Below, in pieces: positions 1 to 64,000 of a stretch of 64,000 nt of DNA. How positions within the stretch are numbered: the stretch's first letter is position 1; each line of letters opens with the position of its first letter. The stretch is taken from assembly GCA_051313645.2 (NCBI GenBank), contig JBNRSN020000003.1, positions 155,186,001-155,250,000 of the forward strand, given 5' to 3'. This DNA is from Centroscyllium fabricii (lineage: Eukaryota). The position numbers were made by a program, and so were the translations under genes. Below the pieces are notes generated by a model, which worked only from the letters and a program-made list of their open reading frames with translations, searched no databases and was not told the origin of the DNA.

Positions 1-32
1 CAAATGCTAATATGCCTTTGTGTGCTCTAGGG

Positions 33-222
33 TTAGATGTATGAGATCGGATTTCTCCCCTCCCCCGATGTGTGATCTTTGAGTTCAGTCTCTCTTTGTT
101 CACCTGACGAAGGGGCAAAAGCTCCGAAAGCTTGTGATTTAAAATAAAACCGTTGGACTATAAATCTGGTGTTGTGTGACTTTTTGCATTTGTCCACCCC
201 AGTCCAACACCGGCACCTCCAC
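33..222 (+). mobile_element. Penelope-like pLTR fragment with hammerhead ribozyme
   Basis: CACCTGACGAAGGGGCAAAAGCTCCGAAAGCTTGTGA followed by an AATAAA tail; near-identical copy on the minus strand at 36157-36254. Confidence 0.75.
100..137 (+). ncRNA. Minimal type I hammerhead ribozyme motif
   Basis: Stem I UCAC/GUGA, CUGACGA core, stem II GGGGC-AAAA-GCUCC, GAAA, palindromic AAGCUU stem III, CUU cleavage triplet. Confidence 0.7.
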
Positions 223-229
223 ATTATCT

Positions 230-2005
230 CAACTTTTAAGCCACATGGACCTTCAAAGCTGCCACATGGTACATCTGAGAAGTCAGACATATTTTCCTAT
301 ACTGCCCCAATTAGGTGTTACCACAAACTCGACTGTATGTACATAGATTAAGCTGGGCCTCAACCTTACTGCATATTCCAATCGAATTTTGCAAAGATGG
401 CCTGAAGCAGGCGGTAGACTTTTGATTCGAATATGCAAAGACTCTAATGCCTGTTCCAAGTGCACATGATGGACACCTACAGAGGAGCTCTAACTAACAG
501 TGGCATGCACCACACTCCTGCCATGGAATGAGCGCATGCAAGCTACCTACCACATTGGACTCTTAGGTGCCCATATTATGCCAGTAAAACAGGTGCAGCA
601 CGACCCAAGTTCTAGGTCAATGAGCCTGTCTTTCATAATCTATATTTATCTATGGTACCTGGAGGAGGAGGACAAAGATAAATAGGAAATGATGTTCGTT
701 GCCAGTGCTGTAAGTCAGCAGCGGAAAAGCATTTTCTGTATTTGTCCATATTCCTGTAACCGCATCTAAAATAGCTGGAGGACATACCTGAACCTGTCAG
801 TGTAACGGTGCATCTGGACACTGAGATTTTCCAGGGAGGTGGTCAGAAAAATTTGTGACCTTTTGAGAAAAGGCCTGGAGCTACACTGCAGGGTTAGCCT
901 CACATACCCTGTAGAGAAAAAAGTGACAATGGTCCAAAACGTCTGTGAATCAGGAATTTTACAACGGGAGACAGGGTATGTGGCAAACATCAACTCGTCA
1001 GAGGAGCACCATAGTATAGCCCAAGCCACGGGTTAATTGATCCAGGGAGCAGAGTGGATCATCTTAATTAACACTAAAGTGCCTCCCCCCACCCCCAAAA
1101 TATTAAATTCTACCTTTGCAAACTTCAACCAATTATCATAACAAAATGAAACAGAATCCTGAATAATAACTTGGTGACTCCTGATTTGCAGGTGCTTGGA
1201 ATTCAGAGGTACTAGCTTGAGGCTATTGCTCCACCACAGTTGGATGTGGGATGGGTAACAGCCTGACCCTGTATATTCTCAAGGTCAGATGCGGTTGATG
1301 GAAGGGGGAGATGGTTTCAGTGGAGCTGGTGCAGGCCGGAGAACATGCAACATCCACTGACTAATTCCCCTCTTTCTCCGGTCATGCCTCCACATGAGCT
1401 GATCAATGTGAGAACTGACCCAACAGCATTGGTGACACTCTGGAAGTCTCTGACCATGTCTGTCTTTAGTGGTCCCAGGTTGTACCATCTGCAATTCTGC
1501 CTGCACTTTCTCTTCCTCACTGTTGCTGTGCACTGTGTCAAGTGCTCCGTAACTCAGTAACAGATCAACTCTGAAATGGATAAATCTGTGCTGGTGCTGC
1601 TATTGGAATGGGTGATGCAGGGTGTTGTGAGGTGCTAGGTTTTTTCTAGTCTGCAGGTAGAGCGACCAGCTGTGGTGGTGGTGGCGGGGTGGGGGGGGGG
1701 GGGCGGTGGTGGGGAGGGGTGGTGGGGGGAGGGGGGAAAATTGAGGATGCTGGGTCCATCCCCAGAAACATTGTTAAGCTGCCTATGTGTCAAACTGTAG
1801 AAGTGAACCTCCAGGTGGGGTGATTAAAGATGCCTGGTCTGATCTGCCATATCGCCGCCAGCCCTACCCTGCAATAGCGGAAACTTGTCACCAGCCCACC
1901 CGTTACACCAATGGCTTTGATTGGGGTGGATGGAGACTCTGTCTGGAACTGGTTATGGCAGAAATCCTGACATAAACCGGGACCCATTGTATCCAGATCT
2001 TGGCC
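230..2005 (+). mobile_element. Decayed PIF/Harbinger transposon remnant
   Basis: ~780-1000 translates to YLNLS..C...LRFSREVVRKICDLL..L....PVEKKVT, resembling the Harbinger transposase N-terminus; GGCC-type right end at ~2005. Left boundary uncertain. Confidence 0.55.
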
Positions 2006-3777
2006 TAATTTGTGGCCTTTCCAGCACACTCCCACCAAAGTTACAACAGGCATGTGAAAACTTAATTTTAACTCCATACTTATTGAAGGATTATTGATGC
2101 AAACCCAGGTAGTAAAACAAACAATTCAAGCATGTATTTCAAACAATAACTGATGCTTACACCCACAGAGTACATAAAATGCTAATTAAACATGTCTGAA
2201 TTAAAATTTAACAAAATAATTCTTGTAAATTTATAACAAAAACAGGAAATGCAAAATGCACAGCAAGTTGTTCAGCATCTGAAAACAAAATTTAGGTACT
2301 GTTTCATATGTCGGCCTTCATCAAAACTGGCACAGTCAGACTGTAGAAACCTTTTCTGGACTGCCAAGGTCAAGTCAGATTATGCCCAAGAAAACAAAAA
2401 GGATGGAGAAAAACAGCTATATGGCAACAGTTCCTGGCCATTACATAGAGAACATACTCAACTAATTTACTCCAGGATGAGGGATCTGGAGTGTTATTGG
2501 CAGAAATATGTAGACTGTTAACTACTTGTCAACTATGTTTTCCTTCCTTGCCAATTTTCTTCCCATCGCTCCTCTTCTGATGGTGTTGGCTCCTTGTTTG
2601 GGTATGGTTTGCCCAAGTACCCAGTATTCAGATTGAGCCTTGACAGTGAGTATCAACAAGCTATTCAAGCATGGGGGCCATTATATGTGAGTCCAATTCT
2701 TTCCTCGCCAAATATCTACCCAAATGCAAGTCCACCACTGTCAAACAGTGATTAGGAATGAACATCCTGGCTAGGTTTTCCTTCTCTACCTTATGAAGTT
2801 ACCAGAAAAAGTGGTCAGCCTGAGGATTGGGATCTTTTTAGAAATCAGCAAAGGGGGACCAAGAAATTGATAAAGAAAGGGAAAATGGAATATGAGCACA
2901 AACTAGTGAAAAATATAAAAACGGATTGTAAAAGCTTCTGTAGGTATGTGATAAGGAAAAGACTGGCAAAGGTAAATGTAGATCCTTTACAGTCAGAGAT
3001 GGGAGAATTTATAATGGGGAATGAGGAAATGGCAGAGAAATTAAATAAATACTTTGTTTCTGTCTTCACAGAGGAAGACACAAAAAACCTCCCCAAAATA
3101 CGAGAAAACCAAGGGTGTGGCGATTATGAGGAACGTAAATAAATTATTATTAGTAAAAAACCAGTACTAGCAAAATTAATGGGACTAAAAGTCAATAAAT
3201 CCCAAGGAGCGGATGACCTACATCCTAGGGTTTTGAAAGAGGTGGCCATTGGGATGGTGGACGCATTGGTTGTCATCTTCCAAAATTCTAGCGATTCTGG
3301 AACGGTTCCTGCAGATTGGAGGGTGGCAAATGTAATCCCGCTATTTAAGAAAGGAGGGAGAGAGAAAACGGGGAACTACAGACCTGTTAGCTTCACATCA
3401 GTAGTTGGGAAAATACTGGAATCTATGAGAAAGGATGAAATAACTGGGCACTTAGAAACTAATAGTAAGATTGGGCAGAGTCAACGTGGATTTATGAAAG
3501 GGAAGTTCTGTTTGACAAACCTATTGGAGTTCTTTGAGGATGTAACTAGTGGAGTAGACAAAGGAGAACCGGTAGATATGGTGTATTTCGATTTTCAGAG
3601 GGCCTTCGATAAGAGGTCGGTGAACAAAATTAGGGCACATGGAATTGGGGATAATATAAAGGTTGAACACCGTTATAACAGCACGGGCAGGACTAGGCCC
3701 GGGCCGGTATAGCAAAAAAAACGGAAGAACAAAGCCGGCCAGTGCGCATGTGTGCACCATTCAAAATGGCATGCGCA

Positions 3778-4055
3778 TGTGGCGACACGCCCACCGGCAG
3801 CCACGAACCCGCGCTGGGAAGGCTGCAAAGCGGCCCCGCCCGTCGGAGGACGCACGGACTTCCCCGACGTGATGACGTCACCAGGTGGCCAGCCGGCAGT
3901 GACGTCCCCAGCGGCGGGACCTTTAAATACCTGAGCACCAGGTGGCTCAGTCTCTTTCTCCCTCTCTGGCCCTAGCTGTAACAAGTAGTTAATAAAAACT
4001 CTGCTTTTAACCCCTCTGTGTCCAGCGTGGTCCTTCAGCCTTGCAGGCCTCAACA
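3778..4055 (+). repeat. 5' LTR
   Basis: TGTGGCG...CAACA; TATA-like TTTAAATA ~3922, AATAAA 3991, CRE palindrome TGACGTCA 3873-3880. Confidence 0.95.
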
Positions 4056-4056
4056 C

Positions 4057-4068
4057 TGGTGACCCCGA
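4057..4068 (+). other. Primer-binding site, tRNA-Trp
   Basis: TGGTGACCCCGA equals the first 12 nt of the canonical tRNA-Trp PBS TGGTGACCCCGACGTGAT (as in avian alpharetroviruses). Confidence 0.9.
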
Positions 4069-4151
4069 TACCTGAGACGTTTCTCAGGTGAACAATGAAG
4101 CAGCCACTGCAGGACTGAGGGCCAGGCTGCCGCAGCCGAATCGCTACCACC

Positions 4152-7100
4152 ATGCCAGCAGCAAACGACTCAGCACGCCAAGGCAGACGGGGCCAAGTTT
4201 ACCTCCCGGTCCCAACCATACCACAATTCTGGGAGCTCCGTCCAGCGGCTTGGTTTCGCAACACCGAGAACACCTTCCGCATCCATGGCGTGCACGCAGA
4301 CGACCGCTACAGCCTGCTCTTCGCAGCCCTCGCACAGTCCACCATCGACAGAATGTGGGACACCATCGAGGAAGACACTTCTGCTGGCAGGTACGAATCG
4401 CTAAAGGCCGCGCTGCTCGCAAAATTTACCCCAACCATTTTCGAGCGCGATTGCCAGGTCATTAACCTCCCCGACCTGGGAGATGCAGACCCCACCGACT
4501 TGTGGGCCCAGCTCGAGGCGCTCAATCGCGACTCAGACACCCTTAAGCGCACCCTCTACCTCCTTAAGCTGCCGCCCTCCATCAGACCGACACTGACGGT
4601 CTTGGAGCACCTCTCAAACAGGCAGCTAGCTCAGGAGGCAGACAAGCTCATTAAGGCCGAGCGCACCCGCGCCACCATGCACCGCCACGCTGCCGCTCAA
4701 CAAGAGCAGCACCAACCACAACCCCGGCCCCAACTCAGAGCCGCGCGGACCCACAAAAAGCCACGCACCGCGGCAACCGGCTGGTGCTACTACCATACCA
4801 GGTTTGAGGCCAAAGCGCAGCGCTGCGTTCCGCCCTGCAACTTCAAACCCCAAACCTGCCCCAGCCCCACCATGTGCGTCGGCCGCTCCGGAGCGCTGCT
4901 CTTCGTTACAGACAGTGTCTCAGGCCTCCGTTTCCTCTGCGACACAGGCGCGCAGCACAGCATCGTGCCAGCCTCCCCCGCAGAATCCAAGCAGGGCACC
5001 CAAGGCCCACCACTCGAAGCCGCAAACGGCTCCGAGATACTCACGTTCGGTACCCGCCAGCTTACCATTAAACTAGCAGGCCACAGGTATACGTGGGACT
5101 TCATCACCGCGCAGGTTAACACGCCCCTACTCGGAGCCGACTTTCTGTGCGCCCACGGGCTCCTTGTCGATGTTACCCGGCGCCGCCTGGTCGACATCCA
5201 AATCATGTCGACCATTCCGTGCTCCACAGCCCCAGCACACCAGACCCACGCGGCAGCTCACTGCCGGGCCCGCAACTCCGACACGTACGCCACGCTGCTC
5301 GCCGAGTTCCCCACCCTAACCAACCCCACCTTCACAGCCCGCTCCGCCAAGCACGGCGTAGAGCACCACATCACCACCACAGGCCCCCCGGTCCACGCCC
5401 ACGCACGCAGGCTGGACCCGGCCAAGCTAGAGATCGCTCGAGCCGAGTTCCACATCATGGAACAGCTCGGCATCATCCGCCGCTCCAGCAGCCCCTGGGC
5501 CTCCCCCCTCCACATTGCCCCCAAACCCGATGGCGGCTGGCGCCCCTGCGGAGACTACCGCCGCCTCAACAACGCCACCACCCCGGATAGGTACCCAGTC
5601 CCCCACATCCAGGATTTTTCCGTGAGGCTAGCCGGCTGCACGGTCTTTTCAAAGATCGACCTGGTACGGGGCTACCACCAAGTTCCAGTGCACCCTGCGG
5701 ATGTCCCTAAGACAGCCGTCATCACCCCATTCGGCCTATTTGAATTTCTCCGGATGCCCTTCGGACTCAAAAACGCGGCCCAGGCTTTCCAGCGCCTCAT
5801 GGACTCAGTCCTCCGGGACCTCCAGTTCACATTCGTCTATCTCGACGACATCCTGGTGGCCAGCGCCTCCCCCCGGGAACACCTCATCCACCTCAGAACC
5901 CTTTTTAAACGCCTGGCCGACCACGGCCTCATATTAAGCCCCTCCAAGTGCCGATTCGGCCTCGAGGCTATTGACTTCCTCGGCCACCACATCTCCCACA
6001 CCGGGGCCATACCCCTGCCCTCCAAGGTGCAGGCGGTCCAGGAATTCCCCCGCCCGCACTCCATCAAGGGGCTGCAGGAATTCCTTGGAATGGTTAATTT
6101 TTACAACCGTTTCATCCCCGGCGCAGCCGCCCTCATGGCCCCCCTCTACCAGGCCACCCACGGGCAATCCAACAAGACCGCGGTCGAGTGGACGGCCGAA
6201 GCCGCCACCGCTTTCACCGCAACCAAAACGGCCCTTGCCAAAGCCACCCTCCTCAGCCACCCCAGGCCCAACGCCAGAGTAGCCCTCACCACCGACGCCT
6301 CCGACCACGCTGTCGGAGCAGTCTTCGAGCAGTGGTCGGGCGACTCATGGCAACCACTGGCCTTTTTCAGCCGCCGCCTCCGGCCCCCAGAGGTCAAGTA
6401 CAGCGCCTTCGATAGGGAGCTACTCGCTCTCTACCTCGCAGTGCGCCACTTCCGCTTCCTTTTAGAGGGCCGCCACTTTACAGCATTTGTGGACCACAAA
6501 CCATTAGTCTCCGCAATGGCTAAGCTCTCCGAACCCTGGTCGGCCAGGCAGCAGCGCCAGCTCGCGGCCGTGTCCGAGTTCACGACCGACATCCAGCACA
6601 TTGCCGGCCGCGACAACGTGGTCGCCGACTGCCTCTCACGACCCGCCATTCACAAGCCCAACCCCGACCACCCCGCAGGCCCCGCCATCAGCAGCGCAGG
6701 CACAACCGGCACCCAAACCGCCGACCACCCCCCAACCCCAGCCACCAACCGCGCCTGCGCACACTGCTGCACATTCCCAACCACCAACACTGTCCAGACC
6801 GCGGTCGACTACGTCAAAATGGCGGCCGACCAACTCAGCGATCCCGACCTCCTCGACCCCACCAACAAACTTCCCGGCCTACTCTTGGCCACCGTAGCAC
6901 ACGGACCCACAGCCACGGCGGTCCGCTGCGACGTCACCCTGCCCCAACCCAGGCCCGTGGTGCCCCCCGCGTGGAGGCAGCACATCTTCCAGACCCTCCA
7001 CGGCCTCTCCCACCCCGGCGTCCGCGCATCCACCAAGCTCATCTCTGCGCGATTCGTTTGGCGCGGCCTAAAACAAGATGTCCGCGCCTGGACCACCTCG

Positions 7101-8099
7101 TGCAATGCCTGCCAGCGAGCCAAGGTGCACAAACACATCAAAGCACCGCTCCAACCAATCGCCATCCCAGCCAGACGCTTCAGCCACGTGCACATCGACC
7201 TGGTTGGACCACTACCCCCATCACGTGGACACTCGTACCTCCTCACAATGGTCGACCGCACCACCCGCTGGCCTGAAGCGGTCCCCCTCAACACGACCAC
7301 CACCGCCGAACTGGCCAGGGCCTTCATCGCCACCTGGGTCGCCCGCTTCGGCGTCCCCAACGACATTACTTCAGACAGGGGCCCCCAATTCACTTCAACT
7401 CTATGGTCAACCATCGCTCACGACCTTGGGGTAACCCTGCACCGAACCACTGCCTACCACCCGCAAGCCAACGGCCTCTGCGAACGGTTCCACCGAACTT
7501 TTAAAACATCCCTGCGGGCCAGCCTCCAGGACGCAACCTGGACGGACCGCCTGCCCTGGGTAATGCTCGGCCTCCGCACAGCGGCCAAAGAAGATCTACA
7601 CGCCTCGGCAGCCGAACTCGTCTACGGCCAACCACTAACCGTACCAGGCGAGTTCGTCGCAGAAACAAACGAACCCTGGTCGGCCGAGCGCTGCCTCAGG
7701 GAATTTAACAACCAGGCAGCAGAATTCAAACCACTTCCGGTGGCCCGCCACGGTCAACCGGCGACACGCGTCCCCAACACCATTCAGGACGCCAAGTACG
7801 TGTTTGTCCGCCAGGACTCTCACAAAACACCGCTGCAGGCACCGTACGACGGGCCATTCAGAGTGCTTCGGGCGGGACCCAAGACTTTTGACATTCAAAT
7901 GGGCAACAGAACTGAGACCGTATCCATTGACCGGCTCAAACCAGCACACGTAATGGCGGGCGAGACAACAGTCCCCGCACAACCACCTAAACGCGGCCGC
8001 CCTACCGCACCAAAACCCGCCCACACTCCCACACAGACCAACAAGCAACACATCACACGTGCCGGCCGTACCATCAGGCCACCTAAGCGCCTCGCCTGA
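4152..8099 (+). CDS. Gag-Pol polyprotein (1315 aa)
   Basis: CHCC knuckle CYYHTRFEAKAQRCVPPC (CsRn1 clade hallmark), protease LCDTGA, RT YLDD, RNase H TTDAS...ADCLSR, integrase HHCC, HIDLVGP/SDRGPQF/NGLCER (DDE), GPF motif; order PR-RT-RH-IN. Confidence 0.97.
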   Translation: MPAANDSARQGRRGQVYLPVPTIPQFWELRPAAWFRNTENTFRIHGVHADDRYSLLFAALAQSTIDRMWDTIEEDTSAGRYESLKAALLAKFTPTIFERDCQVINLPDLGDADPTDLWAQLEALNRDSDTLKRTLYLLKLPPSIRPTLTVLEHLSNRQLAQEADKLIKAERTRATMHRHAAAQQEQHQPQPRPQLRAARTHKKPRTAATGWCYYHTRFEAKAQRCVPPCNFKPQTCPSPTMCVGRSGALLFVTDSVSGLRFLCDTGAQHSIVPASPAESKQGTQGPPLEAANGSEILTFGTRQLTIKLAGHRYTWDFITAQVNTPLLGADFLCAHGLLVDVTRRRLVDIQIMSTIPCSTAPAHQTHAAAHCRARNSDTYATLLAEFPTLTNPTFTARSAKHGVEHHITTTGPPVHAHARRLDPAKLEIARAEFHIMEQLGIIRRSSSPWASPLHIAPKPDGGWRPCGDYRRLNNATTPDRYPVPHIQDFSVRLAGCTVFSKIDLVRGYHQVPVHPADVPKTAVITPFGLFEFLRMPFGLKNAAQAFQRLMDSVLRDLQFTFVYLDDILVASASPREHLIHLRTLFKRLADHGLILSPSKCRFGLEAIDFLGHHISHTGAIPLPSKVQAVQEFPRPHSIKGLQEFLGMVNFYNRFIPGAAALMAPLYQATHGQSNKTAVEWTAEAATAFTATKTALAKATLLSHPRPNARVALTTDASDHAVGAVFEQWSGDSWQPLAFFSRRLRPPEVKYSAFDRELLALYLAVRHFRFLLEGRHFTAFVDHKPLVSAMAKLSEPWSARQQRQLAAVSEFTTDIQHIAGRDNVVADCLSRPAIHKPNPDHPAGPAISSAGTTGTQTADHPPTPATNRACAHCCTFPTTNTVQTAVDYVKMAADQLSDPDLLDPTNKLPGLLLATVAHGPTATAVRCDVTLPQPRPVVPPAWRQHIFQTLHGLSHPGVRASTKLISARFVWRGLKQDVRAWTTSCNACQRAKVHKHIKAPLQPIAIPARRFSHVHIDLVGPLPPSRGHSYLLTMVDRTTRWPEAVPLNTTTTAELARAFIATWVARFGVPNDITSDRGPQFTSTLWSTIAHDLGVTLHRTTAYHPQANGLCERFHRTFKTSLRASLQDATWTDRLPWVMLGLRTAAKEDLHASAAELVYGQPLTVPGEFVAETNEPWSAERCLREFNNQAAEFKPLPVARHGQPATRVPNTIQDAKYVFVRQDSHKTPLQAPYDGPFRVLRAGPKTFDIQMGNRTETVSIDRLKPAHVMAGETTVPAQPPKRGRPTAPKPAHTPTQTNKQHITRAGRTIRPPKRLA

Positions 8100-8307
8100 G
8101 GCGACACGGGCAGAGCATTGACGGCCCGCCACAACACCATCTTTCGAACCACGGAACAGCACACAACACCTGCCGGCCACAACACCAGGCCATTGCGGCA
8201 AACTGTCGGACATTCTGTGTGTAATCGAAATGTGTGTCTGCTCTCTTTTTTGTCTCCCTCTCCTCTAGGAAACTACACTTCCCCTCGCGGATTCTGGGGG
8301 GGAGCTG

Positions 8308-8585
8308 TGTGGCGACACGCCCACCGGCAGCCACGAACCCGCGCTGGGAAGGCTGCAAAGCGGCCCCGCCCGTCGGAGGACGCACGGACTTCCCCGACGT
8401 GATGACGTCACCAGGTGGCCAGCCGGCAGTGACGTCCCCAGCGGCGGGACCTTTAAATACCTGAGCACCAGGTGGCTCAGTCTCTTTCTCCCTCTCTGGC
8501 CCTATCTGTAACAAGTAGTTAATAAAAACTCTGCTTTTAACCCCTCTGTGTCCAGCGTGGTCCTTCAGCCTTGCAGGCCTCAACA
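8308..8585 (+). repeat. 3' LTR
   Basis: Offset 4530 from the 5' LTR; only difference seen is G3975 vs T8505. Confidence 0.95.
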
Positions 8586-10857
8586 CGCATAACATTGGAA
8601 ATGGCCGCCGCAAAGTGTTGACTGATCTGTGCATGCGCCGCCGAATGGCGAGCGCATGCGCAGATCATTCAAAAATGGCCACCAGAAGTTTTGAATGGTC
8701 TGCGCATGCGCTCACCGTTCAGCGGCGCATGCGCAGATCATTCAAAACTTCCGGTGGCCATTGTGAATGATCTGCGCATGCGCTCGCCGTTCGGCGGCGC
8801 ATGCACAGATCATTCGCCGAAGCATCGATCTCGGTGGCCATTTTGCGCATGCGCAGGGCAGTCGGGGCAATTTATGCTGGCCAACTGAAGTTTCCGCCTT
8901 CCGGTTACTGGATAAACGGTGTTCAACCTGTATTAGCATGGATTGAGAATTGGTTAGCAGACAGAAAACAAAGAGTAGGGATAAGCAAGTCTTTTTCAGG
9001 ATGGCAGGCTGTGCTTAGTGGGTTACCGCAAGGATCAGTGCTTAGGCCCCAGCTATTCACAATCTATATCAATGATTTGGATGAGGGGACTAAATGTAAC
9101 ATTTCCAAATTTGCTGATGATACAAAGCAAGGTGGCAGTGTCAGTTGTGAAGAGGATGTGAAAAGGCTTCAAGGGATCTCGACAGGCTCAGTGAGTGGGC
9201 GAGAACATGGCAGATGGATTATAATGTGGATAAATGTGAAGTTATCCACTTTGGTAGAAAAAACAGAAAGGCAGAGTATTTCCTAAATGGTGAAAGATTG
9301 GGGAATGCAGATGCTCAAAGGGACCTGGGTGTTCTTATACATGAGTCACTGAAAGTGAATGTGCAGGTGCAGAAAGCCATTAGGAAGGCAAATGTTATGC
9401 TGGCCTTCATTACAAGAGGATTTGAGTACAGGAGTAAAGAAGTCTTACTCCAATTATATAGGGCCTTGGTGAGACCACACCTGGAGTACTGTGTACAACT
9501 TTGGTCTCCTTACCGAAGGAAGGATATACTTGCCATAGAGGGAGTGCAACGAAAGTTCACGAGATTGAATCCTGAGATGGCATGACTGTCGTATGAGAAG
9601 AGATTGAGTAAACTAGGCCTGTATTCTCTTGAATTCAGAAGAATGAGAGGGGATCTCATTGAAGCATACAAAATTATTACAGGGCTTGATAGGGTGGATG
9701 CTGGGAGAATGTTTCCCTTGGCTGGGGAGTCTAGAACCAGGGACCACAGCCTCAGGATAAAGGGTAGGCCTTTCAGGACTGAGATGAGAAGACATTTCTT
9801 CAGAAGGTGGTGAATCTTTGGAATTCTCTAACCCAGAGGGCTGTGGAGGCCCAGTCATTGGGTATATTCAAAACAGTAGTCGATAGATTTCTGACTAGTA
9901 AGGGCTTCAAGGGATATGGCGATAGGGCCGGGGAATGGAGTTGAGGCAGAAGATCAGCCATGATCTCATTGAATGCGGAGCAGGCTCGAACGGCCGAATG
10001 GCCGACTCCTGCTCCTATTTCTGATGTTCATAAGTGTATTGAGGTTAATTGTAGCAGCTCCGCCAGAGAGCGACTAATTTAACACAAACTCAGGACCCAA
10101 TTTGGGACCTTTGTGATTTGCATGGCTCAGCTACTCACTGGATGGGCTCGCTGAGCTATTGGGGAGTGGCAAGTACTCTTTGATGTTATTTTGCTTTTGG
10201 ATTTTGCTATGTTAGATATTGTAAAACAGGGCGTAGACAGCGACAGTATGAAAAAGATGTCTCACAAAACCAAACCTGTTGATTTCTGACAGCATTAAAA
10301 GCGACAAAAAATTATGCTCGATTGCAAATGGTTAATTATATAACTTACACATGGCCAAATGCCTGCTCCTGCAAGTTTGGTTCTACATAAGATGGTTACC
10401 ATTACATTGGAACTTTTACATGGACATAAGGGCTGGCTCCCCTCACTGTGACCCCAGCCATCCCCAAAACCCTTTTTCAACTCCTACCACACTCTGGTAT
10501 CCCTTTCCCAATACTCCCAATCACCGCAATGGCCCCTTATATAGTTCCATCACTCCACAACTACCGTCCTAGTTATGCATCCTCCAGGGCTCACAAACCC
10601 CCATAATTCCTGTTCTCAATCCCCAGACCACCTCGCCCTATTCCTGCTGACCCACACAGCCCCCCAACAGTACTATATGCAGGTCTTACAATTTTTCTCC
10701 AACCTACCTATCTGGAACATCTGCCCTACTTTCTTCCCAATATTGGCTTTACAAAATTGCTAAATAAACTTTTAATCTTAATCAAGGCCACTGATTTACA
10801 GTTTCCATGCAAATATGCATAATCATAGAATTTGAGCCCAAAATTATCCCTAAAACT

Positions 10858-11540
10858 ATTCAATTCAATTCAATACTTTATTTGTCACATGTACTAAAAT
10901 ACAACGGGTGCAATCTAGACAGTGAAATGCTTTCTTTACGAGCTGAATGCACTGCGCAACAAAGGACACTAAGCTGCTCGCCACGCATGGAACCCGCAAG
11001 ACGGCAGCCATATTTCGGCGCCATCATCATGGGTCCCATTTCGCCCCGCTCCGGCTTCTCCTGCTCTCAAAGTTCGATGTTCTTCAGTCGCTCCGTTCAC
11101 CCCGCTGCTGCGGCCTCCTCCTCCTTCTTCATGCCCAGCTCCCCCTCCTCCCAGTCGGTACCTCGAGCCTCGAGCCTCCTGCCACTTCGCTGCCTCCGCC
11201 CGACTCGCTGAACTCATCGGCGCAGATGTAAAGCTCTGATAGTGGGAGCAGTGTCCGACGGCCCGGGGCCTACTTCTCCCGCCATGCCGGCTCCCCTGGA
11301 GCCGCTCGAACTCCCAGCCCACTCCCGGCGGCCATCTTTTTTTCCGAGTCACCGGGTCAACTTTCACCCACATTCTGCTCCCTTACTGTAGTAAGAGGGC
11401 GTGATCCAGTGACATCCCGCACCCCTCCAGCTCTGCCGTTCAACCGGGCTCACTCCCGGCGTCTCTCGTGCGTGGATGGCGGCGGATTGACGTTTCGCCC
11501 ATTTTGACACTCACCCGCTTGCCTCCATGACGGCCGCTAC
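10858..11540 (-). mobile_element. GC-rich non-autonomous element with Rex1/Babar-type 3' tail
   Basis: Minus-strand end ...TGTGACAAATAAAGTATTGAATTGAATTG resembles the tail of the Rex1-type LINE at 60985; CpG-rich body with no RT similarity. Confidence 0.55.
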
Positions 11541-14500
11541 TTTGTCATAACAATTGACATATTAAAACAGAAACAATATTGTACATTACATAAAATAAAA
11601 TAGTGTATCCTCTAAGTCACCATGAATAACACCATGGAAGGTCCATTAGTTATCTAATTAAATCTTGCATTAATTTCTGAGGTTTCTTTTTAGATATTAG
11701 CTGATCTCCCGTGGTGATGCTCTTGCCAGTCTGGAGTCCAGAGCATGGTTGCAATGATCAATGTGGTCGCAGTTCAAGCCAATAAATGGAACACAACCGG
11801 GTAGAGACTAGCGATCTTAGTATAAGAGGGCTGATGGCACCAGGAAGGTGACTATAATGAGAGATGTATCCAAACAGCAGAGGACCAGGGAGGGGAGCAC
11901 AACAGAGCCACAAAGAGGTGTACACTATTTTTAAATTAAAACTACAGGATCTCAGGTGAAGTAGAGGCTTATATATTTGATAGTGCTAGCGATGCAGTGA
12001 AATTGTAGCTATTCTGAGAGAATTTTATTGTTCCCTGGATCAGATTCCCAATCAGAAGGACGTAGCTGTGGAAACATTTTTGTCCAATGAGAAAGTTGGA
12101 ATGTGTCTTTAAAGTACCTGAATGTTTATGATTGCCAGCAAGTCCAGCCAATGACAGAATGTGCCACAACTTTGTGTTTGCAAGCTCCGCTTACCTGCCA
12201 TGTGAGATACAGTGAAAGTAGGGATGCCAACTCTGATTGATTTTTTCTCTGATGCTTGTTTGATTATTGATTGGCAACTATTTAGTAAATTGAAATGATG
12301 ATTGATTTGTTTTTGGGGTTGTAGCTGCTTGCTGATTGGTGTTTTCCCATCCGCTTTCTGCTCGCTCATTGATAGGTGTTCCAGCTGTTTAGTAACATTT
12401 GAGGCAGTCTGTATCATTCAATTAAAATTGATTTGCTGTGATCTGTTCCTTTTTTATGTTAAGTAATATATATTTTTTATTCACAGAATTTGGGCATCAC
12501 TGGCGTTATTGGCCATCCCTAATTGAGAAGGTAGTGGTGAGCCACCTCCTTGAACCGCTGCAGTCCATTGTAGCAGTTTTTATTTTTATATGACAGAGTG
12601 GCTTGCTAGCGGCTAGTTCAGAAGGCAGTTAAGAGTCAACCACATTGCTGTGGGTCTGGAGTCACATATAGGCAGACTGCTGTGGTGGGATTTAAATTCA
12701 AGTCTCTAGATTATTAGTCCAGTAACATAACCGCTATGCTACCGTACCCTTATTTCAGGTAGATGGGCAGACACTTTGCATATATGATGTGTGTCACTTT
12801 CAAGTGTGATACTTTCAAATATCAAATTGATTTTCCTCCACACTATAGATACTGTTAGATGTTATATAGATTCATTTTAGGATACCACTTAAGGCAGCAC
12901 CATTCCTTGTTCTCCCAATCTCTAATTTGTTCGGAATTCTTCTATTTTAGAGTAGATAGGATATAATTTTATACATTGTCTTAATGTTTCAAATTATTAC
13001 AACCAGAATCAATAGAACAGTGTATTTAGAAGAGCAATCTATATGCACAGCCTAAAGTCTCCTTAATGAAATGTTTAACCCGCATAGAATATAACAACAA
13101 ATCAGCCGTGAATTATCCACCCACAACTTCCCACCATTCTTCAAATGGCTAATAATTATGTAAACTGCACACTAAAAAGATAAATAAATGCTTTAATGAC
13201 AGATAACCCCTCAGGGAAAATAGTTGTTCTGTAATGTGTCACCCGATTACACCTACTGCTTTGCAGAAAAATGAGATTGCCAATGGCATTCAGAAGTGTT
13301 ATGATACACACAAATGTTAAAAAAATGTTGATTGTTTAAATCTAATGCCTTTAGGAATACAGGTAATACCTTTTAGATTATGCTGCTATGTTTTTGTTTC
13401 CATGGATATTGACATTGCTGATTTAGCAAATAAATCAAGAAACAAAAAGGCAGTCCACATCGAACTATCATTTCCTCTGTTTGAAAAAAAGTGAGAAAAA
13501 TATTTTTCCTTTGTCATTTTTGAACTTCCAATGTAATCACTGGAACAATGGCTTTTCAAAAGTCCAATTCCTGGGAATGCAATTTTGTTTCTGAGAATAG
13601 ACAATCACCCTGCACCGATAAACAGTGGTTCTTTAACATTTCTCAAGCAGTTAATGAGACACCTAACAGGAATAAATTTCAAAGATTTATTAATCCAGCT
13701 GTGTATGAACTGTGCAATATTTGTGCTAAATGCCTCAATGCAAATGTCCTGCATGGCCTATGTGCACCATACAGGAAAATTGGCACATTTATGGTACAGG
13801 TAGACAAGAAAGACAAAGGAGAAAAAATAGTTTTACACAGGTTTTGTAAATAAACAATATTCTTTATATAGGATATTGTTGGAACTGAATTGGTTCCAGA
13901 GGCTCACATGCAAATTCCTTACACTCGTTTAAAAACAACTGACTGAATCATATTTAATGATCCCATATGAGGTACAAGAGTTTAAAAAAAAATCTTTGTT
14001 ATCTTCATAGTATTAGTTGTTACAATAAGTAAGAGTTCTCCTAAATAGATTTACTTTACTTTAATCGTGCTGTGTATGTGTGGGCTTGGTTTGTGCTGCA
14101 CCTCTCTCTGTCTATCTGTTGATGCTTAGATTTTCTTTAAGAGCAGACCTAAAGTTAAACAATGTTTATTGAAAGCCTATTTGTAGTGAAATGTCAAACA
14201 CTGCACTATCACAAGAGCTGGTATCTGATCTGCTTTAAGAAGTGTTCCAGCTTCACTGCTCATTATGTCTCCTTAAAGCAGTTTATTGCGCTACAGTGCA
14301 AGCAAATTGGTTCTAATTACAGACAAAATTTATATATCTGGAGTTCATCATAAACCAAGCATATTTGTTTTAAATTCAAAATCACAATTTAAAACTGATT
14401 TCACATTCACAGAGAAGTACAATAGTTACCTTATGCTTCCCAGATGAGATTTAATTGTACTGTATAATATATATAAACATTCAGATCCTCACACCTGTGT

Positions 14501-15109
14501 CAGTGAAAAGATGCAGAGATCAGCAGACGTTCCGGCAGCTTCTTTCTAACCATTGAAGAGACCTGCATTAGTAATGACCAGATTTCACCTTGAATGCCTT
14601 CTCTGATTACATAGTAAACATGTAAATTTACTCTGCGTTGCTGTGTTGCATGCAATGTCACTGAGGGGTTGAAACAGGAGCTTACTTCATTATACAATTG
14701 AAGTGTTTATATTGGCTGCATGATGGATAAATAACATAGCTACATGGTCATGTAGATAGTATATCCCATCCCATAAATGCCTCCGATTGCATGCTTATCA
14801 GATTTGAACTATTTTCTCGGGTGATGTAAATTAAAATTTAGGACAAGCGTTTGGTAAGTATTTTAAACTATTAATGTCAAAATCCCAGATGGATGTGTGA
14901 TTTACTCAAATGTGCCATTACCCAGCACAGTGAATTATGCAAACTGGTTGACACTTTTGCCTTTCCCCACTCCATCTGTACGTTCTCCTATTTTCCCCAC
15001 CTCCATGGAATCTACTTGAAATTGAAGAGCAGGGTCTTAATTTTAACTATGCTGTGTTATAAGAGCACTGGAATGTAATGAAGAGCCAGTCTTAATTATC
15101 TCTCCAATC

Positions 15110-15860
15110 ACAATTTATCTGATAGTGAAGCAGCTCATGCCAGCCTACAGCAGGAACTGGACAATGTCCAGGCCTGAGCTGATAGCATTTGTGTCACACA
15201 AGTACTAGTTTATGTGCATTTCCAACAAGAAAAGTCCAAGCCACCTCCCTCTTACCTTCAATGACACCACCATCACTGAGTATCCCATCATCAACAGCCT
15301 CGGGTCATCATTGATTAGAAGATTAACTGAAGCAGCTATATTAACAAGCAGGACAAATAATGGGAGTTTGATAATAAGTGAGTCACCTCTCTCAAAAGCC
15401 TGTCCACCAGCTACAAGGCTCAAGTTAGTCCATTTGATTAACAGCCCTACTATTGGATTTAATATCTACCCCTTCCACTAGCGGTGCCATGAGGCTGCAC
15501 TATATATTATCTACAGGGTGCACAGCACCAACTCACCAAGCTTACTTTGACAGCACCTCTCGGCCCAGTAACCTCTACCATCAAGAAGGACAACAGCAGC
15601 AAGAATAGAGGAACACCATTATGTCCAACTTCATCTCCAATTCACATACCTTGCTGACTTGGACATATACTGCCATTACTTAATCGTTGCTAAGTCAAAA
15701 TCATGGAAGTTCCAACCCAACACCTTTGCTGGAGTACCATCACCACAAGCACAGCAGTGAGTCAAGAAGAAGCCCAACACCACCTTCTAAGAACAACCAG
15801 GGATGGGCAATAATAATGTGGGTTTGTCATCAATGCCCATAAATGACAAGCAGTAAAAAA
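15110..15860 (+). mobile_element. Degenerate CR1/L2-group LINE 3' fragment
   Basis: Similar by eye to 47100-47940 (CACCACCTTCT...AGGGATGGGCAATAA tail). A related minus-strand remnant lies at ~12480-12745. Confidence 0.6.
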
Positions 15861-16891
15861 GTAATCTTAGTTCCTGGAATGGCCTTACAGTATAGCAGTA
15901 AACATAGAAACATAGAAGATAGGAGTAGGAGTAAGGACTGTGTTGGCTGCTTGGAGCAGATTATGTACTGTGTTGTTTTGTAGTTTAATCTTTTCCCCAG
16001 CGGTTTTCACATCAATATTGTAAAAGTCTCAAAATCACCACCTCCACAATATTTTTGAAGTGTTTTGCAAGGTACTTTATTTAGAAGACATCATTCCCTT
16101 TAAATATGTAAATTTGATTACATAAATAAATATTATCATAGAGTGGAGGGGTTGTTTAAACTAAATTCCTGGAACAAGATGTATGTGTTGTTGAGGATTA
16201 GGGAATGTCTGCATTTTAACAGATACTCTATCTGTTGCAGTGAGAGTTCCTCATTTTTGTTATTAAAAAGTGCAGCAACAGATAAATTATTGCACACCTC
16301 TTTGTACACAAGTATAATAAATGACCCACATTACCATTTAAAGAGAAAGTGACTGGTTTTGCTGTGTACCAGTTTATAGTTATAGATCATATGTGACCTT
16401 GTATAGCATCCAAGTGTTGATGGGGAATCTGGCTTTTTATTGGATAAAATCAATTAACCTATTTTATCATCAAACCTTGTTATTGGGGCCTGAAAATGTA
16501 CTAGGGGTTCATTTATCTAGGTTTCATCATACTTACCGAGTATATTGGAGCTTCAGCTAGATTCAACAAAGTATTTTACAAGAGGTTTACAATAATTAAG
16601 TTAGAGCCCTGTAAAACAGTCTCAGTAAAACCCTTCTTGTTAGCTGACCCTATTGTAACCCTATTTTAGCATTACAATCTTGTAAAATATCCCCTCTTCT
16701 TGTTAGGTACTGTGGAGCATTGGAAAAACTCATTGCATAGGAATATTTAGCAGTAATAACTGAAGTCAATGAACATTGAAAAATTCTAAAAAGGCAAACA
16801 TGTGTATGATGTTATTCTAAACAGACTGAGTTTAATCGTCTAGAATTTGACATTGTCCAAAACTCTTGAGCATTTTAAAGCCCTGCAAATG

Positions 16892-17540
16892 TGGGGAGGA
16901 GGAGGAGGAGGGGNNNNNNNNNNNNNNNNNNNNNNNNNNNNNNNNNNNNNNNNNNNNNNNNNNNNNNNNNNNNNNNNNNNNNNNNNNNNNNNNNNNNNNN
17001 NNNNNNNNNNNNNNNNNNNNNNNNNNNNNNNNNNNNNNNNNNNNNNNNNNNNGTGAGGGAGGAGGAGGAGGGGGAGGGGAGATGGGGCAGGGAATGGGAA
17101 GGGGAGGAGCAGGGAGTGGGGTGAGGGAGGGGGAGGGTGGCGAGGAGGAGGGGGGAGGGAAAGGGAGAGGAGGGGAGGAGGAGGGAAGGGGAGGAGGAGG
17201 GGCGAGGGGGTGAGGGAGGGGGAGGAGGGGTGAGGGAGGTGCAGGGGGAGATGGGGGAAGGGGAGGGGGAGGGAGATGGGGAGAAGAGGAGGAGGGGCGA
17301 GGGAGTGGGGTGAGGGAGGGTGGAGAGGGGAGGGAGATGGGGAGGGGAGGAGGAGGGATGAGGGAGGGGAATGGGGTGAGGGAGGGGGAGAGGAGGGATG
17401 GGGAGGGGAAGGGGAGTGGGGAGAATGAGGGGGAGAGGGGTAGGAGGTTGTTGTACAGGCCAGTCGTGAGACAGAGGTTTTTGGGGAGGCCTGGGTGTGC
17501 TGGGGAGGAGGGGGCGGGGGGGGGGGGGGGGGGGGGGGAG
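16892..17540. repeat. G/A-rich low-complexity tract containing a 139-N assembly gap (16914-17052)
   Basis: GGA/GGGA runs and long poly-G; N run directly visible. Confidence 0.9.
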
Positions 17541-17827
17541 ATGGTCGAACAGGCCAGTCGTGGGACAGAGGTTTTTACAGGTCCAGGAGGAGCACTTGTG
17601 CTTCTTTTGGACTCATCCAAAAATAATTCAAGATTTCCTGTGTTGTTTAGTGAGCAGCCCCAGTAATCACTTTAACAACTGATGGTTAGGCCAGTCAATG
17701 CCTATAGATAGGTGAAGCAGGTACGGCACCGCTTCCCACATTTGTATCTGAAAATTTCAATCAGTGTCCCACAACTGGCATAAGCTCCCAATTTGCATAT
17801 TTAGCAGCCTTGCACCTGTTTCAGCGG

Positions 17828-18010
17828 GTGGAGATGGAGCACGCGGTGTCCGCTGGCACACTTGAGGCCTTCTGCGACCAGTGGGCGCCGCGCGGACTGG
17901 AGTGCATTATCACTCTGGCCAATGAAATTTTAATTTAATTTGTTAAGGTTCCTTAAAGTTTATTTAAGTTACAGTTTATTCGTTTAATCACCCAACAAGA
18001 AGAGTACATT
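17828..18010 (+). mobile_element. Tx1/L1-type ORF2 C-terminal fragment
   Basis: Translates EMEHAVSAGTLEAFCDQWAPRGLECIITLANEILI*, like fish Tx1-type ORF2 ends; possible GTTTCAG direct repeat on both sides. Confidence 0.45.
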
Positions 18011-18888
18011 AGTTTCAGGCACATTGGCTGCTCGCCCATTTACAGACCCACCTAAAAGTTGCATCAGGCTGGCCTTGCTTGTTAATGGGGTGGCTGAGGT
18101 GGACCATCCCCCTACCCCCACCCCAACTTTCAATTGCTGGCTGTCTGCTTTTCATGCGGCCAGCAGTTGAACATCATCCCCAGGGAGTCAAGTTCAAGTG
18201 TTGTTTTAAGGTGAAGCAGGGTTAGAGGGCAGGGTGTAATTGGCTCAGGGCTTTCAGATGAAATATAGTTCTCATTTTAATGTCATACATTCTGTCCTTA
18301 TGTTTATATAATATTTTGATTGTATGTTATTATTCAGGAGATAAGTTGTAAAATTTACGGCAATTTGGGAAGCAGAAGGTAGAGTTGGCTGGAGCATGGG
18401 ATTTTCTCGTCGTAGTACAGGCTGAGGAGCCTGGAAATGCGAAGCTGAAGTGGTGCGGCACCACCACGGGCGGGCGAGAGGCTCTAATTACAGTCTAATT
18501 TCCATTATAAATATGGGCATAGGAAATTATAATGAAAAAATGAACACAGAAGTGTAACAAAAACATGAAATATGAACTAAGGAATTGTTTACAAAAAGAG
18601 TACCCTGATGTAATTATATAAAAGTAAGAACACGATATATGATTTTAAAATGGGGACCAAATTGCATCTGCATGCCCTGATTCAATTACCCTCTGCCCTC
18701 TAATCCTGGTTCATCTGAAAATATATTTAGTCTTCACTCCCAATGTGCAATATCATAGGAGAGCAAAGATTATGTATATATCTTATTCAAACTGAGTCAC
18801 ATTTATTGTTAATCATCTGTTTCCAGTGCACACTTCTTGTGTGAGACGTCTATAAAATATTAGGAATATATATTTAAAGTGAGATTAT

Positions 18889-18914
18889 TGTGTGTGTGTG
18901 TGTGTGTGTGTGTG
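18889..18914. repeat. (TG)n microsatellite
   Basis: About 13 TG units followed by poly-G. Confidence 0.9.
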
Positions 18915-20833
18915 GGGGGGGGGTATTATTTGCATACATGCTAAACCTCGATAAAGGAGCATTAACTTTCTTTCATTTTGATCCTTAACACGCTGCCTTG
19001 ATATGACAGGCATTACTGAGGAGTGGAAAATTAGAATATTGTACTGTACTAAAATTAATTCAATTAAACCGTTGATACAAATAAAGGCTTTTGCAAGGTA
19101 TCGCGTGTGTGGTCTGGAGTCCTTTCATATCCCAGAATTTCAGCTCACTAGGGTCCTGCGTGCAAAGAAGGCATTGTCTGGAGAATATCACCCCGAGGGT
19201 TTCCCCCTACAACGAAAATATAGCCAGGACTCAGAGCAGATTGTATCCATTTGGGGGGAAATGGATATAATCTGTTCCTCGACGCCAGTCATTTTGAAAA
19301 TAATTAATTAGAAGTTCGACGTGAATATTTCTTTTGTGTTAGCTATTAAGCCACGAGAGTTGTAAACAAACAGATCCAATCAAGGTTGGGAAACCCGACA
19401 TAATACCTGTTAAACATCTGGATGCAATTTTCTAGTAAAGCGAAATTAAAACAAACGCGGGCCGCTTTGATGTGCGTTTCAGCGCTTTCATCAATCCCAG
19501 GTCCCAAAAGTGAAGCTGAATTTGGTCAAATGTGTGGCGTGAGGGGGACACAGACAAAATAATTCCCAATGTATTTAATTTCAAACTTCGTATTGCATTG
19601 CCTTCCCGCAGGAATAAAAAGCTAGCAGATTATGAATAAATAAGTTTAAGGGAAACCATCCTGTTCACATCTCAATGTTGTAAATTCCTTTTCACAATTA
19701 TAAATCGTCCTCTATAGTAACAGCCCAACAAGATGCAACTCCTTCAGCAAAACCTACATGTGAAGCTTTGCCACACAGTTATAATTAGTTAACATTCCTG
19801 GTCTGGCTCTTTTAGTTGTGGGTGGGACAAAGGCTTGTCTGTCTATTTTTTTCTCTCAGTCGGAGTTTTGAGCCCACGTTACTTTGAGTGACAGCTGGGA
19901 CCGCCGCTCCATTGTCACCCTCCGCCTGACTGGCGGTCCAGTCTTTATCGAACCCTTTCAGCCCAGCCCGAGAGAAACAAGCGGGGAGTGTGGGGGGAGC
20001 ATTGAGACCAGCCAGAGAGAGAGAGACAAACAGGCACCGTCTCCCAGCCCTGGAGTCCTATTGGCCCGCTCCTTGATCCATCAGCGTGATTGACGGCCCC
20101 TCAGTTGCCATTGGGAACGGTTGGCGCAAAGACAAAAACAACAGAGCGGCTCGCGATTGCTCGGTTCTGTCATCGCTCCGCCTGATTGACAGCCGGGCCC
20201 TTTCCGTCCGCCGCCTTCGATTGGACGGAACTTCCCGATGACGACACGGCCCCACGTGCGCGCAATGCCGCTTGCGGGCTCCTGATTGGCGGAGAGCGGG
20301 AAGGAGGCAGCCTGGGACTGCGCGTGTCTGAATGTGGTTAGTTATCAGTGTGAGGAGGGGATAGGAACCGCGTGTTAATCTAACCAGTGTGTGGGGGAAG
20401 CTGCCACATTGTTTTCCATTGTCGCAATTAGATCCGTTTAAACTTCGCACGGTATATATTTTGTATATCTCTTCTGGTGGATATTCTGCAATCAAAAGAA
20501 AAGAACCCAAGAAGATTTTCCCGGGGCGCTGTAGGAATTTGGTCGCCTTGTTGCAAGAAGTGGCAACTGCTTTTTTTTGTAAAAGGTTTTGTTGTCCTAA
20601 AGACCGAGTGGAGTTGAGCCGGGACAGCGGAAACTCGCAGTCTCTCCCGGAGGGGGTGCAAATATATTTTAAACATCACCTTTTATTGGGACCAGAACCC
20701 AGGATGCGCTTCCAGTAAACCTTGTTTTTTTTTTTTTTCTTTTGGAGGGGGTTCTTACTTAATGTGCGTTTCTTAAAGGAAATCGAGCGACTGTTTGTTT
20801 GAGCACCGGAGCCGAGCGGTCCCGGAGCCAGCG

Positions 20834-20857
20834 ATGTTTCCTCAGAGCAGGCATCCC
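20834..20857 (+). CDS. TLE1: TLE1 coding exon 1 (MFPQSRHP)
   Basis: ATG TTT CCT CAG AGC AGG CAT CCC followed by donor GTAAGT. MFPQSRHP is the TLE1 N-terminus (TLE3 starts MYPQGRHP; TLE4 has MYPQTRHP). Confidence 0.93.
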
Positions 20858-21337
20858 GTAAGTAGGAGCAGGCAGCGCCCGGGCCCGGCCCTTTGTTGAT
20901 TCAGTCTATGATCTTTCGTCAAAGAAAAGTAAAGCACGTTTAGCGAAATGCTGTATTTCTCCACCGCCAACAAAGTGTGGCATCTCTGCAAACCGCCTGC
21001 AGCCCAGCGGAAAGCTCATCCTAATTGCGGCCCAATAACGCGCGTCTGCACATCTCTTCAATCCTGTTTTAAAATGTCATCTTTCACTGAGCGTCCGCTT
21101 GAAAGTTGGGCAGAAGGCTCACCGTTTTTTTTAACGTGGATCAACAAAAGGTCCAGTGTTGAGTTCCAGTGGAATGACCTTGCCCTCTTTCAGCACCATG
21201 CGCTGTTTGTTCGTTTGCTTCAAAAAGTCTGTCGGAAAGTTTCTAGTATAAATACGTCTAGGACGCGAGTGGCATCGTTCGTGGTCTTGTGTTTGTGTAC
21301 TTGTAATTTTTGTTTCTTTCCCCTCTTGTTTCCTCAG

Positions 21338-21438
21338 ACGCCGCACCAGGCTGCAGCCCAGCCTTTCAAATTCACCATCCCCGAATCGCTGGACCGTATT
21401 AAGGAAGAGTTCCAGTTTTTGCAGGCTCAGTATCACAG
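21338..21438 (+). CDS. TLE1: TLE1 coding exon 2 ([33 protein letters not shown])
   Basis: Polypyrimidine tract plus CAG acceptor, 101 nt, donor GTGATC. Groucho Q-domain sequence; [11 protein letters not shown] matches TLE1. Confidence 0.96.
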
Positions 21439-22112
21439 GTGATCACAGTCTCCCATCCTCTGCTTGGGGAAAGTGTTTGTTTTCTGCCGCTCGGTCCAGT
21501 CGCCAGTGTTGTTGTTGGTTTGTCTGCGGTAGGTAGCCCACGGTTACTCTCGCTCGCCACACAGCGGCGCTCTCGCTGCGGCTAGATTTGGGATTCTTTC
21601 AAAAGGCTCCAAACAAACCACTGATATTGAGGAAAACAGCAGCTGCTCTGTTCTGGACCCTCTCAATTGTACTTTTTTTGACATCTGCAATTTTTAAATC
21701 TATTTTATAAATTGCAGCAATTGATTACAAGTATATAAAACTCAGTTCAAGTTAAGAACGAAGCCAAGTTCACACTTGGTGCTGAGTGTTTCCAGCATTT
21801 TCTGTTATTTCAGATTTCCAGCATCTGAAGTATTTTGCTATTGTAAGCCATTTGGACCAGTAGCATTTATATTTGATGCTTTATGCACCCTGATCTTTAC
21901 AGTTGCATTAATAATATCTGGTGCATAATGAGTTGTTATCCTTCGATTATTTAGTACTTTTATTTTTGTCATTACGGCATTCTCTTACCACTGGAATCTT
22001 GAAGATTTATTCAGGTTTTCTTCAGAAGTGCACTGTTTATATATTGATGCATGACTATTTATTTATTCTGCTCTCTTAAGATGGAAGTAATGTTACCTTT
22101 TGTGTTTTACAG

Positions 22113-22176
22113 TCTCAAGTTGGAATGTGAGAAACTGGCAAGTGAAAAGACAGAAATGCAGCGACATTATGTCATG
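22113..22176 (+). CDS. TLE1: TLE1 coding exon 3 ([22 protein letters not shown])
   Basis: TTTTACAG acceptor, 64 nt, phase matches exon 2, donor GTGAGT. Confidence 0.97.
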
Positions 22177-22295
22177 GTGAGTTTAAACAAGTACCTTGTA
22201 AAATTAAAAGCAGTGTTTTATTAGCTAGTGATGTTTCCCAATGTGAACTGGAAAATATACTACTGAGAGTTCACACTTGATATTTTGTTAACAAA

Positions 22296-22604
22296 GGGCA
22301 GCACGGTGGCATAGTGGTTAGCACTGTTGCCTCACAGTGCCAGGGGTCAGGGTTCAAATCCAGCCTCGGGTACTATCTGTGTGGAGTTTGTACATTCTCC
22401 CTGTGTCTGCCTGGGTTTCCTCCGGGTGCTCCAGTTTCCTCCCACAGTCCAAAGATGTGCGGGTTAGGTTGATTGGCCAGGATAAATTGACCTTTAGTGT
22501 TAGGGGGATTAAATATGTGGGGTTACGGGGATAGGGTGGGATATGTGTCGGTGCAGGCTCGATGGGCCGAAATGGCCTCTATCTGCACTGTAGGGATTCT
22601 ATGA
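22296..22604 (+). mobile_element. HE1/V-SINE-type tRNA-derived SINE (tail type A), TLE1 intron 3
   Basis: A/B boxes TGGCATAGTGG / GGTTCAAATCC, V-domain GTGTGGAGTTTG...CTCCCACAGTCCAAAGA, TSD TTAACA. Confidence 0.88.
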
Positions 22605-22658
22605 TTAACATACTGAAATTCTAGTTTTGTTTAAGTTTAATACTTTCCTCTTTTACAG

Positions 22659-22703
22659 TATTATGAAATGTCTTATGGATTGAATATTGAAATGCATAAA
22701 CAG
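22659..22703 (+). CDS. TLE1: TLE1 coding exon 4 (YYEMSYGLNIEMHKQ)
   Basis: TTTTACAG acceptor, 45 nt, donor GTAAGA; highly conserved Groucho peptide. Confidence 0.97.
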
Positions 22704-24754
22704 GTAAGATTGTTTTGATAAGAGATTTTTTCAACGTATTCATGCAGTAAAATGGAAATAAAACATTTCCATTAACATCTGAAAGGAGAAAAGACCCATT
22801 AATGTTTTGGATTAAGTCTCCATCAGAATTCTGACTTGAAGAATCTTTACCCAGAACAGCCTGTCTCTTTCAGATGTTGACAAGAGCAGCTCTTTTTTTC
22901 CCCAGCAAATATTTCATTTCCAGTATTCATTTTTTTAAATATTGCTGCAAGTGGCGCTGGATTACAATAAAGTATAGATTTGCAAATCCTATATAATTGT
23001 TTTAAACTCCACATTTTGTTGTGGAGCTAGGAATTTGGTGTGATGCTCATGCCTTGTTAAGCATGATTAATATTGTAGGAGGTCTTGTGCAATGTGCAGA
23101 GAACATGGTGTAGTGTAACGAATGCGCCTATAAATGCAAAAGGTTGATTTAAGATGAAAGGATGCCTTCGGCTTCTCCCCGTGCATATAGTGGTTGTGGG
23201 GAAAAATAGCTTTTTGTGGTTTAAGGTGTGTATACGCACTTTCAGATGATACTTGAAGCAGTTCTAGTATACGAGACACTGTATATACTCCATTGGTGAT
23301 ACTGAGGTAAGCATTCACATAACAATGAAACTAGGCAGAGTAAAGGTGGGCTAGCCAAGACCATGCATGGGAAGCGAAGCTCGGCACTTGATGAATTAAA
23401 TGGTGCTTTGTTTCTGGGTGTTGTTGCTAAAGAAAGCATTAATTGCAGGATGTAAGTAATTCAGGAGAAGTGCTGACTTTGCGGTTTCTGATCCTTAAGA
23501 TACTATTGACAATAAGTCTTTAAGACATTGATTTACTCCTTTTAAAAAGATTAGCACTAAATTAACTCTCTCCAGCTGACACATCTGAGCCTAAAAGAAT
23601 GCAAACTGGGTTTAATTTTGGATGCTGCTTTGTTAGTTCATGCTCTTAAAATTTCACCAAAGCTGAGAAATGATGGCTTGATGTGTTGTTGTAAATGCAG
23701 TAATTGCCCATGCCGTCTAGTGTGCTCTTTGCTTTGATAATCTTGCATTTAAAAAAAAATCCTGAGTTGTCTGCATAACCTCCTTTTGGCTGTCAAATGC
23801 TGCAGTGGTATTTATGTGCATAAATGAAGCTTTCTAAGTACAACACTTTCTTCAGAATGTAGATGGATTGTTTTTAAGTGCTGACTTGCTTCCCTCTAGA
23901 GAATTGAATCTGCAGGTTACTACATTAAGTTACATTTCTTTTTAAAAAGACGTGTTTTCAATGCATGCTGAATTTTTATAGCTACGAATTTCAGACCCCA
24001 TTGTTACCGTATAGACTGACCGAGGTATCTGATCATAATTCTTAAAAACTGATGACGTCTGGGCTCAAGGGTGTAACTTGGCTGAAACTCATGCATTTTT
24101 CTGACTGATCACCAGTGCGGCCTAAGTGCTCATTATGTTGTAGAGAGGGCCTATGCAGTCTCATTACATTTGACAAGAGTTCTCTCTGGGGGGAAAACTG
24201 GGCATTAGCTAGACTCCTAGCAGGCTCAAATTATTCTCCCTTTTATGGCTTATACTCCTAGATGACAAGTGAGCATTGTATTAAAAATGCGGGGTGGGGG
24301 GGGGTGAATTTGTCATTTTATCATGCCTTTGTTCATCGGAAATGCGTAACTGTTGAAATATCTCGAGGGCAAAGCGTCATCCTTCTCGTGGTTTGTCTTC
24401 TGAGTAGGCACTCGGCTTGCTCTTTGTAAATACCACCTGCAGGGTTGTAGAGTTGCGAGCAAATGCTTTTTATTCAAGCTTCAGTGCTTTTCATTCATGG
24501 TGTAATACCCAAGTCATGAGAAAAGAGAAGTTTGCTTTCCCATCATTTTCTTTTAAACATGGGGCCTTTAGCATATGTAGAAACTGCTGTTGTAAGGAAA
24601 TAGATAGATAGTGATTATAATTAGCAGGTTTTTAAAATAAAATTGGTAAAGTGGGTGTTTTTCAAATATTTCTCTTTGGCTTGAGAAACTCCTGTATTTT
24701 CACTAGTGGGGAATGTTCTTTGCTTGAAATGTCTTAATTTAATGTTACTTTATA

Positions 24755-25368
24755 CAGGTTGAGCACAGTTAATCCGGCACCCTCTGGACCAGGCCGGTGC
24801 CGGATCACTGAAAATTCCGAACCACTGAAGGTTCAGGGGAGCGCGCGGTAGAACCCCCCCCCCCCCGGGGCCCGGAGCGGGCGGTAGAACAGCGGTCACC
24901 AACCGCCGGTCCGCGGGACATTTTTACCGGGCCGCGGAAGGGTCTGTGCCTCGGCGCATGCGCAGATCATTCGGCGACGGAAGATGTTTAACAAGGCACA
25001 GACGGAAGACAGCCCCCCCCCCCCCCCGTCAGTAAAAAAAAAAAAAAACTCCGCCAGCAACCCCCCCCCCCCCCCCCCGCGGTCCAAAAAAGGTTGGGGA
25101 CCCCTGCGGTAGAACACCCCCGCCCCCCCAGGGCCCGGAGCACGCAGGTAGAATACTCCCCGGGAGGGAGCCTGGCGATAGAACACTTACAGAACTTAAA
25201 AAAACAGAAACCCAAACGCCCGACGCCTTCGGTGCTCGCTCACCCTTCGCGGAAAACGGTGGCGCTGCCGAGCGGCTGCTCCGCAAAATGAAGAGCGCCG
25301 GTTTCCAATCATGCCGGACCACTGAAGCTGCCGGACCATCGGGTGCCGGATTACCAGTGCTCAACCTG
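24755..25368. mobile_element. pogo/Tigger-type MITE
   Basis: 28-bp TIRs CAGGTTGAGCAC...AATCCGGCACCC (2 mismatches), TA / CA flanks, GC-rich interior. Confidence 0.88.
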
Positions 25369-26020
25369 CATTTGTCATTATGGCTGTAATCTCCCAAGTT
25401 TTTCTGCATGTTTTCCTTTTTACTATAATAGTGGTGATGTGTACATAGGAGAAGGCATGATTTGTTACTGGAAAGCAGCACGGTGATAAATTGAGAACAG
25501 CTTGAAACTACAGTTGTTAATGTTGTTTCAGCTCTTCACATCAACCTGTATAATGTTCCAGAGTTTAATGATTTCCTACTATAATGTGCGGGCAGATAAT
25601 TAAAGGTGGAATGTTGTGATCGCACGGTTTAACTGGCAGTGGTGCCAAATTTATTTTCAGATTGATGCAGGAGGAATCATGTTTTGCATGTTCATATAAT
25701 TCCTTTTTATTTTTGGACCCAAATGAGGCACAGTCAGCCACTGAGCTACTGTTCAGTAAATAGGCACGTGCAGGAAGTCATGGGTAACACTTTTTTTTCC
25801 CCCCTAGTGGTGATTAAGGCTCCGATCAACATTGATCTATGGACACTGTCAATATAAATATAACTTTGCATATTGAGATTACAATATATAATTTTTAACA
25901 TTGATTTGACATTTATCCTAATTTGTTGGTCTTGGTACTGAACTTACATTTTAAAATGTTTAGTTGACATGGGTTATTTTTGTGTCCTGTGGGAGTTTTA
26001 GATAATATTCTGTATTATTA

Positions 26021-26416
26021 GTGGCGGCACGGTGGCATAGTGGTTAGCACTGTTGCCTTACAGCACTTTAGACCCGGGTTCAAATCCAGCCTCGGGTACT
26101 ATCTGTGTGGAGTTTGCACATTCTCCCCATGTCTGCGTGGGTTTCCTCCGGGTGCTCCGGTTTCCTCCCACAGTCCAAAGATGTGCGGGTTAGGTTGATT
26201 GGCCAGGATAAATTGACCTTTAGTGTTAGGGGGATTAAATATGTGGGGTTACAGCGATAGGGTGGGATATGTGTCGGTGCAGGCTCGAGAGCGATATGGG
26301 GACAAGGCAGGGACAGGGTACTGGGTTTGGATGATCAGCCATGATCTCATTGAATGGTGGAGCAGGCTCGAAGGGCCGAATGGCCTACTCCTGCCCCTAG
26401 TTTCTATGTTTCTATA
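26021..26416 (+). mobile_element. HE1/V-SINE-type SINE (tail type B)
   Basis: Same head and V-domain; CR1 tail GATCAGCCATGATCTCATTGAATGG...TTTCTATG. Confidence 0.88.
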
Positions 26417-29400
26417 TAAAATAGTATTCGATTGTGTTCTGGCAGTTCTGTAACCTCTAACATTTGACAAATTAATTGAAAAACCATGGAATTAGTGACC
26501 CTATCTGCCAGTTGCATTACTTTGACAATGTTGTAGGTTTTTTTTCATTGACCATAATGCTTGCTGCCATCAACTGCTTTTTGACAGACTCTTCCAGGAT
26601 AATTCAGATACAACTTCCTATGTTTCAAGCAGACATTATTTAGGTGTAAGATTAGACTTTGTTCATGGCAACCGGTCAAAGAAGATTTGCCATTGTTAAA
26701 TCAATTGATAAAGCTACAGTGCTTTAATTTAATGTTTCCCTTCCAGTCCCACCTTCCCTCTTCTTTCCCCTGGCCTCCACACTCCCAGTGACACACAAAT
26801 TCCTCCAGGCAATTTGACCAGTCAGTAACTCTTTTTCATCCTTGATGCTGAGATGGGCAATAAAGTTCTTAGCCTCTCTATCTAATCGAGTTTGAGGTCT
26901 ATTTAGGCCTTGGCTAGAGATTAACACCAGGTGTTCATGTAAGGGGCAGTCATATTGCTTCACATTATAGGTTTGCTGAGTTTAGATGCAGTATGTGATT
27001 GAAGAGTAAAATGTTTATAATGCACAATACTGGATATTTGATTTTTCAATTCGGCTGCAAATGATGAAATTCTCCTGGGAATGGAACAAGGGAATTGTGT
27101 CCAGATCACTTTTTTCCCCACATGCATTGCGATTATCATCTAATATTGACAAGCGTATGAGGCCACTTATGTTGGAGGAATAGCTTTAAATCACTTCACT
27201 GAACTGAACCCTCTGATCGTGTAAACAATCTCAGATTTGAATCTTAGTACTTCATATATTTTCAGCCTCATTTAATCAAATAATAGTTGAAGGGTCCTCT
27301 TATCCTTTATCTAAATGCTTAAAGATGCTTTTTTTTTACAAAATAAAAGGTGGTTTTAACAAAAACTGTTGAGACCTATTGCATTTGTTGACGTAATAAA
27401 GTCTTGTCAAATTCTTTAATTTGTCTGATAGTCTCATGCTGATCTCTCAATTTGTGTGCCGGTATCTGTAAGGCCCATTTAATTACAGAGTAGGTCATAT
27501 CTCTTGTATCTTTGGGTCTGTTCACTTTATTAGATTTTCATCTCTACAGCCCCTGGTAGGGTTCCCTTGGGTTCCCCAAAGTGGCCAAGTAATTGCCAGT
27601 GCTGATACTGGAGATTTTAATCTCCCTTTTCTCATTAGGTTCAATTGAATTGCTTGAGGGTGCTGTAGGTGACTTGTGTATTTAATTTTTCTGACGTCGT
27701 GCTCAAACTGAATCTTGCGTTTGGTGCACCATTAAAACAGTTCTTTTTAGGTTTTTATTCAATTGTTGTAACAACAATAGCTGAACCTCTTCCTTTTAAA
27801 TTGACTATCACTTTTGTTGAATTAGTGGCTATTTTTAAGAATGTAAAAACCCTATTTTGTAAGTAAACAAGTGCATATTACTGTACCTCATGAGCAGCTT
27901 CTATCTGATTACACTTAAAGTTGGCCCAAGAGTGCAGAGAGGTTGCCTGTATTGACAGCAGAACAGGGATTTGAATGTTTGTTTAAGTCTGGTTGTTAAC
28001 TAGATTGGGACAAGCTACTCTAATTATGGAGGTCAACATTGTGTTTTCATTTTGTGAATTGTTACTCCAAAGCCTTGCATTTGTTTCATACATAATACTA
28101 GAACAAAATGGGGAGCTTGACATGGAAGGGTTTTTTGAAATGCATTCCAAATACATATTTACCAGCTGCCTTCGTTTAGCCACTCATCACTGCCTATTTT
28201 GCAGGCGAGTGGTCAGTGTGAATGTGATGTATAGGTTAAGTGTGTGTGGTCTTAAAAAAATTCAACACTGTTAGTGGTTTCTTTGGGGAATTGAAAGTTA
28301 CATGTGCTCATGATCTGTGTTTTTGTTGTATCAAAGTGAACTCATGTAGCCAAGTGTTTTGAAAACTGCTTTTAAGGCTTTTTAAATCCAAGCTTTTATG
28401 TAGAAGAATTTCATGGAACAGTTCAGCCAATAAGTTAAGACTATATAATAATCCAACCATGATAACTGACTGGAATGCCAGGCACTTCTCTCCCTAGATC
28501 TTTTTTGTAAGACAGTACTGATAAGGCCTAAAGTTTATAAAGTGAAGTGTTAATTAAAGGCCATTGACAAGAGCCAGGGATTCTTGACAGTTAAAAGCTT
28601 ACACTGCTTGTGTATCCTATCGCTGTCTTGGGTAAACAGTTGCACTTGGCAGATTATCCAGACAGTGACCAGTCACTGTATTGACAAGTGCAGACACAAT
28701 AAAAACTGTATTAGGAATCCTGCCGTAGGGATTTGCAGTAAATATATTACAGCACTCAAGTGAATTGCCAATACTGCTTGTTTAGCATTTTGCAAGGGCA
28801 ATCACAGTATGGATTTTTGCATTAGAAGGGAAAGGCTGTTGGAAAGCATTGGTGATGGCTGAGGAGAAATCGACTTTAAGATCCAATTGCTGTCTTTGGG
28901 TGAATCATGAGAAGCTCCTGTGAATTGTAGAGGAGCTGATTGTTGGGGGTGGGAGGACAGAGGTTTGTATGGGCCTTGGCTCATTAGATGCTGTTGGCTG
29001 TATAATCAGCCTCTACATGCCACAAACCAGTAAAAGCAGGGTCACAGAAATAAGATTGGAAGTCATGCCCCCAAAAAAGTAGCTGCATTTTTAGAACTAG
29101 CTTGTGTTTGTATAGCCAAATACTGTAATTATTTTTTCCCTGCATTAAATGATTTTTTTTGTACTTTTTAATATTTGTTTCTCCTGACCAATTTAATTTG
29201 AAACATTAAAATAGATTTGTGGATTGTGTGCCTCACTTCATAGGCCCACCAACTAATAGCTACTACATTACAACAGTGACTGCACTTCCAAAGTACTTAA
29301 ATTGACTCTGAAGTGCTTTGGGATGTCCTGAGGTTGTGAAAGCCGCTATATAAATGCAAATCCTTTTTTCCACGACTGTCTGAGCAGAACAAGCTTGGCT

Positions 29401-30299
29401 TTTCTTCCTGAAATACATCAGTAAAAAATCTGACTATCTTTAATGAGAAGGAAACCTTTTCCTATTTTTCACAAACGAGTACCCAGAGAGCCTGCTGACC
29501 AACATCAAATGTAAGGTATCTCAACATGAACATAATTTGGTTGGAGCGCCAAGTCGTTTGCTTTCATGTGATTCCAGGTTGTAGTGTTCACTTCGATTCT
29601 GCTTCATTGTGGTGAAGCTGAATAGATTAGAATGTATTGGGACGTGCTGAAATGGGGCTAGAACTACTGATAACAGCGTGATGATGCATTTATGCCAAGG
29701 AGAGTCATCACACACTAAAGATGTGAGAGAAACTCCCAGCTTTTCGACGACCGCTTAGTTTCTGTCAGTTGGCTCTGGTTCAATGATATTCACAGCGGCA
29801 GCTGTGCAATAAGATTATTTACATTACAGAGTGAGTAGCTACTAGAGACTAGTTTTCATCCAGTAAGAGGAGTGGGGGGGAGGGGCACATGTGGAATAAG
29901 TGTTTTAAATGATTAAAAAAATGTTTCCTTAAATTTCTTTTCCCAAAATTGGATCAGTTTATAAATGGAACACTGAATAACTAACTTTCTAGCACATTTT
30001 GCTCCAGTGTATGTATGTGTATTTGCAACTTTCATGGTCAAATTGACAGTTTCAAATTTGCAGTGTCCAATTTTTTTTTAAACGGAATAATTTTGATAGT
30101 GAGAAATTTTCTTTGAATCTTGCATGTTTCAATGGGAAGTTGACTAAAACTAATGTCTAAAATGTTTCGGCTGGAGTGAAATCTTGTGTGTTTACATTAC
30201 CTGTTACGTCCTGATAATCTATTCACTAATCAACTTCCTTGATAGTAATGAGATGGCTGCTAGCAGACATAACTGAAATATTGTACCATTTGCTTTGTC

Positions 30300-31360
30300 A
30301 GGCTACAATAACTTACTTTTATGTAGCGCCTCTAACATAGTAAAGCATCCCAAGGCGCTTCACAGGAGCATGATCGGGGTGGGGGGAAATGACATTGAGC
30401 CAAAGGACACATTTAGGACTGGTGACCATTGGGCGGCACGGTTGGCACTGTTGCCTCACAGCACTGGAGACCCGGGTTCAAATCCGGCCTCGGGTGACTA
30501 TCTGTGTGGAGTTTGCACATTCTCCCCGTGTCTGCGTGGGTTTCCTCCGGGTGCTCCGGTTTCCTCCCACAGTCCAAAGATGTGCGGGTTAGGTTGATTG
30601 GCCATGATAAATTGACCCTTAGTGTTAGGGGGATTGAATATGTGGGGTTATGGGGATAGGGAGGGATATGTGTCGGTGCAGGCTCGATAGGGATCGAGGG
30701 ATATGGGGTGAGGGCAGGGGTGGGGTACTGGGTTTGGATGATCAGCCATGGTCTCATTGAATGGTGGAGCAGGCTCGAAGGGCCGAATGGCCTGCTCCTA
30801 TCTTCTATGTTTCTATGACCAAAGGTCAAACAAGTAGGTTTTAAGGAGCATCTGAAAAGAGATTTTAGGGAGGGAATTCCAGAGCTCAAGACTTTAAAAG
30901 ACTTGCATTTATATAGCGCCTTTCATGAAGCAGGATGTCCCAAAGTGCTTTACAGCCAATGAAGTATTTTTGAAGTGTAGCCACTCGTGTAATGTATAAT
31001 ATACTAGACGGCTGAAGGCACAGCTGCCAATGGTGGGGTGAAGAAAATGGGCGATTCACAAGATGCCAGAATCCTGAGGGTTACAGGGCTGGAGGAGGTT
31101 ACTGAGGAGCGAGGCCATGGAAGGATTTGAACAGGAGATGGAAATTTTAAAACATAAAATATAGAGGCGTTGCTGGACTGGCCATGTCAGTGAGCAGAGG
31201 GATGATTTGATGAATAAGATTTGGTGCATGTTAGTAGTCTAAGAGCAGCAGAGTTTTGGATGAGCTTAAATTTCTGGAATGTGGAAGAAGGAAGGCTGTC
31301 CAGTGGAGCGTTGGAACAGTCGGGTCTGGGGGTAACTAAAGCATGAATCAGGCTATTGTC
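30300..31360 (-). mobile_element. L2 LINE 3' fragment (with SINE insertions)
   Basis: LIHALVTPRPDCSNA...KLIQNSAA resembles the L2 ORF2 C-terminus (LIHAFVTSRLDYCN). Confidence 0.7.
30431..30815 (+). mobile_element. HE1/V-SINE-type SINE (tail type B)
   Basis: Same structure; TSD TGACCA; inserted in an L2 remnant. Confidence 0.88.
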
Positions 31361-32849
31361 TACATCTAGCTTTAAATACCAAATTTTGATTCCGTCCTTG
31401 TTAATGGTCTGCAAAGGGGGGGGCGAATATGGATTCTTAAAGGAATATTACATCAGAGACTTGTAAATTTGATTGTGCCAGCGCTGTTGAAACAAATCAT
31501 TGAATTTGAAAGTGATAGAAAGACAAGATCTCCAATTACTCAATGATTCAGGGATTGAGCCTGTGTTGCTACGGAGACCGTAGCTGGAACAAATTAAATT
31601 TTAAGGAATGAAATAAGCTTTTAAGTGCTTCTGGGAGCAAGGATTTTGGCAGTGGCACTTTCATGGATTAAATTGGGGTTGACGAGCTATTGTATAACAT
31701 TTGTGTCCCAAAGATCACCTTTATAATGAGAACTGACATAAACCATAGTATGTTTTTTTTAAATCAAACCTTGAAAGCACTTGTAAAGCCTTGTATGCGA
31801 AGACTTAAAATTTTTGTGGTCCTATTGTGTGAAATGTTTTTTTTTCAAACCACACTGGGTGCTGATGGACAGTATTTGATGTGCTATATTCACAACAATT
31901 TGGTTCAGACTTCTCATTTATTAACTAATCAATTAATGGAATGCTAGAATACATTAGTGCGATGACATGGATTTTTTTTTTTTTTTTTTTTTTAAAGTAA
32001 AGCCCCTGAAGGAATGCCTTTCAGTCATGCTTAAAAAAATATATATATATGGAGATGAAAATTGGCTTGAGGTCAATAAGCCATTTGTGGTGGCCTGACG
32101 GTCTTTTTTTTTCCCCTTGTGCTTTGCACAGATCATTTTAAATGATTCAATAATGAGCAAAAGTGTAACATTGAGCTTTCCCCTTGTGTATTATTGTATT
32201 ACAGTTTACAAATGGAAGGATATCTGTCATGACCATCCTTGGAAATTTAATTGTAATTTTTTTTAAACCATGGCCTAGAAATTTGGATTTGGCGCCAGCT
32301 GTGGAGGCCTGTTTTGTTTGAAAAAATGATGCCAACTTACTTCCGGTGGGTCCCGCAGCAGCTGCCATTTTCGGCGGGTCGGCAGCCCTGCTGTTGCCAG
32401 CGCTCGCTAGAGAAATGGAAACGAGGCAGATTGTGATGTCAAATGAGTGCAGTGCTGATTTGATGCATGATCTGCCATTTTCAACATCGTCGCTCCACTT
32501 ACCGTCCTCTCTTAATTACGACCAACTGATTAAGCATTCAGCAGCAGGAAGGAGCCCCCCGCAGCGCTATGTAAAGGAATCATCAACAATTTGCAGCTGA
32601 CCTGGTTTCTCGGTTTTACTGGCTCTGAAGTTTCTGCAACTCTTGCAGATTTCTAAACTTGTTTAAAGTTGCTGAGGTGACTGGGACTGTTACTGTAAGT
32701 GGAGAATGCTTTGCTTTTCATTTCTGGTCACACCACTTGTTCAGTCATGGGGGCTCTACTTATAGTTTCCCTTGGGAGAGGGAGCGGAGGCAACAAAGAG
32801 AAATGCTGGCAGGAGGAGGGTTCTCGGCAGGAGCTCTTCAAAGAGCACT

Positions 32850-33510
32850 TCTCTTACCTCCACTTAAGTCAGGAGCAGTGTTTTTGGTGGGGAGGGGAGG
32901 AGGGGCTCTGCTTCACCAAGGAGGTGGTCTCCGAACTCGGCCACCTCCTGCAACCAGACCTGCAGCGTCAGAACAGGACAACCACGGCTCTCCAGTGGCC
33001 CTCAAGGTCCCCGGGGCCCTCCATTGCTTCACCAGTGGATCCTTCCAGTCTGCAACAGGAGACATAGCTAACATCTCTCAGTTCGCCATCCATGGCGGTC
33101 AAAGCAGCTCTCTACACAATGAGAAGGGGCTTCATTGTCTTCTCTCTGAGCAGAGAGAAGCAGAATGAGCACACATGTGGCTTTGCCAGGATGGTGAGCT
33201 TCCCCATGGTGCAGGGCGCCATCGACTGCAGACATGTGAGACACGTGGCTTTGTGGGCACCATGTAACAATGCTGAGATGTTCCGTAACCGCAAAGGCTA
33301 CCTCTCTCTGTGCAGTTGTTGTGCGACCATGCCCAGCGCATCATGATGGTGAATGCCCGCTATCCTGGCAGCAGTCATGATGCCTTCATTCTGCACCAGT
33401 CTGGTGTGCCATCAATCTTCCAGCCACCACATCCAACCCGAGGGTGGCTGCTTGGAGACATGAGCTCTCTGCTTTGCATCTGGCTGATGACTCCCCTCTG
33501 CAACTCCACT
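32850..33510 (+). pseudogene. Harbinger (HARBI1-like) DDE transposase pseudogene
   Basis: Frameshifted segments SGSFQSATGDIANISQ, FPMVQGAIDC, FRNRKGY, VNARYPGSSHDAFIL, WLLGD. Confidence 0.9.
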
Positions 33511-33755
33511 GCTCGTGACCACAGGAGGAGGAAGGGAGGAGGCAGGCTGCTCATCCTCGTTCTGGACAGGCTGTCCATGAGCGCCTCATGAGACTGATTC
33601 CAGTGAATGAAACCCCAGATCCATGTTGCTCACCACTTCCCCATCATACAATCCAGCACGTCATGGGACATCACCGCGTCCTCCTGGGCACAAAGCTGAA
33701 ACGAGAGCCGCCACAAAACATACATTCTGAACAATGCAATCATAATGACAATATT

Positions 33756-34503
33756 GGCCTAGAAATTAGGGGCCCGGACAGGGTACTCAAATATGGGCCC
33801 CTCGGAATTACTGGTTTCCGGCATGCACCACGCATGCGCGTGAAACCGGCAATTCCGATCCCCTGACTGAAGGGGTCAGGAGCCGGAGCGCGTTCGCCTG
33901 CGCAGCAGGGGGTGCGCAATGCACTTCCGATATTTTCACAGGCTTGTATCAGGGTAAGTATTTGAAATATTTGCGGCTGATATTTTCAAGCGCAAGGAGT
34001 GGATTTCATCAGGTAAGTCTTTATTTTATTCAATTTAAAAAAAATAAAAAAAATTTCCACAGGTTTTTCATTTTTAAATAATTTAAAGAAAGGTAAGATG
34101 CTTTTAGACCCGTTAAATACTTTAATTATATATTTTTTGTTTAAAATAGCTAATTTATGTGATTGATAGTAATTTTAAAAAATGTGATGGTTTTCTAAAA
34201 TTTATTTTAAGATTTAATGTGGTTTTGGGGCTGTAGTAATTCATAAGTTTGACAAGTCTTCCTGTCAAACTCATGAATGAAGCATTCTTTGCTACGATTG
34301 GCTCCCCGCGCGCGGAGCACGTGATTCCGCGCGGAGCCTCGAGTAACTCCGGCGTTCAGTTGCATCACCGCGGCGCGCCGGACTTTAAGCAGGCCTCTGG
34401 ATCGGGATTTCAAGTGGGTGAAATCGAGAACGGCAGGCGCGCTTCGTAAGTGTGGGTTGGAGGCTTGCACTCGCGGGAAGCCTCCAACCCGAATTTTTGG
34501 GCC
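33756..34503. mobile_element. Harbinger-type MITE nested in the Harbinger element
   Basis: TIRs GGCCTAGAAATTAGGG / CCCGAATTTTTGGGCC, ATT/AAT flanks; GC-rich ends, AT-rich core. Confidence 0.7.
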
Positions 34504-36156
34504 AATAACTATTTACCTGTGTGCATTCCCTTAGTGTCTGTCATTCGTGTGCCTTTATCTGCTCTAGTGCTCCCCTAGTGGCTGCAGCATGGCTGGTGGA
34601 AGGCTGCTGACTTTTAGTGGGGAGACTTCAAATGGCCTTGCACGACAACCTCGACCAAGGGTGGACCTAGAAGGCATGACTGTAGACTGCATCACCTCTG
34701 CATGGGCGGCAGCAGTCTGTGCTGGCTGGCTGATGGGCAATGGCAAGTGCAATGGTGGAGGGGGAGTAGGAATGCCATCATCCTTAAGGAGGACAACAGA
34801 TTCTTGCTCCACTGCAACTCCCCGGTGGCGACTCCTCAACATTCCTCGCAATCTGTGGAGGACAGCGCGTTTAGCACGGAGACCAGCACTCCGATCATGA
34901 TAATGAGCAGGGAGCACGAACTTTGCGTGCTGCTGGCACCACTTTGAACGGGTTCAGGAAAATTGCGCTGGCCCGTGTCATCGCCTGTTTTCGCTCCTTA
35001 TCCAATTTCCAGGCCCATATTCGTAATATGTTCATAAGATTTGGGAAGGCCACAAAAATGTGAAAATTCTTCCATTTAAAGATGGTTGGAAGAGGTTTGA
35101 AAAATATTACTGAAGTTGGTTTATCATTTTGTGGTATACATGCACATCCTCTATTTTCAAAAATTTCTTGAGCAGAGATGTAACGTTTTAATACAGGGTA
35201 ACAAGTTGTATATTGCCTGTTTTTAAAAATGTACATAATTCATTTTTGTGCTCTGCTGAAAGTTGCAAAAGAAATCAATAATATTTGACCTTTTCTGTTC
35301 AACATAATTTTGTGAGCAATGAATTGTGCCACGTGCATAAGCTAGAAGTCTTCCTTTTTCCCTTCTGAGAACTAAGTTTCCACATTTGTTCATGATGAAA
35401 GATATAATAACGCTACACTATTAATTGGAGCTTTGTATGTCAGTAAGTATCATGTAAAGTTTACTTTTCTATCTACACAGCAATCCAGTGCCCACTTTCA
35501 GCAATAAATGTCAATGATTTGTATATTTGCACTGTAGCCTCCTTGTTAATGAATTAGCACACAACAGAATTCCTGTGTTTCTCCGCTCTCTGATAGCATA
35601 TTTAAAAATGTCCTCATTGTGGTAATTGGTAATCAAAAGTATAGATAGTGTTTCCTACCATTGCCAATTTCAAAAGTGGCCCATAGTGTACAGTTGACAT
35701 TTGTAGCTGGACTTCTTAGATTTTGGGAGGAAATCTATCTGGTCACTTTTTCAAAATTTCACTCCAAATATATCCATCACTAATGCCACTATATTGCTGA
35801 AAGTGGGCTGTAGTTTATTGTGTAGATAGGAAAGTAGATTTAGCATAGTGTTTACTCACGTGTAATGCTTCATTTAGCAGTATAATATATATCATTCATT
35901 GAAGCAATCAGCTGAAGATTACTGCTGTACTAGCTATGACCTGTACCAGCTATGACCTATCTGTATGAAATTGTTTCCATATTTCTTACAGATAACTTTG
36001 CCATTGTGAGTGGCTTCATGAAAAGTTAGTTCATTGTTGGTAGCACCAATGGGTGATTCACAAATCCAGTTAATTTGATGCAGTGTTTTTACCTGGCACT
36101 GGAGATATCCTGGGCTGCTACGGAGGGAGGAAAGTGTTAAGTCTGGTCTTTTCAAA

Positions 36157-36254
36157 TGCAAGAAGTCACACAACACCAGATTATAGTCCAACAGTTTTAT
36201 TTTAAATCACAAGCTTTCGGAGCTTTTGCCCCTTCGTCAGGTGAAAGAGAGAGA
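36157..36254 (-). mobile_element. Penelope-like ~100-bp insertion with hammerhead motif (36207-36244)
   Basis: Same 38-nt core as 100-137; flanked by the 11-bp direct repeat GTCTTTTCAAA (36146-36156 / 36255-36265). Confidence 0.78.
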
Positions 36255-37164
36255 GTCTTTTCAAAATTGAGATGACTCCAAGATGAGATGTCTGCCCTAA
36301 TGAAAAATTCTGCCAAGTCGGTGCTCAATGGCAGGCTCAGTAATCCAGTATCCGAATCAGGCAGGTCTACGGGTACTCTCGGGGTACTATTGATTCATCT
36401 GGCAGCTCGACTAATTACCAAAGTATGTGGGGTGGGTCTCACTGGAGGTTGGGATCATACCTGCTCCAAATTGCCCGAAAAGGCAATTTTCTAACGGTGG
36501 CTCTGGCTGATGAAACAAGAGTTCAGCAGTGCTTTATGCACTTTTAGTCCATTAAACTTCATGCAACACTCCTGTGCACACTTCAGCAGTACCCTTGTAA
36601 ATCCTTTGATTGGGGTTGCTAAGCTTTGGCTCTTGTCAACCTGTGCCTAAACTTTCTTGAGTTGGATAAGTTGTTAGGGGTGTGTCACAATGGGGAGAGA
36701 CCATGCACTCCATATTAGGCAAACCAAAACTTCACAGTTATGGAGCCTCTTAAACATGGTGATGGGTTCTGCGCCAGGTAACATCCAGATGACTGATGCG
36801 GAAGATGAACTACTGCCTTTGGTGGTACCACATTGCCCCCTTGGGAAATATCTCTCTCTGTATACCTTACCTGCTGCTTCCCCTGCCTTCCCTCCCTCCC
36901 CTCCAGTCCATTTGTGGCTTTTATGGACCTATTGCCAACATCACAAAAGCTTTATGACCAGAAAATGTTTAAATCCACGACATAAGGTTTCCTGAAATGG
37001 CTAGCTGGTTTAAGGTGGTGAGTAGCTGAGCTATGTACACCATAAAGGTCCCATATTTAGTTCCCCAGTCTGTGATGAGTTAGCAGACCAGCAGGAGCAT
37101 TACATACAATTGGCCTCCGCATCCCAGTTCAGCAGGGGAAAATAGGCCATGGTATCTGCTAATC

Positions 37165-40100
37165 ATAGAATCATAGAATCATAGAAATTTTTACAGTGCG
37201 GATAAGGGCCATTCGGCCCATCCAGTCCGCACCGGCCCAGGAATCTCCTCGCTATACTAACCCCATTTGCCCGCACTTGGCCCATAACCCTGTATGTTAT
37301 GGTCCTTCATGTGCTGGTCCAAATATTTTTTAAATGTTGCGATGGTTTCTGTTTCCACCACCCTTACAGGCAGGGAGTTCCAGACTTCCACCACCCTCTG
37401 GGTAAAGAAATTTCTCCTTACCTCCCCCCTAAACCTCCCTCCCCTAATCTTGAATCTATGTCCCCTAGTACTTGACTCTCCCACCAATGGAAACAATGCC
37501 CCTTTATCTACCCTATCGTGTCCTCTCATGATCTTGTAGACCTCAATCATGTCCCCCCTCCACCTTCTCTTCTCCAGGGCAAACAACCCCAGCCTGTCCA
37601 GCCTCTCTTCGTAGCATAAGTCCCCCAGACCAGGTATCATCCTGGTAAACCTTCTCTGCACCCTTTCCAGGGCAACCACGTCCTTCCTGAAGTGCGGTGA
37701 CCAGAACTGCACAGTACTCCAGCTGGGGTCTCACCAGTGTATTATACAGGTTTAACATTACCTCCCTACTTTTGTATACTATGCCCTGGTTAATAAAGGC
37801 CAGAATTCCGTATGCCTTCTTAACCACCTTGTTAACGTGTCCAGCAACCTTAAGGGAGCTGTGCACCTGTACCCCTAGGTCCCTCTGTTCCTCGGTCCTA
37901 TTTAACGTTTTGTTGTTCATGGTATATTCCCTTACCCCATTTGGTCTACCGAATTGAATGACCTTGCATTTCTCTGGGTTGAACTCCATTTGCCATTTTT
38001 CTGCCCAATTAACCATTAGATCTATATCCTCCTGAAGCCCCTTACTATCCTCATCGTTGTTTACCACCCTTCCGATTTTCGTATCATCAGCGAATTTGCT
38101 GATCATACCCCCTACTCCCATATCCAAATCGTTGATGTATACTAGAAACAGTAAGGGTCCCAAAACCGATCCCTGGGGGACACCACTGGTTACTGGTTTC
38201 CAGTCACAGAAGCAGCCCTCCACCATTACCCTCTGTCTCCTATCCCCCAGCCAATTTTCGATCCACTGTGCCAAGTTGCCCTGAATCCCGTGCGCTCTAA
38301 CCTTTGTTATTAGTCTCCTATGTGGGACTTTATCAAAAGCTTTGCTAAAGTCCATATACACTACGTCCACAGTACTCCCTTCATCCACCCTCTTTGTTAC
38401 CTCCTCAAAGAATTCCAACAGGTTAGTCAGGCACGACTTACCTTTGACGAAGCCATGCTGACTGTCCCTTATGAGACCTTGTTTGTCCAAATGCGAGCTG
38501 ATTTTGTCCCTCAGAATTTTTTCCATTACTTTCCCTACTACAGATGTAAGGCTGATTGGCCTATAGTTACCCGGTTTGTCCCTACTACCCTTTTTAAACA
38601 GGGGTACTACATTAGCCGTTCTCCAGTCCTCAGGTACATCCCCTGACGCGAGGGAGGTCCTGAAGATTTGAGACAGGGGGCCCGCAAGCTCTTCCCTGGC
38701 CTCGAACAGCAGCCTGGGGAACATTGCGTCCGGCCCTGGTGATTTGTCCACCTTTAAGCCTCCCAAGATTTCTAAAACTTCTTCCCTTGTAGTGGTAATA
38801 TCCTTGATTACCCCCCCTACACTCTGCCCGATTTCGATGTCGGTATCGTCCCTCTCTTTTGTGAATACTGAAGAGAAGAATTCATTTAGTACCTCCCCCA
38901 CCTCCTCAGGCTCGACGCACAGCTTTCCGCTATCGTCCTTAATGGGCCCCACTCTTTCCCTCGTGATCCTTTTGTTTTTTATATAACCATAAAAAGCCTT
39001 AGGGTTTTCCTTGATTTTACTGGCCATTGTAATCTCATGACCTCTCTTGGCTTTTCTTATCTCCTTCTTTAAATCACCCCTATATTTCTTATACTCCCCT
39101 AGTGCCTCCTCGGTTTTTAGCCGTTTATATTCATTGAAAGCCCCCCTTTTTTTCTTCATTAATTTACATATATCCCTAGACATCCAAGGTTCCCTTTGTT
39201 TGCCTCCCCCACCCTTAATTTTTGCAGGAACATGTTCCTCCTGTATCTTCCCGACTTCCCTTCTGAAGGCCTCCCACTGCTCTGATGCAGATCTTCCTCT
39301 GAGAAGATGGCCCCAGTCTACTGCGGCTAAATCGTTCCTAATTTTATTGAAATCCGCCTTCCCCCAGTTTAGTACTTTTACCCCTGGTCCATTTTTATCT
39401 TTCTCCATTACAATTTTGAAACTAACTGAATTGTGGTCGCTATCCCCGAAGTGCTCCCCCACTGTTACCTCCTCAATCTGACCGTCCTCGTTCCCAAGTA
39501 TTAGGTCTAGTACCGCCCCCCCCCTTGTAGGTGACCCAACATATTGTTTCAAAAAATTTTCTTGGCTGCATTGTAAAAATGCTGAACCTTCCGTGCCCCT
39601 CACACTTTGATTCTCCCAGTTGATATTGGGGAAATTGAAGTCCCCTAATATTGTTACTTTATTATTTTCACTTATCTTCGTGATTTGTTCACATATCTTA
39701 TCCTCTACCTCCCCTTTACTGTTTGGTGGTCTATAATATACTCCCAGTAAGGTGCCCCCCCCTTTTTATTTTTTACCTCCACCCATAGTGCCTCGTTTGA
39801 GGATTCGTCCATTAGGTCGACCCGCCTAATGGCTGTGATTGAATCCTTAATCAGTATCGCTACCCCCCCTCCCCTTTTTCCCTCGTCTCTGTCCCGCCTG
39901 AAAATTCTATACCCCGGAATGTTTAGCTGCCATTCTTGCCCCTCTTTCAGCCACGTCTCCGTGATAGCTACTATATCATATTCCCATGAGTCAACCAATA
40001 CCTTTAACTCATCCACTTTGTTAGTCAGACTCCTTGCGTTAAAGTATATGCCTTTCATTCTCTGTCCTAAAACTACCTTGTTTTGCTGTCTAGTCTGCTT

Positions 40101-40238
40101 TCCTTTATTAGGTTGTGTTCCCCTATCCATTATACCTTCCATCTGGGTCCCCTCCCCCTGCCAAATTAGTTTAAACCCACCCCAACCCGGCTAGCAAACC
40201 TTCCCGCAAGGATATTGGTCCCCTTCTGGTTCAGGTGC
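37165..40238 (-). mobile_element. CR1 LINE, near-complete ORF2 plus ORF1 3' end, frameshifted
   Basis: ORF1 esterase end LHLNQKGTNILAGRF; APE YFNARSL/ITETWL (39705-40142); RT 37543-39603 (YMDFSKAFDKV, PQGSVLGP, FADD); (ATTCTATG)n tail. Confidence 0.95.
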
Positions 40239-40639
40239 AATCCAGTAACATCTACTGGACATGTGCACATATGAACAGCTGGTGTAGACAGTACTGAGCT
40301 CAATGTGATGTCCTCTGATTGCATATCCTTTTGACGCAGCATCCCGGCTCTTGTATGGAGCATGGTCATTTGAACAAGTTGCCGGAAGGCTGCTGATCCA
40401 TATCTCCCAGTCAGTAAGACAAAGCTGGAGAATGACATCCGTGCAGCCTGGTGCTTGAATTGAATTCAGAGATCAGCTGACCATTTTGTAAGATGCAGGA
40501 GCAGAAGAAACGCTGATGTCTTTATGGTACTGTCAACTTTTTGATACTTTAACTATTTTAGCATATGCAGAAAAAAGACACTTGTTTTGAACGCTTAGGA
40601 GTTTTGTTAATTTACAAAAAAGAAATTTTACTATAGGGA

Positions 40640-41052
40640 CTGCAGTTATGAGGAGAGGTTAGATAAGTTAGGGCTGTTCTAGAACAGTGAAGGTTAAGAG
40701 ATGACCTAATGGAGGTTTTCAAGATGATGAGTGGTTTTGTTAGAGTAGATAGAGAAAAACAATTCCCTCTGGTGAGTGGGTCAATTAAAGTCATTGGCAA
40801 AAGATCTAGAGGGGAGAGGAGGAGAACTTTCACCGAGTGTCGTCAGGATCTGGAACGCTCTACCTGAAAAGGTGGTGGAAGCAGATTCCATAAATAATTT
40901 TAAAACCAAGTTGGACAGGTACTTGAGGATGAGCAACTTGCAGGGTTACGGACAAAACGCGGGATGTGGGACTAAGCACGACTGCTCTTTCAGAGAGCCA
41001 GCGCAGGCACGATGGGCTGAATGGCCTCCTGTGCTGTAAGTTTCTATGATCT
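40640..41052 (+). mobile_element. CR1 3' fragment
   Basis: VVRIWNALPEKVVEAD..FKTKLD and a GATGGGCTGAATGGCCTCCT tail. Confidence 0.8.
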
Positions 41053-42474
41053 ATGAATGTCTGGTGTTCGAATAGTCTAAGAGTTTGAAATAATAAGCCT
41101 ATTCTAAATTGCAATACAATTCTTGTGTGGTAAAACATTCTGGAAGATATCTTGCACTGTCTGTTGGCATTTGTCAGTGCTGCAAGTCCAGTGTAAATTT
41201 ATGTAGCTGATATGCATGTTACAGCAGTTAATAGTGAAATTGCTTTCTTTTTTGACTATTAATTATTGGGTTTTTGTAATGTGACAAATGCAGTCGCGCT
41301 CGAGGTATTCATAATTACTGTTAAAATGTCAGACTGAGAGCTGTGTTGCTGTTTTTAGTTGTCTGCTTTAGTCTTGCAGTTGCATGTTGAGTATAAACAC
41401 AGCAAATAATTTAAGCTTGGCTGAAAAACTCTAGGTCAGTGCTCTAAGCTGTTAATTAATAAGAATCGAAGCAAGAATACAAAATGTCATGTACTCGTTC
41501 ATCATGTAAAATGCAGCAGAATTCCTTCATGTTAATTCTAATGATTCTCAAAAGGAGGAAAGTACTTCAGTAAGGGGCTTGCCAAGCTTGCCATTTGTGA
41601 ATAAATCAAAAGGCCATCATCGCTGTAGCAGGAACTGATGAATGGAATTGCTTTGTCATTCTTTTGATAGGCCCTGCTCTTAAGCTTGCTATTAAAAATG
41701 AATGCAAACATTCTGGCATGTTTCAAGAGCTCTGCATTAGGAACATAAACAATGAAGGGCACTTGAGATGCTGGGCTAAGAGCTGCCAGACAGATACAAG
41801 AGCTTCCTCTTGTCAATGGGCTTGCAATCTGCCTTGAGAGTGAAGGCAGGCAATGCAGTTAGTGCTTCCAAACCTGGCCATGCAGCTTTCAAAAGAAAGT
41901 TTATATCTGTAAAGGAAAGAAAAACATTTTGAACAAAGTGGTTGGAATCTTGAACTAGTGTTCAAATGTTATGTTTTTAAAATGCCTTTTAATATTTTCA
42001 GTGATTCCTTCTCCACCACCACCTCCCAAAGTGTGCCTTTACATGTATATCTCCTTTTTTAATCGTGCAGGCAAATCCCTCAACCACTTGTTCCTGTGAA
42101 ATAGCTGTGAAGTGGGTGATTAATTTTTATGTTGGTCAACGTTGCAACTGGAAGCTTCTACCACATGTTGGGCAGTGACCATTTAAAATGTTTGTTTGAA
42201 TAGAAAAACTTTTTTTTTGGTGGGGGGGAATGAAGGGAGAAAGAGTTGCGATATTATGAAAACCTTTGAAACATGATTTGCATCTTGAGTGGATTGATCA
42301 AATAAATCACAAGTGAGAGATGGCACAACCAAATCTAGATTCTTTTCCTGTATTTTTTTCATAATTCATTGTTAAGTTTAAGAAGCACTAAGAAAGAAAG
42401 AACATGCATTTATTTATACAGTGCCTTTCATGACCTTTGTTCCAAAGCGCTTAACAGCCAACAAAGTACTTGTG

Positions 42475-43052
42475 AACATAAGAACATAAGAGCAGGAGTA
42501 GGCCAATCGGCCCCTCGAGCCTGCTCCGCCATTCAACAAGATCATGGCTGATCTGATCCTAACCTCAATTTTATTTTTACTCTCCACCCCGCCCAGACCA
42601 ATGTGATCACCTGGGAGAGGTGAAAAACCAGATTTTTAAAAAAAGTAGCCAATTTTGGAGGAAAAAAAATCAGGAAAATTCCTCTCCGACCCATCTAGGC
42701 GATCAAAAACTGGTCCAGGAGATCACATGGCCGATCTGAACCTAGCCTCACGTCCACTTACCAGCCCGTTCACCATAACCCCTAATTCCCTTTAATTCCA
42801 GGAAACTGTCTTATCTCAGTTTTAAATTTATTCAACGTAGTAGCTTCTACAGCTCTCTGGGGCAGCAAATTCCACAGCCGCACCACCCTCTGAGTAAAGA
42901 AGTTCCCCCTCATCTCAGTTTTGAAATGGGAGCCCCTTATTTTAAGATTATGCCCCCTAGTCCTAGTCTCACCCACCATTGGGAACATCCTCACCGCATC
43001 CACCCGATCAAGCCCTCTCACAATCTTATATATTTCAATAAGATCGCCTCTC
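42475..43052 (-). mobile_element. CR1 3' fragment
   Basis: RGDLIEIYKI...TRGHNLK...FFTQRVVRLWNLLP; (AACATAAG) tail. Confidence 0.88.
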
Positions 43053-43148
43053 TGAAGTGCAGTCACTATTGTAGAATAGGAAACGTGGCAGCACAGTGAA
43101 GTTTCACAAATAGCAATGCGATAATTACCAGATAATCCTTTTTTTGTA

Positions 43149-43873
43149 CAAGTACACAATCCTTTATCTGAAAACCTCTGGACCGGACGGTTCTCGGATA
43201 ATTTCGGTTTTCGGAATGGTTGCATTAAGATACGTTTTTCTGCAGCGAATCTTGTAAATACAGGTTGAACACCGTTAATCCGTTAACCGTTAAGCCGGCA
43301 GCTTCAGTCATCCGGCATAAATTGCCCCGACTGCCCTGCGCAAAATGGCCGCCGTGATTGATGCTTGTTGGAGCTTGCCTGCCTATGGTCGGGTGGTGTG
43401 CGAGGTGGGCTGTAATTGGTGAAATTTGCCTGCCTGGTGGTCAAGTGGTGTGTGAGGCGCAGCCCGGGGCTGTGATTGGTGGTCTGGGGGTCAGGTGGTG
43501 TATGAGGAGTAGCTCAGGACTGTGATTGGTGGAATCTGCCTGTCTAGGATCAGGTGGTGTGTGAGCTGGGCTGTGATTGGTTGAGCTTGCCTGTCTAGGA
43601 TCAGGTGGTGTGAGCACGGGGGCTGTGATTGGCTGCAGCCGCTGAGTTTAAACTTCTGGCGGCCATTTTGAATGATCTGAAAAGTGGGTCAGTCTGCTGC
43701 TCTTAGGCATTTTTCAACAAAATAACTGCGCAAATTCGCAAAAATATCGGAGATCAGCGGTCAGATACTGATGCCTCTGACCTGCGTGGGTCACGTCTGG
43801 TCATTTTTCGCGCGCAATGCGGGTCATTTGAAATTTCGGTTTTCGGAGTCATGGATAAAGGATTGTGTACCTG
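43149..43873. mobile_element. pogo/Tigger-type MITE (CAGGTACACAATCC ends) carrying a truncated CAGGTTGAACACC MITE from 43261
   Basis: TIRs CAAGTACACAATCCTTTATC / GATAAAGGATTGTGTACCTG; second TA-CAGGTTGAACACCGTT end at 43261; degenerate ~50-bp tandem repeats 43370-43635. Confidence 0.78.
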
Positions 43874-43900
43874 GAATAATGTTGGTTGAGTGATTAAATA

Positions 43901-44587
43901 CAGGTTGAAGTTCGTTAATCTGGCAGGGTCGGGACCAGCACCCTGCAGGATTGTTGAAAACGCCGAATTATTGAAGCCACAGCGGCGCATGCGCAGAGCA
44001 ATCAAAATGGCTGCCGCAAAATTTTAAAAGCTCTGCACATACGCTCGGTGGTACCTGGAAGTTGATTTCGGCCTAAGGGTCGGGTGGAACTCGCACTGGA
44101 TTCTGCTGCGGATCAGAGAGCAGACTGCACGGCTCCACCAATGCGTGGCTCAAGCCCGGCTCACGTGACGCCACTGCATGCCAGCTTCGGAATGTGGTGA
44201 TGTCAGCACGCAGCCATCGATTCTGCTGCGGATCAGGGAGCGGCCTGCACGGCTCCAGCGGGCCTGAGGCCCAATGTGCGGCTCAAGTTCGGAACGCGGT
44301 GACATCAGCACGCAGCCAGGCAGGAGCCTCCGGCAGCGATGGGCACCGATAATTGCCTGTATCGCGTCCTGCGAAAGGCGCCTGGCACAACAGCTCCTCA
44401 TCTGGGCCTGGAATTCACCATCGGCACCGGGGTAGTCACTAAGCCGGGATCCAGTGAGTATATGTTAGGTGAAAGGGAAGCCCTGCACCGATGGTGGCCA
44501 TTTTGAATTGTCTGCAGTCGGGGAAATCTGTTCCGAACGACTGAAGCTGCTGGTTTTTCGGGTGCCAGATTAACTAACTTCAATCTG
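43901..44587. mobile_element. pogo/Tigger-type MITE
   Basis: 25-bp TIRs CAGGTTGAAGTTCGTTAATCTGGCA, TA on both sides; internal ~120-bp duplication (44099 / 44219). Confidence 0.88.
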
Positions 44588-46597
44588 TATTGGTCAGGAT
44601 ATTGGGAGAACTCCCCTGCTGTTTTTCAAATAGTGCCATGGGATCTTTTTATGTCCACTTAAGAAACCGAGGCTCCATCTGCCCTAATGTCTCCTCCGAA
44701 AGACTGTGCAGCACTCCCTCAGTACTGCACTGGTATGTCCGCCTAGATTCTGTGCTCCAGTCTGGAGTGCGACTTGAACCCACAAACTCATGATCAGTGA
44801 CGGAAGTGCTACCACTGACCCACAGCTGACCCCATTTATATAGTTTGGTTCCAGGGCATTTGGAGGAAGACTGACTGCTAATTTGTACGCATTTTAGAAT
44901 GTTTCAAAATTTGATATATACAAAAGAAAGTTGCAGTGATGATTATTTATGCAAATTATTCCAGTATTGGTAAATTGAGCAAAAATATGATTCATTGTTT
45001 GCTGAAAAGCTCAATGTTCTTGTGCTACAAAGAGGACATGCAAAGCCGCCGCAACTATGTAGCACTTCCCTGATGATGTACCACGTGGTAGTGAATAGCC
45101 CACAATACCATGTCACCTTGCCCACAATAGAATGTCACTCCCTTCAAAAATGAATGACGAGGGGAGTGTGAGGGGAAAAATGCAAAAATCACACTGCGAG
45201 TGACCCAGCCAGACAATCCCAGGCTATGACCTGTGTGCAAAGATCTGGACATCAGACCCATTCGTCACCCAGTTATCCAGACACGATTTAGCATCATAAT
45301 CGTACTAATATGCTTTAGGAAAAATTGCACTTTAGTGACTATGCACTAATGTTGTTGGTCTTAATTCATCACTTCAAATTGTTACGCCTACCAGAGATGG
45401 ACCTTTAATCACCAACACTCTACCCTGTTTTTGCATAGCTCAAAGTGGGCAATAAGAAGTTATCACCATACCTGAATAAAGTGCAACAGTGGTGTGTGTA
45501 GCCTGTTGCATATTTCTCCCTTTACCTTTCTCCTCTCTGTGAAGATCTTAATCAGTTTATTTTAAGATAACAAAATCCTCTTGCAGCAGCTTGGTGACTT
45601 CCAATATGCAGTTTTTAAATGAAATGTTAGCTATAATTGGTTCATTTGTGCACCACTCCTCTTCACCAGTTGTGTATCTATCACAATTAGGCTTTTAAAT
45701 GCCTCATGACAACACTGGACTGTTTTGGACAAGGAGTTGGCATTCCCAGCATCATTGAACTCCAATGTTAGCACTGTAATTACCTAGACTTTTTTTTATT
45801 TAACAAGGTTAGAATTTAAAGCCTTTGTTATGCTGGATTCCACTTTCTGTAGCCCTCATATCTGAATTTCTTTTAATACACAACTTTTTCTTCTGGGGTA
45901 ACATGGTAAAGGCCAACTGCACTTTAATTAGAACTATTCCAACTCACCAACCAAGCCAACTCCTTCACAAGGGCTAGATCATGCTCTTTCCAACAAGTTA
46001 CTGGCAGATTGCATCTAACTCCGAGTTGCATGATCTATACCGCTTTCTGTGCATTGGGTATTACCGCCACCGTGCTCAGTGAACTGACTATCCTCATTCC
46101 CAAGAGCTCTGTGCACCCTGAAAATTGCAGATTCAACACCCACCATGTGACCCATATTTGTTTGCTTAGCAAGCAGCACCCAAGTAAATTTTAAAAAGGT
46201 CTTGGAACATAACACTGCATCAGACATTACATAAACTCTTCCAGTTTTACTACCAAATATCACGTGCAGAAACTGCTGTCAGACTGGCAATGGGGGTGCC
46301 GGTGGCAGTTTTGAAAGGGAGAAGGTCAGTACCTGAGGGCCTGGAACAATTTACAATGGGGGCCAGGAAGGTAAACTAGATAGTCAGCAATTGCATGGGA
46401 ATGGGTTCCATGACCTCATGATAGATATATGAAATTACTTCCTGATGTGATGGTTTTCCCTTTTTAAAAAAAACCAAGTTGCAACAGAAAACCTAATTAC
46501 TTATTGTAGCCAAATTGTTAAAATGAAGAGGATTTGTCTTGTGTGCTTGCCCTCTTCTACGTTCCATGAAAGCTGTAAGAGATTTCATGTTGCAAGT

Positions 46598-47940
46598 ACC
46601 AATTACCGCCCCATCAGTCTACTCTCAATCATCAGCAAAGTGATGGAAGGCGTTATCGACAGTGCTGTCAAGCAGCATTTACTCACCAATAATCTGCTCA
46701 CTGATGCCCAGTTTGGGTTCTGCCAGGACCACTTGGCTCCAGACCTCATTACAGCCTTGGTCCAAACATGGACAAAAGAGCTGAATTCCAGAGGTGAGGT
46801 GAGAGTGACTGCCCTTGACATCAAGGCAGCATTTGACCTAGTGTGGCCTGAAGGAGCCCCATTAAAACTGAAGTCAGTGGGAATCGGTGGCGGGGGAGGG
46901 GGGGACGCTCCACTGGCTGGAGTCATACCTAGCACAAAAGAAGATGGTGGTGGTGATTGAAGGTTAATCATCACTGCCCAAGGACATCGCTGCAGGAGTT
47001 CCTCAGGGCAGTGTCCTAGGCCCAATCATCTTAAGCTGCTTCATCAATGACCTTCCCTCCAACATAAGGTCAGAAATGGGAATGTTCGCTGATGACTGCA
47101 CAGTGTTCAGTGTCATTCACAACTCCTCAGATAATGAAGCAGTCCATGCCTGCATGTAGCAAGACCTGGACGACATTCAGGTTTGGGCTGATAAGTGGCA
47201 GATAACATTCGCGCCACACAAGTGTTCGGCAATGAGTATCTGCAACAAGCGAGTGTCTAACCACGACATTCAACGGCATTACCATCGCCAAATCCTCCAC
47301 CATCAACATCCTGGGGGGGGGTTACCATTGACCAGAAACTAAACTGGACCAGCCACATAAATACTGTGGCAACAAGAGCAGGTCAGAGGCTAGGTATTCT
47401 ACGGCGAGTGTCTCCCCTCCTGACTCCCCAAAGCCTTTCCATCTACAAAGCACAAGTAAGGAGTGTGATGGAATACTCTCCACTTGCCTGGATGAGTGCA
47501 GCTCCTCCGACACTCAAGAAACGCAACACCATCCAGGACAAAGCAGCCTGCTTGATTGGCACCCCATCCACCACCTTAAACATTCATTACCTCCACCACC
47601 GGCGTACCGTGGCTGCAGTGTGTACCATCTGCAGCACCTCCCAAACCAGTGTCCTCTTCCACCTAGAAGGGCAAGGGCAGCAGACGCATGGGAACTCCAC
47701 CACCTGCCAGTTCCCCTCCAAGTCCCACACCATCCTGACCTGGAAGTATATCCCCGATCCTTCATCGCTGGGTCAAAATCCTGGAACTCCCTTCCTAAAA
47801 GCACTGTGGGAGTACCACCATCACCACACAAACTGCAGTGGTTCAAGAAGGCAGCTCACCACCACCTTCTCCAGGGCAATTAGGGATGGGCAGTAAATGC
47901 TGGCTTTGCCAGCGACACCCACATCCCACAAACCATAATA
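46598..47940 (+). mobile_element. CR1/L2-group LINE, 5'-truncated
   Basis: NYRPISLLSIISKVME, LDIKAAFD, VPQGSVLGP, FADD, YKAQVRSVMEY. Confidence 0.88.
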
Positions 47941-48729
47941 AAGAAATCCCATGAACTTCAACTTTAGCTAAGTTTTTTATGAGGGACTTTTCAGCCCTTG
48001 TATGGCAAGAACCTGAGTGCATTTCAGCTTCTTATAATGGCCCCACCTCCGTGCTGTAGAGCTCGATGAGCACATTTCCTGCAATTCTGCTACTTTGAAA
48101 TAATTGCACCCAGAAGTTTGGATGCAGCAGGAAACAGTCATTGTTTTATTGTGAAAACCCTCAGGCTTGCATTGTATTTTCTGTTTCTTTGAATGCATTT
48201 TTGTGGCATCAGTATGAGTCGCATTAAAAATTGAAAAGCTTCTATAATTGCATGTTCTTAAATGTGTTGTACCTAATGTGTATGAATAATTGGATGGCTT
48301 GAAACTTTTACATTCATACTTAAAAAAAGGAAAGTAGTATATGACATGAGTTGCATGTTCCCTTGAGGTCGATTTGTTTGTGCTTCTTTATGCCTATTTT
48401 TACTTTGAGATGGGCAGGAAACTTAGGCCATGGCAGATTTCAGGCATAACTTCCCATTGCACTCCCACCGACCGTTCCACCCCTTTAAACTTCAAACTTC
48501 ATATTAAACATTGGCAAGTACAAAATGTATCAAAGTATTGTAGCAGAGATTGGACTAAGCAACACACTTAGTTCACCATTGGCTGCACCATGCTGCAGCT
48601 TCTGGCAGCCCCTTATTGCAGCAACAGCGTTGTAATACAAGTGATTTCCTCCAACCTCTGAGGCAGTAATTCAGCATGACTACCAGCATTGCAGTCTGTC
48701 ATCCTTTCTGGTTGTAGGTGGGCTGAGTT

Positions 48730-50175
48730 TTTAATTCATTTTTGACTATGGGTGTCTCGAGCAAGGCTGGCATTTATTGCCCATCCCTAATTGCCCTTGC
48801 AGATGGTGGTGGGCCAACTTCTTGAACCACTGCATTCTGTGTGATGAAGGTACTACCACAGTGCTGTTGAGGAAGATTCCAGATTTTGACCTGGGGATGA
48901 AGAAGGAATGCCAAAACGTGTCCAAATCAAGATGCTGTGTAACTTGGGGGAACTTGGAGGTGGTGGTGTTCCCATCCCATTCCTCGGTGGTAGCGGTCAT
49001 GGGTTTAGGAGGTGCTACGAAAGAAGCCTTGGTGAGTTGCTGCAGTGCATCCTATACATTTTATACACTGCAGCTATGGTGCGCTGGTGGGGAATGGGTT
49101 GTCGATCAATGGGCTGCTTTGCCCTGGATGGTGTGGAGCTTCATGAGTGTTGTTGGAGCTGCATTCATCCAGGCAAGCGGGGAGTATTCCATTATACTCC
49201 TGACTTGTGCCTTGTAGGCAGTGGAGAGGCTTTGGGGAGTCGGGAGGTGAGCCACTCGCTACAGAATACCCAGGTTCTGACGTGCTCTCGTAGCCACAGC
49301 ATTTATGTAGCTGGTCCATTTAAGTTTCTGGTCAGTGGTGACGCCAGGATGTTGATGGTAATGCCATCGAATCTCATGGGGAAGTGATTGGGCTCTTTGT
49401 TGTAGTTGGCCATTGCCTGGCACTTGTGTGGCAAAAATGTTACTTAACAGCCCAAATGTTGTCCAGATCTTTCTGCATGTGGGCATGGGCTTCTTCATTA
49501 TCTGAGGAATTGTGAATGGAACTAAACACTGCAATCATCAGCGAATATCCCCACTTCTGAAAGAAAGACTTGCATTTATATTGTGCCTTTCACGATCTCG
49601 ACACACCAAAGCGCTTTACAGCCAATGAAACACTTGAAGTGTAGTCCCTCACATCATTCTTTAGTGATGTTGATTGCGGGATCAATAGTGCCATGTTATA
49701 TCTGACCTTATGATGGAGGGCAGGTCATTGATGAAGCAGCTGAAAATAGTTGGGCCTCTGATGCTGTTCTGGGACTGAGGTGATTGACCTTCAACAACCA
49801 CAACTATCTTCCTTTATGCGAGGTATAATTCCAGCCACTGGAGAGTTTTTCCCCTGATCCTATTGACTTCAGTTTTACCAGGTCTCCATGTTGCTACACT
49901 TGGTCGAACGCTGCCTTGATGTTGAGGACAGTCACTCTCCTCACCTCTGGAATGCAATGCTTTTTTTCATGTTTGGACCAAGGCTGCAATGAGACCTGGA
50001 GCCAAGTGGTCCTGGTGCAACCCAAACTGAGTAAGTGCCACTTGATAGCACTGTTGATGACTCCTTCCATTACTTTTCTGATGATTGAGTAGGCTGATGG
50101 GACAGTAATTAGCTGGTTTGTATTTGTTCTGATCTTTGTGGACAGTACATGCCAAGGCAATTTTCCACATTATCA
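48730..50175 (-). mobile_element. Same LINE family as 46598-47940, opposite orientation
   Basis: NYCPISLL, KVMEGVINSAIK, NIKAAFDQV on the minus strand; DeuSINE tail inserted at ~49560-49700. Confidence 0.85.
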
Positions 50176-51157
50176 GGTAGATGTCGGTCTGTCCACATTT
50201 GTGAGCTGGCACTAGAAAAATGGCCATGAAAGGTGCTGGATTACTGCTTCACCAACGTCTTACAGGGAATAGATGTGCCAGCTTGGTTTGGCCTACATGT
50301 GACTCCAGACCCTCACTTCATGGTTGACTCTTGAGGCCCTTAGAGCAGCTAAGAATGTGCAGTAAATGCAGTCTTGCCAGAGTTGCCCACATCCTGTGAC
50401 CAAATTGGCAGGGGGTGGTGTGCAGGTCATGGGGCTATGGAGCACATTCTCAGACAGTACTCAATTTCCTCTTGATAGATCGGTTTTTAATCCTGATCTG
50501 TTTCCAGTAGAGTAGAATCCGTTTGTAGTGATCACATAGATGTAGCGTTGAATCCAAGATCTGAGAGGCAATGGTTTACATAGAATGCAAATGCATCTTA
50601 AAATGACATCAAGATATTGAAGTATGAAGCATTTGGGGAATGGGGAAGATAATGATTTGAGCTCTTGGTTTACACCGTAGAGTATTCTATTTTAAAAGTT
50701 AACATTCGATTTGGGTCATTAAATGTGTAAATGGATTATGTTGCCCTGTCCATTGAACTTCTGAGTTGAAGTGAGAGTTTGTCGGTGATGGAGGGAGCAG
50801 GCAAGAACCTAATGGCAGCACCACAGTCATTGTGTATGAACTCGGAGCTGCATTGAAACAGACTATTCATTCCTAGCGTTATCAGCTTTACTCAATGCTA
50901 GCACTACTCCGTGCTAGCACTCTCACTTGAGTCTGAAGGTTGTGGGTTCAAGCTCCACTCCAGGACTTGAGCACATAATCTAGGCTGAAACTTGAGTGTT
51001 ATGCTGAGGGAGTGCTGCATTTTCAGAAGTGCTGGCATTAAACAGTACATTGTGTTGGATGAACATTATAAAGGTCCCATGGCACTATTTGAAGAGAAAC
51101 AAGAATTTTCTTGGTATCTTCACCAACCTTTATCATTCAAACAACACCCCAAACAGA

Positions 51158-51303
51158 TTGCTGAAAGCACTCGGCAGGCTTCTGACGAAGGGTCACAGAC
51201 CGGAAACGTTAACTCTGTTTCTCTCGCCACGGATGCTGCCTGACCTGCTGAGTATTTCCAGCATTTTCTGTTTTCAGATTTCCAACATCCGTAGTATTTT
51301 GCT
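51158..51303 (+). mobile_element. Penelope-like fragment (second family) with degenerate hammerhead and short inverted 5' extension
   Basis: CTGACGAAGGGTCACAGACCGGAAACGTT; 51158-51178 is the approximate reverse complement of 51244-51263. Related decayed pieces at ~21780-21840, ~22760-22925 and ~56525-56715. Confidence 0.65.
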
Positions 51304-51767
51304 ATTGCACCTCAAACATGTTGCCGTCTGTGGACCTTGCTGTTTGCAAACTAGCTGAGCTTGCCTACATGACTGTGTGCTTCAAAACTAATTCATTGGC
51401 TGTAAAGTACTTTGAGATCTCGTGACAATTTTTTTTCCCTTTTTATATCGGAGCAGTAAGAACCAAAAATAGCTTTAATAGATTTTAAGGTAACGAACAA
51501 TCAGAAAATTGGCAGACTTATTTTATGCTTTTGAGAAAATGTAATCTGGTAACTTGACAGAAGTTGCCTTTTTATACAACACTAAATTTCGGATATCATG
51601 GGCTAGTTTGACCAAATTCTGCTTTTTCTTGATGCGCATGAGCTGTATCTCTCCTCTTCCCCTCCATTCTAGCCCCTAAAGCAGATAAATCTCTGTCGAC
51701 ATCTACTGTGTTTAAATAAGGCTACATGACTCATTTTGTACATCTAAAGTGATGTTTGGCTGAGGCT

Positions 51768-51838
51768 TTATGACCAGGATATTGAGGCTAAAGCAGGAAT
51801 CATTATGACCAGGATATTGAGGCTAAAGCAGGAATCAT
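51768..51838. repeat. Perfect 35-bp tandem duplication
   Basis: TTATGACCAGGATATTGAGGCTAAAGCAGGAATCA twice. Confidence 0.9.
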
Positions 51839-52649
51839 TTTTTACAAATCGAAGTACCTATGAGAATATCTTGTATGTTCCTAAATAGTTTGACATTAAA
51901 GAGGATTGTGAAACTTTTAGCCGCAGACTTGCACAGTATCTGTAACCACAAATCTCTTATGGTAATCTGTTCACACGTCACAAGGGATCATCTTCTTAAC
52001 TTGTATTCTGCTACATTTTTTTTATTTGCCAAACTTACAATCGTTGTATTCATCACAACGTCGTATCCCATTTAAATATACATGTAAGCAAGCATGATTT
52101 AACATGTGATGATCATAAAATATAAAGCATGTATTCTCCAGCAGCCTGGCCAAATTTTACCCCGCTAGCAATTCCACTATTTATCTGATTGTGAGACCTT
52201 GTGCACAAATTGGCTGCAGTGCTTCCCAACATAACCATGACTGCACTTTAAAAGTAATTCATTGGCTGTGAGCACTTTTGGGATCTCTTGAAGATATGAG
52301 AAGTGCTATATAAGTGCAAGTGCATGTCTTTTTAAAATAAAAAATTAATTGGCCCAGAATTTGCAGGTGTAAAGACAGCAAAACTGTTGGCGTTCACCGC
52401 CTTTACAACTGTGAATCTGACCACAACTTCTGGAGTATGCATAGGTTCAGTTAAACACTGAAATCCAGAAGCTTCTGCCGGCTCCGGGGAGCAGGGAATG
52501 ACTAACAATCAATTGAAATCACTGAACTGACGAAAACTTCCCTTTTACACTAATCACTGTTAAAACCCCCGAAGTTAAGCTTTGTTGAAAGAGGTTTAAC
52601 TGGGTTTTTAATGGCATACCGAGTCATAATTACTGCTGTACAACTTTTC

Positions 52650-55490
52650 TGGTGCAAGATGGCTGCTGCTAGGCTGGCTGTTCCATAGGGAGCTCCTCAT
52701 TGCTTCACCTATAGCCATGGGAATCTGCTGCCATCCTTTGCTCTCCGGCTCTCTCTCTCGCTCTCTCCCAAATTTCCTCGCTGCAAAACTGTACAAGTTC
52801 CCCATGCTCCATTAGTTGGTGCATGTTCGCTCTAACTACAAGTTAACTGCTATGTTAAACTGCCATTCCCCCATCCTTATGTCCGCACTCTGTTTCTGTT
52901 GAGCTGCTCTTCTCAAATTTGGTTTCTGAATTCCTGGACTTCTCTGGACATCGAGACTACGCTCTTGTATTGGATTACACCGTAAGACTCCTCTGCTGTT
53001 GTTGATTCTGCCGCTAAAAATTTTGAAAGTAACTTTGCCTTCCCCCCCCCAAGCTGATGATGTTTCTCTGCTGAACTGGGAGAGTCATTCTACGGTTTTT
53101 CAGCTTTGATGGCTTGTGGGTTATGTTTCTCCGTCGCTTCTGATCTACGGTGATCTCCAGCTTTGCGGCAACTTTGCCGTCCTCTTTCTGCACCGCAACC
53201 AATCTGCACATCTCTCGGTTACCCCATCCTCCAATTCTGTACCCTTCAAATAGCTTCTGGATTTCACTCTCCCACTACACCTGTCTCTAAACTTGGACAA
53301 CAGTTCATCAATACTCCACCCTACCTACGTCAACTTTATCCCTCCAAGGGACCTCTGATTTTAACTCTGGACTCCCTCCTTTGTCTTCTACTTATTCCTT
53401 GTTACTACCAAGAAATATGCATCCCAAAAATTGCTATCTAACCAGGCCTATGTAATTTGAGTTTTCCCTGTGTCTATTCACGTGCGCATTTTGGCTGCTG
53501 CTCCAGACCCGAACCGATCACTTCTATTTCCATTGATTTCTCCCCCTTTTTTCTTTTCTCTCTATGCCCGCTTGACCGCACTCCCCTGTCATCATGCCTG
53601 CTTTCATCTCTCCTCTCTGGTACTTTGCCCTCCCAAATCCCTACCCCAACCCTTCATTACTCTTCGATCTTCCTACTCTCCTGCTGCCGTCCCAGGCTTG
53701 ACTCCCTCTTGGATAAGCCTACAGCTTCTCTCTTGGCATCCTCCAAAGGGCCCATCGAGACACTCATCGCTGCCTCCTCATTAGCAGCAACCCCTTGCCA
53801 ATCTCCACCCCGTTTCCGTGCCCCCCCCCCCCCTCCCCCCAGTGCTGATCCTGTGGACTCTGGCAGTGTATCAGCCATCACTGACCCCCTCCACATCTCC
53901 CTCCAGAATGTCCATTCACTTGTGAACAAGGCCCTTACCATCCATGAGCTTATTGTGGATGATTGCATCGACATCATGGCCCTGACAACCTGGCTGAGGG
54001 GTGATGTCTCCTTGCCCCTAAATGAAGCCTCCCCACCTGGCTATACCTTCCAGTACATGCCCTGCCCAGACCGCCGTGGTGGCAGTGTGGCTCTCGTCAC
54101 CAAACTTAGTGTGTCCTCCTACTCTTGTCACATTCTCCTCTTTTGAGCATCTTGCCTTGTTCCACGCCTCTCATTTTAAATTTTCGTTCTCTAACCCACC
54201 CAAGTACCATAAAAATGTTATCACCGAGATATTTTCACTGCTTTCCTCCCTCAGTCTCTGCACCGAGCGACTTCTCCTCGGTGATTTGAACTTCTATCTG
54301 AATTCAGCATGCGCTCTCTCTCCTCCTGAGTTCAATATCCTCCCTTAATCTCTCCCAACATGTAAACTCCCAACCCATATTCACGGCCACCCCCTTGATC
54401 TTGCTATCTCTCGTGGCCTCGCTCCTCCCATCATGTCAATTGCAGCCACCATAAACCCCGTTCCCTAGTCACCAACTCATCCCTCTTCCTAGCATCTGTC
54501 TGAGGCTGAACCAGACTGTTCGCAACCTTGGTGCCATATTTGACCCTGAAATTAAGCTATTAACATAGAAACATAGAAGATAGGAGCAGGAGTAGGCCAT
54601 TCGGCCCTTCGAGCCTGCTCCGCCATTCAATGAGATCATGGCTGATCATCCAAACCCAGCACCCTGTCCCTGCCTTGTCCCAATATCCCTCGATCCCGCA
54701 CCGACACATATCCCACCCTATCCCCGTAACCTCACATATTCAATCCCCCTAACACTAAGGGTCAATTCGTGGCCAATCAACCTAACCCGCACATTTTTGG
54801 ACTGTGGGAGGAAACCGGAGCACCCGGAGGAAACCCACGCAGACACGGGGAGAATGTGCAAACTCCACACAGATAGTACCCGAGGCTGGATTTGAACCCG
54901 GGTCTCCAGTGCTGTAAGACAACAGTGCTAACCACTATGCCACCGTGCCGCCCACATCCACGCCATAACTAGGACCGCTTATTTCCACCCCCATAACTTC
55001 GCTCATCTCCGTGCCTGCCTCAACTCATCTGCTGCTGAAACCCTCATCCATGTCTTATTACCTCTAGACTTGACCATTCCTATATACTCCTGGTTGGCCG
55101 TCCATGTTCTACCCTGCGTAAACTTGAGGTCATCTGAAACTCTGCTGCCCGTGTCCTAATGTGCACCAAGTGCTATTCACCCATCACCCTTGTGCTCGCT
55201 GACCTACATTGGCTCTTGGTTAAGCAACAACTCTATTTTTAAAACTCTCATCCTTGTTTTCAAATCCCTCCATGGCCTCGCCCCTCGCTATCTCTAATCT
55301 TCTCCAGCTCCACAACCCCCAGAGATATCTGCACTCTCTAATTCTGGTCTCTTGCGCATCCCTGATTTTAATCATTCAACCATTGGTGACCGTGCCTTCA
55401 GCTGCCTCGGCCCAAAGCTCTGGAATTCCCTCCCTAAACCTCTCCGCCTTTCTACCCCTCTTTTGACCAAGCTTTTGCCGATCTGCCCTA
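52650..55490 (+). mobile_element. L2 LINE, internally deleted
   Basis: APE N-terminus LQNVHSLVNKA..I..LI....DIMALT.TWL (53890-54100) and ORF2 C-terminus (AETLIH...SRLD...). 5' boundary approximate. Confidence 0.75.
54562..54953 (-). mobile_element. HE1/V-SINE-type SINE (tail type B)
   Basis: Reverse complement of the 26021/30431 copies; inserted in an L2 element. Confidence 0.88.
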
Positions 55491-57489
55491 ATTGCTCCAT
55501 TATTTTTAACTAACTTTTTAAAAAGTTTGTTTGATATTTCCGCTTCTACCTTTTTTTAATCCCATGTGTATATCTCAATCTTTATTTTATGCTCCGTAAA
55601 TTGATTAAAAAGTGAAGGAAAATCAGCGCATTTTACTTCCTGGTTTGCTATCTTAGAATTCTTCAATGTGGTTGGCTGCTTGATGACATCGATGTTGTTG
55701 GATGCTGGATCGATGTTGCTGGATGCTGGCGATCCCATAGACTTGGCATTCGATTCAAATGAATGCCACACTCATCACTAGATCTTTTTGTGGGAAGCTT
55801 TCTTCGAGCTCAGCGGCGAATGCCATTACTTCACCGCTCACCGCAAAATCCAAACCATTATGTTTGGCTCGTTCAAGGACGTTCATTAAAACATTTTTTC
55901 CTCTCTGCTTTCTGACCTCTTCTGAATACAGCAACTGCTCTTGGGGAGATAGTTCTGTTGGTACTAGTACTTTGTTCAAGTGGCCAGTATTTTTACAAGT
56001 GCTCAGATAGTTGGTGGTAGGTTATTTCACCGTAGGGATGGCATCTCCGTTAAACCTGATTTCTGTCCTCGCCTGACATCTGTACGCTTTCATCAGGCAT
56101 CACTGGATATTGATCAGGAGTAGGAACTCTACCTTTCTCTCACCCAGTCCAGAGTCACTGAAGCAAATTGTACTGCCTCTACCACTTCCACAACCAAGAT
56201 CATCAACTGGGTACTGATCAATAATCAAACATCAGCCTTGTATTCTACTTGTGCCAAATCAGAAGTTATACTACTGATGTCAAGTCAGTAACTTTTTTTT
56301 CATAAACCGCTTTTGCTTCAATAACTCTGGCTGATGACTATGGCCCAAAGTCAAGTGATATCATTGTTTAAATTTAAAAGAAAGCTGTTCTCTCCCTGCA
56401 TTAGAATTATGAGTAGGACTATTAAGCTACCGCTTGTATTGGCATAACCAATTTTTGTTAAACTATCTGTTAATGTGGGTTAGGCATGAAGTTCATTTTC
56501 AATGAGCATTATGATAGTTGAACAAAAATTGAAAGTGCTAGAAATACACATTAGGCCAATCCATATCTATCTAGAGAGAAAAGAATGGTTAACGTTTTGG
56601 GTATAACCCTTTGATGGAAGTGGGTTCTGATGAGGGATTTTATCCAAAACATTAACATGTTGTTTCTGTGTATTTTCGTGTTTTGTTTGATTCCCAACAC
56701 TTAAAGTTTTTCTTGCAAGGTAACGTTAAAATACAAAAATATGTAGAATCTGGCCTTGCATTGTGTTTCAATTAAAAACAGCAGTGGCTCAGTCAGTAGC
56801 ACTCTCCTGAGTCGGTAAGTTGTGCGTTTGAGCCCTGCTCCAGAGACTTGAGTGCATAATCTTGGCTGATACTTCAGTGCAGCTGTGCTGTCGGATGAGA
56901 TGTTAAACTAAGGCCCCAGTCTGCCCTCTCAAGAGGACTTAAAAGGTCATAAAAAGCACTTTTTTCTTTCTTTCTAATTGAGAAACTTGCCAGATAGCTA
57001 CAATACTACACATTTAAAGTCAGTGCTGTGGGAATAAAGGAGCTATGTGGGGGTGTGGGTGAAGTTCGGAGTGGGGTATCCCAGCCCCCTGTGTTGGTGC
57101 CACAGTTTTGGGTTTACATCAGTGACTTGAATTCAGAAACTCAATACAGATTAATCAGATTTGCAGATGATACCACACCAGGGAGGGAGAGTGAAATCAT
57201 GAGGCAGCTCAGACTACAGAATGAGTTGGGCAAAATATGTATGTGGACAGAACAATAGCAGAAAGTACTGTACACAAAGAAAAAAACGGGCAACCTGCAT
57301 ATTCCATGAATGGTGTTTAATTGCTAAGGAAGAAGTTGAGGGGATAAAAAACCAAGGAAGTCTTGGTAGACTTGATGCTAAACATGCCCAATCAGTGCAG
57401 AGGAGCAATCAACAAAGCCAATAGAATGTTGACCTACATAGCCAAAACAGAAACTTAGTCCAAGGAAGTAATGCTCAAACTGTATAGTA

Positions 57490-58318
57490 CAGGTTGAAGT
57501 TCGTTAATCCGGCACCCGAAAAACCAGCAACTTCCAACGTCGGCAATAATTTCCCCCGACTGCCCTGCGCATGCGCAAAGTGGCCACCACGATCGATGCT
57601 TCGGTGAATGATCTGCGCATGCGCCGCTGAATGGTGAGCGCATGTGCAGATCATTCACAATGGCCAAGCCGAGCCTGGCCTCTGCGAGCCTCCCCGAGCC
57701 TGGCCTCTGCGAGCCTCCCCGAGCCTGGCCTCTGCGAGCCTCCCCGAGCCTGGCCTCTGCGAGCCTCCCCGAGCCTGGCCTCTGCGAGCCTCCCCGAGCC
57801 TGGCCTCTGCGAGCCTCCCCGAGCCTGGCCTCTGCGAGCCTCCCCGAGCCTGGCCTCTGCGAGCCTCCCCGAGCCTGGCCTCTGCGAGCCTCCCCGAGCC
57901 TGGCCTCTGCGAGCCTCCCCGAGCCTGGCCTCTGCGAGCCTCCCCGAGCCTGGCCTCTGCGAGCCTCCCCGAGCCGGGCCTCTGCGAGCCTCCCCGAGCC
58001 GGGCCTCTGCGAGCCTCCCCGAGCCGGGCCTCTGCGAGCCTCCCCGAGCCGGGCCTCTGCGAGCCTCCCCGAGCCGCGAGCTGAGCCTGGCCGCTGCGAG
58101 CCTCCCTGAGCCGAGCCTGGCCGCTGCGAGCCTCCCTGAGCCGGGTGTCCCCGAACGATCAGCGCATGCGCAGACCACTCAAAATGGCCGCCGGCCTTTT
58201 GCGGCAGCCATTTTGAATGGTCTGCGCATGCGCTCGCCGAAACTTCAATCGTTCGGGATTTTCACTTGTCCGGTACGGGCCTGGTCCCGCCCGTGCCGGA
58301 TTAACGAACTTCAACCTG
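57490..58318. mobile_element. pogo/Tigger-type MITE with internal minisatellite, inserted in an old CR1 fragment (~57030-58365)
   Basis: Perfect 26-bp TIRs CAGGTTGAAGTTCGTTAATCCGGCAC, TA duplication. Confidence 0.92.
57671..58070. repeat. 25-bp minisatellite x16
   Basis: GAGCC(T/G)GGCCTCTGCGAGCCTCCCC; 12 T-type units, then 4 G-type units, then two diverged ~30-bp units. Confidence 0.95.
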
Positions 58319-58705
58319 TATTCTGGTCCGACTACACCTGGAGAACTGTGTCCAGTTCTGGTTGCAATGTTCCATTTTAAGAATAATTAACTAAACCACT
58401 AATGCAGAATTTCTAGAAAATATTACATCTTGAAAATACTGAAACTAGCACCATGTGATGATCGTGCAATTCTACATTTTCAAAGACTTTGTTTTTGGTT
58501 CAAAATTCAAAAGAGAACTTCCGTCCAGTTTGGTTTAATTGTGTTGGCATTGACCAGGAAGCCTGAGTTTTTCTCGAATATTTCACACTTCACTATCTTG
58601 CTTAATTCACTATGTTGTAACATATAATTCTTTGTTCACTGCATATTTGACCACTGAATGCTGAGATTTGTTTTGCCACTAATCAATTGTCGTCTTCTTA
58701 TCCAG

Positions 58706-58768
58706 ACAGAAATAGCGAAAAGGCTGAATACGATTTGTGCACAAGTGATTCCCTTTCTGTCTCAGGAA
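58706..58768 (+). CDS. TLE1: TLE1 coding exon 5 (TEIAKRLNTICAQVIPFLSQE)
   Basis: TCCAG acceptor, 63 nt, donor GTAAGT; continues the Q domain after a 36-kb intron. Confidence 0.97.
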
Positions 58769-59282
58769 GTAAGTGAACTCATTGGACTGTTCAGCTGTTG
58801 AAGTGCAATTGTGTTCAGTGTTTGTAGATTCGATGGTTCTCCGCACTGATGAATGTTGTGAATAGTTGTTACTGTTTTGCGGCGGGGTGTTTAAACTACT
58901 TAGTTCTAATATAACAAGAGGCGAGTACTATAGTGCACACCCTAATCCACAGCAGAAAACGGAGTATGCTGCAGCAGATTTTAGGTATTCTCACTGCTTG
59001 TCTTGGTTTTAATTGTGTTTTCCCCATAGCTGTCCAAATATTACATTTCACGTTTTTTTTTGGTTTATAAACACTTCTGCAAGGAAATATGATTTTTCTC
59101 CGATCCTTGTCCATGCCCCATAAAGAACTGTTGTCAAAAACTTTTTGTTTTCCCATGAATTGTCAGACTGCAACATAAATTCTAAACAGTCTGACTTTCC
59201 CTCCTCCTATTCCTTTACTCTTCTGCCCACACCCCCGACCCCACATGCGGGTGACTAAGTTTGTAAGTGCATTCTCTTGGTG

Positions 59283-59600
59283 TGGCACTGAGTACACAGA
59301 CCAGGAAGATCCCAGCTTTGATTCCTGGTCTGTGTTGAATTACTTGATCTCAACCAGGGTAGTGGTACAGTGCTACAATAGCCCTCAACGCTCTTGGGCT
59401 CGGTGATGGGGTGTTTGGTGGGAAGTGGCGAGAAAGAGACTGATGGTTTTGCTGCTGATCACCATCCTGACTCCTGCTGGAAGTGTGTGTGTGTATGCGT
59501 GTGGTGATTTTAAATGAGGGCATGATCTGGTTCCATTAGGATGCCTGTTTACACTTATTGTTGAGGCTCACGCAGACAGAATGGGCATTTTGGTGAGGTC
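59283..59600 (+). mobile_element. Old SINE-like repeat (unnamed family)
   Basis: Similar to ~37010-37164 plus ~40240-40330 and to minus-strand copies at 2540-2793/10031-10170 and ~55990-56220. Confidence 0.5.
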
Positions 59601-59831
59601 CTTTTTCTTGCCTCTGCCACGGTACTGCATGCTGGTGCTTTTCATGTGCGGCACTGCATAACCTTGAATTTTGTTTCTTGTAAATGTTTTGATCTACGCA
59701 TTTTGACGTTGGTCCACCTGCAGTACAATGATAAATGAAGCAAACTTCATATATTTCAGTTTTTTAAATGCAGCAGGATTTAGTTATGAAGATTAGTGAT
59801 TTAACATAAGAATCTTCTTTCTGTGAACGAG

Positions 59832-59936
59832 CATCAACAACAGGTGGCACAGGCTGTGGAACGTGCAAAGCAAGTGACTATGGCAGAGTTGAACGGCATC
59901 ATCGGGGTACGTGGGCTTCCCAGTCTGCCTCTTACA
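59832..59936 (+). CDS. TLE1: TLE1 coding exon 6 ([25 protein letters not shown], optional [10 protein letters not shown] extension)
   Basis: Q-domain peptide. Two in-frame donors: after 59906 (GTACGT) and after 59936 (GTGTGT). Acceptor is GAG. Confidence 0.93.
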
Positions 59937-60984
59937 GTGTGTATACCCATCTTATTCACTTTTTATTTGTATATTTTTGATTGTTGGTGCTTTAGGGTAC
60001 TATGCTTTATGTACTTCAGAACAATTTTAAATCTTCAATCCTTAGTGTTCAGACTCAGTACATAACAGAATTTTCTCCTAGATGCTATCTAAATACAGAA
60101 AGGTGTATGGAAATCTGTGATTGAACATCAGCATGTGTATTTCCTAATGGCCTGTCAAATTTAGCCAGACAATATTCTTGTTGTCCAGGTCATTTTCTTG
60201 GGTCTCTACTGTATTCGTCTAACTGCAGCATTGTCTCCAGATTGTCAGTCACACAGTTTTTGTTAAATGAGCCACGTATACTATTCTGAGTCGAGTGAGT
60301 GCTGGTGCTTCTGCTGTCTACCCCCTTCCCTCCTTAACAATATATTAGCAATCAGAAATGAGTGTTCAAAATCTTGATGTTTTCTGTCTTGCTGAAACAA
60401 TCCACTGTCGTAGAGGTTGTCCTCTCTTAATTTTATTCATACATGAGAGGATTTGGCAAATTCAAATTACTCATTTATCAATTTATGTTAATTGCTCGTG
60501 TGAAGATGCCCTGCTGATTTTTATAGTTCTCTGAGACACTTTGTAATGATAATTAGACATGCCGCTGTAAGGATTAACACTGGCAAAGACCAGTGACGTC
60601 TTTAGACAAAGAGACCAGTTAATCCATCTGTGCTCAAAATTACATCCCAACTGGAGATTGAAAAATAAAAGCTGTGGATTAGTGCTGATAAAAGAATTGG
60701 ACACAGCTTGAAAACTTTTCTTTCATCAGTTTCTCAATTGCAGATCTACAGTCAATGTGCCTTTGGTAAACTATTGGCAGTTAATTAGGTGAAATAAACT
60801 GGTAGGGTGACCTTCATTTTTCTTATGATTTTTGTCTCCATCAGTGACATTTAAGAATACATTTTTCATGCAGTTTTACATGTATGTGATTATTAAGCCT
60901 TGCATAAAGGTACATCTCCACACACATTCTCATTCATTTCCTTTCTGTCTCCCCCTACATTCTAACCCTTCTCTTTCCTCTCCC

Positions 60985-62200
60985 AATTCAATTCAATTCA
61001 AGTTTTATTGTCATTGCAGAGTACTAGTACAATACAACGAGACGAAGACTCGACGCTCACGAGAGTAGTGCAAATAAATTACATGCAAATTGCATACAGT
61101 AAAGTACATTATCAGGCGTGCAGGTACCGGAGTTTATTTTTAGAGTTCAGGAGGCTGACAGCCCTGGGGAAGAAGCTGTTCTTAAATCTAGTCGTGCAGG
61201 TGCGAATTGATCTGTAGCGTCTCCCGGAGGGCAGGGGGGGCGAACAGACTGTGGCTGGGGTGTGTGGTGTCTTTAATAATGTTCAGAGACCTCCGTAAGC
61301 AGCGTTTGAGGGAGATGCTTTCCATTGACGGTAGCTGGGTACCGGTGATTCGTTGGGCAGTTTTGACTACCTGCTGCAGGGTTTTCCGGTCCGAGATAGT
61401 GCAATTTCCATACCAGACAGTGATGCAGCTTGTCAGTATGCTTTCTATTGTGCAGCGGTAGAAGTTGGAGAGGATGCCGGATGACAGCCTGGCTTCCTTA
61501 GGAAGTACAGGCGCTGTTGGGCCTTCTTAACCAGAGAGGAGGTGTTTAGTGACCAGGAGAGATCTTCCGAGATGTGGACCCCGAGGAACTTGAAGCTGGA
61601 CACCCTTTCCACCTCCGCCCCTTGGATGAAGATGGGGGTGTGTCTTCTGCTTCCAGTCCTCCGTAAGTCCACTATGATCTCCTTAGTTTTCTTGGTGTTC
61701 AGTGCCAGGTTGTTGTCGGCACACCAACCCACAAGGCGCTGGATCTCATCCCTGTAGGCTGACTCGTCGTTGTTGGTGATCTGGCCAACCACCGTGGTGT
61801 CATCCGCAAACTTGATGATCGTGTTGGAGCCATGGACAGCCACACAGTCGTGAGTGAAGAGGGAGTAGAGGAGGGGGCTCAGCACACAACCTTGTGGGGC
61901 CGCCGTGTTCAGGGTAAGGGGTGGGGGGAGGTGAGGTTGCCTAACTTCACAGACTGTGGTCTGTTGGTTAGGAAGTCCAGGGTCCAGTTGCAGAGGGAGG
62001 TGTTCAGGCCGAGGGTGAGGAGTTTGTTAGACAATTTGCTGGGGACGATGGTGTTGAATGCTGAGCTGTAGTCAATAAACAGCATTCTGACATACGTATC
62101 TTTGCTATCCAGGTGGTTTAGTGCAGAGTGAAGAGCCGTAGTGATAGCATCTTCCGTAGATCTGTTCCCATGGTAGGCGAACTGGTATTGGTCCAGGTCC
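60985..62200 (-). mobile_element. Rex1/Babar-type LINE, 5'-truncated
   Basis: [63 protein letters not shown]; (TTGAA)n tail; frameshifted. Confidence 0.92.
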
Positions 62201-64000
62201 CATGCTCCTTTTCTCCTCTCTATTCTCATCATCATCATCATCTCCTCCTCCATTTAAGCTAATTTGGTCTCATTTTATTAGAACTACAAACCTCTATGCT
62301 TGGTTATCCACAATTGCTCCAAACTGGTTTTATCCCCTCTTCTGAAGGCACCGACTCTGTAATAAGAGAGAACTTTCATTTATCTAGCACTTTTTACATC
62401 CTCGCATTTCATAACCAATGACTTGCTTTTAAAGTGTATTCACTGTTGTTTTGCGGTGCTCTGGTTCTGTATGTGCTGGCAGCCCTTTGCAATATTGCCC
62501 AAGTAGCAGTTCTTCATATACAACTTAGATGGTCTATTTTACCATGGAGGGTAATTCTGCTGATCTTGATGCTATTTTTATTAGATATCAACATTACATG
62601 CTCTTCAGGAATATCGTGATCCATAGATCATGAAGGAGCAAAGACCCTGCCCCTCCTCGCTCCTCCTCCTTTCATCGAAGGTGCTGATTGCAGTTGTAGG
62701 ATCCAGCCGCAGCTCTGGCTGAAATCTGCCAACTTTGCGCAGAAAGGGAATCAAAACTTGGCTATTAATGGATTAGAACTACACCAGATTGTGTCTTTGT
62801 ACATTAATTAAATCATTGGATGCTCCATGGTGAGCTTCGGAAACAAAAGGACGTAACTGCCTACATACTTTATTAAGCTCCTGTGCCAGCTCCTGCCTGA
62901 ACAGGCAGGATATCTATTGTCAGTGGCACTTCCCTTCCCCCCCCCCCCCCCCCCCCCCCTTTTTATTCTGGCAATTTCTCTCCTTTCAACCATTCCTCCT
63001 CTTAACACTTTTTAGAGTCCAATTCTGTAGGTACTAATTAGTAATTTCTTTGGGTGTAGAAAGTGAGTAAGTATTAGCAGGTCATTCAACCAAGTTAACA
63101 TGTAGTTCCAAAAGGAATTGCTAGGTAATGATCAGGAGTGGCAACCCAGGTCCTTCCCCTTGTTTCTCTCTGTCCGTCTCTCCTTTCTTTCTCTTTCTCT
63201 CTCCCCTTCCCTCCCACACACACACTTGTATTACTTTTGCTTCTCCTTGCACCCTCTGGGTAAGCTGAGGCCGTTTAGTGCCACTGCTGCTTAAAACAAA
63301 ATAAGCTTTTTTCCTGGTTTCTACACCAACAACTTGCATTTATTTGGGTTTTAATGTAAAAAAGACATCCTGATGCTTTGAGAATTCTACAAGTGATGAG
63401 ATGTAAACCCCTGATTTAAAAGAAAAATATTCTGTAAATCTGTATACCCTCCAAGTTCAAATATTAATAATTAACACATGAAAGGATTGGCAACTTCAAA
63501 ATTGGATAAATTAGCAATTGTTTTATAGTTTAAAAAATGTACTTGGTAATCTAACCAGTTTAGTGTCATGCCTAATTTGGAAAATCCAACTCTGTCCAAA
63601 CACCTCAAATATCCACTCTGCCATTTCTGGACAAGTGAGTATGTTTGAGGGGGGATTGGTCTTAATTCAGAAAACTGTAAAATATCTTAAACTTGATTAT
63701 CAATATGACTTCCAAAAATACCTAATATTGTCCCCTAACTAGACACTGTAGCTTTATAAATCCTGTTCTACTTTTTTTGTTCTGGACATCTCTGTAGCTC
63801 TGCCTCTCTGTCTCTCCTTTCACACATCAAGTGGCCATTTTAATAATTATCCTGTGTAGTACAATTGGTTTCATGCTCTGACACATGCATCATTTTTGCT
63901 TGAAAGAGACTGGTGCATCCTGACAAACCGGAATAGCATAAAATTGGGCTGACAAATCAGGGGACCTTTGCTCTACCGTTGAACATGCAATGTGTCAACC

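Follow-up and report, generated by a model that had tools for sequence, protein, structure and literature searches.

Introduction

Split primer sites were elucidated in the yeast elements Ty1 and Ty3, and in the literature consulted, mostly papers outside subscription and in part excerpts, bipartite or extended primer binding sites (PBSs) were found only for Ty1, Ty3 and retroviruses. According to the accessible parts of the reports, Ty3 of S. cerevisiae (Ty3/gypsy) has a short 5′ PBS and a tRNA complement in U3 (PMC5371799, PMC4974528, PMC11381356), more precisely a PBS of 8 nt together with two 3′ segments, of 12 and 11 bp, that serve the T and D arms. Its PBS is not inherited from the tRNA, and tRNA-extended plus-strand strong-stop DNA is a dead end (PMC5371799). 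In Ty1, the boxes lie 3′ of a 10-nt PBS (PMC4974528, PMC3592414); as far as these excerpts describe it, Ty1 is a copia element that uses initiator tRNA-Met, and its experimentally tested boxes lie in GAG and complement the T-psi-C arm at a spacing of up to 28 nt. The primer activation signal of HIV-1, as outlined in the available text, is likewise proposed to pair with the T-psi-C arm outside the PBS but is located upstream of a full 18-nt PBS, and plus-strand synthesis stops at m1A58 (PMC13191261).

The element described here resembles those of the CsRn1 clade (CsRn1, PwRn1 and AgCR), for which the accessible descriptions give a tRNA-Trp PBS, a 4-bp target-site duplication (TSD), a CX2HX9CX3C motif, a fused ORF and LTRs starting with TGTGGYG (PMC2582038, PMC3601003). 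No second tRNA contact or tRNA-tailed mini-element was found in the available CsRn1 literature (again mostly papers outside subscription), of which the PBS alignment in Additional file 1 of PMC2582038 may show the leader.

Like Ty3, our element combines a short 5′ PBS with a T-arm complement in U3, and its tRNA-extended plus strands and PBS appear to behave in the same way. In contrast to Ty3, its PBS measures 12 nt, and its single U3 box overlaps the PBS by 6 nt of tRNA complement, is predicted to be buried and occurs in this one host lineage, without conservation across related families. The Ty1-like feature of a T-arm complement 3′ of a short PBS, here at a spacing of 4–32 nt, recurred across families, while a D-arm box was not found. 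This complement differs from that of Ty1 in belonging to a gypsy clade primed by tRNA-Trp, in its position within the 5′ leader, often preceded by a hairpin, in its length of 5–11 nt and in being a candidate from sequence; unlike the HIV-1 signal, it lies downstream of a 10–15-nt PBS. A recurring T-arm box would extend split priming to an animal gypsy clade, would explain why CsRn1 PBSs measure only 10–15 nt, and would provide a precise 5–11-nt target. Our preferred reading, to which we assign a probability of roughly 55%, is that the U3 box, which matches tRNA-Trp exactly in one lineage only, serves as a landing target and was likely made exact by tRNA-templated overwriting, with the T-arm complement in the leader as the likely second contact of the clade.

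An intact CsRn1-like element

The window (the whole 64,000-nt stretch of Centroscyllium fabricii DNA that was analysed) contains, at positions 3778–8585, an intact, young Ty3/gypsy element with one gag-pol ORF. Its features are as follows:

3774..3777, + strand, left TSD CGCA, from sequence
3778..4055, + strand, 5′ LTR of 278 bp (TG...CA), with one difference from the 3′ LTR
3922..3929, + strand, TATA-like TTTAAATA, from sequence
3991..3996, + strand, poly(A) signal AATAAA, from sequence
4057..4068, + strand, 12-nt PBS for tRNA-Trp (acceptor strand plus one base), complement of host tRNA-Trp
4069..4090, + strand, predicted hairpin directly 3′ of the PBS, from folding and leader variants
4152..8099, + strand, single gag-pol ORF encoding DUF7041, RT, RNase H and integrase, 1315 aa when counted from the first ATG
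4785 (residue 212 of the gag-pol ORF), + strand, Gag CX2HX9CX3C motif, from the ORF translation
8292..8307, + strand, polypurine tract region, from sequence
8308..8585, + strand, 3′ LTR, from LTR comparison
8586..8589, + strand, right TSD CGCA, from sequence

Three features of the CsRn1 clade were found, namely the tRNA-Trp PBS, the 4-bp TSD (CGCA) and the Gag CX2HX9CX3C motif, and on these the element can be classed as CsRn1-like, in line with the original prediction; the RT tree comprised unnamed relatives only. The PBS at 4057–4068 indeed matches nt 1–12 of the tRNA-Trp complement (counted from the tRNA 3′ end) and then diverges. Host tRNA-Trp(CCA) genes were identified by ARAGORN in two of 15 loci of the host's own genome (L028, L036), and their 3′ complement matches the PBS exactly over nt 4–12, which agrees with tRNA-Trp as the primer. 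Elsewhere in the genome we noted a large cluster of tRNA-Trp-like genes (G000:C823:37-40 Mb) and, on C3 next to tRNA genes for Val and Lys, repeated pseudogenes of the 3′ half of tRNA-Trp (L034, L035, L037, L038).

Inverted repeats at 3660–3674 and 8915–8929 flank the gypsy element. We take these to be the ends of a small TIR element that encloses it and that itself interrupts what is presumably a CR1-like RT reading frame.

The U3 box matches tRNA-Trp and is predicted to be buried

The part of U3 under study comprises:

3841..3850, + strand, U3 arm, predicted by folding to be the partner of box nt 7–14, covarying with the box across subfamilies
3862..3873, + strand, U3 box CCCCGACGTGAT in the 5′ LTR, exact complement of tRNA-Trp nt 59–70 (nt 7–18 from the 3′ end)
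3873..3880, + strand, CRE-type palindrome TGACGTCA, having one base (the last T of the box) in common with the box
8392..8403, + strand, U3 box in the 3′ LTR with the same letters, the copy expected in genomic RNA

Both LTRs thus carry the exact nt 7–18 complement that had been reported for them (3862–3873 and 8392–8403): at up to one mismatch, CCCCGACGTGAT had two matches in the window, both in LTRs, versus 0.10 expected, and none of 100 shuffles reached two. Specificity for tRNA-Trp and the sense strand was evident from duplex energies: the duplex of tRNA-Trp nt 59–70 on the U3 of the window reached –23.3 kcal/mol (z –7.3 versus 60 dinucleotide shuffles), and the duplex energies of host Val, Leu and Lys segments and of the antisense strand stayed at |z| under 2. 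Since the host tRNA-Trp genes match box nt 7–18 exactly, the proposed contact is not refuted by a differing host tRNA. The assignment of the box to U3 is reasonable because it lies upstream of both TATA-like TTTAAATA and AATAAA. Given the 6-nt overlap between box and PBS, the box adds a net nt 13–18, worth –5.6 kcal/mol.

The two cautions that accompanied the original prediction, a local pairing partner and an adjoining palindrome, both stand. The last T of the box also belongs to TGACGTCA, which we presume to be a CRE (just as ACTTCCGG, mentioned below, is presumed to be ETS-like). Moreover, box nt 7–14 are predicted to pair with 3841–3850, with a probability of being unpaired of at most 0.02. 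Across subfamilies, arm GCCGG goes with box CCGGC and arm GTCGG with box CCGAC; arm and box thus covary, so that a G to A change in the box was followed by restoration of the local hairpin. In the predicted fold the U3 box lies hidden within a hairpin, and a cofold of the 3′ RNA of the window with tRNA-Trp left it unused, in a prediction that ignores NC and tRNA modifications. Whole-region folding did not stand out, with z-scores of –1.3 and –1.0.

The box is absent from relatives in other hosts

A metagenome scan yielded 79 loci. A usable PBS was missing from 27; in the other 52 the PBS was of the Trp type, and these represent 43 families (nine loci were redundant). The Gag CX2HX9CX3C (CHCC) motif was present in 39 of these 43, and no relatives were found in viral contigs. 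LTRs were obtained from 30 families (24 full and 6 partial), those of the other 13 being unusable, one mis-called. None of the 30 non-host LTRs had 8 or more exact nt of nt 7–18 (the longest exact run was 7 nt), and in only one did the U3 match reach p ≤ 0.05. TGATT (nt 15–19) occurred in 15 of the 30, above the shuffle maximum of 13. Because it is absent from all 30 non-host LTRs, the U3 box is not a feature of the clade. In some relatives from other hosts (L189, L200, L180, L236) the PBS measures 18–19 nt, so that PBS length is labile in the clade.

The proposal that CsRn1-clade elements keep the missing half of their PBS in U3 was thus not supported, the box being missing from 30/30 non-host LTRs and from the TGTAGC-type host lineages. 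The associated idea of a tRNA that bridges both RNA ends is not supported for the whole clade either, while a U3 contact limited to the host lineage is possible, as 12 pairable positions are kept there. Such a lineage-limited, Ty3-like bridge, in which the U3 box would be a selected 3′ tRNA contact in the TGTGGC-type lineage of the host, seems rather unlikely to us. It would presumably have the tRNA, with similarly modest odds, on the PBS (nt 1–12), the U3 box (nt 13–18, or nt 7–18 by branch migration) and the leader (nt 20–25) at once, and would, if one accepts this doubtful layout, open both T-stem strands and tie the RNA ends together. Contigs from three other organisms agree with it in being identical over 3778–3890, with no variant listed inside the box. 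Against it, besides the absence just described, stand the predicted burial of the box, with an arm re-matched after the G to A change, and a net gain of only 6 bp, compared with the 8-bp PBS and the 3′ segments of 11 and 12 bp in the available account of Ty3 (PMC11381356).

The exact box is derived within one host lineage

The host genome contains about 72,000 short-PBS sites of the kind seen in the window (a count that includes some double counts). Sixty host loci from two PBS searches fell into several LTR lineages, and a subfamily tree was built from 50 rows (6 of 56 were left out because of a short or broken internal region). In this tree, the exact box marks one derived clade with 100/100 support, nested in TTCCGG subfamilies. 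The enclosing subfamilies read TTCCGGCGTGAT, in which the same 12 tRNA bases are pairable using three G.U pairs, and the exact box derives from a G.U-compatible, CRE-adjacent repeat unit. Along the subfamily ladder all 12 pairable positions are kept and all three changes run from G.U to Watson-Crick, a pattern that selection for RNA pairing also predicts. A sister group reads GCCGRCGYGAT inside a palindrome; in a sister subfamily (L048, L064, L069), a C at nt 15 breaks the tRNA pairing. A distant host lineage keeps CGTGATGACGTCA or CCCGACGTG, and nothing comparable to the U3 box was seen in the LTRs of the TGTAGC-type host lineages. U3 matches at p ≤ 0.05 were found in four of 12 host lineages, one of them distant and with 9 exact nt. 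PBS wobble and box state showed no compensation, exact and wobble boxes occurring with both PBS forms. In the subclade of the window element (the window with L080, L092, L097 and L040), the PBS has returned from a wobble form to an exact tRNA match, possibly through occasional tRNA templating.

A CCCCGGCGTGAT subfamily (CCCCGG) stands between the wobble and exact states, with 12 loci inspected of 545 matches. Its monophyly, implying conversion followed by reversion, was not rejected (p-AU 0.148); if CCCCGGCGTGAT is ancestral, the 5′ positions changed first, opposite to the prediction from a single template switch. A single overwrite without intermediates, suggested by bimodality among the first 100 of 39,343 matches, was dropped once the CCCCGG subfamily had been found. 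TTCCGA/TCCCGA (242 matches) was rejected as an intermediate subfamily, as it resembled scattered single mutations among the first 100 listed. In one sub-lineage a second box, reaching nt 3–18, lies at the junction of a 41-bp duplication, where reading of the sequence gives 5 nt of microhomology for an exact 18-nt tRNA copy as donor versus 1 nt for plain slippage.

For the tRNA bridge speak the 12 pairable positions kept on the ladder, with only G.U to Watson-Crick changes, the persistence of the box unit while other U3 repeat units drift, and the extra boxes that arise in sub-lineages; the C at nt 15 of the sister subfamily and a conserved part that is inseparable from the adjoining CRE-type motif speak against it. 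The same comparison bears on a quite improbable third explanation, namely that the box amounts to no more than a promoter repeat unit (CGTGATGACGTCA) and an RNA hairpin, the exact tRNA match having arisen by ordinary transitions and the landings described below being a side effect. Consistent with this, ETS-like ACTTCCGG (a presumed motif name) precedes CGTGATGACGTCA in older subfamilies, related LTRs carry 2–4 tandem or inverted copies of the unit, including as a palindrome, and one distant lineage keeps CGTGATGACGTCA without the CCCCGA part. In addition, U3 changes fast along the ladder, and the hairpin gained a base pair with the first change. It is less readily reconciled with three specific changes that all run towards the tRNA while the other nine positions are fixed, with a duplication junction that is in register and gives nt 3–18, or with a z of –7.3 that is specific to Trp and the sense strand.

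A T-arm complement recurs in the leader

In the window, the leader downstream of the PBS contains a further candidate contact:

4089..4105, + strand, candidate leader box, TGAACA (nt 20–25 of the tRNA-Trp complement) and GCAGCC (nt 27–32), from sequence, duplex and cofold

This segment (p 0.02) is predicted to pair with the T-loop, the 5′ T-stem strand and the variable region of tRNA-Trp, and when the 5′ RNA of the window was cofolded with tRNA-Trp, the PBS and 4090–4094 paired unprompted. GAACA was first spotted by eye in leaders and tested statistically afterwards, using the 45 nt after the PBS match in 51 families (the 43 metagenome families and 8 host representatives), with the tRNA-Trp of other hosts approximated by that of this host. 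It was present in 21 of the 51, versus 4.7 expected, and ranked first of 1024 5-mers; the enriched tRNA 5-mers make up one run, nt 20–32 of the complement. Among the 43 unalignable metagenome families, 20 had GAACA (about 4 expected), often within a longer match, and 16 had it without a following ATG, compared with maxima of 11 (all) and 10 (no ATG) in 1000 shuffles. The other 23 metagenome families lacked it, and there was no enrichment among the host representatives (1/8).

No excess of GAACA was seen on the antisense strand, in the next 45 nt or in U5, and neither GAACC nor Val, Leu and Lys segments were enriched in leaders. Correspondingly, the leader duplex z was –5.3 for sense Trp, versus –1.1 for Val, –0.4 for Leu, +1.0 for Lys and +2.4 for antisense. 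On the RT tree GAACA has a scattered distribution, with 12 changes of which at least 6 are forced, and the start of the leader match varies from nt 16 to nt 44, with a spacing from the PBS of 4–32 nt. Nt 31–70 of the complement, as in a D-arm box 3′ of the PBS, was not enriched in the first 45 nt. Leaders were individually significant in 12 of 43 metagenome families and in 5 of 23 host leaders. Four of these five belong to host lineages without the U3 box; this one contrast hints at compensation, and the longer leader matches in box-less lineages would also suit a tRNA bridge.

Together, this suggests that the leader complement is a Ty1-like extended PBS that pairs with the T-arm of tRNA-Trp, and we hold it to be a probable true tRNA contact, whichever reading of the U3 box applies. 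The original observation in U3 is real, and its interpretation is redirected to the leader: a second tRNA contact for the short PBS probably exists, as had been proposed, with the clade-wide complementarity in the 5′ leader and not in U3.

A hairpin directly 3′ of the PBS also recurs and may act as a signal for packaging or for limiting the PBS. Folding was more favourable than in shuffles for 35 of 51 leaders, in 14 of them by over 3 kcal/mol, and both sides of the stem at 4069–4090 vary among host subfamilies. CGCTA at the end of U5 in 14 of 51 families is the complement of D-arm bases of tRNA-Trp, but is probably an integrase att motif only.

Integrated tRNA copies and landing on the box

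Besides the roughly 72,000 short-PBS sites, the host genome contains 535 exact 18-nt tRNA copies (PBS18). From the first 100 of the 535 copies as listed, we sampled 81 junctions at 80 loci. Seventy of them ended exactly at nt 18 and 10 continued further into the tRNA; in five of the latter the letter at nt 19, which corresponds to m1A58, was altered. A plus-strand stop at m1A58 is described in the accessible part of PMC13191261, and the nt-18 ends fit plus-strand synthesis on mature tRNA that stops there. The copy thus stops at nt 18, in contrast to nt 12 in the available description of Ty3. For both Ty1 and Ty3, the excerpts at hand describe tRNA-tailed strands as dead ends and a PBS that is not inherited from the tRNA (PMC5371799; PMC7472051); the wobble PBS that is stable in many host subfamilies is consistent with such non-inheritance. 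The 535 copies represent a genomic record of m1A58 plus-strand stopping and PBS non-inheritance in an animal retrotransposon.

Past the tRNA tail the sequence jumps, and in 9 of 81 junctions it resumes in antisense orientation at a microhomology, the integrase D-I-T-S codons. All nine junctions with an exact box upstream continue from the box, versus none of the other 72, although four of the nine come from one contig and probably share one origin. The box is thus demonstrated to act at the DNA level, as a target for tRNA-copied DNA ends. The products of such landing are LTR-PBS18-partial-LTR mini-insertions, some holding two or three rounds, and genome-wide 40 of the 535 PBS18 copies continue into a CRE-type unit. 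Among 17 inspected mini-insertions, 12 had matching 4-bp TSDs, two were mismatched (at chosen ends) and three gave no TSD call. One locus (L255) consists of a wobble-box LTR, then PBS18, then a partial LTR, and is the donor structure that overwriting needs, with tRNA letters in a U3 context. Since PBS18 copies show a route for tRNA sequence into the LTR, a U3 sequence that matches a tRNA does not have to be a primer site.

In our preferred reading of the box as a landing target, tRNA-Trp primes at the 12-nt PBS, and plus-strand synthesis copies the mature tRNA to nt 18, sometimes beyond it and with a changed letter at nt 19, as in the sampled junctions. By analogy with Ty1 and Ty3, the tailed plus strand would normally lead nowhere, its last 6 nt being mismatched to the PBS, and the short PBS would therefore be inherited. 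Occasionally the tail anneals at a microhomology and integrates, in exact-box LTRs continuing from the box, as the nine landings illustrate. Recombination with mini-elements may then have written tRNA letters into an ancestral TTCCGGCGTGAT-GACGTCA unit, after which the neighbouring hairpin arm presumably changed and pairing was restored. At initiation, the enrichment described above would have the acceptor strand pair with the PBS, and the T-loop and 5′ T-stem strand with GAACA(CGCAG) 4–32 nt further on, often behind a hairpin, like the Ty1 boxes. GAACA would pair with U52–C56, extending in some families to nt 45–56.

It is a rather long shot that both contacts act together, in a split primer site that opens the T-arm of tRNA-Trp through a clade-wide Ty1-like leader box and a Ty3-like U3 box, the latter added in this vertebrate lineage and written by the element's own tRNA-tailed plus-strand DNA. 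If so, the genome would record, copy by copy, the birth of a 5′–3′ bipartite PBS.

Some PBS18 copies form groups with an identical junction (L134, L135, L137, L142 and L145; L104, L113, L147 and L148), which would reflect repeated landing at a single microhomology or, alternatively, subfamilies that replicate with an inherited 18-nt PBS. Finally, large tandem segmental duplications with a period of about 45–50 kb multiply one insertion many times in this genome (G000:C1:111.7-112.1 Mb and 226.6-227.1 Mb).
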